Assembly: GCA_963789955.1 (NCBI GenBank)
Contig: CAWBMV010000006.1
Location: 64,001-128,000, forward strand
Source: an uncultured Candidatus Rokubacteria bacterium
GTDB taxonomy: Bacteria; Methylomirabilota; Methylomirabilia; Rokubacteriales; CSP1-6
Direction: 5' to 3'
Length of the DNA stretch: 64,000 bases
Program-made: the position numbers and the translations under genes
In this document: piece after piece, positions 1 through 64,000 of the stretch
How the letters are laid out: every line of letters starts with the position of its first letter
How positions within the stretch are numbered: the stretch's first letter is position 1
The notes under the pieces: model-generated
Seen by the model: only the letters and a program-made list of their open reading frames with translations
Told to the model about the DNA's origin: nothing
The model's database searches: none

Positions 1-86
1 AGACCGGCCGAGCGGAGCCACAGAAGCTCGAGGCCGAGTGCACTCGCGCCGGAGAGCGCGAAGCACGCCCAGAGCAGCTTGTTCAC
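1..86 (-). CDS. N-terminus of a fused membrane/spermidine-synthase-like protein (runs off the window edge)
   Basis: GTG at 86 overlaps the permease TGA (GTGA). Reads MNKLLWACFALSGASALGLELLWLRSAG, resembling the LSGxxxLxxExxWxR start of MFS/spermidine synthase fusions. Confidence 0.55.
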   Translation of the reverse strand, partial: MNKLLWACFALSGASALGLELLWLRSAG

Positions 87-964
87 GCCGGGCGGAACCT
101 GAGCGCCTGTCGGAGCCGGACCGCGCTACCGACGACGACAAGCACGGCGGCGCTCACGGCCACTTCGGCGGGGCCGAGCGGCATGTCATAGCGATACGCC
201 GCGCAGAAGCCGACGAACGCGGTGACGCCTCCGATCGCCGCCGAGGCGATCGAGAAGGTCAGCATTCGCCGCGTGACGAGGCGCGCGGTGAGCGGCGGCG
301 CCAGCAGGAATCCGAACGTCACGAGGGGGCCGGCCGCAAGAACGCCGAATGAGATCGTGAGGCCGCACAGGACGTAGAGCGTCGTGTCCCAGACGGTGGT
401 CGACTTGCCGAAAACCACGGCGAGATCCCGGTCGAACGAGACGAGCAGAAATTCCTTCTGGAAGACGAGGAGGACCACGACGACGAGGCCGAGGACGACG
501 CCGAGAAACGCCACACTCTTCTCGGTCGCGGCCAGGAGCTCGCCCTTGAGTAGATTCACGATGTGCGCCTCACCCCAGGGGTCGGCCGCCAGGAACAGGA
601 TCGTGAGGGCGCCGGCGATCGCGTAGACCATGCCGATGCGCGCCTCGACGATCCCCCGCCCGCGCCGCTCCAGCGCCGCCAGGGTGAGGATCCCGATGAG
701 CGTGAAGGCGGTGGCCCCGACCCGGGCCATGATGGAATCGCTGGCCCCTCCGTGGGGATGGGGCCCGACGATCGTGCGATGCATGAGGAGCGCGAAGGCG
801 ATGCCGGCGGCGGAGAGCTGCGGAAGGGCGACCCCGAGGAAGATCATGCGGCGCAGGACGAAGTAGACACCGACGAGCGGACAGACGACGCCGACCAGGA
901 CGCTGGCGACCAGCGCGTCGCGCAGGAGGAACCCGGGCCGCAATACCTCGAGGACCGTGCTCAT
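83..964 (-). CDS. Metal (Zn/Mn/Ni/Co) ABC transporter permease, ZnuB/MntB family
   Basis: Starts MSTVLEV at ATG 964, overlapping the ATPase stop. VCPLVGVYFVLRRMIFLGVALPQ motif and multiple TM segments. Confidence 0.92.
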   Translation of the reverse strand: MSTVLEVLRPGFLLRDALVASVLVGVVCPLVGVYFVLRRMIFLGVALPQLSAAGIAFALLMHRTIVGPHPHGGASDSIMARVGATAFTLIGILTLAALERRGRGIVEARIGMVYAIAGALTILFLAADPWGEAHIVNLLKGELLAATEKSVAFLGVVLGLVVVVLLVFQKEFLLVSFDRDLAVVFGKSTTVWDTTLYVLCGLTISFGVLAAGPLVTFGFLLAPPLTARLVTRRMLTFSIASAAIGGVTAFVGFCAAYRYDMPLGPAEVAVSAAVLVVVGSAVRLRQALRFRPA

Positions 965-1659
965 GCGCTCGACGGCACCCCCAGGTCGGCCGCGGCCATC
1001 ACGTCTTCGACCCGGCGCCGGGCGACGCGCCCATCCTGCACCCAGAACACCCCGGTGGCGAGGCCCTGCAGCATCCGCGGCTGGTGCGTGACGAGCAGCA
1101 CCGTCAGGCCCGCGTCCCGGTTGAGCCGGCTGAGGACGCCCATGATCGTCGCGGTCGCCTCCGCGTCGACGCCCGCCGTGGGCTCGTCGAGGAGAAGGAA
1201 GCTCGGCTCGGCGGCGAGCGCGCGCGCGATCAGCGCCCGCTGGGTCTGACCGCCTGAGAGCGAGGCGAACCGCTGTTGCGCAATCGCGCCGAGCCCGACC
1301 AGGTCCAGGGCCTCCGAGGCCCGTCTGCGCTCGGCCCGCCCGACACGCCGCCATGGCGCAAGGCGCGCGTATGTGCCCATCAGGACGACCTCGAAGACCG
1401 TCAGCGGAAAGCTCGGATCGAGCGACTCCCGCTGAGGCACGTAGCCGAGCGGGCTCGCGGCGCGGTCGAAGCCGTACTCGAGGGTGCCCTGGCTGACCGG
1501 CATGAGTCCGACGATCCCGCGCAGGAGGGTCGTCTTGCCTGCGCCGTTGGGTCCCAGCAGCGCGACGAATTCGCCGCGCTCGATCTCGAGGCTGACGTGC
1601 TCGAGGACCTGCCGATTCCCGTACCCGAGGCTGACGTTACGGAGTCGCAGAAGGCACAA
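961..1659 (-). CDS. Metal ABC transporter ATP-binding protein, ZnuC family
   Basis: Walker A GPNGAGKT, YVPQ, LSGGQ signature, LLLDEPTAGVD, H-loop. Confidence 0.95.
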   Translation of the reverse strand: MCLLRLRNVSLGYGNRQVLEHVSLEIERGEFVALLGPNGAGKTTLLRGIVGLMPVSQGTLEYGFDRAASPLGYVPQRESLDPSFPLTVFEVVLMGTYARLAPWRRVGRAERRRASEALDLVGLGAIAQQRFASLSGGQTQRALIARALAAEPSFLLLDEPTAGVDAEATATIMGVLSRLNRDAGLTVLLVTHQPRMLQGLATGVFWVQDGRVARRRVEDVMAAADLGVPSSA

Positions 1660-2583
1660 GAAGGGCCGCCGAGCCTCCTGTCACCGCTTTGACCAGGGTG
1701 CGGACATTGTAGTCAATGAGGTCGATATAGTCCTTGGCCTCGGGCACTCCGCGGACCATGGCCGGCAGCTCGACCAGCTTCGCCCCGGTGGACTTGGCCA
1801 CCGTCTCGGCGAGCCCGGCCGGATAATGCAGCTCGCGGATGACGATCTCGACCTTGGCCTGACGCATGCGCTCGATGAGCTCGGCGACGTGCGCCGGGGT
1901 GGGATCGACGCCCGGCCGAATCTCGATCGTCCCGAACTGGATCATCCCGAAGCGTTCGGCGAAGTAGATCATGTCCGGGTGATACGCCACGAATTTCTTG
2001 CCCTTCAACGGCGCGGCCTCACGCTGCCAGCGAACGATCGCCTCGTCGAGCTTTGCGTTGTAGGCGTCCCCGTTCTTCTTGAAGACCGCCGCATGCTCCG
2101 GGTCGAGACGGGAGAGACCGTCGACGATCGCCCGGACGATGTTCTTGCCATTACCGGGGTCGAGATTGAAATGGGGGTTGCCCATCGGATGAACGTCGCC
2201 GAGGGAACGATCGAGACGGGTGGGCACCTCGAGCGGCGTGACGTAGACGGAGCAGTCGATGTAGCCCGGCATGTCACGCTGGATCTTCGGGTTCCGACTG
2301 GCCTCGAGCAGAGCCGGAAGGAACGCATGCTCGGCCTCGAGCCCCATCAGGATCACGCCGTCGGCGCGATTGAGCAGGACCGCGAAGCTCGGCTTCATCG
2401 GGACCGCGTGGATGTCCTCGACGCCGGTCGCGAGGCTCGCGACGTCGACGAAGTCGCCGCCGACGTTGCGGGTGATGTCGGCCAGATCCGGGATGGTCGT
2501 CACGATCCGTAGCTTCTTGGCCGCGTCGGCGCCGCCGGGAAGCAGCACGGTCGCGACGAGAATGACGAGCAGAAATCTCTCAT
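1637..2583 (-). CDS. Metal ABC transporter substrate-binding protein, ZnuA/PsaA cluster A-I (probable indel in signal peptide)
   Basis: DIHAV, DVHPMGNPHFNLDP and YHPD metal-site motifs. ATG 2583 follows GGAG; the signal peptide RFLLVILVATVLLPGGADA is one base out of frame with this ATG. Confidence 0.92.
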
Positions 2584-2666
2584 GATATCTCCGTCACCGC
2601 GTGGACCATGCTTCGCACATTGTAGTCCACGAAGGCTGCTTCGTTGAGCGGGTTCGCGGTCGTCTC
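2580..2666 (-). pseudogene. Vestigial C-terminus of a second metal-binding protein paralog
   Basis: Reads ETTANPLNEAAFVDYNVRSMVHAVTEIS*, compared with DLIDYNVRTLVKAVT at the end of the intact SBP. Its TGA overlaps the SBP ATG. Confidence 0.6.
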
Positions 2667-4051
2667 CTATCGATCCCGGAAGCCGTGGACGTGACTACCC
2701 ATGACGATCGTCCATTGCAGGAAGAACGCATCGTCGGTCGGCTTGGATGACGGCAAGCTCGTTTCGCTGTGGGTGTATTGGAGCCGAATGCGCTGGAACT
2801 CGGACGCCCAGATGGTGAAATACGGTGAGATCTGCCAGGTCGTGCGCGACGGATTGTCGATGTCCTGGACGTATTCCAGCAGGATCCCCGGGTAGTAGCG
2901 GCGGGTCAGGCGCGCCTCGAAATAGGTGTACGCGCCGACCGCATCGCGATATCTGAAGACCTGGGTAGGGCTGTCGTCGGTCGGGGGAATGCCCGGTCGG
3001 GCCTCGTGATTCACGAGGAGCTCGCTGCCCCAGATGAAGCCACGGTACGAGGACTGGCCCAGCGGTGCGTACCGCAACGTCATATCGAATCCGAACAGAT
3101 TTCGAGCCTTCAGCCCTTCGATTCGCACCTCCGGCGTGTAGGCGTCGCTCAGCCCGAGGTCGAGCCCTAGAGAATCGCTGAGGCTGAAGTACGTGGCCAC
3201 CCGACCCAGGTAGGTGAACTCCGAAAGATCGCGCGGTACGAGGTTGGAGACGCGATCGTTCTCGGCACCGATCTTGTTGTACATGCCGGCCGTGAACGTC
3301 AGGTACTGATCGATCGGCGCCAGCCAGCTCACCTCGACGCCGTCGGCCTGCGATTCTCCGCCGACGTACTGGTCGAGGACGAGGGGCCGGTTCACGAACG
3401 GCAGATCGTGGTCGTGGAACGTGGACAGGCGTCCGAACTCGGCGAAGAAGCGCCCGCCCTTGACCGTGAGGTTGTAGGGGAGCGCCGTCGTGACGATGGC
3501 GGCTTCCTCGACCTCGACCCCGTCCGCCGTCCCGTTGATGATGGCGTACGCCCTCGCAAACGGATCGACACTCGCCGAGATCCCCAGCTCACCCGACCGG
3601 AACTCGAAGTTCGAGTGGTTCTGCCGACTGTCGAGAACACCGAGTCGACGACGAATCCGATGGCTGGATTGAACTGAGATGGGAACGTCTTGTTCGCCGC
3701 GGCGAGTTGCGGCTGGATCTCGGCCAGGATCATTCGCTTGAGCTCCTCCGCGTCGACCGCCATGGGTGCCGGAGTCGGCGTCGCGGGCGGAGCCGCCGAG
3801 GGTATCGCCGGGGGAGGCGCTGCGGGCGCGGCTGACGGTGTGGGTGTGCCCGGTTTCTCGCCCGAGAGCTTTCGGATCAGCTCCTCCTGCTGTTTCATCT
3901 GTTGCTCGACGCGCTGCAACTGCTGCTTGACTGCGTCGAGCTCCCGGCGAAGCTGCTCTTCGCTCGCCGGCTGCTGGCTATGACCGGCGTAGGACCGCCG
4001 AGTATCACTGCCGTGCCCAGCAATACGACGACGGGAAGTAAGCACGCGCAT
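2667..4051 (-). CDS. Outer-membrane beta-barrel porin of the type linked to Zn/Mn ABC operons (frameshifted)
   Basis: Joined frames give a signal peptide, coiled coil, Pro/Ala linker, FNPAIG..EFRSGELGISASVDPFARAY..GRFFAEFGRLSTFHDHDLPFVNRP, amphipathic strands and C-terminal GSHVHGF. SD CGGAGGA at 4056-4062. Confidence 0.8.
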
Positions 4052-4127
4052 GCGATCCTCCGTATGGACATCGAGCTTGCCGGCAGCGGAGCCGGCGTGG
4101 TCGAGCTACGTCAGTGCGCGGAGGACG

Positions 4128-4409
4128 CTAGCGGAGCGGAGGAGCGCGAGAATCGAAGCGGTAGAGCGCCTGGCCCTGGATTCGGCCCGAGCGCTGGTGG
4201 GCCGCGAGCAGGGAGGCCAGGAACAGGACCACGACCGGTACGGTTTCGGCCAGCGACGCGGTCGAGCCGAGCGCCGCCATCAGGCTGAGGTCGTGCTCTG
4301 CGTTCCAGAGCCCCGACTCGGCCGAGACGTGGACGTGGAGAAGGGTCGCGCCGGCGACGACGAACGCGACGAGGCCCAGCACCAAGAGTAGCGACTTGAA
4401 CTTCGTCAC
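4128..4409 (-). CDS. Upstream leader / putative ribosome-arrest peptide with C-terminal RAPP (DUF2946/CruR-like, Cys-free)
   Basis: 93 aa: N-terminal hydrophobic segment, LHVHV, AEHD, and ends DSRAPPLR. Lies 76 nt upstream of the porin. Confidence 0.8.
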   Translation of the reverse strand: MTKFKSLLLVLGLVAFVVAGATLLHVHVSAESGLWNAEHDLSLMAALGSTASLAETVPVVVLFLASLLAAHQRSGRIQGQALYRFDSRAPPLR

Positions 4410-4416
4410 GGCGCTA

Positions 4417-4444
4417 ACAATACCTCACTTCTCGGTGTACGCAA
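4417..4444 (-). promoter_or_regulatory. Putative sigma70 promoter giving a leaderless transcript of the RAPP leader
   Basis: TTGCGT-N16-TATTGT, then 7 nt to GTG 4409. No SD in that 7-nt gap. Confidence 0.55.
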
Positions 4445-4476
4445 AGCCTGCGAAGGACTCACCCGAGGGGCGTGCC

Positions 4477-4845
4477 TCACCGCCGACCCGTCACCGTGAA
4501 GGTCAAGGTCGACTCGACGACGTGGCCGTCGACCGACAGCACGCGAAAGCTCACGGTATAGCGTCCGGGCGCGAGGAGAGGCAGCGAGACCGCGAGCCGC
4601 CGGGCATCCTCGGCCGACACCGCGACGTCACGCAGATCGACCTGGGCCCCCGCCTCGTTGGTCACCGACGCCTTCGAGTACGCCGGCTCGAGGCGCTCGT
4701 TGAACCAGAGCTCGACCCGGGGCGGCGGCTCGACGAGCGCGGCTCGCTGGGCGGGGACGGACTTCACGAGGACCGCGTGCGCGAGGGCCGCGGCAGGCCG
4801 GAGCAGCAGGGCGGCCAGCCCGGCGAGGACGAGACGCCGTCTCAT
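4477..4845 (-). CDS. copC: Periplasmic copper-binding protein CopC
   Basis: Signal peptide ending ALA-HAVL (N-terminal His), ELWFNERLE, YTVSFRVLSVDGH. Confidence 0.93.
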   Translation of the reverse strand: MRRRLVLAGLAALLLRPAAALAHAVLVKSVPAQRAALVEPPPRVELWFNERLEPAYSKASVTNEAGAQVDLRDVAVSAEDARRLAVSLPLLAPGRYTVSFRVLSVDGHVVESTLTFTVTGRR

Positions 4846-5210
4846 TTGATCTTCTCGATCGCGGTGACGGCCAGGTTCGGCAGAATGCCTCGCAAGGTGA
4901 ATCGTACCGCGTCGCCGACGGCCACGGCCTCCTGGATCTTCGGCGACGCGACGCGAAAGCCCATGGTCATCGCCGGCATGTAGCCCGGGATGTCGCCGTG
5001 CGTGAGCACGATCACCCCGAGCTCGGGAAAGATCGCGCGCACGACGCCGTCGACCGTCCACTGGCGCTCGACTCCGCTGGTGGCGGCGGTGCGCGCCTCG
5101 TCGAGCTCGCGCTCGAGCCGGGCCGCGCGAAGCCCCCAGAAGGCATAGCCCCAGCCCACACCGACGACGAGCGCCAGGTTGATCAGGAGCACCGCCTTCC
5201 AGGCCCGCAT
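4842..5210 (-). CDS. Membrane-anchored CusF-like copper-binding protein
   Basis: N-terminal TM. LTHGDIPGYMPAMTMGFRV carries the H..MxM CusF site, followed by VGDAVRF. Confidence 0.88.
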   Translation of the reverse strand: MRAWKAVLLINLALVVGVGWGYAFWGLRAARLERELDEARTAATSGVERQWTVDGVVRAIFPELGVIVLTHGDIPGYMPAMTMGFRVASPKIQEAVAVGDAVRFTLRGILPNLAVTAIEKIK

Positions 5211-7187
5211 CAGTGCACGTGCTCCTCCGGCGCCGCCTCCGCCGTGATCTTCTCGTCGTTGAGCTGCTGCACCTGGGCCATGAACGAATCGAGGTCGCCG
5301 GCCTCGCCGCCGCTTCGAGTGATGGCGCGGATGTAGCCCTGGCGATCGATGAGGAGCTCGACGTGCGGAGCGACCGCGAACATCCGATAGGCGGCCACGA
5401 TCGTCTCGGCGCCCTCGGTGACCACCGGGAACATGATGCGCGGGTCCGGACCGAGATGACGGATCGCGTCCGGGTCGGCGTCGATCGGCACCGCGATGAC
5501 CTCCACGCCGAGCATCGCCAGGCTTCCCTCGTGCTGGGCGATCTGAGTCATCCGCGCGCGCGAGCCGGGCAGCGCGTACAGCACGACCAGCACGTTGCGG
5601 CCCCGATAGTCCTTGAGCGTGCGCGCCGGCGTCGGGCCGACCGTGAACGTGAAGTCGGGTGCGACGAGCCAGCGCCGGTCGCGCTCGATCGTGGGTCCCA
5701 TGCCTCGGGCGCCGTACCCCGCCGACAGCGCGCGCAGGAAGTTGATCAGCTCCCAGCGTTGCTCCTCGCCGAGCCGCGAGTCGAATCCGGGCATCCCGGA
5801 TCCCGAGATCCCGTGACTGATCCACCAGAACAGGTCGCCCGCCGTGTGCTGCGCGGTGTGCGGCGCGCGCAGGTCGGCAGGGGACCGCGGAAGCCCTCGG
5901 CCGTCGGGGCCGTCGCCTGCGCCCCGCGGCCCGTGGCAGCCCGCGCAGTTCGTCTGGTAGAGCGCGGCGCCGGCCGTGATCGCGCCGGCCTGATAGGGTA
6001 CCGAAGGGCGCAGATACGTCGTCGGGTACGCGTCGATCGCCAGCGGCGGAAGCGCGAGCCCGGCGCCGGCCCCGAGCAAGGCGAGCGCGACCATCGCCAG
6101 GGGAAGCCGCCAGGCGCGCATCGCGATCCCGGCGATCAGGGCCAGCAGACCGATCACACCGATCTGGCTTCCGATCAACGCACGCGCCGTCTCGTCGGCG
6201 CGGCCCTCGAGCGCGGCGAACGACAGGCGGATCGTGAACGGCCAGAGTGGCGGCTCGTGACGGGCCGGCGGCGTGACGCTCATCGCGGCGACGATGGCGA
6301 CGATCGCCAGCGCCAGGATCGCCTCCACGAGCACAAATCCCGCGAGTCGGCGCATCGCCGGACGACCGACCGCCGGCCCGTCGCCGCCGAGACGGGCCAG
6401 AAGAACCGAGCGATTCACTGCGGCCAGCACGAGAATGAGCACCAGCAGCCCAAGCTTGGCGAGGAGCAGACGCCCGTAGGTCGTGCCGACGAGCCCGGCG
6501 ACGTTGCCGACGTGGGTGACCGCGAGCGTGGTGCCCGTGATCGCGAGCAGGAGGATCACGCCCAGCGCGGCGCGCGAGAAGCTCCGCGCCGCGAGCACCG
6601 CGTACGGCCGCGCATCCGCGCCGGCGTCCGTCGACGCCTTTTTCAGGAGAAGCGCCAGCGGGAGCAGCCCTCCCACCCAGATGCCGGCGCCGAGCACGTG
6701 CAGGGCGTCGACCGCGATCGCCCGCGCGGTGTCCGGCTCCACGGCGGCGGCGTGACCCGCCGCCGCGAGCGGCACCAGGGCCGCGACCCCGAGCAGCATC
6801 GCTTCGCCTCTCGCCGCCCGCCAGTCCGCGCGCCGCGCGACGGACACGCGCAAGGACAGGAAGGCGACGAGCATCGACGAGGAACCCGGCGCGCACGAGC
6901 CAGACGTGGCCGGCCTGGGTTTCGACCAGCACGCGTCCGATCGCGCGGGCTTCGAGCGCCGCGGCCGGCCGATCTTCGAAGAGGGCCGCCTGCGTACCGA
7001 CCACGACGAGGCCGGACGCGAGCGCGACGAGCGCGCAGCCCCACGCCCAGGCGAGCACGCGCCGCTCCCAGGCCAGTGCGGTCGCGCGATCAGAGCGGCC
7101 TGCCATCACGATCATCGCCGCGGCGCCGACGAGGAGGACCGAGCTGGCGAGATGGAACCAGCGAGCGGTGAGACCGAGCGCGTACAC
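5210..7187 (-). CDS. copD: CopD + cytochrome c + thioredoxin-fold fusion (frameshift near 6875)
   Basis: ARWFHL, AGHAAA, LHVLGAGIWVGGL, TTYGRLLLAKL (CopD). CAGCH heme motif with GMPGF. APDFTF..LKDYRGR redoxin-like domain. Ends EEHVH. Confidence 0.88.
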
Positions 7188-7217
7188 CCGGCCAGTGTAC
7201 CGGATGGGCAACCGGCA

Positions 7218-7246
7218 TTGAGTCCGGCGAGTTTCTTCGCTACAGT
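7218..7246 (+). promoter_or_regulatory. Putative sigma70 promoter giving a leaderless transcript of the second RAPP leader
   Basis: TTGAGT-N17-TACAGT, then 7 nt to ATG 7254. Confidence 0.65.
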
Positions 7247-7253
7247 GCCATCC

Positions 7254-7764
7254 ATGCTGCGGGTCCTGGCGATGCTCGCCTTGGCCGCTTTCGTTCTGGC
7301 CGCGGGCCCGGCCGACGCTCACGTCGGCAGCGCCGAGCGCGCCGTGTTCGAGGCGCCGGAGCTTCCGGCGGCCTCGGAAGCCTCTGGTCCGACTCAGTTC
7401 CTGGTAGCGGGCGACTCGACCGACTTCCCGTGGCCGATTGCCCTGATCGTGCTCTTCGCCGCGGCGACCCTCACGCGGCGGCGTTCCCGCGGACTGGTCG
7501 CGGCGGTCCTGGTCGCTCCTGATCGCGATCCTCGGTGTCGAGGCGGCGGTGCATTCGGTGCACCACGCGTCCGGCGGCCAACCCGTCGCGTGTCCGACCG
7601 CCTCGGTCGCCGCGCATCTCGACGGCACCACGGTCGTGGCGCTCGCGCTGGACGAGCCCGTCCACCCGGTCGGCACCGCGACCGTGCTGTCCGGTCCGCG
7701 CCTCGCTTCACTCCGCTCGCTCGATCCGTCGCAGCCCCGGGCTCCCCCGTTCGCGCTCGCGTAG
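7254..7764 (+). CDS. Second upstream leader / putative arrest peptide with C-terminal RAPP (about 170 aa, frameshift near 7517)
   Basis: Signal peptide ending ADA-HVG, two hydrophobic segments, VHSVHH..ACPTASVAAH, and ends QPRAPPFALA. Lies 39 nt upstream of the porin gene. Confidence 0.78.
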
Positions 7765-7803
7765 ACATCGCGCGACGCTCCAAAAATTTCCCAGGGGGGT
7801 CCC

Positions 7804-8791
7804 ATGCAAGGGAAGACTCTATTCGCGTGCGCGCTCGCGCTGGCGCTCTCGTTCGCGACGTTCGACGCGGCTCAGGCCCACGGCCTGATCGGCAAGCGGT
7901 TTTTCCCGGCGACCTTGGCCACCGACGATCCGTTCGTGGCCGACGAGCTCTCGTTGCCGACCATCTCCTATCTCAAGCTCCGGGGCAGTGAAGACGCGCC
8001 CCCGACGAAACAGATCGACCTGAGCGGCGAGTTCTCGAAGCGTCTGAGTCCCGAATCTGGGCATCTCGCTCGCTGGGACCTTCACGATGCTGGACCCGGA
8101 CGAAGGCTCGTCCGTGAGCGGCTTCGACAACCTCGAGGTCTCGGCGAAGTACGTCTTCTTCAAGAACGCCCCGCACGAGCTCCTGCTGGCGGGCGGTCTC
8201 AGCTGGGACGTGGGCGGCACCGGCAGCAAGAAGGTCGACGCCGAGAGCTTCGACACGTGGACGCCGCAGCTCTTCTTCGGCAAGGGCTTCGGCGATCTGC
8301 CGGATCAGCTCGAGCTGATGAAGCCCTTCGCGGTGACCGGCGTGTTCGGCCTGGCGATTCCCTCGCGCGTGCACACGAAGACGTTCGAGACCGACGAAGA
8401 CGGCACCGTGGACGTGAAGAAGCCGCTGAATCCGATGGTGTTCCAGTGGGGGTTCAGCTTCCAGTACAACCTGCAATACCTGCAATCCTACGTGCGCGAC
8501 GTCGGGCTCCCGGCGCCGCTCAACCGGATGATTCCGATCGTCGAGCTCGTGCTCGAGACGCCGCTCGACGGGCGGGACGCCGGGCGCACGACCGGCACCG
8601 TGAACCCGGGGATCATCTGGTTCGGGCGGTATTTCCAGCTCGGGCTCGAGGCGGTCATTCCGGTCAACCACGACATCAGCAAGAACATCGGCGCCCTCGC
8701 GCAGATTCACTTCTATCTGGACGACATCCTGCCGCAGGTCTTCACGTGGACGCCGTTCCACGGCGTCCTCGGGCCGACGCAGCCGCAGTGA
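7804..8791 (+). CDS. Putative outer-membrane beta-barrel protein associated with copCD (frameshift near 8050)
   Basis: Signal peptide AQA-HGLIGKRFFPATLATDDPFVADELSLP. Alternating aromatic strands GFDNLEVSAKY, QLGLEAVIPVN, QIHFYLDD. Confidence 0.72.
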
Positions 8792-9139
8792 GCCGACTGC
8801 TGGCGGTGGCGCTGCTTCTGCTCGCTCCGAGCTGGGCCGGGGCTCACGCGTTTCCCGACCATTCCGAGCCCCGGGTCGGGCACACGGTGGAGGCGTCGCC
8901 GCCGGCAGTCCGCATCTGGTTCGACGGGCAGATCGAGCCCGTGTTCAGCAAGCTTCGCGTCGAGGACGCCAACAACCGACAGGTCGACAAGGGCGACTCG
9001 CGGGTGAATCCGACGGACGCGAACAATTCTCGAGGTCGGTCTGCCGCCGCTGGCGCCGGGCCGATATCGCGTGTTCTGGAGCGTCGTCGCCCGTGACGGC
9101 CACCGGACCGAGGGCGATTTTGCTTTTCGGGTGAAATAG
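8788..9139 (+). CDS. copC: Copper-binding protein CopC (frameshift near 9025)
   Basis: AGA-HAFPDHSEP, RIWFDGQIEPVFS, then LEVGLPPLAPGRYRVFWSVVARDGHRTEGDFAF. Confidence 0.9.
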
Positions 9140-9155
9140 ACGGGACGCCCCAGAC

Positions 9156-10540
9156 GTGATCGCCCTGCCTCTGCACGAGCTGCTCCTGGCGACCGGCGGC
9201 CGCTGGCTCGGACTGCTCGCGCTGGCGGTGCTGGTCGGCGGCCTCGTGCTCGACTGCGTCGTGCTCCCGCGCCACGCCGGAGAGCTCGTGACGGCCCGGC
9301 GCCGGCTCCAGCGGTGGATCAGCCTGGCGATCGTGCTACTGCTCGTGACGTCCGTGATCGATCTTCTGGCCCGAGCGCGCGTGATGAGCGGGGGCGACCT
9401 CTCGCAGGTGGGCACGGTGCTGCCGCTCGTGCTGACGCGCACGCACTTCGGCACGGTGTGGATCGCGCGCGCGATCATTCTCGTGGCTCTCCTCGCACTC
9501 TCCGCGTTGCGTCGTCGCCGGCAGCCGGATCGTCGGGTTCGTGCTCGCCCTCGGCGTCGCGCTGACCGGTACGCTCACCGGGCACGCCGCCGACTGGGGC
9601 GATCGCTCGTTCTCCGTGCTGGTCGACTGGCTTCACGCGGTCGCCGCCACCGCGTGGACGGGAGGGCTGTTCGGTCTGGCGATCGCGCTCAGCCCGCGGA
9701 GCGCGTTCAGGATCGGCGCCTCATCCGAGCTGCTCCGTACGGTCGCGCGGCGATTCTCGCGTCTCGCCGGGTACTGCCTGCTGGTCGTCGTCGCCAGCGG
9801 TGTCTACAACGCGTACGTTCAAGTGCCGACCTTCGCTTCGCTGTGGACCACGACGTATGGAGCGGCTCTCCTGCTCAAGGTCGTGCTCGCGCTGGTCCTC
9901 GCGCTGCTGGGCGCTGTGAATCGCTACCTGGTGCTGCCGGGTCTCGGGGCGACCCGCCCGCGACGGCGCGGACGGCTCCGCCGGCTCTGTCGCATCGCGC
10001 TCTTCGGCGCCGCGACGGCTCAGGGAGCAGCGCGAACCCGGCTCTCGCGGCTGGTCGGGCGCGAAGCGGCGGTCGCGGTTGTCGTGTTCGGCTGTACGGC
10101 CGTCCTCGGCGAGTCCACCCCCAAAACCCACGAGGCCCACGCCTCCCACGTCGGCGATCGAGAGGAGGACGGCGCGCATCACGATGCAGGAGCTGCATGC
10201 GAGCGGCGGCGTGCCGAAGGGCTGGATGTTCACGCCGCCCTCGGGCGACGCCGCCAGGGGCCGTGAGGTGTTCGCGCGGCTCGAGTGCTACACGTGTCAC
10301 GCGGTGGCCGGCGAGACGTTCCCGCGGCCCTCGAAGGTCGGGCCCGCGCTGAGCGACGTCGGCCACCATCATCCGCCCGGCTATCTCCTCGAGTCGGTCA
10401 TCAATCCGAACGCCGTGATCGTCGAGGCGCCGGGCTATACTGGCCCCGACGGACGCTCGATCATGCCCGACTATCGCGACAGCCTCTCGACCCGCGAGCT
10501 GATCGACCTGATCGCCTACCTGAAGAGCCTCGGAGGCTAG
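9156..10540 (+). CDS. copD: CopD with C-terminal cytochrome c, probably one fused gene (frameshifts near 9510 and 10170)
   Basis: THFGTVWIAR, TGHAADWG, WLHAVAATAWTGGL, TTTYGAALLLK. His linker THEAHASH. CYTCH heme motif and SIMPDY. Confidence 0.82.
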
Positions 10541-10541
10541 C

Positions 10542-11261
10542 ACGGCGTCCGGGCCCGCCGGCCGCCCGCTTCGAGCCGTCTTCTTCGACGCGGGCAACAC
10601 ACTTCTGCGCATGGACTACGCGGCGATCGCCGCCGCGCTCGCGCGCGAGGGGGTGCGGGTCAGCGCTGACGCCGTTCAGCGCGCCGAATGGCGGGCGCGC
10701 GTCCAGCTCGACGACCACGTCTTCGCGCGGACGGCCGTGGCCGAGTCCACCGAGAGCCAGTCGGCCGCGACGCGTTACATGGCGTACGTGCTCGAGGGGC
10801 TCGGCGTGACCGATCCAGACACCGTCGAGAAGGTCGCCGCCTGGAGGCGGAGCTTCAACCCCCCGGTCGGTGTCTGGACCACGCACGATCCACAAGCGCT
10901 CGAGGCGATCGCGCTCGTGCGCGACTGCGGTCTTCGAGCCGCCGCCATCTCCAACTCGAACGGGTCGGTGCGGTCGGTCCTCGATGCCGTCGGCGTGGCG
11001 GCTCATCTCGACTTCGTCCTTGATTCCGGCGAAGTCGGCGTCGAGAAGCCCGATCGCCGCATCTTCGAGCTCGCGCTGGCCCGCGCCGGAATCGCGGCCG
11101 CTGAAGCTGCCTACATCGGTGACCTCTACACGATCGACGCGCGTGGCGCCGGCGCGGCCGGACTACGGCCCGTCCTCCTCGATCCCGGCGGTTTCTGGGG
11201 CGCCCGCGATTGCGCGATGGCGCCCGATCTCCTGTCGGCGGTGAGGCTGGTGGTGGGCTGA
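10542..11261 (+). CDS. HAD-superfamily hydrolase
   Basis: AVFFDAGNTL (motif I, upstream of the first ATG at 10611), ISNSNG, EKPDRRIF, YIGDLYTID. GGAGG at 10532 precedes an in-frame ACG at 10542. Confidence 0.88.
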   Translation, partial: TASGPAGRPLRAVFFDAGNTLLRMDYAAIAAALAREGVRVSADAVQRAEWRARVQLDDHVFARTAVAESTESQSAATRYMAYVLEGLGVTDPDTVEKVAAWRRSFNPPVGVWTTHDPQALEAIALVRDCGLRAAAISNSNGSVRSVLDAVGVAAHLDFVLDSGEVGVEKPDRRIFELALARAGIAAAEAAYIGDLYTIDARGAGAAGLRPVLLDPGGFWGARDCAMAPDLLSAVRLVVG

Positions 11262-11280
11262 GAGTCACCCGGCGAGCGGC

Positions 11281-12648
11281 TCAGTCGGGCAGGGTCACCG
11301 GGTAGTGGCTCAGCACGGCGTAGATCTCGCGCTTCATCTCCTCGATCTCTCGATCGGTCCGGGCCTCGAAGCGGAGGGTCAGATACGGGTTCGTGTTCGA
11401 GGCGCGCACGAGTCCCCAGCCGCGTCCTGGAAAGATCACCCGGGCGCCGTCGGTGTCGATCGTCTCGTACCGCTGCTTGAGCTCCTGCGTGACTTGCTCG
11501 ACGACCCGGAACTTCTCGCCGTCGGCGCACGGCGCCTTGAGCTCGGGTGTCGTGCGCAGGTGCGGAATCGACGCGAAGATGCGCGAGAGCGACTCCGTCG
11601 CCCCGGCGGTGAGCTCGATGATCTTGCACGAGGCCAGGATGCCGTCGTCGACGCCGTAGTAGTTCTCGGCGAAGAACATGTGGCCGCTCACCTCGCCGCC
11701 GAGCAGGATGTGATCGTCGCGCATCTTGCGCTTCAGGTGCGAGTGGCCGGTCTTCCACATGATGGGCACGCCGCCGTGCTGCCGGATGTCGTCGACGAGC
11801 GCCTGCGAAGACTTCACGTCGAAGACGATCTTGGCGCCGGGATGGCGGGTGAGCAGATCACGGGCGAGCAGGATCAGGATCAGGTCGGCCTCGTGGCGCT
11901 GGCCGCGCTCGTCGATGACCCCGACGCGATCGGCGTCGCCGTCGTAGGCGATCCCGATATCGGCGCCGATCTCGAGAACCTTGGCCTTCAGATCCTCGAC
12001 GTTGCGCTCGTCCTCGGGGTCGGGCAGGTGATTCGGAAAGCTCCCGTCCGACTCGCAGTAGAGCTCGGTGACCTCGCAGCCGATCCGGCGCAGGAGCTCG
12101 GGGCCGTAGATCCCGGCCACGCCGTTGCCGGCGTCGACCACGACCTTCAACCGCCGGGTCGGGCGGACGATCCGCGAGATCGTGTCGAAGTAGTCCTCGC
12201 GCGGGCTGCGCTCGCTCAGGCCGCCGTTTCCGCTCTCGTAGTCCCCGCGCTCGATCGTCCTGAGGAGCGCCTGGATCTCGTCCTCGGAGAGCGGCGCCGC
12301 GCCGGGGTGGACCATCTTCACGCCGTTGTACTCGATCGGGTTGTGGCTGCCGGTGATGTTGGCGCCGCCGTCGAGCTTCCAGTGTGCCGTCGCGAAGTAG
12401 AGGATCGGCGTGGTGGACGGGCCGATGTCGACCACGTCGATGCCGGCCGCGCGCACGCCCTCCACGAAGCCGAGCTTGAGATCGTTCGACGACAGGCGAT
12501 TGTCCCGACCGACCGCGATGCGGCGGCCGCCGTTGCGACGAATCAGGGTCGCATAGGCGCGTCCGACCTGGCGGAAGACGTCGGGGTTGATGTCGCTGCC
12601 GACGAGCCCGCGCACATCGTAGGCGCGGAACACGTGCGGGTTCAACAT
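11281..12648 (-). CDS. Phosphomannomutase/phosphoglucomutase
   Basis: FRAYDVRG, ITGSHNP, DGDADR, GEVSGH, RASNTNP. Confidence 0.96.
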   Translation of the reverse strand: MLNPHVFRAYDVRGLVGSDINPDVFRQVGRAYATLIRRNGGRRIAVGRDNRLSSNDLKLGFVEGVRAAGIDVVDIGPSTTPILYFATAHWKLDGGANITGSHNPIEYNGVKMVHPGAAPLSEDEIQALLRTIERGDYESGNGGLSERSPREDYFDTISRIVRPTRRLKVVVDAGNGVAGIYGPELLRRIGCEVTELYCESDGSFPNHLPDPEDERNVEDLKAKVLEIGADIGIAYDGDADRVGVIDERGQRHEADLILILLARDLLTRHPGAKIVFDVKSSQALVDDIRQHGGVPIMWKTGHSHLKRKMRDDHILLGGEVSGHMFFAENYYGVDDGILASCKIIELTAGATESLSRIFASIPHLRTTPELKAPCADGEKFRVVEQVTQELKQRYETIDTDGARVIFPGRGWGLVRASNTNPYLTLRFEARTDREIEEMKREIYAVLSHYPVTLPD

Positions 12649-12748
12649 TGTGCGGTCCTCTCGGCTACGTTATTGTGACGGCGCGACGCGCCGCCGGAAT
12701 GGCAGCGTATCATCCGCGGCGACTCTCGAAAGGTCTCAAGGAGATCCC

Positions 12749-13165
12749 ATGGCGCTGATGGACGATGCCGGGCTGAAAGCCCTCACGAAGAAGACGAGCC
12801 AGAAGCTCTTCAGCAGCTTGAAGGGCGGCTCTGGATTCGAGACGTGGAAACGATTCGACAAGGGGCTCGCGCGCGAGCTCTCGCTGTTCTTCACCGGGGT
12901 GCTCTACAGCCGGGAGGTCATCTCCCAGAAGCAGCGGGAGCTCTGCGCGGTCGGCGCGCTCACCGCGCTCCATCGGCCCAACGAGGTGCGCGCGCACATC
13001 CACGCGGCGCTCAACGTCGGCGCCACCCGCCAGGAAGTGGCGGAGGTGATCTTCCAGATGGTCACCTACGGCGGCATGCCGGTCGTGGTCGACGCGCTCG
13101 AGGTGTACGGGCAGGTGCTGGCCGAGCGCGGCGAGCCCTTCCCGGGGGAAGAGCCCGCGCGGTGA
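12749..13165 (+). CDS. Carboxymuconolactone decarboxylase (AhpD-like) family protein
   Basis: AAGGAG SD. LYSREVISQKQRELC..HIHAALNVGATRQEVAEVI..YGGMP. Confidence 0.88.
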   Translation: MALMDDAGLKALTKKTSQKLFSSLKGGSGFETWKRFDKGLARELSLFFTGVLYSREVISQKQRELCAVGALTALHRPNEVRAHIHAALNVGATRQEVAEVIFQMVTYGGMPVVVDALEVYGQVLAERGEPFPGEEPAR

Positions 13166-13935
13166 GCGACGCGGCGCTGGCGGCCGCCGTCGACGCCGCC
13201 CGGGCGGCCGGGCGCGTCGCGCTGAAGTACTATCACGGCGGCTTCGAGATCGTCCTGAAGCCGGACGCGACGCCGGTGACGCAGGCCGACCGGGAGGCCG
13301 AGCGGACCATCGTCGAGATCCTCGGGCGGACGTTCCCGGAGCACGGGTTCCTCGGCGAGGAGTTCGGAAGCTCCGGGAAGACCGACACGCGGTGGATCAT
13401 CGATCCCATCGACGGCACGAAGAACTTCGTCCGCCACATCCCGATCTGGGCGACGTTGATCGCGCTCGAGGAGCACGGCGAGATCACGGTCGGCGTCATC
13501 CACAATCCGGTGACCGGCGATCTCTACACCGCGCGCCGGGGCGGCGGCGCGTTCCTGAACGGCGAGCGCATCCGCATCTCGGGCGAAGGCGACATGAGCC
13601 AGGCCTATCTGCTGCACGCCGGGCTGCGCGGCGCGCGGACGACGCGGTACTGGGACGGGTTCATGCGGCTCGTGGACGCGACCGACCGGCAGCGCGGCTT
13701 CGGCGACTACATCGGCTACTGCCTGATCGCCGAGGGCAAGGCCGAGGTCTACGCCGAGATCTACCCGGAGGGCTCGGGACTCAAGCCCTGGGACCTGGCC
13801 CCGTGCAAGATCCTCGTCGAGGAGGCGGGCGGCCGGTTCACCGATCTCGAGGGCCGTCCGACGATCTACTCGAGCTCGGCGCTGGCCACGAACGGACGCC
13901 TCCACGATGCCGCGGTGGCGCTGCTCCGGCCCTGA
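13162..13935 (+). CDS. hisN: Histidinol-phosphatase / inositol monophosphatase family
   Basis: TPVTQADREAE, GEEFG, WIIDPIDGTKNF, RGFGD, KPWDLA. Confidence 0.85.
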   Translation: MSDAALAAAVDAARAAGRVALKYYHGGFEIVLKPDATPVTQADREAERTIVEILGRTFPEHGFLGEEFGSSGKTDTRWIIDPIDGTKNFVRHIPIWATLIALEEHGEITVGVIHNPVTGDLYTARRGGGAFLNGERIRISGEGDMSQAYLLHAGLRGARTTRYWDGFMRLVDATDRQRGFGDYIGYCLIAEGKAEVYAEIYPEGSGLKPWDLAPCKILVEEAGGRFTDLEGRPTIYSSSALATNGRLHDAAVALLRP

Positions 13936-14867
13936 CACTCGCGATTCATCCCGGCGCCCTGGGCGACGTGCTCCTCGCGATCCCTGCGCTTCGCGTCCTG
14001 CGGCGCACCCGGCCTCGTGACACGCTGGTCGTGGCGGCGCAGCCGCGGATCGGCCGGCTCCTCGAAATCCTGGGTGTTGTCGATCGCTCGATCGACTTCG
14101 AGACGCTCGGGCTCGATGCCCTCTTTCAGGATGACCCGGACGGGCGGGACGGGGAATGGCCGGCGCGCTGTGCGGAGGATCTACGGCGGGCCACGCGCGT
14201 GGTCGCGTGGGTCGGCTCGCGCGAGCCGCGATTCGTGAAGCGGCTCATCGGGCTCGTGCCGGGCTCCGTCGTGGCGCCGTCCGTGAGCGCCGGGCGCCTG
14301 GTCTGGGAGCACCTCGTGGAGAGTACGGGCGAGCGCAGCGGCGATCATTCGATTCGCGCGGCGGTTCGCGTGCCGGCAGCGCTCGCGGACGAGGCGCGAC
14401 GCGAGCTGCGCCATCATGGCTGGAACGGAAGCGACCGCCTGCTGTTCGTGCATCCCGGATCGGGCGGGCGAGGCAAACGATGGGCCGCGACGGGCTTCGC
14501 CGCCGTGCTCGAGCGAGTCGCGCCGCTGCCGCGTCTCGCGGTCGTCGTCCATCAAGGACCGGCAGATGCCGAGGCCGTGGCGGCGCTCCCGGAGCGTCTG
14601 ACCGCTCGCGCGATCAGTCTCCGGGAGCCACCGCTACCGCTTCTAGCCGGGATGCTGACCCACGCGGCCGCCTACCTCGGAAACGATTCGGGGATCAGCC
14701 ATCTGGCCGCGACGGTCGGTGTCCCTTCGATCGTGCTCTTCGGCGCCGACCAGCTGGGCTGGCGACCGTGGGCCGAGCACGTCGAGCCGCTGGTCGTCTC
14801 GCTGACGGGGACGGATGACTCCGACACCGCACGAGTCATGACGCAGCTGACGACGTTACTCCGGTGA
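13932..14867 (+). CDS. Glycosyltransferase family 9 (heptosyltransferase-like); start uncertain
   Basis: HPGALGDVLL, HPGSGGRGKRW, YLGNDSGISHLAA, WRP. The only plausible nearby start is a CTG overlapping the upstream TGA. Confidence 0.85.
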   Translation: MTLAIHPGALGDVLLAIPALRVLRRTRPRDTLVVAAQPRIGRLLEILGVVDRSIDFETLGLDALFQDDPDGRDGEWPARCAEDLRRATRVVAWVGSREPRFVKRLIGLVPGSVVAPSVSAGRLVWEHLVESTGERSGDHSIRAAVRVPAALADEARRELRHHGWNGSDRLLFVHPGSGGRGKRWAATGFAAVLERVAPLPRLAVVVHQGPADAEAVAALPERLTARAISLREPPLPLLAGMLTHAAAYLGNDSGISHLAATVGVPSIVLFGADQLGWRPWAEHVEPLVVSLTGTDDSDTARVMTQLTTLLR

Positions 14868-15022
14868 GACCACGGGGCACGATCCTCGCGGCGAGTGTCC
14901 TCATCGCCGCCGGCTTCGCCGTGGCGGTCGTCGAGATGCTACGGCTCCCGAAGGGAACGATCTGGATCGTCGTGGCCGTCGCGGTGGCGGCCCTGGCGAT
15001 CATCCGTGCCGCGACGCGCTGA
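14864..15022 (+). CDS. Small two-TM membrane protein (52 aa, not in the ORF track)
   Basis: GTGA overlap with GT9. MRPRGTILAASVLIAAGFAVAVVEMLRLPKGTIWIVVAVAVAALAIIRAATR. Confidence 0.6.
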   Translation: MRPRGTILAASVLIAAGFAVAVVEMLRLPKGTIWIVVAVAVAALAIIRAATR

Positions 15023-15037
15023 GCGTCGGCGCGGCCT

Positions 15038-15199
15038 CTAGAAGAACTCGCTCGGCGGATCCGACTCCTCGTTGCCGCGATCGTCCGGGGACGGATCGGG
15101 CTCCGAGCCGTCCGTCAGCTGAAAGCGAGCGAGCACCTCCTCCTCCAGGTTGGGCTCTCCCCTGATGGCCAGGTCGAACCAGAGGTCCATATGCTGCAT
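15038..15199 (-). CDS. Small acidic hypothetical protein
   Basis: GGAGG upstream. MQHMDLWFDLAIRGEPNLEEEVLARF... A sigma54-like motif lies upstream. Confidence 0.4.
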   Translation of the reverse strand: MQHMDLWFDLAIRGEPNLEEEVLARFQLTDGSEPDPSPDDRGNEESDPPSEFF

Positions 15200-15261
15200 T
15201 TCAATTTGCCTCCGGGCGCCTTGCACCCTGTTCGGTCATCTCCATCTGCACGGCTCCCTAC

Positions 15262-15277
15262 GCAGGAGTCGTGCCCA
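15262..15277 (-). promoter_or_regulatory. Putative sigma54 (-24/-12) promoter
   Basis: TGGGCACGACTCCTGC has GG-N10-GC spacing with GGCAC. Confidence 0.45.
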
Positions 15278-15389
15278 TTGGAGAGTTTCGAAGAATCAGA
15301 GGCTTGGACGTCGGCGCGATCGATCGGGCAGGGCACAATTCCGGAAGCTCTCGGGAAAGATGCCCGATGAGCTCGGGAGATTTCGGGGA

Positions 15390-16421
15390 TCAGCGAGGGC
15401 GCGTGAGGTCCTCGAACGGCCCGGAGATGCGAAGCACCTCGTTCACGGGCCACGTGCCTGCCTTGATCGCGATGACGAAGAGATCGCCGGCCATGCCGGC
15501 GCGTCGCGCCTCCGGCGTGGCCGGCGCGAAGACCAGGGCCCGCGGTACGTCTCCGTCGGTGAAGCTGGCGAATTCGATCCGCTTGCCGTCCGGCGTGAGG
15601 ATGAAGATCTGCTTCTCGTTGCGATCGGCCACGAACACGGTGCCTCCGGGGCCGACGCCGAGCGCGGCGACCACAGGCCCGCGGTGGACGACCTCGGACG
15701 CGCCCTGCGGCGAGACGCGTACGATCTCGCCGGGACCCTGCTGATAGGGCGCTTCGGCGCTGCCGTCGCTGCCGATCCACAGCTGATCGCGCTCGTCGAT
15801 CGCAAGCAGGCGTGGACGCGCGAGCTTCACGAATGCTGGATTGAGCAGACGGCCCTCGGGATCGAGGCGGACGATGACGCCCTCGGCGCGATCCGCGACG
15901 TAGAGATTTCCCGCCGAGTCGACGGCCGACGCTTCAGGCTGTCTCAGAACCGGTCGAGCGCCCCGCTCGGGCGTACCGCCCGCGAACAGCTCGGCCCGTC
16001 CGTCGACCACGCGATAGAGCGCGCCGACCTTCCGCTCACGATCGAACGTCGTCACGAAGAGCTCGCGCCCGCGCCGGGTCGCGCCGACTTGCGGGTTGAG
16101 CAGCGGCGGCCCGTAGAAGTACCGCGCCTCGACGTCGGGGCTCAGCCGCGCGCCGCCGGCGGGGATCCGATAGATCGGCCAGAGGTCGTAGGCTTCGCCC
16201 CCGACATAGCGCCGTCCGGTGCGGGCCAGGTAGAGCGATCCGGCCTGATCGAACGTGAGCGTGGAGGTGGCCGGGATGCCGCGGATGCCGCGCGTGGCGT
16301 CGGTGTCGAAGCCCTCGCCGGTCACGTAGGTCTGGGCGGTGAATCCGGTCGGCAACCTGAGCTCGGCCGCCGCCGGCAGCGGCAGCAGCAACACGATGAG
16401 CGCGCAGAGTCGGGTGATCAT
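15390..16421 (-). CDS. Secreted beta-propeller protein (NHL/SMP-30-like repeats)
   Basis: Signal peptide. Repeats PEASAVDSAGNLYVAD, PRLLAIDERDQLWI, LGVGPGGTVFVAD. Confidence 0.8.
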   Translation of the reverse strand: MITRLCALIVLLLPLPAAAELRLPTGFTAQTYVTGEGFDTDATRGIRGIPATSTLTFDQAGSLYLARTGRRYVGGEAYDLWPIYRIPAGGARLSPDVEARYFYGPPLLNPQVGATRRGRELFVTTFDRERKVGALYRVVDGRAELFAGGTPERGARPVLRQPEASAVDSAGNLYVADRAEGVIVRLDPEGRLLNPAFVKLARPRLLAIDERDQLWIGSDGSAEAPYQQGPGEIVRVSPQGASEVVHRGPVVAALGVGPGGTVFVADRNEKQIFILTPDGKRIEFASFTDGDVPRALVFAPATPEARRAGMAGDLFVIAIKAGTWPVNEVLRISGPFEDLTRPR

Positions 16422-17485
16422 CGCGACGGCCGCTTCCAGATGTCGCGGTCGTGCATCAGCCGGATCTGTCGCCGGATGACCTTCTCGCGATACTCCGCGT
16501 GCTTCATGGGCGCGCGCTTCAGATAGAGATTCTTCGGGTAGATCGGCCGCTCGTAGAGAATCTGGTAGAGCTCGGTTCTCAGATCTTTCATCCAGTTGTC
16601 CCACTGCGCCCGGGCCCGATGATCGCGCAGCGCCTCGATGTCGATGACGCCCCCGACATAGGTCGAGCCGGCGCCGTAGTCCTGCCGGCCGACGATGCGG
16701 CCCTTGTAGTCGATGATAAAGGACCGGCCGCCGAACGTATCGATCGGCGTCGATTCCTCCGGGAACAGGTAGTACGTGCCCATGTTCGGCGCGACGAGGT
16801 ACATGTTGTTGTCGAGCGCCCGGGCTCGGCTCTGGATCTCGAAGATGTCGTTGCCGGTCGCCGGATGCGGATAGGAGGCGCGATACACGACCTCGGCGCC
16901 GTTCAGCGCCAGCGCCCGCGCGTTCTCCGGATACGAGCCCTCGTTCGCCATCATGATGCCCATGCGCCCGATCTCGGTGTCGACGACCGGCCAGAACGCG
17001 TCGAGCGTCTTGCCGTACTTCTCGACCCACCAGTCGTAGACGTCGTGGGGACAGACCGAGTGCTCCACCGGAAACAGCGGCGAGACCTTGTAATGCTTCA
17101 GGATCACCCGGCCTCGCGGGTTGATGATGAACCCGACGTTGAAGTAGCGGTCCTTGAGGTCGGGGTGCCTCGCCTTGGCCTGCGCCATGACGAACGCGTT
17201 GTACTCCTTCGCGATCTTGCCGAGGGCCTCGGTCTCTTCGCCGGGAATGTCGATCGCGCACTCGCGCGCGAACGTCACGTGGTCGAGGTCGAGCACCTCG
17301 TCGTTGAACGCCTGGAGCGCCCCCTCGGGAAACGCGATCAGCCGCACCGGAATATCGAGGCTGGAGAGCCACGACGCCGCCTTCACCAGGTGCGAGAGGT
17401 GCTCGAGGTTGATCTTGATGTCCCCGCGCTTGCGGATGCCGCGGACGGTGGGGATCAGGCCGACGGCGGTGTACGGTTTGATCAT
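16418..17485 (-). CDS. Nitrilase-superfamily carbon-nitrogen hydrolase homolog (nucleophile position is Ala)
   Basis: FPEG (catalytic Glu), HYKV (Lys), VDTEIGRMGIMMANEGSYPENARALALNGAEV, RARALDNNMY. Confidence 0.88.
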   Translation of the reverse strand: MIKPYTAVGLIPTVRGIRKRGDIKINLEHLSHLVKAASWLSSLDIPVRLIAFPEGALQAFNDEVLDLDHVTFARECAIDIPGEETEALGKIAKEYNAFVMAQAKARHPDLKDRYFNVGFIINPRGRVILKHYKVSPLFPVEHSVCPHDVYDWWVEKYGKTLDAFWPVVDTEIGRMGIMMANEGSYPENARALALNGAEVVYRASYPHPATGNDIFEIQSRARALDNNMYLVAPNMGTYYLFPEESTPIDTFGGRSFIIDYKGRIVGRQDYGAGSTYVGGVIDIEALRDHRARAQWDNWMKDLRTELYQILYERPIYPKNLYLKRAPMKHAEYREKVIRRQIRLMHDRDIWKRPSR

Positions 17486-17496
17486 TCGCTCGCTCC

Positions 17497-18762
17497 TCAG
17501 CGGCTGGTGATACGGGTAACTTCGCGAACGCGGTCGTCGTCGATCTCGATCGCCACCTCTGTGGTGCACGTTGCCGTTGGCGCTGCGATACACGCAAGGT
17601 GCGCCGGCCCGGGGGCGTCACGCGCTCGTGCTCCTCGTCGGGGCGCCCGAAGCGGGAGACGACCTCGTCGTAGCGCGTCCCGACGCGGGATCAGGCGTCA
17701 CGAGCGACTCGCGCGACGGCACGCCGCCGGTGACCGTGGCGCGCCGGTCCTGCGAATCGGCGCCGCGCGCGGCGTCGACGGCGGATCCGGCGGCCCACGT
17801 CCGTGCTCAGCATGAAGACGCCGCCCAGATTCGTGGCCAACAAGATCAGTGCCGAGATCACGATCGGGCGCCAGTTGATACGCCCGGTGAAGTAGTGGTA
17901 CTGCACGCGCAGGCTCTGGGCGGCGACGTCTTGAGAAGGCAGGAGCGTCAGGGCCACGACCTCACCGCCCGCGCGCACGCGGCTCTGGCGGCGGACGGCC
18001 GACGCCGGCGCGATCTCCTCGATCTTGAGATGGTCCGAGTCGCCGAAGTTCGCGATGACCAGCGAGTAGTCACGCGCCAGACGCACGATCCGGTCGCGGC
18101 GCTCGTAGTAGAGCGCGAACAGCCCGAGCACCGGCGGGCCCAGATCCCCGAAGCCCGGCGATGAGCACCTGGCGCGGACCCCAGAAGAGATCTTCCAGCC
18201 ACGTCCCGGCCTTCTGCGCCAGGAGACCACGAAGCGGCAGCACCAGGGTCACGATCGCGAGCTGATCGGCCAGGCGCGGCGTCCAGGGGATCTTGATGTA
18301 CGTCACGATGCCGGCCTGTGTCCCGGGCCGGGTGAAGTTCACATACGAGGGCGTGACCGGGAGCGGCTCGCCGAGCACCGCCGTGCCGAGCTGCAGACGG
18401 TCGCGGCTTCTGAGCAGGAGCCGCCCGCTGTTCACGACGGCGAGACCCCGGCGCTCGACCTCGCGCACGAGCTGCGGCTCCGCGGCCCCGGGTGCCGTGG
18501 CCTCGGTGATCTCCGCGGGCCACAGGAGAAACAGGTCCTGCGCGATGTCCGTCTTGCTCGTGACCGGCCCCGTCGTGAGACTCCACGAGAGATTCACGAT
18601 GACGGTCGGCTGGCCCGGGGTCACGTTCGCGACGACGAAGAGCGGCCCGATCGTGAAGTCGGGATGCGGTTGCGAGGCGAGGAAGACCTGACCGTGGCCC
18701 GGCGCCGGCAGGGCCATCGCCGCGCAGAGGAGGGCGGCGATCGCCGTGCACGATTTGATCAT
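17497..18762 (-). CDS. Exported/membrane hypothetical protein (several frameshifts)
   Basis: Signal peptide, soluble domain, TM WRPIVISALILLATNLGG, Arg run, then YDEVVSRFGRPDEE..EVAIEIDDDRVREV across frames. Confidence 0.6.
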
Positions 18763-18866
18763 GTCGCGCTCCTCTGCTAAGGTCCGGCTGCGCCGCCGGC
18801 CAGATCGAGACTGTGAACAGTTAGCACACTTTTTTCCGCCGCGTACAAGGAGCCCCGAGAGCCATC

Positions 18867-19874
18867 ATGAGTGCCATGCCGGTCGGCGTCAGCGTGATGC
18901 CGCTCGACAACCGCCGCGACACGCTCATCGGCGTCGCGATGACCGCCGAGCGGCTGGGGTTCGACGCCTACTTCTTGCCGGAGACGTGGGCGCACGACAT
19001 CACCGTGTTGATGGCGGAGGCGTCCATTCGCACCCGGCACCTCTTGCTGGGCACGGGCATCCTGGGTGTCTGGGGTCGCAGCGCCGGCACGCTCGCGATG
19101 GCCGCCGCGAGCCTCTCCGAGGTGTCGTCCGGGCGCTTCGTCCTGGGGCTCGGCGCCAGCACCCCGCAGCTGACCGAAGGCCTGCACGACGTCCCGTTCG
19201 TCGCGCCGCTCGCGCGGATGCGCCGCACGGTGACGCAGGTGCGAGCGCTGCTGGGCGGCGAGCGCGTGCCGCTCGCGGTCGCGACCGGCGCGCGGCCGCT
19301 CAAGCTCAACCTGGCTGCTTCGAGCGCGGTGCCGATCTTCCTCGCGGCGCTCACGGACGAATCCGTCCGACTCGCCGGCGAGCTGGCGGACGGCTGGCTC
19401 CCGTTCCTCTATCCCCGCCGGTGTCTCGCGCAGGGGCGGGAGCTCTTGCGCGAGGGCGCCGCGCGCTCGGGCGACCCCGCCCGGCGCGTGTCGGTCTATC
19501 CGACGGTCCCGACGGTGGTGTCCGACGATCCGGCCGAAGCCCGGGCCGGCGCCGCGTGGTTCGTCTCGTTCTACCTCACGACGATGGGGCCGCTCTACCG
19601 CCGGTCGCTCGCGCGTCAGGGATTCAGCCGCGAGATCGACGCGGTGATCGGCGCCAACAGCCCCAAGTTCACGGGTGAAGTTCCGCGCGAGGCCGACAGC
19701 CTGCTCGAGGAGCTGACGGCATTCGGCGCGCCCGCGGAGGCGCGTGAGCGCCTCGCGCAGTGGCACGCCGCCGGCGCCGACATGCCGATGGTCTTCCTGC
19801 GCCCGAACCTGACACCCGAGCAGATCGAGCGCACGTTGGGCGCGTTCGGCCCGATGCTAGAATCGCGACCGTAG
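18867..19874 (+). CDS. LLM-class flavin-dependent oxidoreductase (luciferase-like, possibly F420-type)
   Basis: AERLGFDAYFLPE, LGTGIL, SSGRFVLGLGAS, PIFLAAL, LAGELADGW. Confidence 0.9.
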   Translation: MSAMPVGVSVMPLDNRRDTLIGVAMTAERLGFDAYFLPETWAHDITVLMAEASIRTRHLLLGTGILGVWGRSAGTLAMAAASLSEVSSGRFVLGLGASTPQLTEGLHDVPFVAPLARMRRTVTQVRALLGGERVPLAVATGARPLKLNLAASSAVPIFLAALTDESVRLAGELADGWLPFLYPRRCLAQGRELLREGAARSGDPARRVSVYPTVPTVVSDDPAEARAGAAWFVSFYLTTMGPLYRRSLARQGFSREIDAVIGANSPKFTGEVPREADSLLEELTAFGAPAEARERLAQWHAAGADMPMVFLRPNLTPEQIERTLGAFGPMLESRP

Positions 19875-19895
19875 CGCGTATAAGCGGGAGGCACC

Positions 19896-20981
19896 GTGGA
19901 ACGTGGACAGTCGGCGGTGAGCGGGCGCGAACGGGTCGTCGCCGCGTACAAGGGCGGTTATGCCGATTGCGTGCCGGCCTATCCGATCGCGGGATCCTTC
20001 GCCGGATGCCTCGACGGGCTCTCGATCGAGGAGTACTGCACCGACCCCACCAAGGCGGTCCGCGCGATGCTCAACTACTACGAGCGCTACCAGCCGGACA
20101 TCATGGTGGCCTTCAACGACCTGGCCAAGGAAGCCGAGGCGGTCGGCTGTCGGGTGAAGTACTCGGACTACGTCGTCCCGTCGATCGACAAGCACGTGCT
20201 CCAGGACGACAAGGGCCTTCTCGCGCGCATGGAGATCCCCGATCCGAAGAAGGCCGGGCGGATTCCGGCGTTTCTCGAGCAGTGCGAGGCGCTCTCGGCG
20301 GCTCGGCTTCCGAGCGGGCTCGGCGCCGTGCTGGTCGGGCCGTGGACGATCGCGATGCTCCTGCGCAATCCCGAGATCATGTGCCTGGACACGATCGACG
20401 ATCCGGCGTTCGTCCACGACCTGATGCGCTTCAGCACCGAGTACGCCAAGCAGGTCGGCGACGCCGTGCTCGGCACGAAGATCGGCCTGAGCTACTCCGA
20501 TCCGACCGCCTCGTGCTCCCTGGTCGGGCCCGAGACCTACCGCGAGTTCATCAAGCCCTACCATCAAGATCTGGTGAACTACTTCCGCGCGAAGAAGGTC
20601 GGCACGACCGTCCACATCTGCGGCACGACCCACCAGATCCACGAGGACCTGGTCGACGTGGGCTTCGTCGCGATCACCATCGACCTCGATCAGCAGGGCG
20701 ATCCGGCGCTCAAGGTCGATCAGCTCGATCGCTTGATCACGCTCGGCAACCAGCGGAACGTCGTCGCGATCGGCAACGTCGACGTGACGATCTTCGAGCG
20801 CGCGACCAAGCAGCAGATCGAGGCCGAGGTGAAGCGCTGCATCGACACGGCCGGGAAGCGCTCACGCTTCGTGCTCTCGACCTCGTGCGAGCTGCCCCCA
20901 CGCGCCGATCCGGATTGCGTGAAGTGGATGATGGACGCCGCGCGGGAGTACGGTCGCTACGACCGCATTCTGTCGTCCTGA
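19896..20981 (+). CDS. Uroporphyrinogen decarboxylase-fold protein, MtaA/CmuA-like methylcobamide methyltransferase
   Basis: EAEAVGC, VGPWT, SDPTAS, HICG, GNVD and STSCELP, giving the His-x-Cys...Cys Zn-site pattern. Confidence 0.82.
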   Translation: MERGQSAVSGRERVVAAYKGGYADCVPAYPIAGSFAGCLDGLSIEEYCTDPTKAVRAMLNYYERYQPDIMVAFNDLAKEAEAVGCRVKYSDYVVPSIDKHVLQDDKGLLARMEIPDPKKAGRIPAFLEQCEALSAARLPSGLGAVLVGPWTIAMLLRNPEIMCLDTIDDPAFVHDLMRFSTEYAKQVGDAVLGTKIGLSYSDPTASCSLVGPETYREFIKPYHQDLVNYFRAKKVGTTVHICGTTHQIHEDLVDVGFVAITIDLDQQGDPALKVDQLDRLITLGNQRNVVAIGNVDVTIFERATKQQIEAEVKRCIDTAGKRSRFVLSTSCELPPRADPDCVKWMMDAAREYGRYDRILSS

Positions 20982-21045
20982 TCCGGGAGCTTCGCGACGC
21001 GGTCGATGACTCTGACCGCGATCTGGCCGGCTCGGTTGCGGACGG

Positions 21046-21551
21046 TCAGATCGTGGGCCAGGGCACCGCGCGCGGATACCACGGGCGGAAGCGAAGCCAG
21101 AAGTGAAGCCCGATACAGGCATGAAGCCAGGCGAGCACGACCGTGATCGCCTGCCGAGCGCCGACCTCGGGCGCCTGCAGCCAGAGCGCCTGCAGCACGC
21201 GCGCATAGGGGTCGTCGGTGCGAAGCGCCACCAGGCGATTCGAGTTCCGACGACGTGCGAGATGAGCAACGCGGGCAGGAGCAGGCCGAGCGCGTACTGG
21301 GTGGCCTCCCAGAGCGGCATGCGAGCGTCCGCCGGTCGTAGAGCAGCCACAGCGCCAGGATCCCGTGCACGGTGATCGCGCCGTAGAGCGCGAGCGTGCC
21401 CGGCGCGCTGCGCCACAGCGCGAGGAACCACCAGCGCCCGGTTTCCATCGCGTTCAGCGAGACGAGCCCGAGCGCGTGGTTGATGAAGTGGAGAACGAGG
21501 TACGTGAGCAGGACGAACGCCGCCCCGAGCCGCAGGCGGCGTACGCCGCAT
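21046..21551 (-). pseudogene. Truncated N-terminal membrane domain of a CyaC-type adenylate/guanylate cyclase
   Basis: Across frames: RRLRLGAAFVLLTYLVLHFINHALGLVSL, VHGILALW, MPLWEATQYALG..SHVVGTR, AWLHACIGLHFWLRFRPWY, then stop. No ferredoxin or cyclase domain follows. Confidence 0.72.
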
Positions 21552-22930
21552 CACACCTTCGGCACGCTCTTGAGCGCTTCGTCGACCTTCGCGGCCGGGT
21601 ACTCGTAGTCCTGGAGCTTACCGCTCAGGTGCGCTTCGTAGGCCCCGAGGTCGAAGTGCCCGTGTCCGGACAGGTTGAAGACAATCGTCCGGCGCTTGCC
21701 GTCACGCTTGCAGCGCTGGGCCTCGTCGATCGCCACGCGAATCGCGTGCGCCGACTCGGGCGCCGGGATGATGCCCTCGGTCCGCGCGAACTGCACCGCG
21801 GCCTCGAACGTCGCGAGCTGCGGGACCGCCTGGGCCTCGATCACGCCCTCGTCGTAGAGCTTGCAGACCAGCGGCGCCATGCCGTGGTAGCGGAGCCCGC
21901 CGGCGTGGAACGGCGCCGGGATGAACGTGTGACCGAGCGTGTGCATCTTCACCAGCGGTGTCAGGCCGACCGTGTCGCCGAAGTCGTAGACGTACTTGCC
22001 CTTGGTCAGGCTCGGGCAGGCAGCCGGCTCGACGGCGATGATTCGCACCTTCTTGTTCTTGCCGGTGAGCTTGTCGGCCGCGAAGGGGAAGGACAGGCCG
22101 GCGAAGTTCGAGCCGCCGCCGGCGCAGCCGATGACGATGTCCGCCGAATCGTCGGCTTTCTCCAGCTGCTTCTTCGTCTCTTGCCCGATCACGGTCTGGT
22201 GCATGAGGACGTGATTCAGCACGCTGCCGAGCGAGTACTTCGTGTCGTCGCGGGTGGCCGCGTCCTCGACGGCCTCGCTGATCGCGATGCCGAGCGAGCC
22301 GGGTGAATTCGGATCCTGCTCGAGGACTTTCTTGCCGGATTGCGTGTCGGGGCTCGGGCTCGCGACCACCTGCGCGCCCCAGGTCTCCATCATGATCCGG
22401 CGGTACGGCTTCTGCTGATACGACACCTTCACCATGTAGACCTTGCACTGAAGCCCGAACATCTGGCAGGCGAGCGAGAGGGCGGAGCCCCACTGGCCGG
22501 CGCCGGTCTCGGTGCTGAGCCGCGTGACCTTTTCCTTCTTGTTGTAGTAGGCCTGCGCCACGGCGGTGTTCGGCTTGTGGCTGCCGGCCGGGCTCACGCC
22601 TTCGTACTTGTAGTAGATGTGGGCCGGGGTGCCGAGCGCCTTCTCGAGGCGGCGCGCGCGATAGAGCGGAGACGGCCGCCACAGGCGATAGACGTTGCGG
22701 ACCTCGTCGGGGATCTCGATCCACCGCTCCTGGCTGACCTCCTGCTTGATCAGCTCCATCGGGAAGAGCGGGGCCAGGTCTTGCGGGCCGATCGGCTGCT
22801 TGGTCCCGGGGTGCAGCACCGGCGGCGCGGGTGTCTTGAAGTCGGCCTGGATGTTGTACCACTTGGTCGGAATGTCCTTCTCGTCGAGCGTGAACTTCGT
22901 GCGATTCCGGTCGTTCGCTTTGGTGGCCAT
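21551..22930 (-). CDS. trpB2: TrpB2, tryptophan synthase beta-like PLP enzyme
   Basis: [49 protein letters not shown]. Confidence 0.95.
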
Positions 22931-23031
22931 GCCGACCTCCTTCGGAGGGAACCCCGTGAAAAGTGGGCTAACCATATACAACCGGGAGCGAGCCTGTCAA
23001 TGCGAGGGCCGTGGAGTAAACTAATGAAGCC

Positions 23032-24198
23032 ATGCCCACCACCCTCAAGCTGCCGCGTCGCGACGGCTTGCTGACGCCGTACACGCTCACGGGCCGCGCG
23101 CCGGTTTCACCGCCGCCCGGTCCGATCAAGAGCCGCATCGGCATGGCCGCCGTCCACGTCGTCGCCGATCCGCTCGCGCCGGTCAATCCGACGCTCGAGG
23201 TGGCGCTCGACTGGGACGCGACCCTGCGCTATCGCCATCACATCTGGTCGCTCGGCCTGGCCGTCGCCGAGGCGATGGACACCTCGCAGCGCGGCATGGG
23301 GTTCGACTGGCGCACCGCGAAGGAGCTGATCCGGCGCACGGTCGCCGAGGCGAAGACGGTTCCGGGCGCCGTGCTGGCGTCGGGGGCGGGCACCGATCAC
23401 CTCGAGCCCGGGCCCCGCGTGACGATCGCCGACGTCGAGGCCGCGTACGAGGAGCAGTGCGCGTGGATCGAGGGCTGCGGCGGCCGGATCATCCTGATGG
23501 CGAGCCGCGCGCTGGCCGCCTGCGCGAAGGAGCCCGGCGACTACCTGAAGGTGTACGGACGCATCCTCTCGCAGGTGCGCGAGCCGGTGATCATCCACTG
23601 GCTCGGCGAGATGTTCGACCCCGCGCTCGAGGGCTACTGGGGCTCGCGCGACCTCGACCAGGCGACCGAGACCTTGCTGACGATCGTGAAGGAGCACGCC
23701 TCACACATCGACGGCGTCAAGATCTCGCTCCTGGATCAGGCTCGCGAGGTCGCGATGCGCAAGCGGTTCCCGGCGAACGTGCGCATGTACACCGGGGACG
23801 ACTTCGACTACCCGACCACGATCCGCGGCGACGGTGACCGCCATTCGGACGCCCTGCTCGGGATCTTCGACGTCATCGCGCCGGCCGCCTCGGCGGCGCT
23901 CAAGGCGCTGGACGCCGGCGACCTCGCCCGCTACGCCGACGTGCTGGCGCCGACCCTCACGCTCTCGCGCCTGATCTTCGGCGCGCCCACGCGCTTCTAC
24001 AAGACGGGCGTGGTGTTCGCCGCCTACCTGAACGGCCACCAGTCGCACTTCCGGATGGTCGGCGGGCAGGAGAGCGCGCGCTCGCTCGTGCATCTGTCCG
24101 AACAGTTCGTGCTGATGGATCGCGCCGGTCTGCTGCGCGACCCCGACTTCGCCACCACGCGCATGCGCCGCGTGCTCGCCGTCGCCGGCGTCGAGTAG
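23032..24198 (+). CDS. DUF993 / dihydrodipicolinate synthase-like protein
   Basis: AVHVVADPL, AEAMDTSQRGMG, HWLGEMFDPAL, KISLLD, MYTGDDF, FYKTGVVF. Confidence 0.9.
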   Translation: MPTTLKLPRRDGLLTPYTLTGRAPVSPPPGPIKSRIGMAAVHVVADPLAPVNPTLEVALDWDATLRYRHHIWSLGLAVAEAMDTSQRGMGFDWRTAKELIRRTVAEAKTVPGAVLASGAGTDHLEPGPRVTIADVEAAYEEQCAWIEGCGGRIILMASRALAACAKEPGDYLKVYGRILSQVREPVIIHWLGEMFDPALEGYWGSRDLDQATETLLTIVKEHASHIDGVKISLLDQAREVAMRKRFPANVRMYTGDDFDYPTTIRGDGDRHSDALLGIFDVIAPAASAALKALDAGDLARYADVLAPTLTLSRLIFGAPTRFYKTGVVFAAYLNGHQSHFRMVGGQESARSLVHLSEQFVLMDRAGLLRDPDFATTRMRRVLAVAGVE

Positions 24199-24209
24199 CG
24201 CCGGACGAC

Positions 24210-25743
24210 CTAGCGAATCTCTCCGACGACCCGCACACGCACCCGCAGAGAGTTCCCGGGCAGGTAGGCCAGCGGCAGGTCTTCGACCTCGACCGTCGTC
24301 AAGGTCCTCGGGTCGGCGCCGGCGTTCGCGGCCTGAGCCTCGGCCAGCTCGCGGGCCCGCGCGATCGCCTCGTCGCGTGAGAGATCCTGGAAGATGCGGT
24401 CGACCTCGCCGCTGACCTGGGCGATCGCGGCGCCGACGGCGTTCGCGACCGCCTGGTGCTCGACGTGAATCACCTCGGAGATGCCGGAGATCCGCTCCGG
24501 GACGAGAAAACATCCGCCGCCGACGGCGATCAGCGGCTCGTCACCCGCGTCGGTCTTCATCCGATCCACACCTTCCTCGATCATCGCGTGCATCGCGCGC
24601 GATGGCGCCGGTCACGAGGTCGCCCGGCAGTGATTCGACGCGACGCCGGTCGCCGAGGTCGATGAGTCCGGCGGCCACCGCGATGTCGGTGGCCGTGAGC
24701 TCGTTGCCGCCGAACACGAGCCCTTCCTCGACCAGACGATAGCCGACGCTTCGCGGGCCGACCGACAGCGGGCGACCGCGTGACGAGCGAGCCGCCGCCG
24801 AGACCGATCGAGAGCAGGTCCGGCATGCGGAAGAGCGTCCGCACGCCGCCGATCTCGACGACGTTGTTGGCCTCGCGCGGAAAGCCGTGGCGCAGGCTGC
24901 CGATGTCGGTCGTCGTCCCGCCGACGTCGATCACGAGCGCGTCCGTCAGCTTCGACAGGAACGCGGCTCCGCGCATGCTGTTCGTCGGGCCCGAGGCGAA
25001 GCCGTAGACCGGAAACGCCTCGGCGACCGACGCCAGCATCACGGTCCCGTCGTTCTGCGTCAGGTAGAGCGGCGCGCGGATGCCGCTGGCGGCGAGCGCG
25101 TCCTGGAACGCTCCGGTGGTCGTGCGGGCCAGCCCGACGAGCGCGGCGTTGAGCAGGGTGGCGTTCTCGCGCTCGAGGAGGCCGATCCGCCCGAGCTGAT
25201 GCGACATCGTCACCGCCACGTCGGGGCACTCGTGTCGCACGATGGTCGCGGCCTCGAGCTCGCAGGCCGCGTTGAGCGGCGAGAAGACCGACGCGATGCC
25301 GACCGACGTCAGGCCGGCGTGCACGGATTCGGCGCGCGGCGGCACGCATACCGGCGATATCGAGCGGAACCAGCGGGCGGCCGTCGAACTCGTGGCCGCC
25401 CTCCAGCATGACGACCTCGCCGCGGACGAGCGCCGCCAGATCCTCGGGCCAGTCGATGAACGGCTCGAGCGAGGCGCCCGACGGCAGCCCGATCCGTATC
25501 GCGGCGACCCGCGTGAGGTCGCGCCGCTGGACGACCGCATTGGTGAAGTGGGTGGTCCCGATCATCACCGCGTCGACCGACGCCGGGGCTCCGGCCTGCG
25601 AGCAGCTTGCGGAGAGCGTCGGTGACGCCCGACGTCACGTCACGGGTCGTCGGTGTCTTGACCGCGTGTACGACCCGGGTGTCTTCGAGCAGCACGGCGT
25701 CGGTGTTCGTGCCGCCGACGTCGATGCCGATGCGCCGCTTCAC
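24210..25743 (-). CDS. Hydantoinase A / oxoprolinase family protein (several frameshifts)
   Basis: IGIDVGGTNTDAV, IGTTHFTNA, ERENATLLNA, QNDGT, SGPTNSMRGA, DVGGTTTD, VANAVGAA. Confidence 0.9.
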
Positions 25744-25759
25744 GAAGCGAGGCTCGTCG

Positions 25760-26840
25760 TCACGAGAAGACGCTCTGGAACTCGAGGTCGTAGCCGAAGG
25801 CGCGGGGCCCGACGTGCTCGAGCCCCTTCGGCGTCAGCAGCACCGGCGGCGCCGGGAGGGCGATCACGCTGACGCGCTGGCCGTAGCGCAGAGGTCTCCG
25901 TCCCGATCGCGTCACCCGAGACGCTGTCCAGGACGCAGATGAGATCGGGTGTCATCACGCGAGGCCGGCCGTCGAGCCAGCCGACCGCGAACTCGTTCTG
26001 GAAGGCGAGCTCGAAGGAGGCGCCGCGAAAGTCGTCGAGGCCGTCGAGCTTGGCGGTGCCGCGCAAGAAGCCTTCGGTGGTGCGGCGGGCGACGTCGCGG
26101 ATCTTGCCGCGGAAGAGCAGCCGGCCGCGCTCGGCTTCGATCAGGGCCTGAACGGGATCCTGATGGCGGCGGCGGGCCTCCTGCACGGTCTGGCCGAGCC
26201 GGATCGCCTTGGTCGTCGAGTAGAGGATGCCGCACTCCTTCACTTCTTTCCCCGTGCGCGGCGCCTTGCAGGTCGACGCGATCGAGCCGACCTCGACGCA
26301 TGCCTTGCGCGAGAGACGCTCCATCCACTTCCAGGAGGCCGCGCGCGCGACGACGACCGCGTTGTCGCGCACGTCGGCCAGGGTGAGCGGGTACATCGTC
26401 AGGTCGTGGATCGCGAAGCTCGTCATCTGCGCCTCGGGGAAGGCGCGGCCCATGCAATCGGCGTCGACCACCGGAAGCCCGAGCTCGGCGGCGGCCATGA
26501 AGGGCTGGAGCGAGTTGCCTCCGCCGATCTCCAGGGACATGACCGCGTCGAATCGCACGCCGCGGTACTCCTCCATCATCCGCACCGCGAGCGCGATCGT
26601 CCGCGGGTCGGTCAGCCGCTCCTGGCCGACCAGCGGCGCGCCCATGTTGGAGACGACCGCCACGCGCGCGTCGTCCGCGAGGTCCATCGGGTCGAGCAAC
26701 GAGACGGAGACGCCCCGGCGGTAGAGCTTGCGCATGTTCAGGAGCGCCAGGTACGGACTCCCGCCGCCACCGGTGCCGAGGATCCAGGCGCCGATGGCGA
26801 GCGACTCGATCTCGGCCGCGGAGACGGGGCGAAGGGCCAT
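25760..26840 (-). CDS. DUF917 family protein (frameshift near 25890)
   Basis: LGTGGGGSPY, MGAP, EIGGGN, DADCMGRAFPE, FQNE, PDLI, then LRYGQRV..VGPRAFGY in the second frame. Confidence 0.9.
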
Positions 26841-26892
26841 CGGAAGCGTATGTTATCCTCCCGCCATCGCGATGCAAACCAGGAGGTCGAGC

Positions 26893-28468
26893 GTGGGCGA
26901 ACGTGTGTTCCTGACAGCGGTGCTCGCGGTGCTGGTCGCGATGTCGCCGGCGGCCGCCTTCGAGCGGGCCGGCGACCGGAAGATCCTCGTGTGCGCCGGC
27001 CGCCAGGAAGTCCCGACGATCGATCCGAGCGTCAAGTACGACTGGTCGATCCGCATGGCGCAGCAGTCGCTCTACGACGCGCTCGTGAAGTACGTCGGCA
27101 ACCCGCCGGAGATCGTGCCCTGGCTCGCCGAGAAGTGGGAGAGCTCGCCCGACGCCAAGACCTGGACGTTCCATCTCGCGAAGAACGCGAAGTTCCACAA
27201 CGGTGATCCGGTGACCGCCGAGGCGGTGCGCTTCTCGTTCGCGCGCACGCTCAAGCTCAATCAGGGGCCGGCGTGGATGCTGTCGGATTTCCTGAAAGAG
27301 GACGGCATCAAGGTCGTCAACGAGTCGACGATCCAGTTCAACCTGACGCAGTCCGTACGCGCCGTTCCTGTCGTTCCTGCCGTGGTGGTACGTGATGAAT
27401 CCCAAGCAGGTGATGGCGAACGAGCAGGCGGGCGACATGGGCCAGAAGTGGCTCACGACCAACGCCGCCGGCAGCGGGCCGTTCAAGATCAAGCGCTGGG
27501 AGCAGGGGGTGCTCTACGAGCTCGAGGCCGTCGACGGCTACTGGAAGGGCTGGCCGTCGAAGGATCATATCAGCGGCGTCATCTACAAGATCGTGCGCGA
27601 GTCGGCCGCCCAGCGCGCCGCGTTGATTCGCGCCGAGGCCGACATCGTCGAAGGGCTCTCGAGCGACGACTTCGACCAGGTCGCGAAGATGCCGGGCATC
27701 GCGGTTCCGAACTTCCCGGGCATGACGACCTTCGGCATCAAGATGAACACGCAGAACGGCGCCACGAAGGACGTCAACCTCCGCAAGGCCGTCTGCTACG
27801 CGTTCGACTACGAGACGCTGGTCAAGATCTACAACGGCAACGCCGTGCTCCAGACGAGCCCGTTCCCGAACGCGACGCGCGGCTTCGTCGCGGTACCCGG
27901 GATCTATCGCCAGGACCTCGGGAAGGCCAAGGAGTTCCTGGCCAAGTCGGCGTACCCGAACGGCGGGCTCGAGCTCGAGTACGTCTACGTTCAGGGCCTC
28001 GAGGAGGAGCGCAAGATGGGGCTCGTTCTCATCGACAACCTCCAGAAGCTCAACATCACGGTGAAGATGGTCCCGCTGATCTGGCCGAACATGGTCGGGC
28101 GCGGCGCCAAGCCGGAGACGTCACCCGAGCTGATGGCCGTCTTCGCCACGCCCGTCTCGACCGATCCCGACGCGGTCGCGTACCAGTACCACAAGAATTC
28201 CTGGGGCAAGTACTACGGCTCGTCCTACTACGCCAACGACGCGGTGTGGGCGCTGATCGACAAGGCGCGGACCATCGCGCGGTGGGAGGAGCGGGCGCCC
28301 CTCTACGCGGACATCCAGCGGAAGATCGTCGCCGACGCCCCGGAGATCTTCGGGATGCTGGCGAACCGCCGCTGGGCGATGCGCGATCACGTGAAGGGCT
28401 TCGTCTTCAGCCCGGTGCGCTTCACCGGCGAGATCGACCTCTACCCGCTCGCGATCGCCGCCAAGTAG
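26893..28468 (+). CDS. Peptide/nickel-family ABC transporter substrate-binding protein (frameshift near 27355)
   Basis: AGGAGG SD. LYDALV, PWLAEKWE, KFHNGDPVTAEAV, GSGPF, LRKAVCYAFD. Confidence 0.92.
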
Positions 28469-28470
28469 GC

Positions 28471-29487
28471 TTGCTCGGCTACCTCGCCCGGCGCTTCCTC
28501 CTGCTGGGCCTCATGCTGTTTGGCCTGCTCTGCATCACGTTCGTCATCTCGCACGTCGCGCCCGGCGACCCGGCGCGGCTCGCCGCCGGGCCCGACGCGA
28601 CGGCGTCGATGGTCGAGACCCTCCGCGTCCAGTACGGGCTCGATCGGCCGCTCCTCGTCCAGTTCGGACAGTATCTGCGTGGAGTTCTGGGCGGCGACCT
28701 AGGACGCTCCTTGAGGACTCGCGAGACCGTGGCCTCGGATCTCGCACGATATTTTCCGAACACGTTCGAGCTCGTGACGGGCGCCATGCTCCTCGCGGTC
28801 GGGCTCGGCATCCCGCTGGGCATTCTCTCGGCGGTCTATCGCGATACCTGGGTCGACCAGCTCACCCGAGTCGTCTCGGTCTCGGGCATCGCGATCCCGG
28901 CGTTCTGGCTCGGGCTGATGCTGCAGCTCCTACTGGCGCTCCAGCTCGGGCTCTTGCCGCTCGGCGGGCGTCTCGGCTTGATGGCGACACCTCCGGCGCC
29001 GGTGACGCACCTGCTGGTCGTCGACGCGATCCTGGGAGGCCAGTGGCGGGTCCTCGGCGACGCGCTGGCCCATGCGGTCCTGCCGACCGTGACCCTGTGC
29101 TTCCCGGCGCTCGCCTCGATCGTGCGGGTCAACCGCGCCGAGATGCTCGAGACCTTGAAGCAGGACTACATCGTCAACGCGCGCGCCCAGGGCGTGTCCG
29201 AGGTCCGCATCGTCGCCAGGTACGCCCTGAAGAACGCGATGATCCCAACCCTGGCGATGATCGGGCTGCGCTACGGCTGGATGCTCGGGGGGACCGTGCT
29301 CGTCGAGACCGTGTTCGACTGGCCGGGCATCGGTCTCTACGCCGTCGCCTCGGCCGTGTCGTCGGACTTCCAGCCGATCATGGGCGTCACCCTGCTGATC
29401 GGCCTCAACTTCATGCTGGCCAACTTCCTCGTCGACCTCGCCTACGGCTGGCTCGACCCGCGGGTCCGGCCGAGCCTGTCGACGTGA
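28471..29487 (+). CDS. Peptide ABC transporter permease (DppB-like)
   Basis: PGDPA, YGLDRPL, GDLGRS, NARAQG (EAA loop), ETVFDWPGIG, LDPRVR. Confidence 0.93.
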   Translation: MLGYLARRFLLLGLMLFGLLCITFVISHVAPGDPARLAAGPDATASMVETLRVQYGLDRPLLVQFGQYLRGVLGGDLGRSLRTRETVASDLARYFPNTFELVTGAMLLAVGLGIPLGILSAVYRDTWVDQLTRVVSVSGIAIPAFWLGLMLQLLLALQLGLLPLGGRLGLMATPPAPVTHLLVVDAILGGQWRVLGDALAHAVLPTVTLCFPALASIVRVNRAEMLETLKQDYIVNARAQGVSEVRIVARYALKNAMIPTLAMIGLRYGWMLGGTVLVETVFDWPGIGLYAVASAVSSDFQPIMGVTLLIGLNFMLANFLVDLAYGWLDPRVRPSLST

Positions 29488-29504
29488 TGGTAGTGCGAGC
29501 CGCA

Positions 29505-29534
29505 GGACTTCGCGGGGCTGGGGCCCCGCAGTCC
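29505..29534. repeat. GC-rich REP-like hairpin between the permease genes
   Basis: GGACT-TC-GCGGGGC-TGGG-GCCCCGC-AGTCC inverted repeat, with no U-tail. Confidence 0.5.
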
Positions 29535-29545
29535 GAGGCGAGCCG

Positions 29546-30460
29546 ATGAACATGGACCGCGCGGTTCCCTCGGGCTCGCTCTCGACGTGGCTGGCTGGCC
29601 ACCACGGGGCGTCGCGCGAGCTGCGGTTCTACGCGCGCGTGTTCGCGCGGAGCGCCGCGTCGCTGCTCGGTCTGGGCCTCGTGCTCGCGTTCCTCCTGAT
29701 GGCGGCGCTCGGTCCGTGGATCGTGCCCTATCCGGAGGACGCGCGCGGCGCGGTGCATCTCGACGAGAAGCTCAGGCCGCCGAGCGCGCGCCACTGGTTC
29801 GGCACGGACGAGGTCGGCACCGACATCTACACGCGCGTCGTCCTGGGCACCCGGGTCTCGCTTCAGATCGGCCTGATCATCACCTTGCTGGCCGCCGCGA
29901 TCGGGGTGCCGCTCGGCATCGTCGCGGGCTATGTCGGCGGCCCGCTGGGCGAGACGATCATGCGGGTGACGGACATCTTCCTTTCGGTCCCGGCGCTCGT
30001 GCTGGCGCTAGCGATCGTCGGCGCCCTCGGCCCGGGCATCACCAACGTGATCGTCGCGCTCGGCCTGGTGTGGTGGCCGGGTTACGTGCGTCTCGTGCAG
30101 AGCAAGACGCTCGCGCTCAAGGGGCAGGTGTTCGTCGAGGCCGCGCGCGCCGTGGGAACCGGCCGGCTCCGGATCGTCTTCGTCCACATCCTGCCGAACT
30201 GTGTGTCACCGATCACGGTCAAGGCGAGCATGGACATGGGGTCGGCGATTCTCGCGGCCGCCGGGCTCGGCTTCATCGGCCTCGGCGCCCAGCCGCCGTA
30301 TCCGGAGTGGGGCGCGATGATCAGCCACGGGCGAAACTACCTGCCGACCTGGTGGTGGTATTCGGCGTTCCCCGGTATCTTCATCTATCTCACGGTGCTC
30401 GGCTTCAATCTGCTCGGGGACGGACTGCGCGACATCCTCGACCCGCAGAGTCGAGGGTAG
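29546..30460 (+). CDS. Peptide ABC transporter permease (DppC-like)
   Basis: HWFGTDEVG, FVEAARAVG, HILPN, PEWGAMI, NLLGDGLRDILDP. Confidence 0.94.
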   Translation: MNMDRAVPSGSLSTWLAGHHGASRELRFYARVFARSAASLLGLGLVLAFLLMAALGPWIVPYPEDARGAVHLDEKLRPPSARHWFGTDEVGTDIYTRVVLGTRVSLQIGLIITLLAAAIGVPLGIVAGYVGGPLGETIMRVTDIFLSVPALVLALAIVGALGPGITNVIVALGLVWWPGYVRLVQSKTLALKGQVFVEAARAVGTGRLRIVFVHILPNCVSPITVKASMDMGSAILAAAGLGFIGLGAQPPYPEWGAMISHGRNYLPTWWWYSAFPGIFIYLTVLGFNLLGDGLRDILDPQSRG

Positions 30461-30469
30461 GGCGGCGAC

Positions 30470-31153
30470 CTAGACGCCGCACGCCTCGGCGACGACGCGC
30501 GCGACGAGGAGATTCGCGAGGAGCACGGGCGCGCCCGTGAGCCGCTGGAGCTCGTCGCGCGTCTTGCGCCTGAATCCCATGCAATCCAGGGCGACGAGCC
30601 CGGCGTGCGCGGCCCGAAGCGCTTCCCCCGTGCGCGCGACCTCCGCCGGGTCTTCCTCCTCGTACGGCGAAAGCGGTACGACGACCGGATCGAACCCGTC
30701 GGCGCGCCACCGCGCTTCGGTCTGCGGCACGTGCTGGACGGACGGGGTGACGATGCCGAGGCAGCCCGGCCAGCGGAGCGCGCGCAGCACGCCGAGGAGC
30801 ACCTGGTGCGGCAGCACGAGGAGCCGCGACGCCTCGAGCGCGGGGAACGCGCCCGTGCAGAGAAGCGCCGTCATCGTGACGCCCGTCCGCTCGAGCTCAC
30901 GGATCGCGGCCTGGACGCGGGCGACGATGTGGCGCTTGGCCACGAAGGCCGGCGTGCCGTCGGCAAGCCGCGTGACGAGGATGTCGTCCCCGGGCCCAGG
31001 GGCCAGCGCGGCGATCTCGGCACGCCCGAGGCCGTCGAGCGCACCGCGCTCCCTCACGGTCACGGCGGGCCCGAGGATCGCTTCCATGTCGGGCACGACG
31101 TCGACGCGCGGCGACTGACCGATCGTGACGAGGCCGACGATCGGTCCCTTCAC
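30470..31153 (-). CDS. AroM family protein
   Basis: VTIGQSPRVD, GALDGL, LVTRLADG, LLCTGAF, SPY, LDCMGF. Confidence 0.9.
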   Translation of the reverse strand: MKGPIVGLVTIGQSPRVDVVPDMEAILGPAVTVRERGALDGLGRAEIAALAPGPGDDILVTRLADGTPAFVAKRHIVARVQAAIRELERTGVTMTALLCTGAFPALEASRLLVLPHQVLLGVLRALRWPGCLGIVTPSVQHVPQTEARWRADGFDPVVVPLSPYEEEDPAEVARTGEALRAAHAGLVALDCMGFRRKTRDELQRLTGAPVLLANLLVARVVAEACGV

Positions 31154-31686
31154 AGTACGTGCAGCCAGGGGCGGGTCGTGAGCCCGTCGGGCTTCCAGAA
31201 GCCGGTTTCGGCGAACCATCGGAGCGCCTCGTCGGCGTCGGCGGTCTTCACGATCGCCAGGGTCTTGCCGTCCTCGAAGAAGCCGCCGAAGGCGAGCCGG
31301 CCGGCGCCCCGCATCTCGATCAGCGCGAACTGCGCCATGTCGTGCTGCGCCGTCGGGCCTTCGACGATCGTCGCGCGACGGGTCCCGTCGAGGACGACCG
31401 GCACCATCTCCCAGGGCTCGACGAACTGGCTGAAGCTCTTCGGCTCGTAGCGGGTCCACACGCCGCCCATCCAGTACGGATCTTCTTCGATCGCGAACTT
31501 GAGCTGGGCCGGCTGCTGCAGCCGATAGAAGAGGTCGGCGGTGCGCAGGTCGGCCGACGGCCCGCCGCCGATCAGGATGCCGTTGGCGCGCAGCCCCTGG
31601 AGGCGCTCGATGTGGTCGCGGCGGTGGGCCTCGCGCCGGGTCAGATAGTCGTCGGCCGCCGTGAGAGCGATATGAAAGACGATCAC
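31150..31686 (-). CDS. YciI-like protein (two YCII-like halves)
   Basis: RREAHRRDHIERL..IGGGP..EDPYW, followed by a second half HDMAQF..AFGGF..FAETGFW. Confidence 0.72.
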   Translation of the reverse strand: MIVFHIALTAADDYLTRREAHRRDHIERLQGLRANGILIGGGPSADLRTADLFYRLQQPAQLKFAIEEDPYWMGGVWTRYEPKSFSQFVEPWEMVPVVLDGTRRATIVEGPTAQHDMAQFALIEMRGAGRLAFGGFFEDGKTLAIVKTADADEALRWFAETGFWKPDGLTTRPWLHVL

Positions 31687-31750
31687 GCCTTCCTCCGTTC
31701 AAGGGCGCCAGAACCCTGGCGCCTGACGCCCCGTGTTACTGTGTCACGAG

Positions 31751-34447
31751 ATGGAGCTGCTCGAGCGATTCCGCTCGCGTTATCCGTTTCCGCTCGACGA
31801 CTTTCAGGTCGAAGCCATCCGCGCCATCGAAGCGGGCCAGTCCGTGATCGTCTCGGCACCCACGGGCGCCGGCAAGACCCTGGTCGCCGAGTTCGCCATC
31901 CACGCCGCCCTGGCCGCCGGCCGCCGCCTAGCGTACACGACTCCGCTCAAGGCGCTCTCGAACCAGAAATTCGCCGACTTCACCCGCGAGTTCGGCGCTG
32001 ATAGAGTCGGCATCCTCACCGGCGACGTCAAGGTGAACCCGCACGCGGCGATTCTGGTCATGACGACCGAAATCCTCCGAAATGCACTTTACGGGAGCGG
32101 CCTCGACGGGCTGCGCTACATCGTGCTCGACGAGTGTCACTACATGGGCGACGAGGGACGCGGCACCGTCTGGGAAGAGATCATCGTCAGCGCGCCGCCC
32201 GACGTCGTGCTCGTCGGCCTCTCGGCGACCGTCGCCAACGTGAAAGAGATCGCCGACTGGATCTCGATCGTGCACCGGCCGATCATGCCGATCTTCCATC
32301 CGCACCGGCCCGTGCCGCTCGCGTACGTGATCGCCGACCTCGCCGGCGAGATCCACGAGGTGGAGCGGATCCGTGCGGGTCGCGCGCGCGTCGTGGGCGA
32401 CGAGCCGCGCGGTCCCGACGATCGCGGACGCTGGTACACGCGACGCGTCGTGCATCCGACGGTGCTGATCGAGGCGCTCGAGGCGCGCGGCTGGCTGCCG
32501 ACGATCTATTTCATCTTCAGCCGGGTCGGCTGCGAGCGGGCGATGCAGGACGTGCTGACCGAGGGCAAGAGCCTGCTGGCGCCGCCCCAGCAGCGCGAGG
32601 TGGACACGGCGATCGGCGACCTCGTCCGCGAGAGCCCGACCGTGGCCGAGTCGGTGCTGAACCAGAGCGTGTTCGAGGCGCTGCGGCTCGGCATCGGGGT
32701 CCATCACGCGGGGATCCTGCCGAGCGTCAAGCGGCTCATCGAAGTGCTCTTCGAGCGCGGGCTCTGCAAGGCCGTCTTCGCGACGGAGACGATGTCGCTC
32801 GGCATCCACATGCCGGCGCGCTCGGTCGTGCTCCAGGGGCTGACCAAGCGGACCGATCGCGGCTTCCGGTCTCTCTCGCACAACGAGCTGACCCAGATGG
32901 CGGGCCGGGCGGGGCGCCGCGGAATCGACGCCGAGGGCACGTGCGTGATCGCGCTCGACGCCCGCGACGGGCTCGACGACCTGCTGCGGGTGATCGACAG
33001 CTCGCCGGAGCCGATCGAGAGCCAGTTCAAGCTGGGCTACGGGTCCGTCGCGCTCTTGCTCTCGACCGGAGCGCCGCCCGACGCGCTGCGCCGGCGGATC
33101 GAGTCGTCGTTCGGTCAGTACCAGAACCTCAAGCGCATCCGCGAGGTCGAAGCGGACGTGCGAAAGCTCGAGGCCTCGCTCGAGGAGCTGCGCCGCTATC
33201 CGGCGCCCTGCGGCGACTTCCAGCGGATCGGCCGCTATCGCCGCGCCCGGCAGGAAGTCGAAGCGCGCCGCCACGCGCTCGGGCGTGGAGGCGGCAAGCG
33301 CGGCGAGCGCGGCGAGCGCAGCGTGGCCGAAGCCGAACCGGGGCGGCTGATCCTGGTGCGGCGGGGCGGCGCGCCGACCCTGGCGATGGTGCTCGGGATC
33401 CACGCCATCCGCGGCCACCGCGTGCTGATCGATGCGCTCCTGCCGCACGGAGCGACCGTGCGGGTGAAGAGCGGCGTGATCAAGCGGGTCTTCTGGGCGA
33501 CGCCGCCGCTGCACGTGCCGCGTGACCGCGGGCGGGACGGACGCGACCGCGCATCGGATGGCCGCGAGCGATCAGGCAGCTGGCGCGACCAGCAGCGCGA
33601 TGATCGCGACGGCCGCGACCGCCGCGGTCCCGACGGTCGGGGGCTGCGCCACCTGGCGGTAGAGCTGGAGCGTTTGTCGGTCCCCGAGCTGATCGACCGC
33701 GAGCGCGCCCAGGGCCCCGAGGCGGCACTCGCCGCGATCGAGTGCCACCGTTGCCCGTGGGGCGCGACCGCCCGCTGCGACCGCGAGTGGCGAGAGCTCG
33801 AGACCGTCACCGAGCGCCTCGGGGTTCGACGGCGACAGCTCGAGGCGCTTCGCGGCGCGTACTGGCAGGAATTCCTCCGTGTCGTGGAAGTCCTGGAGCA
33901 GTTCGGCGCGGTGCGCGATCAGCAAGTCCAGGGAAAGGGCCGGCTCATCGCCGAGATCCGCCACGACAACGAGCTGCTCGTCGCCGAGGGCGTGTCGCAT
34001 GGCGTGTTCAACGACGTCTCCGGCCCCGAGGCGGCGGCCATCTGCTCGGCGCTGATCGAGGAGGCGCGGTCGGGCGACCCGGCACTGGCGCGCACGTTCA
34101 TGAAAAAGCGGCCCAAGCTCAAGCGCAAGCTCGATCTGCTCATGCGGGTCGCCGACACCGTGCACGAGGCCCAGCGCGCGCGCCACCTCCGCATTCCGAT
34201 CGCCGTCCACGCCGGGTTCATGCCGGCGGTGTATCGCTGGGCGTCGGGCGAGGACGACTGGAGCGCGATCGTCGAAGAGGCGTTCGGGGGCCACGAAGGT
34301 GATCTGATCCGGGCGATGCGACGGCTGATCGACCTGCTCCGTCAGCTGGCCGACAGTCCCGAGGTCCCGGCCGAGACGGCCCGGGTGATGACCCACGCCT
34401 CCCGGGTGATTGATCGTGGCATTGTTTTGGAGTCGGCCCTGATATGA
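31751..34447 (+). CDS. Ski2-like DEAD/DEAH RNA helicase (HelY family)
   Basis: FPLDDFQ, APTGAGKT, PLKALSNQK, DECH, SAT, HHAG, ATETMSLG, QMAGRAGRRG, C-terminal EGDLIR..IDLLRQ. Confidence 0.93.
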   Translation: MELLERFRSRYPFPLDDFQVEAIRAIEAGQSVIVSAPTGAGKTLVAEFAIHAALAAGRRLAYTTPLKALSNQKFADFTREFGADRVGILTGDVKVNPHAAILVMTTEILRNALYGSGLDGLRYIVLDECHYMGDEGRGTVWEEIIVSAPPDVVLVGLSATVANVKEIADWISIVHRPIMPIFHPHRPVPLAYVIADLAGEIHEVERIRAGRARVVGDEPRGPDDRGRWYTRRVVHPTVLIEALEARGWLPTIYFIFSRVGCERAMQDVLTEGKSLLAPPQQREVDTAIGDLVRESPTVAESVLNQSVFEALRLGIGVHHAGILPSVKRLIEVLFERGLCKAVFATETMSLGIHMPARSVVLQGLTKRTDRGFRSLSHNELTQMAGRAGRRGIDAEGTCVIALDARDGLDDLLRVIDSSPEPIESQFKLGYGSVALLLSTGAPPDALRRRIESSFGQYQNLKRIREVEADVRKLEASLEELRRYPAPCGDFQRIGRYRRARQEVEARRHALGRGGGKRGERGERSVAEAEPGRLILVRRGGAPTLAMVLGIHAIRGHRVLIDALLPHGATVRVKSGVIKRVFWATPPLHVPRDRGRDGRDRASDGRERSGSWRDQQRDDRDGRDRRGPDGRGLRHLAVELERLSVPELIDRERAQGPEAALAAIECHRCPWGATARCDREWRELETVTERLGVRRRQLEALRGAYWQEFLRVVEVLEQFGAVRDQQVQGKGRLIAEIRHDNELLVAEGVSHGVFNDVSGPEAAAICSALIEEARSGDPALARTFMKKRPKLKRKLDLLMRVADTVHEAQRARHLRIPIAVHAGFMPAVYRWASGEDDWSAIVEEAFGGHEGDLIRAMRRLIDLLRQLADSPEVPAETARVMTHASRVIDRGIVLESALI

Positions 34448-34938
34448 TTCGAGACGTGAAGCGAATCGCGGTCCTGGGCCTCGTTCTGCTCCTCGCCGGA
34501 TGCTTCGCGTACCGGACCAAGGAGCAGCGCACCACCGAGGGGCCGATGGCCGAGGACATCTGGACGATGAAGGTCCTCATCGCGAACGGGCGCGAACCGA
34601 ACTTCGACGAGCGGCGCCGCTGGGACAACGCGATGGAGCAGAAGATCGGTCAATACCTGCGGCAGAATCCCGAGGCCGCCAGCTCCGTCGACGTGTCGAC
34701 CTTCCGGTTCATCAAGCAGGTGACGGTCGGCCAGACCGACGAGCAAGTCGTGATCCTGCTCGGCCCGCCGCTCGCCAGGATTTCCGACGTCGCGGAGATG
34801 GAGAAGCTCGCCCGTCAGTACTGGCCGGCGGTGAAGGAGAACGAGCCGACCGAGGTGTGGACGTACCCCTCGGGCTGGCGGATCTACATGAAGGACCGGA
34901 CGGTCGTCGACATCACGCAGTACGCGATCCGTCCCTGA
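34444..34938 (+). CDS. Hypothetical lipoprotein (SmpA/BamE-like motif)
   Basis: Lipobox LLAGC. VGQTDEQVVILLGPP..EVWTY. Confidence 0.72.
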   Translation: MIRDVKRIAVLGLVLLLAGCFAYRTKEQRTTEGPMAEDIWTMKVLIANGREPNFDERRRWDNAMEQKIGQYLRQNPEAASSVDVSTFRFIKQVTVGQTDEQVVILLGPPLARISDVAEMEKLARQYWPAVKENEPTEVWTYPSGWRIYMKDRTVVDITQYAIRP

Positions 34939-34963
34939 CGCGGTCTCCCGTCTCGAGAATTCG

Positions 34964-36641
34964 ATGATCGAGTCCCGCCTGGTCGTCACGAAGAAGACGG
35001 CGCCGGCCCCGCACGGCATGGTGGCCGCGGAGCACCCGATCGGGGCGCGCGTGGGCGCGCGGATTCTCGAGCGCGGCGGCAACGCGGTCGACGCCGCGGT
35101 GGCGACCGCGTTCGCCATGACGGTCGTCGAGCCCTTCATGTCCACGATCGCCGGATCCGGCACGATGCTCGTGCACATGGCCCGGCGGGGCGAGACCATC
35201 GCGCTCGACTTCAACGGCTGTGCGCCGATGCGCGCGCACGCGTCGATGTTCCGCACGACGACGGGGATCTCACGCGGCCTCTTTGCCTGGCCCAACGTCG
35301 AGGGCGCGGCGAACGAGCGCGGATGGCTCGCGCCGGCGGTGCCCGGATCGGTGGCCGGGCTCTCGCTCGCGCTCGAGCGATACGGCACGCTGGCGCTTCG
35401 CGACGCGATCCAGCCGGCGATCGAGCTCGCCCGTGGCGGATTCATCACGGACTGGTACCAGGCGCTCACGACGGCGCGGCAGATCGAGGAGCTCGCGGCG
35501 GCCGGTGAGGCCGGCCGCGTGTATCTGCGAAACGGCCGAGCGCTCTACCGGCCGCCGACCGGCATGGAAGAAGGCGATCGCGCGACCTATCCCGACCTCG
35601 CGCGAAGCCTGGAGCTGATCGCCCGCGACGGGCCGAACGCGTTCTACCGGGGCGAGATCGCGCAAACCATCCACGACGCGATGGCGGCGCATGGCGGATT
35701 GATCACTCGCGAGGATCTCGCGGCCTATTCGGTGCGCGTCGGCGCGCCGCTCGTGGGCACGTACCGCGGCGTCGAGCTCGCGTTCTCGCCGGGGGCGACC
35801 GGCGGCGTCACCGCGCTGGAGATTCTCAACATCCTCGAGCAGTTCCCGAAGACCGCCGTCGGCTGGAACACGCCGGCTGGACTCAATGTCCGGGCGCAGG
35901 CCGTCCGCCGCGCGTTCGCCGATCGCTTCGAGCATCTCGGCGATCCAACGGTGGTGCAGGCCCCGTGGGATCGGCTCACGTCGAAGGCGTACGCGCGCGA
36001 GGTCGCCGCCGAGATCCGGCGTCCGGGCACGCGAGGGCGCCGGAGCGATGCGATCGACGCCCTCGGAGCGTCCGCGGCCGGCGGAGATTGCACGACACAC
36101 ATCAGCGTCATCGACCGACAGCGGAACATGGTGGCCTTGACCCACACGGCCGTCTCGCTGTTCGGCTCGATGGTCGTGGTGCCGGGCACCGGGATCCTCC
36201 TGAACAACGGGATGATCTGGTTCAACCCGGAGGCGGGGCGGCCGAACTCGGTCGCGCCGGGCAAGCGAGCGCTCGTGAACATGGTGCCGGTGCTCGGCTT
36301 CAAGAAGGGCAAGCCGTACTTCACACTGGGAGCGCCCGGCGGACGGCGGATCGTGTCGGCGATTCCCCAGGTCATCGCCTCGCTCGTCGACAGCGGCCGT
36401 GACCTCCAGGACGCGATCGAGGCACCGCGCCTGCACGCGGAGAGCAGCTGAAACGCTCGTCGACGTTCGCGTCGGGGACAAGACGCTGACCGCGCTCGGT
36501 CGGCTCGGGCAGCGGGTCGCCCCGCGAGAAGAAACGTACGCGACCCTGAATTTCGCCAAGCCGGTGGGCGTGCGGGTCGGGCGCCGCGGGCTCGAGGCGG
36601 GGCTCGACACGCTCCGTCCCGCGGCCGCGGCGGGACACTAG
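34964..36641 (+). CDS. ggt: Gamma-glutamyltransferase (frameshift near 36445)
   Basis: GGNAVDAAVA, AVPGSVAG, FYRGEIA, TTHISVID (catalytic Thr), GILLNNGM, GAPGGRRI, APRLH. Confidence 0.92.
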
Positions 36642-36653
36642 GAGTCCGAGACC

Positions 36654-36965
36654 ATGGCAGAGGTTGATCTGACGGCCGCGTTCTCGACGGTTCCGGCGGC
36701 GGAAGCCGAGGAGATCAAGCGGGTCATCATCGAGACCGTGAAGCAGCTCGCCCAGGACGACGGCACGTTCAAGCGCGCCAAGCTGGTCTTCACCGAGTCG
36801 GACGAGCGCTGCGGGCTCACCGCCGAGCTCGACGGCGTGAAGCGCGAGGGCGTCCCGCTCCAGATCGATATCGATCAGCTCGAAGACGCGAAGACCTCGG
36901 CCGGCGCGCGGGCCCAGCTCAAGGAAGCGCTCCGGCTCTACTTCCGGCGCGTCCTTGGAAAGTAG
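36654..36965 (+). CDS. Hypothetical protein
   Basis: AGGAG SD, 103 aa, typical codon usage, within the operon. Confidence 0.7.
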   Translation: MAEVDLTAAFSTVPAAEAEEIKRVIIETVKQLAQDDGTFKRAKLVFTESDERCGLTAELDGVKREGVPLQIDIDQLEDAKTSAGARAQLKEALRLYFRRVLGK

Positions 36966-37656
36966 CGACGCCGGTACTCTCCTCTTCTCCTGGCGCGGCT
37001 GTCTGTTTCGCGTCCCGGACCAGGTCCAGGCTCCCAAGGCCGGCTCGCTCTTCTTCTGCCGTCACCTCGTCGTGCACCCGGGTGAGCGCGTGCTCGAGAT
37101 CGGCGGCGGGCTCGGTCTGGCCGCGGTGCTCGCCGCCCGAACCGGAGCCCGAGTGACCGCGACCGACGTCCTGCCCGAGGCGGTCGAGGTGATGCGCGCC
37201 AACGCCGCGCTCAACGACGTCACGATCGATGCGCGCCTCGGCGACTGCTATGCGCCGGTCGCGGGCGAGCGCTTCGACCTGATCTGCGCGAATCCGCCGC
37301 AGATGCCGACGCCGCCTGGTCGCCAGCGACGAGATGCGGCGGCGGCGGCCGACAACGGCGGGCCCGACGGCTGGGAGCTGCTCGACCGCGTGATCGCGGG
37401 CGCGCCGCGACATCTCAACCCGGGCGGCCGGCTGATCTTCACCATCTTCGCGTTCCTCGGCGTGAAAGCCGCATTCGCGAAGGTCGAGGCCGCGGGTCTG
37501 GTCCCGGTGGTCATCGCGAGCGAGATCGAGTCGTTTCCGCGGATCGGGTACGAGCGCCTCGACCACATCCGCGCCCACGATCTGGAGGCGACGGTGCCGT
37601 CCGGGATCCCCGAGACGGTCGAGCGGTTCGTGATCCAGGGGACCGCTGCGAGGTGA
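36955..37656 (+). CDS. Class I SAM-dependent methyltransferase (HemK-related)
   Basis: VLEIGGGLG, DLICANPPQ, GGPDG, HLNPGG. Confidence 0.88.
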   Translation: MESSDAGTLLFSWRGCLFRVPDQVQAPKAGSLFFCRHLVVHPGERVLEIGGGLGLAAVLAARTGARVTATDVLPEAVEVMRANAALNDVTIDARLGDCYAPVAGERFDLICANPPQMPTPPGRQRRDAAAAADNGGPDGWELLDRVIAGAPRHLNPGGRLIFTIFAFLGVKAAFAKVEAAGLVPVVIASEIESFPRIGYERLDHIRAHDLEATVPSGIPETVERFVIQGTAAR

Positions 37657-37663
37657 CCAGCCC

Positions 37664-38407
37664 ATGACGCGACGGCTCATCGTCAACGCCGACGACTTCG
37701 GGCTGACCCCAGGGGTCAGTGCCGGCATCCTGTCGGCGCACCGCCACGGCATCGTGACCAGCACGACCTTGCTCGCCACCGCCGCGATCGACGCCGAGCA
37801 GCTGGCGGCCCTTCGCGACTCCGGTCTCGGCGTCGGCATTCACGTGAATCTCACGCTCGGCCGGCCGCTCTCCAACGGACGCTCGCTGGTCGACGCCGAC
37901 GGCCGCTTCGTGCGCGACGCGAGCCACGCCGCCGCGCGCGCCGACGCCAGAGACGTCGAGCGCGAGGTGAACGCGCAGGTCGAGAAGTTCGCCTACCTGA
38001 TGCGCCGCGAGCCGACGCATCTCGATACGCATCATCACGTCGGTCTGCTGGCGCCCGTCACCGACGTCGTGCTCGAGGCCGCGCGGCGCCTGGGTGTGGC
38101 CGTCCGCAGTCAGAACGCGACGGCGCGCGCCCGAGCGCTGACGGCCGGACTTCGCACTCCCGACCATTTCTTCGGCGAGTCCGGTCCCGGCGCGTACTGG
38201 TCGCTCGCGCGTACCCTCGCGCATCTCCGCGCCCTGCCGGCCGGCGTGTCCGAGTTCATGGCGCATCCCGGCTGGTGTGACGACGCGCTCTCCTACAGCC
38301 GCTACGGCCGCCAGCGCGAGACCGAGATGATCGGCCTGGGTACCTCGTCCGCGCGCGCGGCGGCCTCGAGCCTCGGCATCACGCTCTGCCACTTCGGCGA
38401 GCTCTAG
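37664..38407 (+). CDS. ChbG/HpnK (YdjC) family deacetylase
   Basis: LIVNADDFG, GIHVNLT, HLDTHHH, EFMAHPG. Confidence 0.92.
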   Translation: MTRRLIVNADDFGLTPGVSAGILSAHRHGIVTSTTLLATAAIDAEQLAALRDSGLGVGIHVNLTLGRPLSNGRSLVDADGRFVRDASHAAARADARDVEREVNAQVEKFAYLMRREPTHLDTHHHVGLLAPVTDVVLEAARRLGVAVRSQNATARARALTAGLRTPDHFFGESGPGAYWSLARTLAHLRALPAGVSEFMAHPGWCDDALSYSRYGRQRETEMIGLGTSSARAAASSLGITLCHFGEL

Positions 38408-38410
38408 CCG

Positions 38411-39456
38411 ATGCGCGCCGCCGTGCGTCGCGGCGACCGCCGGCGTCAGCCCCGACGCCGGCGTGCGGCAACCTCCTCCGTCATCGTCGGCGTCGACGTC
38501 GGAGGCACCACCACCGCCGTCGGCCTCGTCACCCGAGACGGCGAGGTGATCGCCGACACGAGCGCCCCGACTCGAGCCTCCAGCCGCGATCCCCTGGAGA
38601 CGATCGTGGCCCTCATCGGGAAGCTCACCGAGAGAGCCGGCAGGTCGAGCCGCGGTCGATCGCGGCTGTCGGCATCGGGGTACCCGGGCCGGTCGACGCG
38701 GAACGCGGTATCGTCGGGGAGCCGGTGACCCACGTCCCGGCCCTGGAGGGGCGGGCGCTCGCGGCGGAGCTCGGCGGGCGCGTCGGCTTGCCGGTCGCGA
38801 TCGACAACGACGTCAACGCGCTCGCGCTGGGCGAGGCGAGCTTCGGCACCGGTCGGGGCACCAGCTCGCTCGTCGTCCTGTCGGTGGGGACGGGGATCGG
38901 CGCCGGGATCGTGCTCGAGGGCCGGCTCGTGCGGGGTGCCGCGGGGTTCGGCGGTGAGCTGGGTCACACGCCGGTGAAGTTCGACGGGCCGCCGTGCTGG
39001 TGCGGGCTTCGCGGGTGCCTGGCATTCTATGCCAGCGGGCGGGGAATCGCCGATCTGGCGCGCGCCCGAGTCGTCGATGAGTCGGCGACGATGCTCGTGA
39101 AGGCGGCGGGCGGGGATCCGTCGGACATCACGGCGCCCCTGGTCTTTCGCGCAGCCGGGCAGGGAGACCGCCTCGCCGGGTCGATCGTGGACGAGGCGTG
39201 CCAGGCGCTCGGTGCGATGATCGGGACGATCGTGAACGGCTTGAACCCGGAGGTCCTGATCATCACGGGAGGCGTGGTGGAGTCGTACGTGAAGCTCGAG
39301 GCGGCGATACTCCGGGCGAGCCGCGAGTACGCGTTCCCGCGGGCGCTCGCGGCGACGCGCATCGAGCTCGTGCCCGGAAACAAGCGGTCGAGTGTGCGCG
39401 GCGCGGCCGCGCTTGCGCTGTACGAAACGAGCGGCCATTCGCGGAGGACACGATGA
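38411..39456 (+). CDS. ROK family sugar kinase (frameshift near 38650)
   Basis: GVDVGGT, GIGVPGPVD, DNDVNA, GTGIGAG, GELGH, CWCGLRGCL. Confidence 0.9.
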
Positions 39457-40505
39457 AAGCCATCACGTTCCACGGTGTCGGTGACGTGCGAGTGCAGGAC
39501 GTCGCGGAGCCCAAGGTCGTCGATCCGACCGACGTCGTCGTGAAGATCACCACGAGCGCCGTCTGCGGCTCGGACCTGCACCAGTACCACGGACGCGGCG
39601 GCGCGCTCGTGCAGACCGGCGCCGTCATGGGACACGAGTTCATGGGCACCGTCGAGGATCTCGGGCCCGCGGTCCGCCAGGTCCGCCGGGGTGACCGCGT
39701 GATCGTGCCGTTCTCGGTCTCGTGCGGCACCTGCGAATGGTGCCGGCGACGGCTACCCACCCAGTGCACGACGACCGGGCGTGCCGTCTTCGGCGGGCGA
39801 TTCGGCCACGTGTGGGGCGGCGGTCAGGCCCAGCTCATTCGCGTGCCGTTCGCCGACCACCTCTGCGAGCTGGTGCCGGCGGAGATGACCGACCACGACG
39901 CGATCTTCCTTGGCGACATCCTCTCGACCGGGTACTTCTGCGCCGAGAACGGCGGGATCCGCCCGGGTGACAACGTCGCCGTGTTCGGCGCCGGGCCGGT
40001 CGGACTGCTCGCGATGCAGTCGGCGCAGCTCTTCGGCCCGGCCCGGCTCTTCGCGATCGATCGCGTCGACTATCGGCTGAAGCTGGCCGAGGAATTCGGC
40101 GCCGAGCCGGTGAATCTCGACCGCGGGGATCCCGCCGAGCAGCTGCGCGGGCTGACGGGCGGGCGCGGCCCCGACGTGGTGCTCGAGTGCGTCGGCCACG
40201 AGACGCCGTTCACCCAGGCGATCCAGGCCGTGCGCGCGGGCGGCACGGTCGCGTCCGTCGGCGTGTACGTCGAGACGAGCCTGGGTTTCCCGGCGCGCGA
40301 GGCCTTCTTCAAGGACCTGACCCTGAAGATGGGGATCTGCAACGCGCGCAACTACATGACGCCGCTGCTGCCGCTGGTGCGCGTGGGCAAGCTCAAGCCC
40401 TCGCGCATCATCACGCACACGATGGCGCTCGGTGACGCGCCGAAGGGCTACGCGATCTTCGACCGGAAGGAAGACCGCGCGATCAAGGTGATGCTCCGGC
40501 CGTAG
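39453..40505 (+). CDS. Zn-dependent alcohol/aldehyde dehydrogenase (MDR family)
   Basis: CGSDLH, GHEFMG, CGTCEWC..C, GDILSTG, GAGPVG. Confidence 0.93.
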   Translation: MKAITFHGVGDVRVQDVAEPKVVDPTDVVVKITTSAVCGSDLHQYHGRGGALVQTGAVMGHEFMGTVEDLGPAVRQVRRGDRVIVPFSVSCGTCEWCRRRLPTQCTTTGRAVFGGRFGHVWGGGQAQLIRVPFADHLCELVPAEMTDHDAIFLGDILSTGYFCAENGGIRPGDNVAVFGAGPVGLLAMQSAQLFGPARLFAIDRVDYRLKLAEEFGAEPVNLDRGDPAEQLRGLTGGRGPDVVLECVGHETPFTQAIQAVRAGGTVASVGVYVETSLGFPAREAFFKDLTLKMGICNARNYMTPLLPLVRVGKLKPSRIITHTMALGDAPKGYAIFDRKEDRAIKVMLRP

Positions 40506-40506
40506 G

Positions 40507-41010
40507 TCAGGAGCGCGGCGCCTCTTCCTTCGGCTCGCCTTTCAGGAGATCGTCCAGAATCTTCGGGAGACGCGCCACCGCCGACGCGCCGTGGATCTGC
40601 GCGACCATCTCGCCCCGCCGGTCGATCACGACCGTGTACGGCGTGCCCTTGAAGCCGAAGGTGTTCCCGATCGTGAGCCGCGGGTCGAGCGCCACCGGAT
40701 AGGTCACCTTGTACTTGCGCACGAACGCCCGCGTGTCGGCCGCGGTGTCCTGCACGTGGATCGCCACCACTTCGACCTCCCGCGAGCGGTACTTCTCGAA
40801 GAGGCGGCCGAGGGCCGGCGCCTCCTTCGCGCACGCCTTGCAGTAGGAGGCCTGGAACCGCAGCACGAGGATCTTCTTGCCGATGAGGTCGCGCGAGTCG
40901 AGTGACGTCTTGCCGTCGATCAGGCGAACCTTGAACCCCGGCGCGGCGGGCGCCGCTTCGCTGCTGGCGGTCAAGGCGAGGAGCAGCGCGAACACGACGA
41001 AGCGAGTCAC
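40507..41010 (-). CDS. TlpA/ResA-type thiol-disulfide oxidoreductase
   Basis: Signal peptide, FQASYCKAC, KGTPYTVVIDRRG. Confidence 0.88.
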   Translation of the reverse strand: MTRFVVFALLLALTASSEAAPAAPGFKVRLIDGKTSLDSRDLIGKKILVLRFQASYCKACAKEAPALGRLFEKYRSREVEVVAIHVQDTAADTRAFVRKYKVTYPVALDPRLTIGNTFGFKGTPYTVVIDRRGEMVAQIHGASAVARLPKILDDLLKGEPKEEAPRS

Positions 41011-41055
41011 ACGACTATAGTACCCGTAGGCATCGCCCCGCGACCACCGAGTATA

Positions 41056-43956
41056 ATGGCCGAGGTGAACGACCTCGAACGCGAGCTGGGCAAGGCCATC
41101 CGCGGCAACGTCCGCTTCGACGCCGGCTCCCGCCTCCTCTACTCGACCGACGCGTCCATGTACCAGATGGAGCCGGTCGGTGTCGTGATCCCGCGCGACG
41201 CCGATGACGTGCAAGCGGCCATCGAGACCGCGGCCCGCCACAAGGTCGCGATCCTGCCCCGGGGCGGCGGGACCTCGCTGACCGGCCAGACCGTCAACCG
41301 CGCGCTCGTCCTCGATTTCTCGCGCTACATGGACCAGGTGCTCGAGGTGAACGCCGAGGAGCTGTGGGCGCGCGTGCAGCCCGGGCTCGTGCAGGACAAC
41401 CTGAATCACCACGTGCGAGGCGCTGGGGCTCGGCTTCGGCCCGGACACCTCGACGTCCAATCGCGCCACCCTGGGCGGCATGCTCGGCAATAACTCGGGC
41501 GGTTCGCACTCGATCGCGTACGGCCTCACCGTCGAGCACGTGATCGAGCTGACGACCGTGCTCGCCGACGGTTCGCGCGCGGTATTCGGCGAGGTCACCC
41601 CCGACGAGTTCGCGGCCAAGTGCCGGGCGCCGGGGCTCGAGGGTCAGATCTACCGCGAGGTGGCGCGGATCCGCGACACGTACGCGGACGAGATCCAGGC
41701 GAAGTATCCGGCGCACTGGCGCCGGGTCTCCGGCTACAACCTGAACGAGCTCGTGCCCGCGATCGGCCGGCGGCATGCCACGAACGGCAAGCCGCTCAAC
41801 ATGGCGAGACTGATCGTCGGCTCCGAAGGCACGTTCCTGACCGTGGTCGAGGCGAAGATGCGCCTGATCCGCCGGCCGAAGAAGACGGCGGTCGAGGTGA
41901 TCCACTACCGGGAGATCCAGGAAGCGCTCGAGTCCTCGACGTCGATCTTGGAGACGGGCCCCTACGCGGTCGAGCTGACCGACAAGATGATCCTCGACCT
42001 CGCCCGGAACAACATCGAGCAGTCGCAACGGATGGGGTTCGTCCACGGCGACCCGGGCGCGATCATGATCGTCGAGTACGCGGGCGAGACCGACGCCGAG
42101 GTGCGCGCCAAGATCGAGGCGCTCGATGCGCGCCGCCAGCGCGAGCGATTCGGCTACACCGCGCACGTGGCCCACGACGCGGCCGAGCAGGCCTCGATCT
42201 GGAAGCTGCGGAAGGCCGGGCTCGGGCTCCTGCTCGGGATGAAGGGCGACAAGAAGCCGATCGCGTTCGTCGAGGACACGGCGGTCGCGCCCCAGCACCT
42301 GGCCGAGTTCGTGAGCCGCTTCCGCGAGATCTTCGCCAAGCACGACACCGAGGGCGCCTACTACGGCCACTGCTCGGTCGGCTGCCTGCACATCCGCCCG
42401 GTCATCGATCTGAAAACCCCGCGCGGGCTCGAGCAGGTGAAGGCGATCGCCGACGAGATCACCGATCTGGTCGTGAGATTCAACGGGACGATCTCGAGCG
42501 AGCACGGCGACGGCCGGGCGCGCAGCCCCTTCCTCGAGCGCATGTACGGCCCGCGCATCATGCAGGCCTTCCGCGAGCTCAAGCGCGCCTTCGACCCCGA
42601 CAACCGGATGAATCCCGGCAACATCGTCGCGCCCGCCGGCGTCACCGACCACCTGCGCTACGGCACGCAGTACACGACGTGGGAGCCGAAGACCTTGCTC
42701 GACTTCTCCGAGCAGGGCGGGTTCGCGGCCTCGATCGAAATGTGCAACGGCGTCGGCGCCTGCCGCAAGACGCTCGAGGGCACGATGTGCCCGTCGTACA
42801 TGGCGACGAAGGACGAGGAGCACTCGACTCGCGGGCGCGCCAACGCGCTGCGCGCCGTGCTCTCCGGGCGCCTGCCGGCCAAGGAGTTCACGGGGCGCCG
42901 CCTGTACGAGGTGATGGACCTCTGTCTCGAGTGCAAAGGCTGCAAAGCCGAGTGCCCGTCGAACGTGGACATGGCGAAGCTCAAGTACGAGTTTCTCCAC
43001 CACTACTACCAGGCGAACGGCCTGCCGCTGCGCAACCGCCTGTTCGGACGCATCGCGCGGATGAATCACCTGGGCGCTCGGGCGCCCGGGCTCGTGAACT
43101 GGATCTCGACGCTCGCGCCCAGCCGCTGGGTGCTCGAAAAGGTCGCGGGCATCGACCGGCGGCGGCCGCTGCCGTCGCTGGCGCGCGCAGACGTTCACCG
43201 ACTGGTTCGCGCGGCGCACGCCGCCGTCCGCGGCGCCGCGCGGCGAGGTCGTGCTGTTCAACGACACGTTCACCACGTACAACGTGCCGGAGATCGCGCG
43301 CGCCGCCGTCGCGGTGCTGGAAGCGGCCGGCTATCGAGTCGTGCTGATCGACCGCAAGTGCTGTGGGCGTCCGCTGATCTCCAAGGGCATGCTCGCCGAG
43401 GCGCGCGAGCACGCCGCCTGGAACGTCGAGCGCCTGGCGCCCTACGCGCGGCGCGGCGTCCCGATCGTCGGGCTCGAGCCCTCGTGTCTTCTGACCCTGC
43501 GTGACGAGACGGTCGAGCTCGTCCGCACGGACGACGCGCGGGCGGTGGCCCGGCAGTCGTTCCTGTTCGAGGAGTTCCTGGTCCGCGAGCGCGGCCGCGG
43601 CCTCGAGCTTTCGTTCCGCGAGAACGGCAGGAACGGCGCTGCTCCACGGGCACTGCCACCAGAAGGCGCTCGTCGGCACGGCGCCCACCGTCGCGGCGCT
43701 CCGCTGGGCGGGATTCGAGGTCCAGGAGATCGACTCGGGCTGCTGCGGGATGGCCGGCTCGTTCGGCTTCGAGCGCGAACACTACGACATCTCGGTCGCG
43801 CTCGGCAACCGCCGGCTGGCGCCCGCCGTGAAGGCCGCCGCCGCGGAGACCGAGATCGTCGCGCCCGGGATCTCGTGCCGCCAGCAGATCCAGCATCTGG
43901 CCGGCCGCCGGGCCAAGCATCCGGCCGAAGTCCTGCACGAGTCGCTCTCGCGTTAG
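41056..43956 (+). CDS. FAD-binding and Fe-S-binding oxidoreductase (GlcD-GlcF/YdiJ-like; frameshifts near 41420, 43190 and 43635)
   Basis: YSTDASMY, PRGGGTSL, GSEGT, SEHGDG, CNGVGAC, CLECKGC..C, CCG domains, HGHCHQ. The true start may be GTG 41065. Confidence 0.92.
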
Positions 43957-44687
43957 TCCTCGCCTCGATCGCCGCCGTTCTGCTGGCCGCCGTCGTCAAG
44001 GGCGCGATCGGCTTCGGGTTTCCCACCCTGGGAACGCCGCTCCTGGCGCTCGCGGTCGACGTCAAGACGGCCGTGGCGCTCCTGGTCATCCCGAATCTCG
44101 TGATGGACGGCCTCCAGCTGCGCCGGAGCGGCCCGATCGGCGATGCCCCACGCCGGCTGGCGCCGCTCCTGGTCTTCACGATGATCGGCACGGTCATCGG
44201 TACGAAGCTGCTCGTCATGCTCTCGCCCCGGACGGCCACCCTGCTGCTCGGCGGCTTCATCCTGGGCTACGTGCTGCTCGATCTCGCGCGGTTCTCCCCG
44301 CGGGTACCCAAGAGCTGGGAGCTCAGGCTCGCGGCCCCGGTCGGGCTCGCGGCCGGCATCATGGGCGGCATCACCAACGCCCCCGGCACGGCGATCGCGC
44401 TCTACTTCGTCGCGCTGGGGATGGAGAAGCGGGAATTCGTCCGCTCGATCGCCTTCACGTTTCTGGTGGTGAAGACGGTGCAGCTCGTGACGCTCGTCTG
44501 GTACGGCCTGCTCGACTGGTACCTGGTCGGCGTCTCGCTCGGGCTGGCCGTGACGGGCCTGGCCGGCTTCTGGCTCGGCTTGAAGCTTCAGGACCGGCTG
44601 GACCAGCGCTCCTTCAGCCGGGCGGTGCTGGTGTTCCTGGCCGTGCTCGGGGTGTGGCTGGTGGCGCGGGCGCTACGGGCGGGCTAG
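43953..44687 (+). CDS. Sulfite exporter TauE/SafE family membrane protein (start not identifiable)
   Basis: VKGAIGFGFP, IPNL, GIMGGITNAPG, about 8 TM segments. Confidence 0.85.
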   Translation, partial: LVLASIAAVLLAAVVKGAIGFGFPTLGTPLLALAVDVKTAVALLVIPNLVMDGLQLRRSGPIGDAPRRLAPLLVFTMIGTVIGTKLLVMLSPRTATLLLGGFILGYVLLDLARFSPRVPKSWELRLAAPVGLAAGIMGGITNAPGTAIALYFVALGMEKREFVRSIAFTFLVVKTVQLVTLVWYGLLDWYLVGVSLGLAVTGLAGFWLGLKLQDRLDQRSFSRAVLVFLAVLGVWLVARALRAG

Positions 44688-45181
44688 GGCTGGGCGCCGG
44701 TCAGGAGCGAGAAGATCCGGCGAATCAGCTCCTCGTGGTCCTCGATGTTGTGCTGGAAGATCCGCAGCTCCTTCAGCTCGACGAGGTCCACGGTGCGGAA
44801 GGCCTCGCCCGGGCGCATCGAGCCGAAGGCGATGGCCTGGAAGCACGAGCGGCCGGCCTCGGGCCGGTCCGTCACCAGGATGAAGTAGAGGTTCGGCCAC
44901 TGCCGGCGGGCCATGTAGAAGATCGACCGCTCGCCCCGCTGGTTCTCGACCGACACGAACTGGTAGGCCGACGGCCGATACTTCACCTCGACCAGGAACT
45001 CCCCAGCCGCGTTCTCACCATCCGCCTCGGAAGTGACGCGAAAGTCGGGGGAAAAGTCCTCGCGGCCGAAGCGCAGAGGGGAGGTGTTGTTGCGGAACGG
45101 CCGGATCTGGTAGCGGGCGCGGCGGAAGATAGACTCCACCAGGGCTTCAGCAATACGGCTTTTGACCTCGAGCAGATCCAT
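44684..45181 (-). CDS. Hypothetical protein with PD-(D/E)xK nuclease-like motif
   Basis: GGAGG SD. AEALVE..SPDF..LVEVKYR. Confidence 0.65.
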   Translation of the reverse strand: MDLLEVKSRIAEALVESIFRRARYQIRPFRNNTSPLRFGREDFSPDFRVTSEADGENAAGEFLVEVKYRPSAYQFVSVENQRGERSIFYMARRQWPNLYFILVTDRPEAGRSCFQAIAFGSMRPGEAFRTVDLVELKELRIFQHNIEDHEELIRRIFSLLTGAQP

Positions 45182-45302
45182 GAGCCTCCCCGGACCGGGA
45201 AGAAGCGCTGAAACCCGCGCCGATGTGGCGCAGTTACATAGTATCATCCGCCGGGGTCTCGCCCCGAAGCCCTAAGTCACGACCTATACCAAGGAGGTAG
45301 CA

Positions 45303-46133
45303 ATGCTCACTCGACGCCAGATGATCGCCACCACCGGCACGTTCGCCGGATATGCCGTCGCCGTCGACAAGGTGCTGGCCCAGGCGATCAAGACCGACAC
45401 CGACGGGATCGTCGCGGGCGACCAGGTCGTCAAGATGGGGAGCTACGAGCTGCCCGTCTACGAGGCACGCCCGGCGTCGGGCAAAGATACCCCGATCGTG
45501 CTCGTGATCTCCGAGATCTGGGGCGTCCACGAGTACATTCGCGACTGCACCCGGCGGTTTGCCAAGGCCGGCTATTGCGCGGTCGCCCCCGAGCTCTTCA
45601 AGCGGGAGGGCGGGGTGGGGCAGATTCCCAACGTTCAGGACATCCTGAAGATCGTCCTCGCCCAGAAGCGCGAGCAAACCTTAGGGGATCTCAAGGCGAC
45701 CGTGGACTGGGCCAAGACTCGACCGAACGTGAAGGCGTCGAGCGTCGGCGTGACGGGGTGGTGCTGGGGCGGATCGACCGTCTATCAGGAGGCGGCGACC
45801 AACCACGACATCAAGGGCGCGGTCGCGTGGTATGGGCCGCCGGCGCGCCCCTATCAGGGGGCTTCTGGTCCGGTGACCGGATTCGATCTCGCGAAGGACA
45901 TTCACTGTCCGTTCCTCGGGCTCTACGGCGAGACCGATCAGAACCCGAAGCCCGAAGACGCCAAGAAGATGGGTGAGCTCCTGAAGCAGCACAACAAGAA
46001 CGTCGAGGTCGTCATCTATCCGGGCGCGGGGCACGGCTTCTTCGCGGACTACCGGCCGTCGTACAACGCCGCCGCCGCGCAGGACGCCTGGAAGCGCTGC
46101 ACGGACTTCTTCGCGAAGCACCTGCACGCGTAG
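45303..46133 (+). CDS. Dienelactone hydrolase family protein with Tat-like signal
   Basis: LTRRQMI, SEIWGV, GWCWGG, GETD, GHGFFADYRPSY. Confidence 0.94.
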   Translation: MLTRRQMIATTGTFAGYAVAVDKVLAQAIKTDTDGIVAGDQVVKMGSYELPVYEARPASGKDTPIVLVISEIWGVHEYIRDCTRRFAKAGYCAVAPELFKREGGVGQIPNVQDILKIVLAQKREQTLGDLKATVDWAKTRPNVKASSVGVTGWCWGGSTVYQEAATNHDIKGAVAWYGPPARPYQGASGPVTGFDLAKDIHCPFLGLYGETDQNPKPEDAKKMGELLKQHNKNVEVVIYPGAGHGFFADYRPSYNAAAAQDAWKRCTDFFAKHLHA

Positions 46134-46147
46134 CGCCGCCGAGACCG

Positions 46148-46342
46148 CTACGCGGCGGCCGACACGACCAGCGCCCGGACCGGACGAGTCGAGCCGGCCC
46201 GGGCGCCGGCGTGAGCACCGCGATCGAGCCACGCGGCGAGTGGATAGGACACCGCGTTCCCGCAGCGCGGGCACGGCGCGCCGGCCGATGCGTCGAACAC
46301 CGTGTTGCAGTCGAGCTCGACGCAGAGGGCCGCCGACACCAA
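46148..46342 (-). CDS. Small zinc-ribbon-like protein
   Basis: LCVELDCNTVFD..CPRCG..YPLAAWL. Start uncertain. Confidence 0.6.
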   Translation of the reverse strand: MVSAALCVELDCNTVFDASAGAPCPRCGNAVSYPLAAWLDRGAHAGARAGSTRPVRALVVSAAA

Positions 46343-46375
46343 GGCTGAATGCCGGCCGGTCTATCGAGTCGCGGA

Positions 46376-47432
46376 TCACCGTCGTCTCCCACCGTCTACG
46401 ACACGAGCCTCGAGCACAGCGGCCAGGGTATTGGCCGTCTTGCGCCCCGGTGTCAGCCACATTGGGCGAACAGGCAGCTTGCTCGCGATGCCCACCACGC
46501 GCCGCGGCGTGCCCAGGTCCGACCAGGTGACATCGGGCAGGCGCGAGACGCCGAGCCAGCTCGGGCAGCGCTCCAGAACTCCACGGGAGAAGTCGGAGCT
46601 CGGTATCAGCGAATAGGCCTGGCGGACGGCCCATCCTTCGTGGCGGCTTCCCGAGAACGCGGCGATGAGATTCAGCCGGTCGTCGACGTCGGGCAGGTAC
46701 TCGTGCCCGGCATCGAGCAAGGTCGGCAAGGTGGTCACGAACGCGAAGGTGTTCCAGAGCCAGCCGCTCGACATGCACCGCTCGGCGCTCTCGGGCTCGG
46801 GCTTCTCGAGGAAGCCCTGGACGCGACAGATCGGCCCATCGCTCGTCTCGCCCAGCGCGGTGCCGGGCCGTACCCAGCCGTATTCGGGCTCGGGCGCCGT
46901 CGGCCGTGCGCCGAGCAGAACGAGACGCTCGGGATGACGCTCGACGAAGGCGCTCACCTCGCTGACGTGGGCGAGGAACGCGTCCTCCTCGCGGATGTAG
47001 TGATCGGACGGAAAGACGGCGACGACCGCCTCGGGATCGAGCCGGCGAATCGTATGGGCGGCGAAGAGCACGGCGGTGCCGGTGCCGCGATTCTCCGGCT
47101 GCAGGAGCACGTGCGGCGCCGCGACGTCGCACAGCTCGCGGTCGAGGTACCGGGAGTGATCGTACTGGCTCACGACCAGGGTGCGCTCGGGGGGCACGAG
47201 ACGCCCCACGCGCTCCAGGGTCTGCTTGAGGAGCGAGGATGGGCCGAGCAGCGGCACGTATTGCTTGGGCCGGTCCTGCGCCGAACAGGCGCTGCACGAG
47301 CGGCCTGAGCCGGCTGCCCTCGCCACCGGCGAGCACGATGGCCCAGGTCCTGGAATCGGCGCGCGCCGCGCGATCGACCGCGAGCCTCAGATCTGGAAGG
47401 GATTCGAGTGCTACAGCGCCCGTCTTGCCCAT
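46376..47432 (-). CDS. Mannose-1-phosphate guanylyltransferase-like nucleotidyltransferase (frameshift near 47285)
   Basis: VLAGGEGSRL, RPKQY, QPENRGT, FPSDH, YGW, FLEKP, WNTF, DFS, WSDLG. Confidence 0.9.
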
Positions 47433-47609
47433 CACGTCTTCCCCCTCGTGCACCCCCGGCGAGTCGGTGAGGCATCACCACGCGAGCCCGGGGCTCGCGC
47501 ACCCATCTGCGAGGATTTGCCAGCGGGGCGGAGGGAACAATCGGGGAAACCACCTGAATGGCCAATCCGGAAGACCGGACCGCCGGACGACCGGCCGGAA
47601 GGCGACGAC

Positions 47610-48275
47610 TCAGACGACGGCGAAGAATCGGGCGGGCGCGCCCTCCGTGCCGGCGATCTTGTAGAAGGGCGCGGCGAAATCCACACGACGGCGCGGCAAT
47701 GCGCCGAGGTTCGTCAGACCCTCCATGATCACGACCCCGGCACCCAGGATCACCCGGTGCATCGGAAAGTCCTCGGACGAAAAGTCCGGCAGGCGGGCGC
47801 AGTACTCCTCGAAGAAGTCGAAGCCGATGTTCTTGGCACCCCGAGCCACCAGCCACTCCGCGGACTCCGGCGGGAAGTACGGCGACTGGGTGAAGTAGTC
47901 GGGCCACCGGCCGTACATCTTGTCGGTCCAGTCGGTGCGCAGGAGCACGATGTCGCCGTGCCGCACATCGTCGGCACCGCCGCGCTTGAGATCGTCGATC
48001 GTGATCGCGTGGTTCGCCCCCGCGAACGAGAGGTCGACCACCACGGCCTCCCCCATCACCTGGTCGAGCGCGATCTCGGCGGTCGTGATGCCGTCCTTGA
48101 AGACGTGCAGCGGCGAGTCGATGTGCGCGCCGGTGTGAAGGCTCTGGTTCACGCTCGAGACCTGCCAGAAGCCGGGCCCGCGGCGATGCGGCGTGATCTC
48201 GAGCCGCATGTTGGTGGACGGCGGCGAGAGCGTCGCGTTGTCGACGGTGACCGACAGGTCGATATAGCGCTTCAC
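47610..48275 (-). CDS. Cyclase family metal-dependent hydrolase (kynurenine formamidase-like)
   Basis: HTGAHIDSPLH, VLLRTDW, IGFD, HRVILG..IMEGLTNL, GAPAR. Confidence 0.9.
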   Translation of the reverse strand: MKRYIDLSVTVDNATLSPPSTNMRLEITPHRRGPGFWQVSSVNQSLHTGAHIDSPLHVFKDGITTAEIALDQVMGEAVVVDLSFAGANHAITIDDLKRGGADDVRHGDIVLLRTDWTDKMYGRWPDYFTQSPYFPPESAEWLVARGAKNIGFDFFEEYCARLPDFSSEDFPMHRVILGAGVVIMEGLTNLGALPRRRVDFAAPFYKIAGTEGAPARFFAVV

Positions 48276-49663
48276 GAGCGACCCTCCTGTCCCTGACTCA
48301 GGCGATCCACGAGGCTCCGGGCCCAGGCCATCTTCTCGGCCGACATCACGAGCTTCTCGGCAAACGGCTGACCGAAGGGGCGGGTGGCATCGATGCCCAG
48401 CTTGGCGGTGACGCCGCGCTCGTCGGCGCTGGGGTCGAGCATGGCGCCGAGGCTGCCCGCGATCACGACGAGGTCGCGGTCGGCCTGCATCCGGGTCGCG
48501 ACCGCCCAGAGCACCTCCGATTCGTCGAAGACGTCGATGTCGTCGTCGACGACGATCACGAGCTTCAGGTAGTGGTCCACGCCGAGTACGATCGGGATCA
48601 CGTGCTTGGCCTCGCCGGGGCGGCCCTGCGCGATGGACACGTAGGCGGTGAACGACGAGGTGCCCGAGAGCGGCACGTGCACGCCGCGCACGTTCGGGAT
48701 GACGCGGCCGAGCGCGTTGGCGATCTCGGCTTCGCGGATCAGCCCGAGCGTCGTGATGTGGTCGCCCGCGCGGCCGGAGCCGATCGACTGGAACCAGGGA
48801 CGCTCGCGCATCGCCACGGCCTTCGCCACGAACACGTGCTCGGTCGAGCGACGGGAGACATAGCCGGTGAACTCGCCGAACGGCCCCTCGGGCTCGCGCA
48901 CTCCGGGCAAGATCTCGCCCTCGATGACGATCTCGGCCGACGCCGGCACGTGCAGATCGATGGTCCCGCAGGGCGCGACCTGGAGCGGCTCGCCGAGCAG
49001 ACCGCCCACGACCTCGAACTTGCCGACGTCCGCCGGCGGGTACGCGAGCGAGCCCATCGACACGAGCGGGTGCAGACCGAGCACGATCGCGCACGGGAGC
49101 GCGCGTCCCTTGGCTTCCGCGCGGCGCTGGTACTCGAACATCCGCCGCCGCGAGTGCAGGCTCACGCCCATGCGATCGCGGCCCTTCAGCTGGAAACGGT
49201 GATAGCCCTCGGTCTCGACGCCGGTGTCCGGGTCGCGCGCGACCAGCATGCCGGCGGTGAGGTAGCGCCCGGCGTCGCCGGGAAAGTAGCGCGGGATGGG
49301 CAGCCGCGTCAGGTCCAGGGAAGGCCCGGTGAGCACGCGATGGCGAAACGGGGGATCGGGCACGACGACCGGCTTCACGTGGTCCTTGATGCGGCGCGCG
49401 TACTCGGCAGCGACGCCGCGCTCGTCGACCCCGAGCGCGAAGGCGAGCGCCCGGCGGCTCGCCACGACGTTGCAGACGATGGGGATGTCGTGGCCGGCGA
49501 CCCGGTCGAAGAAGAGGATCGGGTAGCGACGGCGGCGCTCGTACTCGAGGACGAGCGCCATCACGTCCTCTTCCAAGGTGACCGGCTCGGTCACGCGGAT
49601 CACCTCGCCCGGGTGAGCCCGCTCGTAGTCGGCGACGAAGCTCCGGAGGTCCTGATCGGCCAT
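48272..49663 (-). CDS. UbiD family prFMN-dependent (de)carboxylase
   Basis: DAGRYLT, GYHRFQ, EIVIEG, EGPFGEFTGY, VDDDID, WAVATR, KLGIDAT. Confidence 0.94.
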   Translation of the reverse strand: MADQDLRSFVADYERAHPGEVIRVTEPVTLEEDVMALVLEYERRRRYPILFFDRVAGHDIPIVCNVVASRRALAFALGVDERGVAAEYARRIKDHVKPVVVPDPPFRHRVLTGPSLDLTRLPIPRYFPGDAGRYLTAGMLVARDPDTGVETEGYHRFQLKGRDRMGVSLHSRRRMFEYQRRAEAKGRALPCAIVLGLHPLVSMGSLAYPPADVGKFEVVGGLLGEPLQVAPCGTIDLHVPASAEIVIEGEILPGVREPEGPFGEFTGYVSRRSTEHVFVAKAVAMRERPWFQSIGSGRAGDHITTLGLIREAEIANALGRVIPNVRGVHVPLSGTSSFTAYVSIAQGRPGEAKHVIPIVLGVDHYLKLVIVVDDDIDVFDESEVLWAVATRMQADRDLVVIAGSLGAMLDPSADERGVTAKLGIDATRPFGQPFAEKLVMSAEKMAWARSLVDRLSQGQEGRS

Positions 49664-49690
49664 GGCAGTCGATCCTACCCCGAGACGGCC

Positions 49691-50795
49691 TCAGAAGTGG
49701 AAGTGCGTGCCGATGCCGAAGTACTGCACCTTGTCCTTGTAGAACTGGCCGTTCGGCGAGTGGCCGTTGAAGTACTCGAGCAGGATCTGCAGCTTGCGCG
49801 TCAGCAGCACGCCGTCGATCTCGATCCCGGCGCGGGCCGAGATGTCCGCGTTCCAGTCGTTCTCTTCGTGCTGCTTGACGTCGACCGCCGCGATGGGCCG
49901 CCACCGCGACTGGCGCGAGGGCCACGGGCTCGTGAGCTCGAGCCCGTACTGCACCCACAACGGATCGAGGTTCGACGGCGTCTGGCCGAACAGGTAGCCG
50001 ACGCCCGCGTACGGCCGGACCACGTCGGCGAACTCGTAGGAGAACCTGAGGTCGATCGCCCCGTAGGTGACGTTGATCCGGTTGGTCCGCGTGCGCAGCA
50101 GGAACTCGTCGCCGAGGTGGCTGCTCTGGTGGAACACGCGGAACTGGGTGCTGAAATCCTGGTAGCGAAGGCTGAGACGGAATCCCGACCATGTAGTCGG
50201 CGTTGACGAGATCGAACGAGGGCGAGTCGATGTCGAAGACCGAGAAGACGCCGGCCTGCAGACCGACCTCCCACCACGCGCTCCCGATCCGATCGCGGTA
50301 GAAGGCGAAGCTTTCGCCGAAGCTCACCGCCGCGAGGTCGCTGAAGTTCTTGTCGCCGATGTAGTGCTGCCACGACGCTCCGAAGTGCGGCCAGCGCGGG
50401 TCGGCGATCAGCGGCCGGAAGAGCAGGCCGCCCGGAAACACTCCGGTTTGCCAGTCGGTGAGAACGCGCGGGGGCTCCGCGGCGGTTGTCGTCGTCGTGA
50501 TCGACTGCGTGAGCGGCGGCACGGCGCCGGGCTCGAGCACCACCACGCGCGCGACGCCGCGGATCCGCTCGAGCTCGGCGACCACGCGGGCCCGATCGAC
50601 CGTCGCGATATCCGAGGCCGCGAGGCTGACGACCCCGTTCTCGACGCGCAACGACGGGACGGTCAGAGAGAACTCGCGCTCGAGAACGGCGGCGGCGTAC
50701 CCGGCGATGAACGAGTCGTCGCCCGGTGCCGCCGCGGCGTGCGAGACCGCGAGCAGGAGGAGCAGCATCGACACGAGCGACGTCGCGCGGAACAT
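49691..50795 (-). CDS. DUF1207-like outer-membrane protein (frameshift near 50175)
   Basis: Signal peptide, FRPLIADPRWPHF, DLVNADY, FHQSSHLGDEF, GHSPNGQFY, C-terminal Phe. Confidence 0.82.
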
Positions 50796-50847
50796 GGTGA
50801 CGCCTCCGCAAGGAAAGGAACCCGCGTGGGCTCCGCGTGGTTTCGGT

Positions 50848-50877
50848 TTGACAGCCGAGTGGCCCGGCTGCTATGAA
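50848..50877 (+). promoter_or_regulatory. Putative sigma70 promoter of the IclR gene
   Basis: TTGACA-N18-TATGAA with a TG extension. Confidence 0.55.
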
Positions 50878-50898
50878 GCAAGCGCTCCGCGGAATGCC

Positions 50899-50915
50899 GT
50901 TCTGCAATGCGGAAC
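50899..50915. promoter_or_regulatory. Palindromic operator, probably bound by the IclR regulator
   Basis: GTTCTGCA-A-TGCGGAAC (7 of 8 symmetric), between the promoter and the IclR start. Confidence 0.6.
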
Positions 50916-50933
50916 AGTAGCGAGGTAGAAGAG

Positions 50934-51698
50934 ATGGCGCGCGTGCTTCGTTCGGTCAACAACGCCCTCGCTGTTCTCGAGTCGTTCAGCGTCGAGCGCC
51001 CGGAGATCGGGGTCACCGAGCTCTCTCACACGCTCGGGCTCGGAAAGAGCACCGTGCACCGGCTGCTCACGTCGCTGGCGTCGCGCGGCTACGTCCGGAA
51101 GAACCCGGACACCGAGCGGTACTGTCTCGGCTTCAAGGCCTTCGAGGTCGGCTCGCTGGTCGCCGGCCGCGGGACCATCCGCGAGATCACCGCGCCGTTC
51201 CTGAGGACCTTGATGCTGGCCACGAAGGAGACCGTGCACCTGGGCGTCCTCGACGAGTGGGAGGTCGTCTACATCGACAAGATCGAAAGCGACCATCCCC
51301 TGCAGATGTATTCGCGCATCGGACGCCGAGCTCCACTTCATTGTACGGCGCTAGGGAAGTCGCTCGCGGCCTGGGAAGCCGAGGACTGGCTCGATCGCTT
51401 CCTCAGACGACGGCTCCGTGCCTACACGCCGTCGACCCTGGTCGAGCCCGCCGACCTGCGCCGCGAGCTGCAGAAAATCCGGGCGGCTCGTTTCGCGACC
51501 GACGTGGAGGAGTTCGCGCTGGGGCTCAAGTGCGTCGCCGCGCCGCTGTTCGACCACTCTCGCAGGGTCGTGGCCTCGCTCGGTATCGCGGGTCCGGCCG
51601 TGCGCCTGACGAGCGATCGGGTGCCGCGACTCGCCTCGCTCGTCCGCGAGTCGGCGGCGGCGGCCTCGCGCGCTCTCGGCGGCGAGCTGCCGGGCTGA
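50934..51698 (+). CDS. IclR family transcriptional regulator
   Basis: GVTELS..LGKSTVHRLL, ETVHLG, PLHCTALGKSL, CVAAPL. Confidence 0.95.
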   Translation: MARVLRSVNNALAVLESFSVERPEIGVTELSHTLGLGKSTVHRLLTSLASRGYVRKNPDTERYCLGFKAFEVGSLVAGRGTIREITAPFLRTLMLATKETVHLGVLDEWEVVYIDKIESDHPLQMYSRIGRRAPLHCTALGKSLAAWEAEDWLDRFLRRRLRAYTPSTLVEPADLRRELQKIRAARFATDVEEFALGLKCVAAPLFDHSRRVVASLGIAGPAVRLTSDRVPRLASLVRESAAAASRALGGELPG

Positions 51699-51717
51699 CG
51701 GGAGGCGACGCCGGGAG

Positions 51718-52605
51718 CTATTCCGTCCCGAGCCCGGCCATCCGCTCGAGCGTCGTGATGAGGACGGCCAGGTCTTCGCCGCCGCGTCCGGCGGCCACGG
51801 TGGCCGTGCAGAGCTGCTGCGCGAGGCTCGTGAGCGGGAGCGCCACACCCAGGCGCTGACCTTCCTCGAGCATGAGCCGGAAGTCCTTCAGGAACAGCTC
51901 CACTTTCATCTGAGGCTCGAAGCGGTGGTCGACCATCAGCGGGCCGCGCACGTCGACCATTTTCGACGCGCCGGCGCTGTCCTTCAGGATGTCCAGGAGC
52001 GCCTGAGGCGCGAGCCCGCCCTTCACGCCGAGCACCAGCGCCTCGGCCAGTGCGGCCGTGTTGAGGGCGACCAGGAGGTTCGTCGCGAGCTTGGCGAGCG
52101 ACGCGCTGCCGACCGGCCCCACGTGGGTGGTTCGCTTGCCGATCGCCGCAAGAACCGGCCGGCAGAGCTCGACGAGCGCCGCGTCACCCCCGGCGAAGAT
52201 CGTGCAATCGCCGCGCTCCACCATGGCGCTCGTTCCGCTCATCGGGGTATCGAGGAATCCGAGCCCAGCCGAGGCGGCCGCCTCGGCGAGCCGGCGCGTC
52301 AGGGTCGGGGAGATGGTGCTCATCTGGATCACCGTGCCCGGCCGCGCCAGGCTCGCGAGGATGCCCCCCGGACCGACGACCGCCGCCTCGACCGTCTCCA
52401 GGGAGGGCAGGATCGTGAAGACGGCGTCCGCGCCCGTCACCGCCTCCTTCACGCTGGACGCGGCCTCGAGCCCGCGCGGCCGGAGCGCCTTCAGCTGGTC
52501 GGGCCGGCTGTCGTAGCCGGTCACCGCGAAGCCGCCGGTCAACAGGCGCGACGCCACCGCCGACCCCAGGAGCCCGACACCGATGATCGCGATGCGCTGA
52601 ATCAC
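51718..52605 (-). CDS. NAD(P)-dependent oxidoreductase, 3-hydroxyisobutyrate dehydrogenase family
   Basis: IGVGLLG, MSTISP, DTPMSG, KLATN, KDF. Confidence 0.92.
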   Translation of the reverse strand: MIQRIAIIGVGLLGSAVASRLLTGGFAVTGYDSRPDQLKALRPRGLEAASSVKEAVTGADAVFTILPSLETVEAAVVGPGGILASLARPGTVIQMSTISPTLTRRLAEAAASAGLGFLDTPMSGTSAMVERGDCTIFAGGDAALVELCRPVLAAIGKRTTHVGPVGSASLAKLATNLLVALNTAALAEALVLGVKGGLAPQALLDILKDSAGASKMVDVRGPLMVDHRFEPQMKVELFLKDFRLMLEEGQRLGVALPLTSLAQQLCTATVAAGRGGEDLAVLITTLERMAGLGTE

Positions 52606-52612
52606 GTCGTCC

Positions 52613-53305
52613 TCACAGTCCGAGATACCGCGACTTGATCTCTTCGTTTTGCCACAGCGCGTCCGGCGAGCTCGAATACACGACGCGCCCGCGGGACAGC
52701 ACGTGAACGTGGTCGGCGACTCGGAGCGCCATCGGGAGATTCTGCTCGACCAGCAAGATCGATAGCCCCTCGGCCTTCAGACTTTCGATGACCCGTCCGA
52801 CTTCGCGCACCAGGAGCGGCGCCAGCCCCTCGGTCGGCTCGTCCATCAGCAAGAGCTCCGGGTTCGTCATCAGCGCGCGGGCGATGGCCAGCATCTGCTG
52901 CTCGCCCCCCGACAGCTTGCCCGCGCGATGGGCGCCCCGCTCGCGCAGGCGCGGGAAGAGCTCCAGCACGCGCGGGATCGTCCACGGTCCGTCGCCGCCC
53001 CTGACGGCGACCTCGAGGTTCTCCATGACCGTGAGCGACGGAAAGACGCGACGCCCCTGCGGCACCAGGCCCAGGCCGAGGCTCACCGCACGATTCGAGG
53101 GCCACGCGGTGATATTTCGGTCCTTGAACACGACGCTTCCGCGCCGAGGCACCGTGAAGCCGATGATCGAGCGGATCAGGGTGGTCTTTCCCATGCCGTT
53201 GCGCCCGAGGATTCCCACCACCTGGCCGCGGGACATGCTCAGGGAGACGCCCTGCAGCACGTGGCTGTCGCCGTAGTAGGTGTGGATGTCGCGGACCTCG
53301 AGCAT
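52613..53305 (-). CDS. Branched-chain amino acid-type ABC ATPase (LivF-like)
   Basis: GRNGMGKT, PQGRRVF, LSGGEQQM, DEPTEGL. Confidence 0.93.
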   Translation of the reverse strand: MLEVRDIHTYYGDSHVLQGVSLSMSRGQVVGILGRNGMGKTTLIRSIIGFTVPRRGSVVFKDRNITAWPSNRAVSLGLGLVPQGRRVFPSLTVMENLEVAVRGGDGPWTIPRVLELFPRLRERGAHRAGKLSGGEQQMLAIARALMTNPELLLMDEPTEGLAPLLVREVGRVIESLKAEGLSILLVEQNLPMALRVADHVHVLSRGRVVYSSSPDALWQNEEIKSRYLGL

Positions 53306-54061
53306 CAGGCACGCTCCCAGATAGATTTCCTGCACGAGCGCGTTCGCCTTGACCTCGTGGGCCAGACCGTCGGCGACGACCTTGCCGTAGTGCAGCACGG
53401 TGATGCGATCGGTGAGCGCGAACGCGACGTCCATGTCGTGCTCGATCACCAGCACGGTGATGGCCGGGTCGAGCGTCTTCAAAAGCGCCGTCATCGCGTG
53501 AGACTCCGCCGGCGAGAGCCCGGCGGTCGGCTCGTCGAGCAAGAGGAGCCTGGGGGAGCCGGCCAGGGCCAGCGCGATCTCGAGCTGGCGCTGCTCGCCG
53601 TGCGAGAGGTTGCGCACGACCTCGCCTTCCTGGTCGGCGAGGCCGACCGCGTGGAGCACCTCGCGCGCGCGGGCGAAGAAGGCCGGATAGCTGCCGAGAC
53701 CGCGATGCAGATGGAACTTGGCTCGGGTCAGCGCCTGCACGGCGAGCAGACAGTTCTCGAGCGCGGTGAGGCGGGGGAAGAGGTTCGTGATCTGGTACGT
53801 GCGAGCCAGGCCGAGCGCGGCGCGCCGGTGCGGCGCATGACGCGTGACGTCGTGCCCGAAGAGCGCGATGCGGCCGTCCGTCGGCCGCGTCTCGCCGCTG
53901 ATCAGGCTGAACAGCGTCGTCTTGCCCGCTCCGTTGGGCCCGATGATCGCCCGGCGCTCGCCCGGTCCGACCGTCAGGCTGACGCCGTCGACCGCGCGAA
54001 GCCCCCCGAACTCTTTCGAGAGGCCGCTGAGGCTCAGCGCGGCGACGGCTCCGTCGATCAC
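53305..54061 (-). CDS. Branched-chain amino acid-type ABC ATPase (LivG-like); reads in frame into LivF
   Basis: GPNGAGKT, RTYQ, LSHGEQ, DEPTAG, EHDM, QEIYLG. Confidence 0.92.
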
Positions 54062-54062
54062 G

Positions 54063-55304
54063 TCAGCAATACTTGCAGGGCGGGAAGTTGCGGTCGTACA
54101 CGGGCTGCTTCAGGAATTCCTCGGGCTTGTACTTCCAGAACTGCGAGACGGCCGGGTACGTGTAGACGACGGTGTTCCAGAGCTCACCGTCCTTCTTCTC
54201 GACCTTGCGGATGTAGATGTTCTGGATCGGGTTGCCGTAGGCGTCGAGCTTCAGCGGCCCGCGCGGCGCGTCGGGGATCTCGACCTTCTTCAGCGCCTCC
54301 AGGAACTTCTCCCGGTTCTCCACGTCGCCGTTGATGGCCCTGGCCGCCTCGTTGATCCACCGCGTGCTCGTGTAGCTGGTCTCCGAGTAGTACGACGGCA
54401 TCTTGGTGTACTTCTTCCGATAGTCCGTGACGAACTTCTTGTTGGCCGGCGTATCGAGCGCGGCGCTGTAGATGAGGGCACTCATGCCGCCGATGGCCTC
54501 GTCGCCGAGCGAGGGCAGCACGAACTCGTCGAACGTCGTCCCGCCACCGATCAGGGGGAGCTTCGCCTTGAGCCCGGCGTCCTGATATTGCTTGGGGAAG
54601 CGCGAGGCCGAGATCGACACCATCAGCGCGAAGACGGCGTCGGCGTCGCGCCGGATCTGGGACAGGTACGGCGCGAAGTCGGCGGTGTTGAGCGGGGCCC
54701 AGAGCTTCTGGACGATCTGGCCGCCGTTTTCCTCGAAGGTCTTCTGGAAGCCGCCGACCTGCTCCCAGCCGAAGGCATAGTCGATGGCCACGGTCACGAT
54801 GCGCTTGTAGCCCAGGGTCTTCGCCGCGTACTCGCCGAAGGGATGGTTCGGCTGGCTCGAGGTCCAGCCCGTGCGCACCACCCACTTCGCCGGCTTGCGC
54901 TGGGTGAGATCGTCGGCGGCGATGACGGGATAGAGCATGGGGATGCGGTACTCGTCGACCTTGGGCGCCATCGCGTAGCCGATGTGGGCAAAGACCTCGC
55001 CGACGAGGACTTGAACCTTGTCGCTCTCGACGAGCTTCTGCAGCTTGGTCAGCGCGACGTTCGGCTGGCCCTGGCTGTCCTCGACGATCACCTCCACCTT
55101 GCGCCCGGCGATCATGTGGCCGTTCTCGTCGAGCCACATCGAGATGCCGCTGCTCATGTCCTTGCCGATCTGCGCGGCCCCTCCCGTCATGGGAGCGATC
55201 ACGCCGATCTTGATCGGCCCCTTCTGAGCCCATGCCGGTCCGGGGTTCGCCATCGCGAGCACGGCCACCACCATCAGGAGTGAGACGACTAGCTTCTTGC
55301 CCAA
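54063..55304 (-). CDS. Liv-type ABC transporter substrate-binding protein
   Basis: AGGAG SD with TTG 55304. Signal peptide, IKIGVIAPMTG, DYAFG, DFAPYL. Confidence 0.92.
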   Translation of the reverse strand: MGKKLVVSLLMVVAVLAMANPGPAWAQKGPIKIGVIAPMTGGAAQIGKDMSSGISMWLDENGHMIAGRKVEVIVEDSQGQPNVALTKLQKLVESDKVQVLVGEVFAHIGYAMAPKVDEYRIPMLYPVIAADDLTQRKPAKWVVRTGWTSSQPNHPFGEYAAKTLGYKRIVTVAIDYAFGWEQVGGFQKTFEENGGQIVQKLWAPLNTADFAPYLSQIRRDADAVFALMVSISASRFPKQYQDAGLKAKLPLIGGGTTFDEFVLPSLGDEAIGGMSALIYSAALDTPANKKFVTDYRKKYTKMPSYYSETSYTSTRWINEAARAINGDVENREKFLEALKKVEIPDAPRGPLKLDAYGNPIQNIYIRKVEKKDGELWNTVVYTYPAVSQFWKYKPEEFLKQPVYDRNFPPCKYC

Positions 55305-56257
55305 GGCCCGTTCTCCTTTCGTCCACTGTCTGAGCGCTCCCACCACCCCTTCGGGCGCATACACGATCGTGCCGATGTAGACGCCGCCCAGGATCAGGAG
55401 CCACCGATGTGTGTAGACCGAGACAAGGTTCTTCAAGCCCACGATGAGCATGGCGCCGAGCGCCGGCCCGATCAGGGTGCCGCGACCGCCCAGCGCGACC
55501 ATCAAGAGAATCTCGACCGAGGTGGCGAGCTCGAGGTCCGACGGGCTCACGAAGCCGTTGTTGTACGCCCACAGCACGCCGGCGAAACCGCCGACGCCGC
55601 CCGCGATCACGAACCCGATGTACTTGTGCAGCCACACGTGGTAGCCGAGCGTGCGCATGCGCGACTCGCTCTCGCGGATGCCCGACCAGGGTCTGGCCGA
55701 ACGGTGAGCGCACGATGGTCCGCAGCAGGACCAGGACGAGCAGGAAGCCCACGAGGGCGAGGTAGTAGAACGGCATGCCGTGCGTGAAGGACCACGGCAG
55801 GCCCAGGTCCGGGCGCGGGACGCCGGCGATACCGTTGTCGCCCGAAGTCATCGTCACCCATCGGTGCGCCAGCCCCCACACCACCATGCCGAGCGCCAGG
55901 GTGATCATCAGGAAGTAGACGCCGGTGGCGCGCAGCGCGAGCAGACCGAAGATCGCGGCCACCGCCGTCGCCAGGAGCACCCCGACGACCAGGGTGACCC
56001 AGAACGAGGCCCCGTGCCGCGTCGCCAGGATGCCGACGCTGTAGGCGCCGAGCCCGAGATAGGCCGCGTGACCGAGGGACGCCAGCCCGATATAGCCCAG
56101 GATGATGTCCAGGCTCATCGCCAGCACGGAGTAGATCACCGCCTGGGTGAGCAGTGCCAGCAGGAACGACGAGAGCGAAGGGCGGCGCGGCCAGCAGCGC
56201 CAGCAGGGCCACGCCCAGCGCGATCCGCGACGCTCCGGGCGGGAGCGCGATGCGCAT
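55289..56257 (-). CDS. Liv-type ABC permease (LivM-like; frameshifts near 56190 and 55683)
   Basis: SLGHAAYLGLGAY, YFLMITLA, SPFG..GIRESE, GGRGTLIGP. Confidence 0.9.
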
Positions 56258-57113
56258 CAGGCGCGACCGAAGAGGCCGGTCGGCCGCACGGCCAGGATCG
56301 CCGCCATCGGCGCGAAGAGCGTGAAGTACGACAGCTCGGGGAAGAGCGCCTTACCGAAATTGTCGAGGAGTCCGACCATCAGGCTGCCGATCAGGGCGCC
56401 CTTCAGGCTCCCCATGCCGCCCACGATCACGACCACGAACGCGTAGGGGAGGATCTCGAAATCGGCGCCCGGGTAGACGCCGACGAAGCCTCCCGCGACC
56501 ACGCCCGCCAGCGCGGCCAGGGTCGCGCCCGAGCGCGAAGACCACCATCGAGATCAGATAGACGTTGATGCCGACGCCGCGGGCCATCTCGGGGTCGTCC
56601 ACGGTGGCCCGGATCATCGCGCCGATCCGCGTCCACTCGAGGGTGAGCCAGAGGACCAGCGCGATGGCGACCGCGACCGCCGACGATGAAGACGCGGTAC
56701 ACAGGGAAGTACATCTCGCCGACGACGAACGAGCCAGAGAGCATGGCCGGCACCGGGATCGTGTGAGGATCGCCGCCCCAGAGGACCAGCGCCAGGTCCT
56801 GGAAGATGAGCGCGAACCCCATCGTGGTCAGCACCTGGCCGAGCTCCTGGCCGCTCAGGCGCTTGAGGAACGCGTTCCACTCCGCGATGCCGACGAGCGA
56901 GATCGTCAGCGCCCCCAGCACGATCGCGAGCGCGAAGCTGCCGGTGCGCCAGATCACCGTCAGGCCGACGTAGCCGCCGAGCAGGTAGTACGAGCCGTGA
57001 GTCATGTTGACGATGCGCATCATGCCGAAGATGAGCGAGAGACCGCCGGCCAGCAGGAAGAGCAGGGCGCCGTAGGAGATGCCGTTGAAGAGCTGGCTGA
57101 TCCAGAACTCCAA
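56257..57113 (-). CDS. Liv-type ABC permease (LivH-like; frameshifts near 56680 and 56530)
   Basis: GLSLIFGMMRIVNMTHG, IRATVDDPEMA, VVIVGGMGS, RPTGLFG. Confidence 0.9.
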
Positions 57114-57211
57114 AGGTCAGGCGATCCCGAGGGCGCGCGTCACGGCTCGTGATTGTACTATAGGCGCACTCGGCGTTCGCACCGCGCGCGCCTCTAACTC
57201 AGGAGGTTCCT

Positions 57212-58081
57212 GTGAGACTACCCCACGAGCGCTTCGACTATTCGCCGATCGCGGGCCGGCGCCCCTGGAAGCTGCCGCGCGGAGCGCGCATCGCCGTGTG
57301 GACCATCGTCAACATCGAAGAGTGGGACATCGAGAAGCCGATGCCGCGCGGCGTGCTCTCGGCTCCGCAGGGCGTGACGACCGTGCCCGACGTGCCGAAC
57401 TGGGCGTGGCACGACTACGGGATGCGCGTCGGCTTCTGGCGGATGCTGGAGGCGCTCGCGAAGCGGAAGATCCGCGCGACGACGGCGATCAACGCCAACG
57501 TGTGCCGATCGTACGAGCCCGTGGCGCGCGCGATGAAAGACGCCGGCTGGGAGTTCATGGGGCACGGGGTGAAGCAGGGCGCGATGCACCTGATCCCGGA
57601 TCAGCGCGACGCGATCCGGACGGCCATCCGGCTGATCTCGGACTTCACCGGCAAGAAGCCCAAGGGATGGCTCGGGCCGGGGCTGACCGAGACGTGGGAG
57701 ACGCTCGACATCCTCGCCGAGGAGGGCATCGAGTACGTCTCGGACTGGGTCAACGACGACCAGCCCTACGAGATCAAGACGACGGCGCGGCCGCTCGTGT
57801 CGGTGCCGTACACGCTCGAGCTCAACGACATTCCGATGATGCTCATCCAGCATCACGAATCGGGCGCCTGGCTCGAGCGGGTCCGCGACCAGTTCGATCG
57901 CCTCTACCTCGAGGGCGCCAAGCAGCCGCGGGTGATGGCGATCGCCGTGCACCCCTACATCCACGGCGTGCCGCACCGGATCAAGTACTTCGAGGCGATC
58001 TACGACTACATCCGGCGCAAGAAGGGCGTCTGGATGACGACCGGCGAGGAGATCTACGAGTGGTTCAAGCGCGGACGATGA
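57212..58081 (+). CDS. Polysaccharide deacetylase family protein (PuuE/allantoinase-like)
   Basis: NIEEW, DYGMRVG, EFMGHG, GWLGP, DDQPY, ELND, AVHPY. Confidence 0.9.
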   Translation: MRLPHERFDYSPIAGRRPWKLPRGARIAVWTIVNIEEWDIEKPMPRGVLSAPQGVTTVPDVPNWAWHDYGMRVGFWRMLEALAKRKIRATTAINANVCRSYEPVARAMKDAGWEFMGHGVKQGAMHLIPDQRDAIRTAIRLISDFTGKKPKGWLGPGLTETWETLDILAEEGIEYVSDWVNDDQPYEIKTTARPLVSVPYTLELNDIPMMLIQHHESGAWLERVRDQFDRLYLEGAKQPRVMAIAVHPYIHGVPHRIKYFEAIYDYIRRKKGVWMTTGEEIYEWFKRGR

Positions 58082-60005
58082 AGTCCCAGAGCCGCCCCGC
58101 GCGCTCGACCACGGCGTCGACGTCCTCGGCCAGCATGTGCCGCTCCGCCACCAGCCGCAGGGCGGCTTCGCGTGCTCGCGCGAGGTACGCCGCCCGCGAG
58201 GCGTAGCGCTCCTCGATCGAAGGCCGCGGGTCGCCGCTCACCTCGCGCGCGGCCCGCGTGACCGCGAACGGAAGCGTCGAGCCCATCATGCTCATGAGAT
58301 CGCCCGGCACGCCCTGCTCGGGATGCCGAGGATTCCAGCCGGTGAAGGTCGCGAGCGGCGCCCCGAGCTCGACGGCGCGGATACCCGGAATGTCGTTGCC
58401 GTCGTCGTCGACCGACGGAACGAACGTCACGAAGGGCGCGCCGATCTTCGGCGGCAGCTCGTGAAGAATGCCCCGGGCCACTTCCGGGCCGAAGTCGAGC
58501 CGTCGCGGCCGCTCGACGCGATCGGGGAACCGAGCTCCCGGGATTCGCTCGAACTGCTTCCGCGTCGCCTCGGCCTGAACCCCCGTGCCGTCGGCGAGGC
58601 GCGGCACCTTGCTCGGCGGTGGCTCGACTCCGTCGGAGACCCAGCGATCGAGGTTCGTGAGCGCGGCCCGCATGAGCGGCGAGTAGTCGACGACGTTGAA
58701 CGTGTGCCGGCCGCGCGAACCCGTGTTGGGGTCGGCGTCGGGCGGCGGCACGGTACCGGGCGTGTGCTGACAGCCGGCGAACAGATAGACGCGCGTCTCG
58801 CCGTGGGGCGCCACGTCACGGGTGCCCTCGACGTCGGCGTGCACGAGCGAGGCGTCGCCGCGCCAGTACTCGGCCGCGGTGTTGACCGCGACGATCTTCG
58901 GCAGGGTTCCACGCGCTTCGAGCCGCGCGAGCTGCGCGCCGCGCTGGCCGGTGACCGGATCGACGGCGGCCGTGTCGGTGAACGGGAACTGGCTTCCGAC
59001 CGACGCGGTGGCGTTCAGCGACGGCTGACCGAACCGCTGATTGAACTCACCACGGCGACCGCCCGCGATGTGCACGAAGACACCGTCGAACACCTTCCGG
59101 CCCGCCTCGTCCTCGTTCAGACCGAGGTAGAGCAGGTGGCGGAGGAAGCGTCCGGTCTGCGAGACGCCGATGACGTACGCGCGCTCGAGCTCGCCCGCGC
59201 ACGGATTGCCGGCGCTGGCGGGGCCCGATCGCAGCCACGCGGCGGCGTCGCGCACCGCGAGGAGCCCCAGGCCCACGAGGGGCGGGTTCTCGGCGCGATA
59301 GACGAGCTCGTAGAGCTTGCCCGGCTCGAACCCGCCGTCGAGCGCAATATGCGTCGGGTCGGCGAACCGCCACGCTCCTCGCGCGATCGCGACCGCGGGC
59401 GCGCCGGCGTAGTCCCGGACCGTGAGCCGCGCCGCCGGATCGGTGAGGTCGGCGGTCGGCTGGGCGAGGTGATAGCGATCGGCCATGGGCAAGCTGGCGA
59501 CGCGTGAGTTCGGCCGCCATTCGCAGAGCACCGGGCCGCTGATCGGCCCGTGTTCACCGCGCGCCACCGGCACCGTGAGCGCCTGCAGGCCGTCCTGTCG
59601 CGGCACGTCGTGCTGCCAGCCGCACCACGCGACCGTGTAGCCGTGCCGCATCAAGAAGCCGTTGCCGAAATCGTCCGCGGTGGTCGGGTCGGGGACGCGG
59701 ACCGCGCTGTTGAACATCCCGAGCGCGACCTTGCGCCCGCGATTGGGGACGTCGAGGAGCAGGCGGCGGTTGCCGCGCGCCGGATCGACGGGCCGCAAGA
59801 GATAGACGTCGGCCGACGACTCGACGAGCCCGGCGTCGTTGCGCGGCGCCAGCGCCAGGTCCGTGATGACCTGGTTCGCCGGGTGCGTCGGATCGACGCC
59901 GAAGCGGAGAACGCCGGCGATTTTCTCGTAGGCACCCGCCGGGCCGAACGCGTGACCGTCCAGGACGAGCGATTGATGCGTGATCTCGAGCGACGTCACG
60001 GCCAT
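58065..60005 (-). CDS. Alpha/beta hydrolase domain protein (646 aa)
   Basis: VPNRG, GWQHD, GVSQTGRFLR (GxSxxG), AEYWRG, HTPG, SIEERY. Confidence 0.88.
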   Translation of the reverse strand: MAVTSLEITHQSLVLDGHAFGPAGAYEKIAGVLRFGVDPTHPANQVITDLALAPRNDAGLVESSADVYLLRPVDPARGNRRLLLDVPNRGRKVALGMFNSAVRVPDPTTADDFGNGFLMRHGYTVAWCGWQHDVPRQDGLQALTVPVARGEHGPISGPVLCEWRPNSRVASLPMADRYHLAQPTADLTDPAARLTVRDYAGAPAVAIARGAWRFADPTHIALDGGFEPGKLYELVYRAENPPLVGLGLLAVRDAAAWLRSGPASAGNPCAGELERAYVIGVSQTGRFLRHLLYLGLNEDEAGRKVFDGVFVHIAGGRRGEFNQRFGQPSLNATASVGSQFPFTDTAAVDPVTGQRGAQLARLEARGTLPKIVAVNTAAEYWRGDASLVHADVEGTRDVAPHGETRVYLFAGCQHTPGTVPPPDADPNTGSRGRHTFNVVDYSPLMRAALTNLDRWVSDGVEPPPSKVPRLADGTGVQAEATRKQFERIPGARFPDRVERPRRLDFGPEVARGILHELPPKIGAPFVTFVPSVDDDGNDIPGIRAVELGAPLATFTGWNPRHPEQGVPGDLMSMMGSTLPFAVTRAAREVSGDPRPSIEERYASRAAYLARAREAALRLVAERHMLAEDVDAVVERAGRLWDFIVRA

Positions 60006-60030
60006 CGGATCGATTCCTCCGTCGGGCGCT

Positions 60031-61030
60031 TCAGCGCCGCGCTTTGACCGGGGCGACGACGGTGTCGGTGGGCTTCCCGGCGAGATAGTTCTCGACGTTC
60101 TCGATCGCGCGGAGGAGCCCGTCTCGGATGACCTCGGGCGTCTGCCCGCCGTTGTGCGGCGAGAGCACCACGCTCGGGAGGGCCAGAAACGGGTCGCCCG
60201 GCTTCAACGGCTCGTCGTGGAAGACGTCGAGCCCGGCTCCAGCGATCTTGTTCTGTGTGAGCGCGTCCAGCAGCGCTTCTCGCTCGACCAGCGCACCGCG
60301 GCCGGTGTTGATCAGAATCGCCGTCGGCTTCATCATCGCGAACTCGCGCCGGCCGAGAAACCCGCGCGTGTCCGGGCCGAGCCGCAGGTGGAGCGAGATG
60401 ACGTCCGCCCGGCGGCAGATGTCTTCCTTCGACGCCGCGCGGGCGCCGAGCGCCGCCACCGCCGCCGCGTCGCCGCGCGCGCTGTAGGCCAGGACGTCCA
60501 TCCCCAGCGCGTTGCCCGAGCGCGATCACGCGGGCGCCGATCTTGCCGGTCCCGCAGACGCCCAGCGTCTTGCCGAGGAGCTGGGTCAGAAGGTCGCGCG
60601 GCCAGGCGCCGCCGCGCACCTCGCGGTCGATGCGCGGGATCCGCCTGGCGCTGGCGAGCATCAACGCCAGGGCGTGCTCGGCGACCGCGAAGGCATTGAT
60701 ACCGGGCGTGTTGCAGACCGTGATGCCGTGACGGCCGGCCGCGTCGAGGTCGATGTTGTCCGTCCCGGTGCCCCAGATCGAGATCATCTCGAGCTTGCGG
60801 CACGCCGCCATGACGGAGTCGGTGAAGCGCGCGTGAGCCCGGATATTGATCGCGATGCGCGCGTGGTCGATGCGCTTGATGAGCTCGGCCTCTTCGTCGG
60901 CGCCGCGCGCGGTGAAGACCCGGGTCTCGCCGAGCTTGCGGCAGCGCTCGTGCGCCGGCGTCCCGTCGAAGACCGACGGGAAGTCGTCGGGGACGCAGAT
61001 CGTGACGGCCGACTTGGCGTCGGGGCTCAT
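60031..61030 (-). CDS. D-2-hydroxyacid / phosphoglycerate dehydrogenase family (frameshift near 60512)
   Basis: GTGTDNID, AVAEH, GTGKIG, ADVISLH, INTGRG, LDVF..EP, SPHNG. Confidence 0.92.
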
Positions 61031-62246
61031 CACACCGCGTCGGCGAAGGCGGTCTGGGCGGCCGCGACGCCGGCGCCGGGCTCGCACTTGTGCCCCAGGT
61101 CGCGCAGGGTCAGCTCCAGCGCCGACAGGGTCGGCAGCACGTAGTGCGGGCTCGCGGTCATGGCCATGGTGCCGATCCGCAACGTGGTCGTCCGCATCTT
61201 GTCCAGACCCGTGCCGATGAGGATCCCGTACTGGTCGCGCATCCGGGCCACGACCGCGGCGGGCTCCACGTTCTTCGGCGTCTTCACGCACGACACCGTG
61301 TTGGAGAAGATGGACGCGTCCGGGAACATCTCGAGGCCCATCGCGTGGACGCCGCGCCGGACCGCGGCGCCGGCGACGGCGTGCCGCTGGAAGCGGTGCG
61401 GCGAGCCCTTCCTCCAGGATCAAGCGCGTCGCGACGCGCATCGCGCTGGTGAGATGCGTCGGGATCGAAACCGGCTGGCGCCGCGGCGATCCGTCGGGGA
61501 CCTTGCCCCCGCGCGAGACGGGCACCCACTGGTCCTTCCAGCGAAGCAGGTCGTAGACCAGGCTCGACGCGGCGCGCTTGCGGCGCTCCATGGTCGCGAA
61601 CGCCCGTGGGCTCACCGAGACGACCGCCATCCCGAGCGGCGCCGCCAGACATTTCTGCGAGCCGGTCATGTTGAGGTCGACGCCCCACTCGTCGGTCCGG
61701 ACGTCGATGCCGGCGATCGAGGACACCGTGTCGAGCAGGTAGAGCGCATCGACGGACCGCGCGATCCGGCCCACCTCGGCCGCCGGGTAGGTCGTGCCGG
61801 TCGAGGTTTCGTTGTGGACCAGGGTGATCGCCTTGGGACGGAGCCGCTCGGCCTCGCGGGCCAGACGGTCCAGATCGAGGCGCGCGCCCAGCTCGACCGG
61901 GAACTCGGTCCAGTCGGCGCCGACTCGATTCATGATCTCGCGCATGAGGACGCCGAACTGGCCCGCGCCGATGACGAGCACACGGTCGCCCGGCTCGATC
62001 ACCGACAGGGCGCCCGCCTCGAGCGCGGTGCGGCCGGAGCCGGGAAGGAGGAAGACCTCGCTCTGGGTCTGGAACACCTGGCGCAGCGCCAGGGTCGTCG
62101 GCTCGAGGACCTCTTCGTCGAAGCTCCGGTCGTACTGGATCGCCGACAGGCTGATTCATGGCCTGGATCACCGGGAACGGCAGCTCCGTCGGACCGGGGA
62201 TCATGAGAACCGGACGCGTGTGGCACTGGGCCCAATTGATCGTCAC
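61030..62246 (-). CDS. Class V PLP aminotransferase (alanine-glyoxylate / serine-pyruvate type; frameshifts near 62150 and 61400)
   Basis: MIPGPT, VHNETSTG, DTVSS, GSQKCL (PLP Lys), LRIGTM. Confidence 0.92.
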
Positions 62247-62309
62247 TCCGTTGCTCCTTTGTAGCGGGGACCGTGAGATCGGCTCTCATCGAGGGTGGCC
62301 TAACAAAGA

Positions 62310-62531
62310 CGCGAGCCGGCTCCGTACGCCCGACCTAGACGCTGTTCGTGAAGTCGGCTCTGCTTTCTGGTTTTCGGCCCGCGCCCGACCGGTTCGCTTG
62401 CCGCGAGTCGGCTCCGCACGCCCGATCTAGACGCTATTCGTGAGTCGGCTCTGCTTTCTGGTTTTCGGCCCGCGCCCGACCGGTTCGCTTGCCGCGAGCC
62501 GGTTCCGCATGCCCGATCTCGGCGCTATTCG
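62310..62531. repeat. Intergenic tandem repeat, about 91-bp unit, about 2.4 copies
   Basis: Units start at 62310, 62402 and 62493 (CGCGAGYCGGYTCCGYAYGCCCGAYCT..GCTRTTCG). The core GTCGGCTCTGCTTTCTGGTTTTCGGCCCGCGCCCGACCGGTTCGCTTGC is identical in units 1 and 2. Confidence 0.9.
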
Positions 62532-62582
62532 CTGCGCGGTGCCGCCTCGATCTGCCCTTGTCGCGCGCATTTTAGCATGTGG

Positions 62583-62859
62583 TCAGGAGGTGGCGTGCTC
62601 GGGGTCGCGGAGGACGAAGTAGAGATTGCGCGCGTAGACGAAGAGACCCGCGCCTTGACCCAGGATGAAGACGGGATCGCGGCGCCAGAGCGCGTAGAAC
62701 AGAGAGGGTCAATCCGCCGCCGATCGAGAAATACCAGAAGGCGCGGGGCACCACGCTCTTGCCGAGACGCTCGGACGCGATCCACTGGATGAGGAAGCGC
62801 GCGGAGAAGAACGCCTGTCCGAGAAATCCGACGGCGAGCCAGATCTGATCCGTGGTCAT
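62583..62859 (-). CDS. Lipid-A-disaccharide synthase N-terminal (LAB_N) domain protein (frameshift near 62702)
   Basis: GFLGQAFFSARFLIQWIASER..SVVP..FW, then YALWRRDPVFILGQ..YARNL. Confidence 0.9.
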
Positions 62860-62934
62860 GTCACACCTTCATCGTGGCGCTCGATCGTCGGACGATCGCG
62901 CCCGGGTGCGGGCAGGAGTGGCGACTGACGGAGC

Positions 62935-63288
62935 TTACGAGGCGCGGCTGAACATCGCGCGCAGGACGTTGTAGGCCTTGCGGACGTCCTCCGGACGCCG
63001 CCGCCCCGAGACGAGCGCGAAGATCTTCTCGGCTTCTTCGGTCGGCACGGTGCTGTGCTTGTCGCCGACGTCGGTGAGATCGCGCAGGGGAACCTCGAGC
63101 GCGACCGACACGCGATAGAGACTGTCGATCGAGATCGATTTCTCGCCGCGCTCGACCTCGCCGATGAACTTGCCGCTGAGTCCGGATCCCTTGCCAAGCC
63201 GTTCCTGGCTGAGTGCGCGCTGTTTGCGCAGGGCGCGGAGGCGCTGGCCGAGGAATTTTCTGACGTGTTTGACGGCGCGCTCTGTCAC
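62935..63288 (-). CDS. XRE-family helix-turn-helix regulator
   Basis: LRALRKQRALSQERLG..FIGEVERGEKSIS. Confidence 0.9.
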   Translation of the reverse strand: MTERAVKHVRKFLGQRLRALRKQRALSQERLGKGSGLSGKFIGEVERGEKSISIDSLYRVSVALEVPLRDLTDVGDKHSTVPTEEAEKIFALVSGRRRPEDVRKAYNVLRAMFSRAS

Positions 63289-63315
63289 GGGACGGTGATC
63301 CTCCTGATGGCTGTT

Positions 63316-63344
63316 ACGTTAAACACCTTTCCGTGGTTTGGCAA
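63316..63344 (-). promoter_or_regulatory. Putative sigma70 promoter of the XRE gene
   Basis: TTGCCA-N17-TAACGT, followed by an AGGAGG SD. Confidence 0.6.
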
Positions 63345-63442
63345 CCGTTCACGCGCCCTCAGGGTGTTCCCCGATACGCGCTCGGCGGAGCTCGGCGCAA
63401 GCCAAAATCGAAAGAATCAGAAGTGAGAACGCGAGAGACGAG

Positions 63443-63751
63443 TCAGGGCAGGTCGATCTCGACCGCGGAGCCGCTCACGCGAACGGAATAGACCGGGACG
63501 GAGAGGCCGGGGGCCACGCGACAGGCGCCGGTGGCGAGCGCGAAATCGTAGCCGTGCCATGGACAGATGACCGCGTCGCCTTCGAGCCACCCTTCGGCGA
63601 GCGGGCCATCTTCGTGCGGGCAGGTCGGGCCGGTGGCATAGAAGCGTCCACCGCCGGCGTTGAACACGGCGATCGTCAGGCCGCCGCGCTCGATCAATGC
63701 TCCCTGGCCGACGGCGATCTCGTCGACCTCCGCGATCTTCACGTAGGGCAT
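63443..63751 (-). CDS. Rieske [2Fe-2S] ferredoxin
   Basis: CPHEDGPL and CPWHGYDF. Confidence 0.93.
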   Translation of the reverse strand: MPYVKIAEVDEIAVGQGALIERGGLTIAVFNAGGGRFYATGPTCPHEDGPLAEGWLEGDAVICPWHGYDFALATGACRVAPGLSVPVYSVRVSGSAVEIDLP

Positions 63752-64000
63752 CAGCGTCGCTCCTGGAGCGCCTTGTCGATGGCCGCGCGAAACTCCTCGA
63801 TGCTGGTGCGCGCCGATCACGGGGCGGCCGTTGATGAGAAACGTGGGAGTGCTGTTGATGCCGAGCGCCTGGGCCTGCTCGATGTCACGCTCGACGTCCG
63901 CCGCGAACCGGCGCTCGTCCAGACAGCGCGCGAACGCGTCGGGATCGAGGCCGAGCTCGCTCGCGTAGGCGAGCAGATCACCGCGCCGGAACTTGGGCTG
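63751..64000 (-). CDS. C-terminus of a DsbA family protein (partial; frameshift near 63805)
   Basis: YASELGLDPDAFARCLD..DIEQAQALGINSTPTFLING, then SIEEFRAAIDKALQERR*. Confidence 0.85.

Follow-up and report, generated by a model that had tools for sequence, protein, structure and literature searches.

Judged from sequence, two small genes in a 64,000-nt stretch (the window) of an uncultured Candidatus Rokubacteria bacterium, a soil bacterium with a genome of 69% GC (GCA_963789955.1 CAWBMV010000006.1:64001-128000), are conserved leader genes, each of which opens a metal-transport operon and ends in an Arg-Ala-Pro-Pro (RAPP) motif. These genes, ORF1 and ORF2, look unrelated, and it is probable that both are leaders of the CruR/CutF kind, in which stalling at RAPP and metal binding by the nascent chain control the pore genes that follow. 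Most likely, they act as metal-sensing switches in which histidines replace the usual cysteine pair and which control outer-membrane pores. The reading of two separate leaders is based on an invariant RAPP, a fixed spacing equal to that of CruR, conserved upstream promoters and a conserved gene order. An earlier sequence-only reading of the window had proposed such a parallel pair; this comparative evidence supports it, but its novelty had been overstated, since CutF-like leaders with histidines only, as well as RAPP leaders ahead of metal genes, are already described in the accessible portions of PMC9973294 and PMC12992588.

ORF1 (4128-4409, minus strand) is an intact frame of 93 aa with, as originally described, an N-terminal hydrophobic segment and histidines at positions 25, 27 and 39. 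It was characterized, from the N- to the C-terminus, by a membrane/signal segment, H25-x-H27, W35-N-x-E-H39-D40, a second hydrophobic stretch, and D-S-R88-A-P-P91-L-R followed by the stop codon. The putative export signal, assigned by hydropathy only, spans residues 1-30 with a Lys or Arg before it. The RAPP motif (codons CGC GCT CCT CCG; 4137-4148, minus strand) is present but not strictly terminal, as it stops two residues short of the C-terminus (...DSRAPPLR). The family comprises at least 196 clusters at 50% identity, with homologues reaching down to about 40% identity. Among 42 unique sequences, 41 kept RAPP and 41 had exactly two codons between RAPP and the stop codon, while the Ala and the two Pro residues were written with 4, 4, and 3 different codons, respectively. 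A profile search gave 196 hits; of the best 150, 137 ended in R[AG]PP, the remaining 13 being truncated- or fused-looking. ORF1 has no Cys, a feature shared by 72 of 137 family members.

ORF2 (7254-7764, plus strand) is a real gene, intact at 169 aa in its relatives, but it spans 511 bases and has no open frame in the window, where one extra base at about 7514 places the signal-peptide half and the RAPP half in different frames. Its N-terminal part consists of a cleavable signal peptide and a mature N-terminus reading H-V-G..E-R..F-E-A-P. Two membrane segments around RRRSRR follow, then E..V-H-S-V-H-H, and finally A-C-P-T-A-S..A-H-L-D-G-T and L-R-S-L-D-P-S-x-P-R-A-P-P plus four residues. The predicted export signal, again by hydropathy only, covers residues 1-22 with Lys/Arg before it, and A-D-A precedes the mature His. 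As four residues follow RAPP (PRAPPFALA; codons CGG GCT CCC CCG at 7738-7749, plus strand), the motif was found as claimed, but not at the very end. It was present in all 17 unique ORF2-type tails, with 1-6 residues after it and synonymous codon changes. The two proteins are indeed dissimilar: hhalign paired only their last 24 residues, with a probability of 1.3%. Neither contains CxxC or CxxxC, as had been noted, although ORF2 keeps one conserved Cys (A-C-P-T-A-S). Both ORFs are real genes under protein-level selection; ORF2, with its 169 aa and further conserved regions, may serve a function of its own.

The broken frame of ORF2 could be taken to mean that it is a decaying pseudogene in a degenerating island, with the second leader non-functional in this organism, and the window does hold further frameshifts in porA, porB and CopD. 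We regard this as extremely unlikely. The extra base at 7514/7515 was absent from short-read contigs of other samples (three DNA runs, one RNA-library run); these contigs also contradicted the window, as indels, at 6874/6876 (CopD fusion) and 8049/8054 (porB). Moreover, other loci in the genome have broken frames too, which points to assembly indels. Because the contigs from other samples lack the base, the frame break in ORF2 is most likely an assembly indel.

A C-terminal R[AG]PP is not rare by itself (171 of 69,865 six-frame segments of the genome, versus 124.5 expected), so it is the conservation of the motif that counts as evidence. In related genomes, small ORFs ending in R[AG]PP were conserved ahead of both porA- and porB-type genes, the pattern that the sequence-only reading had proposed to look for. 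Since the compared loci are related, the counts overstate their independence. The distance from the putative metal ligands to RAPP was also conserved. The His of E-H-D lay 49 residues before the RAPP Arg in 40 of 40 ORF1-family sequences; in the wider family, position -49 was held by His in 83 of 136 members and, through a one-residue shift, by Glu or Asp in 47. In ORF2-type proteins, the conserved Cys was at -49 in 19 out of 19, and a His at -41 in 15 out of 19. The match at -49 is less telling for ORF1 than for the ORF2 Cys, because several conserved ORF1 residues could have been picked. Otherwise, little is conserved between the ligand motif and RAPP. In CruR, according to the accessible text of PMC9426467, C90/C93 and R139 correspond to -49/-46, with 45 intervening residues between motif and RAPP, and this spacing is constant within 1-2 residues across more than 2000 DUF2946 proteins and important for regulation. 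The single Cys of ORF2 thus occupies the position of the first Cys in the CruR CxxC. RAPP is described in the available sections of PMC12992588, a paper that also gives the arrest and toeprint of CruR, as stalling ribosomes, with the Pro codons of CruR placed in the P and A sites, and as one of the most avoided four-residue words of bacterial proteomes. Further exported small ORFs with RAPP tails were observed in the genome ahead of a TonB-dependent receptor, a Plug-domain gene and a cytochrome c; another such exported ORF precedes a CopC-like ORF (Pfam 22.4 versus a cut-off of 23.3 bits).

Each ORF had been said to sit directly behind a promoter. A consensus promoter scan returned 0 sites and reported neither the ORF1 nor the ORF2 element, but conserved promoter-like boxes were found. 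For ORF1, these are a -35-like box, TTGCGT (4439-4444, minus strand), and a -10-like box, TATTGT (4417-4422, minus strand), located 7 nt ahead of the GTG start. The corresponding pattern (TTGNNN, 16-18 nt, -10-like box, 5-11 nt, in-frame start), chosen post hoc, was present in 40 of 67 unique homologous upstream regions versus 0.19 in shuffles, with boxes ending 7-11 nt ahead of the start codon. For ORF2, the element (7218-7246, plus strand) consists of TTGAGT (7218-7223), 17 nt, TACAGT (7241-7246), 7 nt and ATG, and was found in 5 of 5 unique orthologue upstream regions. As the -10-like boxes lie 7 bases before the start codons, the ORF1 and ORF2 mRNAs are probably leaderless or near-leaderless.

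Downstream of these boxes, both leaders are followed in predicted operons by a pore gene and either a ZnuABC-type importer or CopC/CopD/cytochrome c. The pore gene behind ORF1, porA (2667-4051, minus strand; ATG at 4049-4051), is broken by at least three frameshifts in the window, and is predicted to encode a signal peptide, a coiled coil, a Pro-rich linker and a porin-like barrel of roughly 16 strands, with conserved H-E-H-D and a C-terminal G-x-H-x-H-x-F. Behind ORF2, porB (7804-8791, plus strand; frameshift near 8050) has a mature N-terminus reading H-G-L-I-G-K-R-F-F-P-A-T-L..D-D-P-F and a predicted outer-membrane barrel of roughly 12 strands. The presence of a barrel gene after each ORF is thereby upheld, but at fold level only and from low-confidence models (pLDDT 51 and 57). 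The gene order was conserved: porA came next after ORF1 in 10 of 11 relatives, porB after ORF2-type genes in 12 loci, and, judged by eye, 27 of 28 further loci of the phylum had ORF1 followed by a Shine-Dalgarno (SD) sequence and a long ORF with a signal-peptide-like N-terminus.

Pfam searches placed an ABC importer behind porA (83-2548, minus strand), comprising a ZnuA-family binding protein (1637-2548), an ATPase (961-1659) and an ABC-3 permease (83-958). The binding protein has His/His/His/Glu at positions aligned to the ligands of zinc-binding solved relatives, an arrangement that we take to be a mark of zinc-type binding proteins. Behind porB lie CopC, CopD and cytochrome c (8800-10540, plus strand), the latter two assigned by Pfam and CopC by eye and from an intact relative (L084). 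Zinc-type ligand positions in the ORF1 operon versus CopC/CopD in that of ORF2 are the only hint on the proposed difference in specificity. Copper genes also lie upstream of ORF1 in the same direction (4477-7171, minus strand; Pfam and synteny): a CopD-cytochrome c-AhpC/TSA fusion (5210 to about 7171, frameshift near 6875), a CusF-like gene (4842-5213) and CopC (4477-4845). Proteins of the CopC/CopD and CusF-like types can contribute either to the uptake of copper or to its tolerance. Consistent with the absence of a metalloregulator gene noted earlier, no Fur, CsoR or MerR family genes were found on the contig.

Between ORF1 and porA, an anti-SD box, CGUCCUCCG (4119-4127, minus strand), lies directly 3' of the ORF1 stop codon and pairs with the porA SD, GGAGG (4057-4061, minus strand), in the minimum-energy fold. 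In the RNAalifold consensus, this helix was formed by 28-34 of 35 sequences per pair; just 11 of 28 loci from the wider phylum had the exact box. In the window, the porA SD had a predicted unpaired probability of 0.00; the median over 64 unique loci was 0.01, versus 0.30 in 250 control genes, and values of at most 0.05 were seen at 45 of 64 porA loci versus 26 of 250 controls. The fold energies are not unusual (z = -1.33 for ORF1-porA and -0.70 for ORF2-porB), and covariation in the helix was almost nil (3 of 12 pairs; covariation term +0.13). A modelled ribosome footprint at RAPP raised the accessibility of the porA SD from 0.01 to 0.085, and a terminating ribosome to 0.20. The purine-rich ribosome-binding site of porB, AGGGGGG (7793-7799, plus strand), pairs with the Ala-Pro-Pro codons of ORF2 in the minimum-energy fold, and in the window is no more hidden than that of ordinary genes (unpaired probability of 0.22 versus 0.30). 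The consensus fold of seven ORF2 orthologues prefers another partner for this site, just past the stop codon, which is missing in the window. On these models, the RNA-switch part of the proposal is weakly supported. Base composition between RAPP and the SD was skewed, with a median of 47% C and 26% G at ORF1 loci, reached by 0.13% of random genome windows, and 42-49% C and 16-24% G in ORF2 orthologues.

CruR (Bp2923) of Bordetella pertussis is the prototype of Pfam DUF2946. The kinship with DUF2946 leaders suggested by the sequence-only reading did not extend to the profile, as neither ORF family was recognised by PF11162 at its gathering score of 23.7 bits. ORF1 gave no match, and the C-terminal half of ORF2 scored 14 bits (E 0.09); full-length ORF2 relatives and paralogues gave none at E ≤ 1, 1 of 138 ORF1-family members matched at E ≤ 0.1, and no match above the cut-off was found anywhere in the genome. 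From what the available parts of PMC9426467 and PMC12992588 report, CruR is nevertheless alike in layout: it opens a metal-uptake operon whose leading protein is located in the outer membrane, its N-terminus carries an export signal (N-in, C-out), 2-4 residues follow RAPP, a metal ligand sits exactly 49 residues ahead of the Arg, and the end of the leader is C-rich and G-poor. It differs by its CxxC (no conserved Cys in ORF1, one in ORF2), by a TonB-dependent transporter downstream instead of a TonB-independent barrel, and by an intergenic gap of 162 nt versus 76 nt (ORF1-porA) and 39 nt (ORF2-porB); here, moreover, there is an anti-SD box and the mRNAs are probably leaderless.

CutF of Rhodobacter capsulatus, as portrayed in the accessible text of PMC9973294, PMC8456105 and bioRxiv 10.1101/2025.02.05.636593, is likewise an exported leader, whose C-terminal proline motif acts jointly with an RNA helix masking the ribosome-binding site of the next gene. 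It has, however, CxxxC and a Pro-rich, PPP-type end, whereas ORF1 and ORF2 have His-based ligands and a strict RAPP, and it controls a copper-induced, detoxifying multicopper oxidase, whereas the targets here are uptake-like. Closer in ligand chemistry are the His-only CutF-like proteins of sequence-network clusters 14 and 17, for which the available part of PMC9973294 suggests metals other than copper. They are the same general kind of leader with a metal motif of histidines alone but adjoin HupE/UreJ (nickel/cobalt), whereas ORF1 and ORF2 precede porin-like barrels accompanied by either a ZnuABC-type importer or CopC/CopD; compared by description, these clusters may be identical with the ORF1 family. 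According to the accessible sections of PMC12992588, RAPP/RGPP leaders upstream of metal genes are known from many phyla, and the survey left out leaders whose downstream gene is unannotated, as porA and porB are. SLIV_18480 of Streptomyces lividans, a membrane-embedded RAPP leader with a predicted His-based copper site and copper genes downstream, belongs to another phylum and has other sequences than ORF1 and ORF2; the S. lividans RAPP leader set showed arrest in vitro (PMC12992588, same sections).

We propose that each leader would be the first gene of its own transcript, translated probably from a leaderless mRNA, and that its N-terminal signal would insert the peptide into or through the inner membrane. 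Candidate metal ligands would be H-x-H and E-H-D in ORF1, and H-S-V-H-H, one Cys and one His in ORF2. The ribosome would stall at RAPP, its P and A sites occupied by the two Pro codons, and would cover the C-rich, G-poor stretch, which could otherwise load Rho, and disturb the helix in which the start codon and ribosome-binding site of the pore gene are buried; with the Rho-prone stretch covered and the helix disturbed, the pore and transporter genes behind would be expressed. Metal bound by the nascent chain, with the -49 ligand then in the translocon or only just clear of the ribosome tunnel, would alter the duration of the stall. A CruR-like polarity, in which metal shortens the stall and turns uptake off, is preferred in view of the uptake-like genes downstream. 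Stalling, metal binding, metal identity, polarity and the role of Rho are all inferred here.

The same leaders could work with the opposite, CutF-like polarity, metal prolonging the stall during export so that the hidden site opens and the pore operon is on with metal. The anti-SD box after the ORF1 stop codon and the sequestered SD reproduce the CutF layout, and the CopC/CopD and CusF-like neighbours are compatible with copper tolerance. This polarity is possible but doubtful: the genes behind the leaders are importer-like (pore plus ABC-3/ZnuA), for which metal induction makes less physiological sense, and the C-rich, G-poor stretch is reminiscent of CruR as described in the accessible text of PMC9426467.

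A reading without any regulatory role for RAPP is unlikely. Under plain translational coupling, ORF1 and ORF2 would be functional small membrane proteins, such as a metal chaperone or a transporter accessory, and any ribosome finishing them would open the downstream ribosome-binding site. The folding model, in which the porA SD is opened further by a ribosome at termination than by a RAPP-stalled one (0.20 versus 0.085), would fit, as would the extra conserved parts of ORF2, namely the mature N-terminal His and the two membrane segments. However, RAPP is invariant in two unrelated families, at a fixed distance to the stop codon and to the ligand motif across an otherwise poorly conserved stretch, and the motif is both avoided and ribosome-stalling (PMC12992588, available part). 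That the leaders are secretion monitors, freed from the stall by export force and reporting Sec/YidC capacity instead of metal, is very unlikely. Their N-terminal export signal and C-terminal RAPP do match the architecture of ApdA/ApdP, and the accessible parts of PMC7897499 and PMC10951233 describe ApdA, ApdP and SecM as exported leaders with a RAPP/RAGP arrest module near the C-terminus; those leaders, however, control Sec components, sense export force and have no metal ligands. Behind ORF1 and ORF2 there are porin-like barrels and metal transporters and no export-machinery gene such as a Sec/YidC component, and conservation falls on putative metal ligands (His, Cys, Glu, Asp) spaced as in CruR.

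Beyond metal-sensing leaders of the CruR/CutF kind with CruR-like polarity, we tentatively consider that there may be a RAPP superfamily larger than DUF2946, with one -49 ruler and swappable ligand sets (Cys-x-x-Cys, Cys...His, or Cys-free His/Glu/Asp), the -49 ligand being placed at the tunnel exit or translocon upon the stall. The Cys-free ORF1 family would then be a sensor of zinc, or of another non-copper metal, on a leaderless mRNA, and would gate TonB-independent metal pores, these undescribed His-lined pores being gated by Rho protection and unmasking of the ribosome-binding site. Should the proposed mechanism be right, co-translational metal sensing by stalling leaders would reach past annotated DUF2946 and cysteine chemistry, and a shared -49 ruler would provide a simple, testable rule by which such sensors could be sought in any genome, as well as locating metal reading on the ribosome-translocon path. 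To our knowledge, how zinc and copper cross the outer membrane is poorly known; the two unannotated barrel families would be regulated routes by which zinc or copper enters independently of TonB. A recurrent hypothetical gene in Methylomirabilota and other soil phyla would also be explained, and the metal operons described here would be regulated in these organisms without a nearby regulator gene.

Positions 83-10540 carried two diverging gene strings, in a window with a G+C content of 69% and from a genome bin of 6.8 Mb (38 contigs, 87% complete). With names from Pfam where a family matched, the minus-strand string encoded a CopD-cytochrome c-AhpC/TSA fusion, a CusF-like protein, CopC, the leader peptide ORF1 (4128-4409), the barrel protein PorA (2667-4051), a ZnuA-family binding protein, an ABC ATPase and an ABC-3 permease. 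The plus-strand string encoded the leader ORF2 (7254-7764), the barrel protein PorB (7804-8791), CopC (identified visually and with the intact relative L084 as a guide), CopD and cytochrome c. The fusion protein (5210-7171, minus strand) unites CopD with cytochrome c and thioredoxin-like (AhpC/TSA) domains within about 650-730 aa, and is kept in relatives (L084). The position of CopC, immediately before the ORF1 homologue, is taken in some relatives by a gene for a YncE-like beta-propeller (L040:1106-2440).

Of the two small ORFs ending in Arg-Ala-Pro-Pro (RAPP) reported from the sequence alone, ORF1 was intact (93 codons, ending DSRAPPLR), and ORF2 did not form one open frame: within its 511 bases, the half encoding the signal peptide and the half encoding RAPP were in different frames. 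ORF2 relatives, uniformly about 169 aa long, were colinear with both halves. Three of the window's indel sites (7514-7515, 6874-6876 and 8049-8054) were covered by short-read contigs from other samples. These contigs came from three DNA runs and one RNA-library run, and in each of them a single base was missing at 7514/7515, in ORF2, at 6874/6876, the CopD break, and at 8049/8054, the porB break. Because these contigs were each without the extra base, the breaks in ORF2, CopD and porB are most likely assembly indel errors and not pseudogenes. Similar frame breaks were observed at other loci of the window's genome. In the window, single-base indels interrupted porA at least three times (3960-4045 and ~3680), as well as CopD, ORF2 and porB. 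The contigs of the RNA-library run X15 spanned 4476-8200, with none over ORF1 and the start of porA (3900-4475), which says nothing on expression. One X15 contig (6465-7255) stopped at 7255 and was followed by Illumina adapter; this end, seen in a single contig, could be where the minus-strand CopD transcript begins.

A C-terminal R[AG]PP was found in 171 of the 69,865 segments of at least 50 aa in a six-frame translation of the window's genome (124.5 expected). Since the motif is common in such a translation of a G+C-rich genome, it is no proof by itself, and conservation is the evidence. The check proposed by the sequence-only reading, namely whether related loci keep the motif, was carried out for both families. 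Among 42 unique ORF1-family 3' ends from 60 loci, 41 kept RAPP (the remaining one read RAPL), and exactly two codons separated the motif from the stop codon in 41 of the 42. Its Ala, Pro and Pro were written with 4, 4 and 3 different codons, respectively, which indicates selection at the peptide level. When 1.8 billion representatives were searched with a profile, 196 ORF1-family proteins were retrieved (E ≤ 0.001); among the best 150 of these 196, 137 ended in R[AG]PP (131 RAPP and 6 RGPP), and the other 13 were apparently truncated, fused or frameshifted. RAPP was also present in all 17 unique ORF2-type tails, followed by 1-6 residues; no recognisable ORF2-type ORF was found in 3 of the 26 loci examined (L023, L025 and L026).

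The ORF1 family was characterized, from the N-terminus, by Lys/Arg, a hydrophobic segment with P-H-x-H at its end, and then (W/Y/F)-N-x-(E/D)-H-D. The stretch after the E-H-D region was poorly conserved (hydrophobic in the window, not in all members) and led to the C-terminus (D/A)(S/P)-R-A-P-P-x-x. The ORF2 family begins with a cleavable-looking signal peptide (A-D-A, then H) and a mature N-terminus conserved as H-V-G-x-x-E-R-x-x-F-E-A-P; a pair of membrane segments flanking RRRSRR is followed by E-x-x-V-H-S-V-H-H, then by A-C-P-T-A-S-x-A-A-H-L-D-G-T and L-R-S-L-D-P-S-x-P-R-A-P-P plus four residues. The two ORFs had been described as dissimilar, and hhalign agreed: the families matched over their last 24 residues only, with a probability of 1.3%, by which no common ancestry is demonstrated.

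A common spacing was observed when residues were counted back from the Arg of RAPP. In the ORF1 family, the His of E-H-D lay at -49 and the first His of H-x-H at -63 in 40 of 40 unique sequences; in the wider family, 83 of 136 members had His at -49, and 47 had Glu or Asp there, equal to a shift of one. In the ORF2-type leaders, the sole conserved Cys was at -49 in 19 of 19 unique sequences and a His at -41 in 15 of 19, with the H-S-V-H-H cluster at -56 to -69. In the copper leader CruR of Bordetella pertussis, the CxxC (C90/C93) lies at -49/-46 from R139, with 45 intervening residues, and five added residues impaired copper control (PMC9426467). The first Cys of the CruR CxxC and the conserved Cys of ORF2 thus share position -49. 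The match of the ORF2 Cys to CruR is exact and striking; that of ORF1 carries less weight, since any of seven conserved residues might have been taken.

Neither family was recognised by the Pfam model of DUF2946 (PF11162), a comparison that had been proposed in view of CruR and of CutF of Rhodobacter capsulatus, and NCBIfam gave no match for the leaders. In the ESM Atlas, both fell in Pfam-less clusters from the same phylum; the weak DUF2946 links scored 0.90, with the family present on 24% of members, and 0.81, with 48%, and are leads only. The CxxC or CxxxC of the described examples was indeed absent, with one conserved Cys in ORF2 and no Cys at all in 72 of 137 ORF1-family members. Both leaders resemble CruR and CutF in every sequence feature tested except the Cys pair, while not being DUF2946 members by model.

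Each leader had also been placed behind a sigma70-like promoter. A simple consensus scan found no promoter; conserved boxes emerged only from comparative alignment. Upstream of ORF1, the pattern TTGCGT/TTGCAA, 16-17 nt, TATYGT/TGTTGT, 7-9 nt, start codon was present in 40 of 67 unique sequences versus 0.19 in shuffles, the pattern having been picked after the data were seen; variants at other loci included CTTGAC...CACACT and an extended CTATACT. The -35 box lay inside the CopC gene end in several relatives. For ORF2, TTGAGT, 17 nt, TA(C/G)AGT, 7 nt, ATG was found in all five unique orthologue upstream regions. The -10 box is only 7 nt from the start codon in each case, so both mRNAs would probably begin at that codon or beside it and be leaderless. 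With its own promoter, ORF1 would head its own transcript despite the same-strand CopC upstream. In one clade (L004, L005, L007, L009, L010, L049 and L052), the spacer between the boxes upstream of ORF1 homologues contained the palindrome CGATCG twice (AATCGATCGCCGATCGTG), which may be a repressor operator; the pair was absent from the window's clade. No metalloregulator gene had been seen in the island, and none of the Fur, CsoR or MerR families was present on the window's contig (2, 1 and 4 elsewhere in the genome).

Of 11 relatives, 10 had porA behind ORF1, and the other locus stopped at a contig edge. Among 28 further loci from the wider phylum (L102, from an unpublished genome, left out), 27 exhibited GGAGG, a start codon and a long ORF with a signal-peptide-like N-terminus (by eye) 44-84 nt downstream; about 24 of these 27 shared the PorA signal peptide and coiled-coil N-terminus (by eye). 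The N-terminus of PorA, in the window and in relatives, consists of a coiled coil and a Pro-rich linker. The PorA model, of low confidence (pLDDT 51), showed about 16 strands, and its best matches were all porins, with OprP first (E 1.6e-10). Alignment of the window with relatives revealed an invariant H-x-H-D, within H-x-H-D-L-P, and a C-terminal G-x-H-x-H-x-F, both possible metal-binding sites of a TonB-independent pore. A porB gene followed ORF2-type genes in 12 loci, and its model (pLDDT 57) matched 12-strand barrels (FapF at 6e-7, NanC and a COG4313 channel). Neither barrel had a Pfam or NCBIfam family; the earlier assignment of a barrel gene behind each leader is backed at the level of the fold, by low-confidence models. 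The binding protein behind porA aligned most closely with zinc-binding solved relatives, and its ligand positions in the alignment held His, His, His and Glu, the set of zinc-type proteins.

Directly 3' of the ORF1 stop codon lies CGUCCUCCG, an anti-Shine-Dalgarno (anti-SD) box that paired with the porA SD ACGGAGGAUCG in the minimum-energy fold and in a consensus fold of 35 sequences; in the latter, the Arg-Ala codons paired with bases just 3' of the porA AUG. The median unpaired probability of the porA SD was 0.01 in 64 unique loci (≤0.01 in 36, ≤0.05 in 45), versus 0.30 in 250 control genes with GGAGG from the same genome (≤0.01 in 16, ≤0.05 in 26). Several results count against a clean ORF1-porA switch: fold energies did not differ significantly from shuffles at either locus (z -1.33 for ORF1-porA), RNAalifold covariation was almost nil, the footprint of a ribosome blocked at RAPP raised modelled SD accessibility only to 0.085 (0.20 for a terminating ribosome), and the exact box was present in only 11 of the 28 wider-phylum loci. 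In the window's closest relatives, the porA ribosome-binding region (CACACGGAGGATCG) was tandemly duplicated (L034:379-510 and L035:560-692). A metagenome variant (L065:400-495) carried a 32-nt deletion that removes the box, which its close relatives L064 and L066 keep. At ORF2, the Pro codons paired with the G-rich porB site in the minimum-energy fold of the window; this site was not specially hidden (unpaired probability 0.22), and the RNAalifold consensus of orthologues gave another partner, in a fold absent from the window. In three distant ORF2-type loci (L087, L088 and L090), the site was hidden and opened in the stalled-ribosome model.

Of 201 genomes sampled from the phylum, 91 carried the ORF1 family (52 of the 104 of high quality), and most of the carriers belonged to the same taxonomic family as the window. 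Three unpublished genomes, all with matches (G065, G090 and G127), are counted here; omitting them leaves 88 of 198 and 49 of 101. Four further RAPP-tailed exported small ORFs were observed in the window's genome: one with C-S-P-D-C (CxxxC) before a TonB-dependent receptor, and three of ORF2 type, before a CopC-like ORF (22.4 bits; Pfam cut-off 23.3), a Plug-domain receptor and a cytochrome c, respectively. Their locations were C13:9679-9999 (L030), C37:343141-343719 (L032), C37:350267-350794 (L033) and C1:561979-562314 (L029). In addition, an odd 96-aa exported ORF (C22:15337-15627, L031:5838-6128, minus strand) contained D-P-P-D-P-T-W-I-G-G-Y-W-D-D-D-D-F-D and a C-terminal C-P-R-A-P-P-A, 235 nt before the genes of a two-component system (histidine kinase and OmpR-type response regulator), which would be an unusual place for a RAPP leader.

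RAPP is known to arrest bacterial ribosomes, whose P and A sites then hold its two Pro codons; for CruR, this was demonstrated by toeprint (PMC12992588). CruR and CutF differ in polarity: copper relieves the CruR stall, so that Rho terminates before the uptake genes (PMC9426467), and copper prolongs the CutF stall, so that a stem-loop over the next gene's SD melts (PMC9973294; preprint abstract). Traits of both systems are present in our loci, namely a C-rich stretch and a hidden SD. Over the RNA that begins 30 nt ahead of the Arg codon and runs to the SD, the median composition was 47% C and 26% G, reached by only 0.13% of random genome windows, and ORF2 orthologues were similarly C-rich and G-poor; the CruR Rho-loading site has been mapped to a C>G region of this kind (PMC9426467). 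Under either polarity, a stalled ribosome would mean that the downstream genes are on. Because these genes look like importers, we tentatively favour metal-relieved stalling, with uptake off when metal is plentiful; the opposite, CutF-like polarity, in which metal would prolong the stall, is somewhat less likely. Gene context would suggest zinc as the metal sensed at ORF1 and copper at ORF2.

Leaders of this kind are already known, and the novelty attached to them by the sequence-only reading does not extend that far. Histidine-only CutF-like clusters adjoining HupE/UreJ genes are described in PMC9973294, and the ORF1 family may be the same as its cluster 14 or 17. A 2025 survey reports RAPP/RGPP leaders of metal genes from many phyla (PMC12992588); it dropped leaders with an unannotated downstream gene, which would exclude ORF1 and ORF2. 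In the library searched, we found no paper on either family or on RAPP leaders before porin-ZnuABC operons. What is new is a pair of Pfam-less leader families, one of them large and Cys-free, the link of both to two unannotated barrel families, the -49 ruler common to both, the promoter-adjacent and probably leaderless layout, and the anti-SD box.

Follow-up and report, generated by a model that had tools for sequence, protein, structure and literature searches.

The 93-amino-acid open reading frame (ORF) that precedes a putative outer-membrane channel gene in the window (the whole 64,000-nucleotide stretch of DNA analysed here) may well be, with a probability of about 0.5, a leader of the CutF/CruR kind, in which a tract just past the leader stop codon closes the channel gene's Shine-Dalgarno (SD) sequence and the dwell of the leader's ribosome sets channel translation. 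Directly established are the sequence anatomy of the region, the conservation and spacing of the peptide motifs, and a position-specific complementarity to the SD. Leader and anti-SD together most likely fall into an established class of leader switches that sense metals, represented by CutF and CruR, which are recent discoveries with different outputs, SD unmasking and Rho termination, respectively. The class would thereby come to include an uncultured soil phylum, a sensor built on histidine that has no Pfam family, and an outer-membrane channel and a ZnuA-type importer as regulated genes.

The sequence of the ORF supports its assignment as a RAPP-type arrest leader. The peptide begins with a basic N-terminus that leads into a hydrophobic stretch (residues 4–28, Kyte-Doolittle score >2), predicted to be a signal peptide or anchor, and hydropathy marks a second hydrophobic stretch at residues 50–70. 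Its translated C-terminus reads DSRAPPLR-stop, such that RAPP occupies residues 88–91 and L-R lies between it and TAG. Homologues are present in 21 of 61 related genomes, a profile search returned 651 proteins at E ≤ 0.001, and the family is distributed among Rokubacteria/Methylomirabilota relatives. Of 95 unique loci, 93 carry R[AGS]PP (77 RAPP, 15 RGPP, and one RSPP), which stands exactly two codons ahead of the leader stop in 89 of those 93, and the 120 best protein matches all terminate in RxPP-x-x (117 RAPP and three RGPP). The two cores for which robust arrest, refractory to EF-P, has been reported are RAPP and RGPP, and the same source describes proteomes as strongly avoiding RAPP-like motifs except in such leaders (PMC12992588). 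In the predicted arrest geometry, Pro1 (4142-4140) is presumed to occupy the P site and Pro2 (4139-4137) the A site, a placement taken from the toeprints described for other RAPP peptides (PMC12992588).

The residues H25, H27, N36, H39, D40, L41, R88, P90, and P91 are invariant in the leader alignment, and among 120 homologues HDL is separated from the R of RAPP by 46 residues in 113, by 45 in six, and by 60 in one. This fixed His motif most likely binds metal. Most homologues place an A-G-A site ahead of it, and the peptide is conserved along its full length, with a mean column identity of 54%. An NCBIfam search of the leader family gave no family match, and the PF11162 (DUF2946) HMM retrieved none of 19 leader members at cut-off, with one of the 19 matching at E = 6.9. 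An invariant cysteine pair (CXXC/CxxxC) is absent from the leader alignment. Judged by HMM, the family is not DUF2946.

The junction between leader and channel gene follows one layout (Table 1): RxPP, two codons, the stop codon, two or three bases, the anti-SD, one or more hairpins, and the SD. The initial annotation had proposed that the A-P-P codons of RAPP double as an anti-SD and that a stalled ribosome masks them and frees the SD; all its sequence facts and coordinates (the RAPP codons, both TCCTCCG copies, the SD, the ATG, and the GCCGGC stem) are correct. Relative to the P-site codon, the stop codon lies at +13..+15, the conserved 5′ arm of the helix at +15..+24, and the anti-SD core at +18..+23. 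The GGAGG of the SD is invariant in alignment A2, and the intergenic length from leader to channel ranges from 54 to 104 nt across loci. Neither terminator-like nor promoter-like sites were found in the junction, and nothing within 3900-4500 matched an Rfam family at E ≤ 1. An intrinsic attenuator was considered as well and rejected because the inner hairpin has no U tract.

Table 1. Features of the leader and the channel gene, in positions of the window
Feature	Position	Strand	Basis or remark
Putative outer-membrane beta-barrel channel gene ("porin 1")	2667..4051	minus	signal peptide, coiled coil, barrel
Leader ORF, 93 aa, GTG start	4128..4409	minus	translation and hydropathy
Presumed metal-motif codons, H25-x-H27 and N36-x-E-H39-D40-L41	4287..4337	minus	invariant columns, alignment A1
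R-A-P-P codons CGC GCT CCT CCG	4148-4137 (4137..4148)	minus	presumed arrest site
TCCTCCG, first anti-SD copy, within the RAPP codons	4143-4137	minus	exact complement of the SD
Leader stop TAG	4130-4128	minus	final base is the start of the helix
Post-stop anti-SD, conserved 5′ arm GCG-UCCUCCG	4119..4128 (4128-4119)	minus	MFE fold, conserved position
TCCTCCG, second copy, two bases past the stop	4125-4119	minus	sequence
Inner hairpin GCCGGC-UCCGCU-GCCGGC	4079..4096; arms 4096-4091 and 4084-4079	minus	MFE fold
SD CGGAGGA of the channel gene, 3′ arm of the helix	4062-4056	minus	sequence, MFE fold
ATG of the channel gene, after the spacer TCGC	4051-4049	minus	orthology; ATGCG behind the SD kept in relatives

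By comparison of relatives, the conserved partner of the SD is the copy right after the stop and not the RAPP codons, whose TCCTCCG in the window is a second, minority copy. TCCTCC falls within the first 15 nt past the stop in 60 of 83 loci, against a genome background of 4.5% per 100 nt upstream of GGAGGA starts, and within the RAPP codons in 7 of 83. The 12 nt after the stop are the best SD-complementary site, with a mean of −12.5 kcal/mol versus a baseline of −7.1 kcal/mol (sd 0.7). This post-stop site ranks among the best 5% of the sites compared in 65 of the 83 loci and in 35 of 49 representatives (loci below 85% identity, drawn from the 83), counts that come from kin and overstate independence; 80 of 263 stretches from metagenome relatives were used. 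Distant clades keep the complementarity with other sequences, e.g., CUCCGUCG with CGACGGAG, and cognate arms pair better than non-cognate ones (−14.81 versus −14.14 kcal/mol), with 203 of 10,000 permutations being as good. The interior hairpins, which differ in sequence across the family, have a mean z of −1.41, and z is below −1 in 24 of 38 loci. As the SD hardly varies, classical covariation is weak. RNAalifold, applied to 37 junctions aligned with MAFFT, yields four invariant pairs only (−0.23 kcal/mol), which join the Pro-Pro codons to GGAGG; the low number of pairs reflects a post-stop arm that does not keep its register from clade to clade. The comparisons support an anti-SD/SD helix with one or more inner hairpins that is kept across the family.

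The MFE fold of 4160-4040 reproduces the pairing of GCG-UCCUCCG with CGGAGGA-(U bulge)-CGC and the inner stem that the initial annotation had described, and it does so through the post-stop copy (4128-4119), not through the RAPP codons. Its stability is unremarkable, with z = −0.68 and 56 of 200 shuffled sequences folding equally well. In the free mRNA of the window, the post-stop copy holds a share of 0.64 of the SD pairing and the RAPP-codon copy 0.07. Ribosomes were represented by masks with the textbook footprint limits of −12..+16. Under a mask over the RAPP footprint, the SD of the window pairs with the post-stop copy at 0.99, and in 16 of 20 loci SD pairing does not drop under 0.87. Under a mask at the stop codon, pairing is below 0.75 in 13 of 20 loci, and only this stop-codon ribosome covers the post-stop anti-SD; the arrested ribosome would not lie on the conserved 5′ arm, only on the minority RAPP-codon copy. 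Across the seven masking conditions, pairing of the window SD never falls below 0.94, not even where the mask includes both anti-SD copies, and shuffling of the upstream sequence still leaves the SD 0.79–0.91 paired. Predicted SD pairing does not discriminate in DNA of 68% G+C, and the case therefore rests on position-specific conservation. The anti-SD core falls beyond the span that a RAPP-arrested ribosome usually covers, and arrest in itself is therefore not predicted to free the SD; it may turn the channel gene either on or off.

From these features we infer stalling, metal binding, formation of the helix in vivo, and an on/off effect of arrest. A small exported or membrane-anchored leader would carry the His motif and, two codons ahead of its stop, the R(A/G)PP arrest motif. 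The post-stop pyrimidine tract CUCCUCC would pair with the GGAGGA SD across one or two variable hairpins and close the ribosome-binding site of the putative outer-membrane channel gene, which stands ahead of ZnuA-like ABC importer genes. The mRNA entrance of a RAPP-arrested ribosome would lie exactly at the foot of this helix, which is predicted to begin at +15, and the helix would be opened by a ribosome that dwells there or that moves over the last three codons to the stop. Channel translation would be tied to the time for which the leader's ribosome is held, and this hold time would be modulated by the metal motif, which would emerge just beyond the exit tunnel, 46 residues back. The RxPP-to-SD layout is unusually rigid, and either the arrested ribosome or one newly released from arrest would open the SD. 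A tentative and rather unlikely version of the switch would be a gate formed by a parked ribosome, with arrest keeping the operon OFF and metal-dependent release turning it ON, i.e., a metal-licensed translational coupling. RAPP arrest would then stop the ribosome one step short of the SD-closing helix, and release would let it advance to the stop, three codons on, where it would melt the two anti-SD copies together and pass the SD to a new 30S. The sensor would be a His3/Asp site outside the tunnel, in a peptide family that is unrelated by sequence to DUF2946, and the strict two-codon tail would serve as the ruler of the geometry. This logic is inverted relative to SecM, CutF, and CruR, in which arrest means ON.

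The mechanism proposed initially, in which the A-P-P codons are the operative anti-SD and an arrested ribosome sitting on them frees the SD in the manner of SecM or MifM, is improbable, although several observations lean toward it. The RAPP codons of the window pair with the SD better than 99.7% of their synonymous versions, and of 49 representatives, 10 rank in the bottom 10% of the synonymous null, where 4.9 are expected. GCT accounts for 21 of 70 Ala codons (background 6.3%) and CCT for 23 of 83 Pro1 codons (background 11.1%), so that synonymous T is enriched at precisely those two positions that lie opposite the A's of GGAGGA. By their nature, Pro-Pro codons (CCNCC) are matched to GGNGG, which are the four invariant pairs picked by RNAalifold, and two other RAPP leaders of the same genome carry an SD complement within their RAPP codons. 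The synonymous test across the family is, however, not significant (mean −0.91 kcal/mol, p = 0.06, median percentile 0.44); the RAPP codons hold TCCTCC in a minority of members here, take little of the SD pairing in free mRNA, and leave the SD paired to the post-stop copy when they are masked. The proposed switch is partly supported: the arrest hallmarks, the conserved helix, and the CutF precedent speak for it, and the RAPP codons as partner and the unmasking by arrest do not. Chance complementarity in G+C-rich DNA, i.e., pairing without function, would account for the ordinary fold z-score, for the ordinary frequency of TCCTCCG in the window (18 matches versus 22.7 expected), for an SD that is predicted paired whatever is masked or shuffled, and for the best 12-nt duplex with the window SD, which at −14.4 kcal/mol is ordinary for GGAGGA starts of the genome (average −12.6, sd 3.1). 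It is nonetheless highly improbable, given the position-specific conservation over 83 loci, or 49 representatives, and given that two TCCTCC copies within 100 nt upstream occur at none of 156 other GGAGGA starts in the genome (one copy at 7 of 156).

Two further explanations assign the same elements other roles. In an attenuation of the CruR type, the C/U-rich, G-poor tract at the leader stop would be a loading site for Rho and not primarily an anti-SD; a RAPP-arrested ribosome would cover the tract and allow read-through into the channel and ABC genes, and its release would let Rho terminate. Consistent with this, C is more frequent than G between about −60 and +30 relative to the leader stop, the first 15 nt past the stop contain 53% C, 16% G, and 5.6 YC per 15 nt (about 2.7–3.5 elsewhere) and hold the peak of the skew, 0.53, and a Rho gene is found in the genome. 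There is also the precedent of CruR, described as having an unstructured C>G region and RAPP three residues from its end (PMC9426467), and for the RAPP peptides ApcA, ApdA, and ApdP the published account predicts no SD-sequestering hairpin (PMC7897499). However, the sharpest conservation here is that of an exact SD complement at a fixed place; in distant clades this complement and the SD flank change jointly, and a plain rut site needs no such change. Pairing of the tract with the SD is moreover predicted, and stable hairpins lie in a short intergenic region, while that of CruR spans 162 nt. Rho attenuation, which may coexist with SD sequestration, is a possible but doubtful reading. Plain translational coupling without sensing, with RAPP and the His motif serving the mature small protein (e.g., a metal-binding membrane peptide), fits both the conservation of the peptide along its length and the lower SD pairing under a stop-codon ribosome, which, unlike the RAPP ribosome, covers the anti-SD. 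It is quite unlikely, since coupling alone needs no strict two-codon distance to the stop, the sole alternation seen is between RAPP and RGPP, the two strong arrest cores, and RAPP-like motifs are those that proteomes reportedly avoid outside such leaders.

CutF and CruR are the closest known systems. Like the leader here, CutF (Rhodobacter capsulatus cutFOG; PMC9973294, bioRxiv 10.1101/2025.02.05.636593) is described as a small exported leader that acts in cis and combines a metal motif with a proline stall motif at its C-terminus. It also resides in a metal-homeostasis operon, and an anti-SD in an intergenic stem-loop shields the SD of the next gene, cutO, acting together with the metal motif and the C-terminal Pro-rich segment (PMC9973294). 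The CutF anti-SD lies outside the stall codons, in the intergenic stem-loop, as does the conserved copy here, and a stall-linked SD switch is reported experimentally for CutF (PMC9973294). CutF differs in being a DUF2946 protein with CxxxC, whereas the leader here has no Pfam match and a His/Asn/Asp motif, and in its downstream gene, which is a multicopper oxidase instead of an outer-membrane channel with a ZnuA-type importer. The RAPP/RGPP core with its fixed two-codon tail and the phylum (Rokubacteria/Methylomirabilota) further set the leader here apart. His-only CutF-like clusters are described as adjoining HupE/UreJ genes, not channel or Znu genes, and three short supplementary files of the CutF paper, which lack member lists, contain no Rokubacteria or Methylomirabilota (PMC9973294).

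CruR (Bp2923 of Bordetella pertussis; PMC9426467) is likewise described as an upstream ORF with a signal sequence and a RAPP close to its C-terminus. Its metal motif (CXXC) is reported at a fixed spacing of 45 aa from RAPP, compared with 46 from HDL to R here, and it shares with the leader here an outer-membrane uptake protein downstream and a C-rich, G-poor tract near the leader 3′ end (PMC9426467). CruR is a DUF2946 protein with CXXC that acts, as described, through Rho-dependent termination in a 162-nt intergenic region (PMC9426467), whereas the junction here is short and structured and carries an SD complement whose place is fixed. ApcA, ApdA, ApdP, and a Streptomyces lividans set are also reported to have an R-A/G-P-P core close to the C-terminus (PMC7897499, PMC10951233, PMC12992588). 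Such RAPP/RGPP arrest peptides are, in the published accounts, small secretory or membrane proteins upstream of the regulated gene, as is the leader here, and metal-related targets are among the described classes. The SD-sequestering hairpin that those accounts do not predict for ApcA, ApdA, and ApdP (PMC7897499) is conserved downstream of the leader here, whose arrest is predicted. SecM-secA, MifM-yidC2, VemP-secDF2, and uDF_RQH-secDF2 resemble the leader here in combining arrest near the leader end with an SD-hiding stem-loop, and they are described as monitoring protein export, with the arrested ribosome interfering directly with the stem-loop (PMC10987492, PMC7897499). Here, in contrast, the edge of the arrested ribosome would mark the beginning of the conserved 5′ arm, which only a ribosome at the stop codon would cover in full.

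The channel gene is spread over three reading frames in the window assembly; related contigs show one extra base at 3629/3631 and give little coverage of 3816-4500, so that they bear on neither the leader nor the helix. Pfam and NCBIfam searches of the channel protein and its orthologues gave no family, only coiled-coil noise, and Porin_O_P is found in 22% of the members of an Atlas neighbour cluster of the channel protein. An AF2 model of an orthologous channel protein, built from a 25-row alignment, is poor (pLDDT 45.7) and shows long beta strands in the C-terminal half. No RNA sequencing run was found to contain the stretch, and the DNA runs share at most 15% of words with it. The setting is a metal-homeostasis operon, with CopC, CopD, and CusF-like genes upstream of the leader and the channel, ZnuA, and ABC-3 permease genes downstream, and the order on one strand is kept in relatives: CopD fusion, CusF-like, CopC, leader, outer-membrane protein, ZnuA, and ABC-3 permease.

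The leader, a 93-aa minus-strand ORF ending in RAPP-L-R, was found by six-frame search in 21 of 61 related genomes: 13 of 16 from the same genus, 20 of 36 from the family (the window's own genome excluded), and 0 of 24 from other families of the order. The alignment of 19 members has ten invariant residues, namely H25, H27, N36, H39, D40, L41, A45, R88, P90, and P91. Of 8000 candidates scored in a profile search, 651 proteins reached E ≤ 0.001, each of them unnamed or labeled "hypothetical". The best 120 of these 651 end in RAPP-x-x (117) or RGPP-x-x (3), with exactly two residues after the motif in 120/120 and a spacing from HDL to the arginine of 46 residues in 113, 45 in 6, and 60 in 1. Pfam and NCBIfam models gave no match to the family; DUF2946 was hit by only 1 of 19 members (E = 6.9). 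Metagenome loci enlarged the set to 130, of which 95 are unique (one of those counted, L020 from the unpublished genome G025, is never the sole basis of a claim). R[AGS]PP is present in 93 of the 95 (RAPP 77, RGPP 15, RSPP 1), and two codons separate it from the stop in 89 of 93; the two loci without it, L061 and L083, were excluded from later counts. The leader is thus a genuine gene and a conserved one.

Features of the leader, the junction, and the channel gene in the window
Feature	Position	Strand	Remark
Leader ORF	4409-4128	minus	GTG start, 93 aa, end ...D-S-R-A-P-P-L-R-stop
RAPP codons CGC GCT CCT CCG	4148-4137	minus	sequence
First TCCTCCG, inside RAPP codons	4143-4137	minus	sequence
Leader stop TAG	4130-4128	minus	sequence
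Second TCCTCCG, two bases 3′ of the TAG stop	4125-4119	minus	sequence
Inner stem GCCGGC-UCCGCU-GCCGGC	4096-4079	minus	sequence; formed in minimum-free-energy fold
Shine-Dalgarno (SD) CGGAGGA, then TCGC	4062-4056	minus	sequence
ATG start of channel gene	4051-4049	minus	chosen by orthology
Channel gene frames	signal peptide: frame of ATG 4071; coiled coil: frame of ATG 4051; barrel from about 3650	minus	

The initial annotation placed two copies of an anti-SD ahead of the channel gene, and what it says of the RAPP codons, both TCCTCCG copies, the SD, the ATG, and the GCCGGC stem is correct on the minus strand. The first copy exists because of how RAPP is spelled. The proposed pairing around the inner stem is also seen in the minimum-free-energy fold of 4160-4040, where GCG-UCCUCCG (4128-4119) pairs with CGGAGGA-(bulged U)-CGC; the SD partner in this fold is the post-stop copy, not the RAPP codons. 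Predicted pairing of the SD in the window's free mRNA is 0.64 with the post-stop copy and 0.07 with the RAPP copy. By itself, the window is unremarkable in heptamer count (18 TCCTCCG seen vs 22.7 expected), fold stability (4160-4040, z = −0.68; 56/200 shuffles equally stable), and duplex energy (the strongest 12-nt pairing with the SD reaches −14.4 kcal/mol, where GGAGGA starts of the genome average −12.6, sd 3.1, n = 156). Its one unusual feature is the doubled TCCTCC upstream of the SD: two copies within 100 nt precede 0 of 156 other GGAGGA starts in the same genome, and one copy precedes 7 of 156.

Comparison of loci points to the post-stop copy as the conserved anti-SD. A 12-nt window was slid along each of 83 usable unique loci (12 of 95 had a missing motif or truncated flanks), and its duplex energy with the SD segment averaged −12.5 kcal/mol for the first 12 nt post-stop and −9.1 for the RAPP codons, with a baseline of −7.1 (sd 0.7). 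The post-stop window ranks in the top 5% of some 150 windows in 65/83 loci, as it does in 35 of 49 representatives that share less than 85% identity. TCCTCC falls within 15 nt post-stop in 60/83 loci and within the stretch from RxPP to the last codon in 7/83; the corresponding counts for CCTCC are 66/83 and 31/83. Distant clades maintain complementarity through other words, such as post-stop CUCCGUCG opposite SD CGACGGAG and CCUCUUGU opposite ACAAGGGG. Cognate arms pair at −14.81 vs −14.14 kcal/mol for non-cognate arms (203/10000 permutations as good; 103/5000 in a first set of 38 loci). Inside the helix lie one or two hairpins, which vary in sequence and have a mean z of −1.41 (24/38 below −1, 10/38 below −2). 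Two points weigh against the helix: the loci are kin, and RNAalifold on 37 junctions retains only four invariant pairs (−0.23 kcal/mol). These join CC.CC in the two Pro codons to GG.GG in the SD, since the post-stop arms of different clades do not align in register.

Two further elements occur in some relatives. In one subclade (L003, L007-L009, L011, L014, L033, and L040), the leader codons D-A-M-P-V-L-G, at −123..−93 before the end of the leader stop, are strongly complementary to the SD-spacer-AUG segment, with energies between −18 and −25 kcal/mol, and so make a possible third partner; this pairing is absent from the window (−12.8 kcal/mol). Longer intergenic regions (L004, L005, L007, L010, L013-L015, L033, and L040) share, after the second hairpin, a GAACGG(C/T)CGACGAA motif with the palindrome GTCGAC that is missing from the window's shorter one and could be a protein-binding site or a structural part.

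The proposal that the RAPP codons themselves double as an anti-SD holds only in part. Pro-Pro codons, CCNCC, inherently lie opposite GGAGG. The window's RAPP codons nevertheless outdo 99.7% of their synonymous versions in pairing with the SD, and across the 83 loci synonymous T is enriched at two sites opposite the A's of GGAGGA (Ala GCT 21/70 vs 6.3% in the rest of those ORFs; Pro1 CCT 23/83 vs 11.1%), with no enrichment at Pro2 (CCT 5/83). Rare codons at the stall site are a possible alternative source of this enrichment. Against the proposal stand the scarcity of TCCTCC in the RAPP stretch and a small family-wide gain over synonymous nulls of −0.91 kcal/mol with p = 0.06 (median percentile 0.44); 10 of 49 representatives fall in the lowest 10% of the null vs 4.9 expected.

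Elsewhere in the window's genome, 16 frames with RAPP-ending small ORFs pass a coding-signature filter. One on contig C22 (L148, minus) ends ...RAPPSA-stop 76 nt ahead of a TatA-like gene; the SD of the latter, GGAGCAC, is perfectly complementary to the R-A-P codons of this ORF, GTGCTCC (duplex −22.5 kcal/mol). Another on the same contig (L149, plus) ends ...DRAPPSLAS-stop, with RAPP codons complementary to downstream GAGGGGAGG. For these two leaders, the idea of RAPP codons as anti-SD may hold literally.

Counted from the first base of the Pro1 codon (4142) as +1, the stop codon occupies +13..+15, the helix begins at +15, and the anti-SD core spans +18..+23. The mRNA stretch under a bacterial ribosome extends to about +13..+16, with toeprints at +16/17 and the helicase near +11. 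RAPP peptides are described as arresting the ribosome while Pro1 occupies the P site and Pro2 the A site (PMC12992588). Such an arrested ribosome had been expected to mask the anti-SD and free the SD. The folds predict otherwise: with the RAPP footprint masked (−12..+16), predicted pairing of the window SD to the post-stop copy is 0.99, and SD pairing is at least 0.87 in 16/20 loci. Masking a ribosome at the stop codon leaves SD pairing below 0.75 in 13/20 loci, and one with the last sense codon in the P site spans 4145-4118, i.e., both anti-SD copies together. When 4200-4030 is folded, the window SD is at least 0.94 paired under all seven masking conditions, and SD pairing still comes to 0.79-0.91 with the upstream sequence shuffled; pairing predictions therefore cannot decide ribosome masking. 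That the tail is strictly two codons long hints that the spacing between arrest site and helix is important.

The leader lies in a one-strand gene order shared by the window and its relatives: a CopD-cytochrome c-thioredoxin fusion, a CusF-like gene, CopC, the leader, a 440-470-aa protein, a ZnuA-like binding protein, and an ABC-3 permease. Some add a YncE-like propeller with the CusF-like gene or an ATPase with the ZnuA-like binding protein. The 440-470-aa protein combines a signal peptide with a coiled coil and a C-terminal region rich in long beta strands. No Pfam or NCBIfam family was found for it, Porin_O_P is carried by 22% of members in an Atlas neighbor cluster, and an AlphaFold2 model is poor (pLDDT 45.7); an outer-membrane channel is therefore a likely, putative identity. 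In the window, its gene (2667-4071, minus) is legible only over three frames. One extra base at 3629/3631 in related contigs of two runs marks the site of one frame change, and the CopD gene (5210-7171, minus) and a gene at 7804-9096 (plus) are also broken, which suggests indel-prone assembly rather than decay; true pseudogenes are possible too.

Between the window and another genome (G024, locus L021), identity is 61% for the leaders vs 29% for the channel barrels (window 2691-3620, minus); thus, leader and junction are retained ahead of diverged or exchanged channel genes. The leader's invariant N-x-E-H-D-L (4287-4304, minus) resembles the invariant H-E-H-D-L-P-W of orthologous channel proteins (positions 205-209 of their alignment; H-D-H-D-L-P-F in the window), a likeness that may reflect a common metal site or be fortuitous.

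Most probably, the leader belongs with the metal-sensing arrest leaders typified by CutF and CruR. In accounts of CutF, the cutO SD is shielded by an intergenic stem-loop that contains an anti-SD, the opening of this stem-loop requires leader translation in cis, the metal motif, and the proline-rich end (PMC9973294), and stalling is described as melting it (2025 preprint, bioRxiv 10.1101/2025.02.05.636593). CruR, with RAPP three residues from its end and CXXC 45 residues upstream, is described as controlling a TonB-dependent transporter through Rho (PMC9426467). CruR-type attenuation, with the conserved C-rich, G-poor tract at the leader stop as a Rho loading site, is a possible though less likely rival reading here; the tract spans positions −60 to +30 relative to the stop (peak C 53%, G 16% just post-stop), and the genome has a Rho gene. 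For an arrest leader acting on the SD, the stall-linked switch of the initial annotation survives in part, as a conserved anti-SD helix at a RAPP leader, with the anti-SD relocated to a post-stop copy predicted to stay unmasked by a RAPP-arrested ribosome. PMC12992588 describes a class of small secretory or membrane RAPP/RGPP proteins located upstream of metal genes. The RAPP peptides ApcA, ApdA, and ApdP are reported to have no predicted SD hairpin (PMC7897499), whereas the present family has a conserved, predicted one, which is therefore a useful addition.

A second small ORF in the window (7549-7764, plus) ends ...SQPRAPPFALA-stop, 39 nt before the frameshifted outer-membrane-type gene at 7804-9096. 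DUF2946 matches this ORF weakly, short of the threshold (E = 0.41), and its Pro codons, CCCCC, lie opposite a G-run SD. The window thus holds two divergent RAPP leader/outer-membrane gene units.

Follow-up and report, generated by a model that had tools for sequence, protein, structure and literature searches.

In the window, by which we mean the whole 64,000-nt stretch of DNA that was analysed, a small open reading frame on the reverse strand precedes a porin-like gene and the genes of a ZnuABC-type importer (Table 1). A sequence-only reading of this stretch had described a peptide of 93 residues without Cys, in which HVH follows a hydrophobic helix and EHD stands 11 residues later, and this description is borne out by the frame at 4128-4409: HVH lies directly behind the hydrophobic stretch of residues 6-24, and EHD (residues 38-40) comes 11 positions past H27. 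Its estimate of about 45 residues between the His motifs and RAPP was right as well: the stretch from D40 to R88 counts 47 intervening residues, and that from H27 to R88 counts 60. The N-terminal hydrophobic segment is predicted to act either in export, as a signal, or as a signal anchor. When modelled with AF2 (pLDDT 68), the leader consists of three helices, and the model gives no information on a metal site.

Table 1. Coordinates of the leader, its motifs, the intergenic elements, and the downstream genes in the window
Feature	Position	Strand	Remarks
Leader ORF	4128..4409	-	93 aa; GTG start; TAG stop at 4128-4130; no Cys
N-terminal hydrophobic segment, residues 6-24, behind a Lys/Arg-rich start	4338..4394	-	hydropathy peak ~2.6; AF2 helix 2-28
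HVH, residues 25-27	4329..4337	-	H25 and H27 invariant in alignments A1, A4, and A5
N-A-E-H-D, residues 36-40	4290..4304	-	H39 is the third conserved His; N36 and H39 near-invariant in A5
Second hydrophobic segment, residues 56-72, within the fixed-length spacer	4194..4244	-	Kyte-Doolittle ~2.3
D-S-R-A-P-P, residues 86-91	4137..4154	-	RAPP arrest motif at 4137-4148 (residues 88-91), then Leu-Arg and the stop
Anti-Shine-Dalgarno (anti-SD) CGUCCUCCG	4119..4127	-	begins 1 nt past the leader stop
Leader-to-porin intergenic region	4052..4127	-	76 nt, C-rich (C 39%, G 29%)
Shine-Dalgarno (SD) GGAGGA of the porin gene	4056..4061	-	invariant in alignment A3; porin ATG at 4049-4051
Candidate promoter TTGCGT, 16 nt, TATTGT	4417..4444	-	ends 7 nt before GTG; read from the alignment by eye
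Outer-membrane porin-like gene	2667..4051	-	two frames (3392-4051 and 2667-3620)
Cluster A-I substrate-binding protein (ZnuA family)	1637..2548	-	PF01297, E 1e-53
ABC transporter ATPase	961..1659	-	PF00005
ABC-3 permease	83..1354	-	PF00950, E 4e-35, residues 144-408; open frame extends to 1354; likely true start ~964

The claim that a porin and an importer lie behind the leader held for all of these genes, namely a porin-like gene, a ZnuA-family protein, an ATPase, and an ABC-3 permease on the same strand, but the porin ends in SHVHGFRDR and not in HVHGF as had been stated. The window copy of the porin gene is frame-broken in the assembly, and contigs of related strains have one extra base at 3629 or 3631. 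No Pfam or NCBIfam match was found for the porin-like gene, and the model of a porin-like protein of ~450 residues from a relative is a 16-strand barrel that matches porins. The best solved relatives of the binding protein are the zinc-binding AdcAII and ZnuA of Synechocystis; its His, His, His, and Glu align opposite IHS, PHT, QHT, and TES of AdcAII (7lm7, 3cx3), which we take to be the metal-ligand positions. On this assignment, the PF01297 fold is combined with three His, as in zinc-type cluster A-I proteins, where Glu, Asp, or water completes the metal site, and not with the His-His-Glu-Asp set of manganese binders. Against NCBIfam, the binding protein stayed below the cut-off of the zinc equivalog, with AztC as the best match (110 bits versus 350) and MntC as the next (77). 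The best NCBIfam matches of the ATPase and the permease were AztA (193 bits, under the cut-off of 220) and AztB (under its cut-off), respectively.

The leader is conserved in 16/41 and in 117/251 related genomes, with dN/dS of 0.12-0.34 for the closest pairs and a median of 0.44 over 77 pairs. A spurious ORF in GC-rich DNA is ruled out by this conservation and by the dN/dS values, and, as judged from the comparison of genomes, the window ORF is a real gene under purifying selection. The same comparison establishes the motifs and their spacings. Across 31 diverse members of the family, there is no variation at H25, H27, R88, P90, and P91 and almost none at H39, and the alignment of these members is nearly without gaps from HxH to RAPP. 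In 16 of 16 loci, moreover, the distance to R[AG]PP is 60 residues from HxH and 47 from [ED]HD, so that the check that had been proposed on orthologs, namely conservation of HxH, EH, and their spacing to RAPP, came out in favour of the proposal. The spacer is the least conserved part of the leader (mean pN 0.32), yet it is constant in length; its second hydrophobic segment is non-hydrophobic in many distant members, and what is conserved is therefore the length of the segment, not its nature. The arrest motif is RAPP in 12 and RGPP in 4 of the 16 loci, with codons that differ synonymously between loci, and the tail behind it is exactly two codons long in 15 of them. Among 26 distant members, RAPP was found in 24, RGPP in one, and RAPL in one. 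These alignments support the notion that the candidate metal ligands stand at rigid distances from the arrest motif.

In place of CXXC, the family has the pattern HxH followed by N-x-[ED]-H-[DV]-L. The leader had been characterized as Cys-free and His-only, which applies to the window peptide but not to the family; same-genus relatives carry one to three Cys residues (GTHACQ), and H39 is replaced with Cys in loci of a sister family of genomes and also in another member, P0155. Such a His-to-Cys swap fits the role of residue 39 as a metal ligand. A profile search gave 218 cluster representatives of the family. No model in Pfam and NCBIfam covers the family or matches the leader, and a weak match to CbtB (2/19 members, E 0.11) was taken as noise. 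The phylum of the family is labelled in a protein atlas as Candidatus Methylomirabilota/Rokuibacteriota, a poorly studied soil phylum, and the range of the family beyond it is known from metagenome proteins and the atlas labels only.

In terms of architecture, the leader is reminiscent of CruR (Bp2923) in Bordetella pertussis, the prototype of DUF2946 (PF11162). According to the available part of its description (Roy et al. 2022, PMC9426467), the 45-residue ruler between CXXC and RAPP in CruR matters for function, and CruR precedes an uptake gene, where the arrest is the on state, metal releases it, and Rho terminates. Both CruR and the window leader (the latter by prediction) are small exported upstream ORFs at the head of a metal-uptake operon, with a metal motif at a fixed distance of ~45 residues from a C-terminal RAPP, the stop 2-3 residues past the RAPP, a gene for uptake across the outer membrane next, and a C-rich RNA behind the ORF. 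Unlike CruR, the window leader has no CXXC but three His residues (HxH and N-x-[ED]-H), with E-H-D-L at the position of CXXC on the ruler; it is followed by a porin and a ZnuA/ABC-3 importer instead of a TonB-dependent transporter, and the intergenic region of 59-102 nt with a conserved anti-SD:SD helix contrasts with the 162-nt Rho site of CruR. A C-terminal RAPP near the stop and a fixed motif-RAPP spacing of ~45 residues are the DUF2946-type features that the leader shares, whereas CXXC/CxxxC is absent; the window peptide is free of Cys, and a single one is present at position 39 of some relatives. With PF11162 (cut-off 23.7 bits), no match was obtained in 19 members (E up to 10) and in 47 distant members (E up to 0.1), and the search of the whole window genome hit two unrelated places, both below the cut-off and neither at the leader locus. 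Also, when the family profile was aligned by hhalign to two DUF2946-like ORFs, the probabilities were 0.1% and 2.4%. Membership in DUF2946 is ruled out by these failed profile tests, and the analogy to CruR and CutF therefore rests on architecture, not on homology.

CutF in Rhodobacter capsulatus, another DUF2946 protein, is described in the available parts of its reports (PMC9973294; bioRxiv 10.1101/2025.02.05.636593) as a nascent exported peptide for metal sensing, which is what we predict here, and an mRNA stem masks the ribosome-binding site of the next gene at both loci. Metal induces the stalling of CutF (bioRxiv 10.1101/2025.02.05.636593), and this is the sign needed by our preferred model. 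The stalled ribosome on CutF opens the stem and switches on an oxidase for detoxification, whereas the anti-SD in the window lies beyond the stalled ribosome, the genes to be regulated are importers, and the motif is based on His but not on Cys.

In a wider context, upstream ORFs with RAPP or RGPP precede many metal-homeostasis genes (Fujiwara et al. 2025, PMC12992588). In the portions of that paper at hand, RAPP and RGPP are singled out as the robust, EF-P-resistant motifs, and bacterial proteomes are described as strongly avoiding RAPP-like motifs, with an enrichment where small exported upstream ORFs have their C-termini. The leader has the attributes listed in section 13 of PMC12992588 for this class (Sakiyama 2021; Fujiwara 2024, 2025): fewer than 300 residues, a secretory or membrane nature, R[AG]PP near the C-terminus, and an upstream position on the same strand. 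The RAPP/RGPP upstream ORFs of Streptomyces lividans similarly stand before metal-related genes, and their arrest was shown by experiment (PMC12992588). One of them, SLIV_18480, resembles our family in having three conserved His and one Met as a predicted metal site (PMC12992588); as described there, however, it has four predicted transmembrane segments, a site read as copper, and a copper-related gene next. The window family differs in that it has only one or two hydrophobic segments, combines its HxH...H triad with a fixed ruler, and is followed by importers of the ZnuA type. The comparison of loci and family members supports the view that the ORF is a leader of the RAPP/RGPP arrest type that is conserved and translated. 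The window family may be among the supplementary entries of PMC12992588 in which the downstream gene is given as a “hypothetical protein.” Our literature search found no paper describing a zinc-linked RAPP/RGPP leader. The earlier statement that metal sensing by arrest peptides beyond copper was not known to have been described has to be qualified, since RAPP/RGPP ORFs before metal genes have been reported (PMC12992588, in the part available).

Gene linkage was examined by comparing genomes. Porin and ZnuA genes follow the leader in 13/15 loci of same-genus and same-family genomes, the contigs of the other two ending earlier; in 18 further loci, which were hand-picked for divergence, ZnuA and/or ABC-3 genes are downstream in 16, and Cop genes are upstream in only three. 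The linkage supports a tie of the leader family to ZnuA/ABC-3 importers rather than to copper genes. The genes directly upstream of the window leader are of the copper type (CopC, a CusF-like gene, and a CopD-cytochrome c fusion), and the cluster lies next to CopC, CopD, and CusF-like genes within the window genome's own family. His sites bind Cu(II) too. The metal to be sensed is nonetheless probably not copper, and zinc is predicted as the most likely metal because of the transporter behind the leader. Some copies of the leader are adjoined by regulator genes for NikR or for Fur-family proteins that are not called Zur by NCBIfam, and one binding protein elsewhere scores equally as MntC and AztC; the metal may hence differ between copies. 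Furthermore, in a subfamily of related leaders, the gene behind the leader encodes a Zn/Cd-type P1B ATPase (TIGR01512, 461 bits versus the cut-off of 313).

Between the leader and the porin gene, the comparison reveals an RNA helix. A UCCUCC anti-SD at 0-4 nt past the leader stop pairs with the porin GGAGGA in 16/16 loci; this was the sole consensus helix found by RNAalifold, and distant members have similar anti-SD stretches directly behind the leader stop. The covariation score of the helix was matched by 74 of 500 shuffles and gives no support beyond conservation, there being no compensatory changes because the SD sequence fixes both arms. The intergenic RNA is rich in C (means of the 16 loci: C 38%, G 27%; ~2:1 in the first 45 nt). 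When the ribosome edge is taken at +15/16 and its helicase at +11 to +13, the anti-SD core, which occupies +15 to +23 as counted from the first nucleotide of the Pro codon in the P site, lies just past a ribosome stalled at RAPP, and stalling may keep the operon off. With the same edge values, the 5' arm of the SD-masking helix would not be under the stalled ribosome, unlike in the SecM/MifM type. Indeed, in folding of truncated RNA (an earlier constrained folding with 60 nt of upstream RNA gave unclear numbers), the median probability of the SD being unpaired was 0.001 in the absence of a ribosome; a ribosome placed at RAPP raised it to 0.04 and one placed at the stop to 0.32, the terminating ribosome giving values of >0.5 in only 5/16 loci. 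The modelled geometry suggests that a stalled ribosome would leave the porin site masked, unlike the logic of the sequence-only reading, in which the metal was to release the stall. SecM, MifM, and VemP are also arrest peptides with an export signal, and a helix masks the downstream ribosome-binding site; those peptides sense the activity of the secretion machinery, however, and their stalled ribosome disrupts the helix, whereas the conserved residues in the window family suggest a set of metal ligands, and the helix starts past the stalled ribosome.

As for transcription, the candidate promoter would yield a leaderless or near-leaderless mRNA, and a block of CTTGCAAT...TGTTGT, 7 nt, and ATG is conserved in 11/16 loci (alignment read by eye). 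A consensus scan of 3950-4560 for promoters and terminators found no promoter and no intrinsic terminator. Between the candidate -35 and -10, where the sequence is variable, the alignment showed no conserved operator-like palindrome (Zur or other).

The reading that we prefer, and regard as reasonably probable, is that the leader is a CruR/CutF-like and probably metal-sensing arrest leader that gates the translation of the porin and the importer; the product of the ORF would then be a regulatory leader peptide rather than an ordinary protein. We infer the arrest, the binding of a metal, the identity of that metal, and the sign of the response. The mRNA would probably start at or just ahead of the leader start codon, and the N-terminal hydrophobic segment would direct the nascent chain to the membrane. 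The ribosome would arrest at Arg-Ala-Pro-Pro when Pro90 occupies the P site and Pro91 the A site; at this point, residues 1 to ~55 would be outside the exit tunnel, and H25, H27, and H39 together with E38 and D40 would be exposed and form a metal site. Occupancy of the site may alter the force on the nascent chain and thereby the duration of the arrest. What the leader controls would be how far the porin and, behind it, the ZnuABC-type importer are translated: UCCUCC just past the leader stop would hold the porin GGAGGA in the helix, and a RAPP-arrested ribosome would stop short of the helix, while one reaching the stop codon would cover it. From these positions, completion of the leader would open the porin ribosome-binding site, and the arrest would keep it shut. 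If the arrest shuts the site and the genes encode an importer, then the metal must prolong the arrest, as reported for CutF.

The main alternative, which we consider unlikely though worth weighing, is wiring of the CruR type, in which the operon stays on as long as the ribosome is arrested, since this ribosome would block Rho on the C-rich RNA next to it and melt the lower helix; metal would end the arrest and let the ribosome go, after which closure of the helix or termination by Rho would switch the importer off. This very mechanism has been shown for CruR before an uptake gene (PMC9426467, as far as its available part describes it), and at our loci the intergenic RNA is C-rich and G-poor (38% versus 27%, and ~2:1 over the first 45 nt), the stalled ribosome encloses the outer part of the helix, in which the last leader codons pair with the region of the porin AUG, and the scan found no intrinsic terminator. 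The anti-SD core at +15 to +23 is, however, past the stalled ribosome, where the SD would still be paired (median unpaired probability of 0.04 in the model), and the intergenic region is only 59-102 nt as compared with 162 nt in CruR.

It is improbable that the ORF encodes an ordinary small two-helix membrane protein, namely an accessory or metal-handling subunit of the importer, with a non-regulatory RAPP and with the helix serving plain translational coupling. Two hydrophobic helices and a His-bearing loop would suit a metal-binding membrane protein, and coupling through an SD-masking helix requires no arrest. The rigid 47- and 60-residue spacings over a poorly conserved spacer are, however, hard to reconcile with a folded protein, and the RAPP-to-RGPP swap and the constant two-codon tail point to selection on the arrest motif; the avoidance of RAPP-like motifs in proteomes and their enrichment at the C-termini of small exported upstream ORFs, as given in the accessible part of PMC12992588, also argue against such a protein. 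About as improbable is a monitor of secretion or membrane insertion like SecM, MifM, and ApdA that matches porin and binding-protein synthesis to Sec/YidC capacity with a structural role of His: RAPP-type arrest peptides were, in what is available of their literature, first discovered as Sec/YidC monitors, and the leader has a predicted N-terminal export signal and, in the window clade, a second hydrophobic segment, but this segment is not conserved family-wide, the downstream genes encode a metal importer and not Sec/YidC components, the invariant positions hold His, one of them showing a swap to Cys in relatives, and Fur-family and NikR regulator genes adjoin some copies.

Uptake of metals in bacteria is usually attributed to transcriptional repressors such as Zur, Fur, and NikR, and among the transition metals only copper has, to our knowledge, been demonstrated so far as a signal for a nascent arrest peptide (CruR, CutF). 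If our preferred reading is true, a His-based leader at zinc-type importers would extend sensing by arrest peptides to another metal and would give zinc homeostasis a further, rapid level of control after transcription, which might read the periplasm. The rigid ruler, the His/Cys and RAPP/RGPP swaps, and the simple anti-SD helix make a compact system that is mutable and portable into a reporter. The family is present in about half of the sampled genomes of one poorly studied soil phylum and has been missed by annotation pipelines. Taking all of this together, we tentatively raise the possibility of a widespread, unannotated, and DUF2946-independent family of leaders whose nascent chain senses zinc or some other divalent metal, with tunable ligands (His-x-His plus His or Cys) and an RNA logic that is the reverse of that in SecM and CutF, namely the arrest shutting the next ribosome-binding site and completion opening it; paralogues in one genome would gate importers of the ZnuABC type as well as P1B ATPases of the Zn/Cd type. 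In that case, a single peptide design would serve both uptake and efflux merely via the different RNA behind it.

The leader ORF of the window keeps an intact reading frame, unlike the porin gene behind it, and encodes a peptide with a Lys-rich N-terminus and no Cys. The sequence-only reading had described a Cys-free leader of 93 aa with HVH, EHD and RAPP, and this description was accurate apart from details. Upstream of the leaders in the window and in the related loci L011-L023, a block CTTGCAAT-(17 nt)-TGTTGT is kept, which ends 7 nt before the start codon; no Shine-Dalgarno (SD) sequence is present ahead of the leader start. The block resembles a promoter from which a leaderless mRNA would start. 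A consensus promoter scan did not flag it.

Coordinates of the leader and of neighbouring features (window positions, leader residues, or positions in loci fetched from related genomes, L-numbered)
Feature	Location	Strand	Remark
Leader ORF	4128-4409	minus	93 codons, GTG start, TAG stop
Hydrophobic stretch of leader	residues 6-24	minus	
HVH of leader	residues 25-27	minus	
N-A-E-H-D of leader	residues 36-40	minus	
Second hydrophobic stretch of leader	residues ~56-72	minus	
D-S-R-A-P-P of leader	residues 86-91	minus	Leu-Arg, then stop
Candidate promoter of leader	4417-4444	minus	conserved block in L011-L023
CopC	4477-4845	minus	upstream of leader
CusF-like gene, 122 aa	4845-5210	minus	concealed inside spurious 987-aa ORF
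CopD-cytochrome c-thioredoxin-like fusion	5210-6874	minus	upstream of leader
Porin-like gene	2667-4051	minus	two reading frames here
ZnuA-family binding protein	1637-2548	minus	PF01297, E 1e-53
ABC ATPase	961-1659	minus	downstream of leader
ABC-3 permease	83 to ~964	minus	downstream of leader
Outer-membrane-like ORF	7804-8100 and 8087-8791	plus	split over two frames
CopC-like stretch	8790-9093	plus	by eye; without Pfam match
CopD	9541-10263	plus	second copper-type cluster
Cytochrome c	10079-10537	plus	second copper-type cluster
S-P-R-G-P-P subfamily leader	L054:7134-7418	minus	
S-P-R-G-P-P subfamily leader	L056:9533-9814	plus	
S-P-R-G-P-P subfamily leader	L058:8451-8735	plus	

When the window was aligned with 15 relatives (16 loci), the architecture noted in the sequence-only reading was borne out: the distances to R[AG]PP are constant in all 16 loci, namely 60 residues from HxH and 47 from [ED]HD. 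The peptide has 93 aa in 13 loci, the tail behind R[AG]PP is two codons in 15, ATG stands in place of the GTG start in 12, and RGPP replaces RAPP in four (L017, L019, L020, and L023). Across 31 diverse members, H25, H27, R88, P90, and P91 are invariant and N36, H39, L41, and A89 nearly so, and the alignment from HxH to RAPP is almost free of gaps, with a spacer that is poorly conserved and hydrophobic only in some. The absence of Cys held for the window's clade and for the majority of distant members; same-genus relatives have an extra H-A-C, and the sister family f4 has Cys instead of the third His (…Y-[ND]-E-E-C-P-L…) in an unchanged operon context. "Cys-free" is therefore not a rule of the family. 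Among the 13 loci of identical length, the closest pairs had dN/dS values of 0.12-0.34 and the median of 77 pairs was 0.44; every synonymous form of the R-A/G-P-P codons is used. Judged from such comparisons, the leader ORF is a genuine gene and is conserved.

A word-indexed protein search found 19 proteins, the first being the window's own; in the alignment of the window with the 18 metagenome proteins, DSRAPP or a close variant is retained in 18 of the 19 and lost in one metagenome protein (P0011). A single-protein query had matches in 16 of the 41 related genomes (15/24 in the window's own family and 0/16 in others), and a profile of diverse members had them in 117 of the 251 genomes sampled from the phylum, or 114/248 when three unpublished genomes (G115, G232, and G233) are left out. 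By genome family, the profile matches are 105/158 in f1, 10/21 in f4, where genomes frequently hold 2-4 copies, 1/21 in f7, and 0/50 in ten further families. Among 1.84 billion cluster representatives, a profile search gave 218 matches with E <= 0.001, of which 98 had E <= 1e-10; the majority of those listed are 88-128 aa and cover nearly the whole profile, the minority being made up of fragments, longer ORFs, and read-through fusions. The nearest protein-atlas clusters belong to Candidatus Methylomirabilota/Rokuibacteriota, and no common Pfam family was found among them.

The genes upstream of the leader in the window are of copper type. The CusF-like gene overlaps its neighbours at both ends, its start with the stop of the CopD fusion (one base) and its stop with the start of CopC; copies in relatives match PF11604 (CusF_Ec). 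A second, divergent copper-type cluster lies on the plus strand (7804-10540), with more apparent frame breaks. In the 15 relatives, the CopD fusion is upstream in all, and porin and ZnuA follow the leader in 13, the contigs of the other two ending before that point; ABC-3 follows in 11. Since the linkage to CopD in 15/15 could mean a link to copper, 18 more loci, hand-picked for divergence or multiple copies, were sampled. Leaders there were called by the family HMM (26 ORFs), and 103 of 432 ORFs, left after a GC3 filter that may have removed real genes, were scanned against Pfam. In 16 of these 18 loci, ZnuA and/or ABC-3 genes are downstream in the same orientation, usually behind a protein of 430-505 aa that lacks a Pfam family, whereas CopD and CusF genes are upstream in only three, the remainder having unrelated upstream genes (e.g., acyl-CoA dehydrogenase, MsrB, and histidine kinase). 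A Fur-family gene is immediately 5' of the leader in two of them. At L059:7567-8416 (-), a NikR gene, above the NCBIfam cut-off, is immediately 5' of a leader copy that stands with an ABC-3 permease gene; this NikR neighbour hints that some copies may serve nickel. Tandem leaders, both ending in SRAPP, stand between CusF-like and porin-ZnuA genes at L062:5822-6891 (+) and L063:7492-8957 (-). A subfamily with VHxH...Y-D-E-[ED]-C-P-L...S-P-R-G-P-P is followed by SPFH/Band_7 genes, two or three in number, and by the gene of a P1B ATPase; this ATPase passes the model for the Zn/Cd type (TIGR01512) and fails that for the Cu type. This is an efflux-type context of the same peptide design.

The porin-like gene and the ZnuA-family/ABC importer named in the sequence-only reading are indeed present, with the ATPase gene between those of the binding protein and the permease. 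The window porin is only ~30% and ZnuA only ~45% identical to same-genus relatives, and the transport module is therefore a divergent version; its ATPase had no tblastn match at 1e-5 in the fetched stretches of the 15 relatives (L009-L023). The best solved relatives of the binding protein are the zinc binders AdcAII (7lm7 and 3cx3; E ~1e-24), Synechocystis ZnuA, and Lbp/Lmb. Its His (EDIH), His (NPH), His (AYH), and Glu (IRELH) align opposite IHS, PHT, QHT, and TES of AdcAII, which we take to be zinc ligands; a third His instead of Glu marks Zn binders as opposed to Mn binders. The top NCBIfam models for the three subunits are AztC, AztA, and AztB (zinc), each scoring below its cut-off. An intact porin-like protein of ~450 aa from a relative includes a signal peptide, a coiled coil, and a Pro-rich linker, and its model (pLDDT 61.5) predicts 16 strands; Foldseek matched this model to porins such as chitoporin, OmpT, OprP, Omp32, and OprB (E 3e-10 to 1e-7; TM scores 0.43-0.6). 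At the porin C-termini, two conserved His stand ahead of the terminal Phe: 10 relatives (L009-L021) have G-A-H-P-A-H-P-F, and the window (2667-2700) has G-S-H-V-H-G-F-R-D-R and not, as had been read, a terminal HVHGF. These two His may give the channel a metal-related feature. The window porin frame shifts near 3620-3631, and its signal-peptide region (~3979-4053) is correct only in a third frame; related-strain contigs from two runs have one additional base at 3629 or 3631, and one has 91 different letters in place of 3979-4053. Because further window genes likewise look frame-broken, the breaks may reflect an indel-rich assembly rather than a decaying gene.

Between the leader stop and the porin ATG are 59-102 nt in the 16 loci. 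Within this otherwise variable spacer, UCCUCC stands 0-4 nt past the stop and pairs with the porin GGAGGA in 16/16, the sole consensus helix returned by RNAalifold; distant members have comparable anti-SD stretches immediately past the stop. No compensatory changes were found in this helix among the 16 loci, as expected when one arm is the SD sequence, and its support is therefore conservation and not covariation. The porin AUG-CGC region is additionally paired with the final codons of the leader and, at many loci, with the Arg-Ala codons as well. In CruR, a known copper-sensing leader, Pro3 of RAPP occupies the P site and Pro4 the A site (Fujiwara et al. 2025, PMC12992588). With the first base of the Pro90 codon as zero, the stop codon spans +12 to +14, and the core of the anti-SD falls at +15 to +23 (+19 to +23 in 10/16 loci). 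The mRNA footprint of a bacterial ribosome extends to ~+15/16, and its unwinding of the mRNA to ~+11 to +13. If these edges hold, a RAPP-arrested ribosome would adjoin the helix without opening it, and a ribosome at the stop codon would cover it. When the RNA left free in each ribosome state was folded, the median probability of an unpaired SD was 0.001 in free mRNA, 0.04 with the ribosome arrested at RAPP and 0.32 with the ribosome at the stop codon (>0.5 in 5/16 loci).

In architecture the leader resembles DUF2946 (PF11162) upstream ORFs in four respects: a putative export signal and a candidate metal motif are followed by a spacer of fixed length and by RAPP, which stands 2-3 codons ahead of the stop. 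E-H-D-L is at the ruler position of CXXC in CruR. In the CruR spacer of 45 residues, five added residues strongly weakened copper control and changes of one or two did not (PMC9426467). At arrest, H39 would be ~50 and H25/H27 ~64 residues from the peptidyl-transferase centre, and all three would therefore be outside the tunnel, where a metal filling the His triad would change the force on the nascent chain and hence the arrest duration. Arrest would keep the porin site shut and completion of the leader would open it, a wiring that the modelled helix geometry favours and in which, in front of an importer, metal must prolong the arrest. In CutF, copper is described to induce arrest during secretion, the stalled ribosome melting a stem that masks the ribosome-binding site of the following gene (bioRxiv 10.1101/2025.02.05.636593). 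A serious rival is the wiring of CruR, in which copper read via CXXC relieves arrest and Rho then terminates ahead of the uptake gene (PMC9426467). The spacer behind the leader is C-rich (38% C versus 27% G), and no intrinsic terminator was found between leader and porin. Between these two wirings alone, that in which arrest shuts the porin site appears somewhat the more probable.

The sequence-only reading had also proposed an extension of metal sensing by arrest peptides beyond copper as new. A zinc-sensing arrest peptide was indeed not found in the full-text literature, but RAPP/RGPP upstream ORFs before many metal-homeostasis genes (TonB-dependent receptors, YcnI, PCuAC, and PepSY) and an arrest peptide of Streptomyces whose three His and one Met were interpreted as a copper site are already described by Fujiwara et al. 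(2025, PMC12992588). The examined portion of its supplementary table shows an enrichment of "carbohydrate porin" downstream of RAPP ORFs (54 vs 5) and one RAPP ORF ahead of a "zinc-regulated TonB-dependent receptor", and no rows for "zinc ABC" or "metal ABC transporter" were found in this portion; a Caulobacter Zur-regulon paper mentions DUF2946 genes only in a list of zinc-responsive ones. Zinc would be the most likely metal for the leader, yet its absolute chance is well below even. Cu(II) and Ni(II) are likewise bound by His sites, and the regulators and binding proteins next to other copies differ. By analogy, the leader family would work like CruR and CutF, yet it stands outside PF11162 by membership tests. 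PF11162 itself scores above its cut-off in one of the 251 genomes of the phylum, versus 117 for the leader family.
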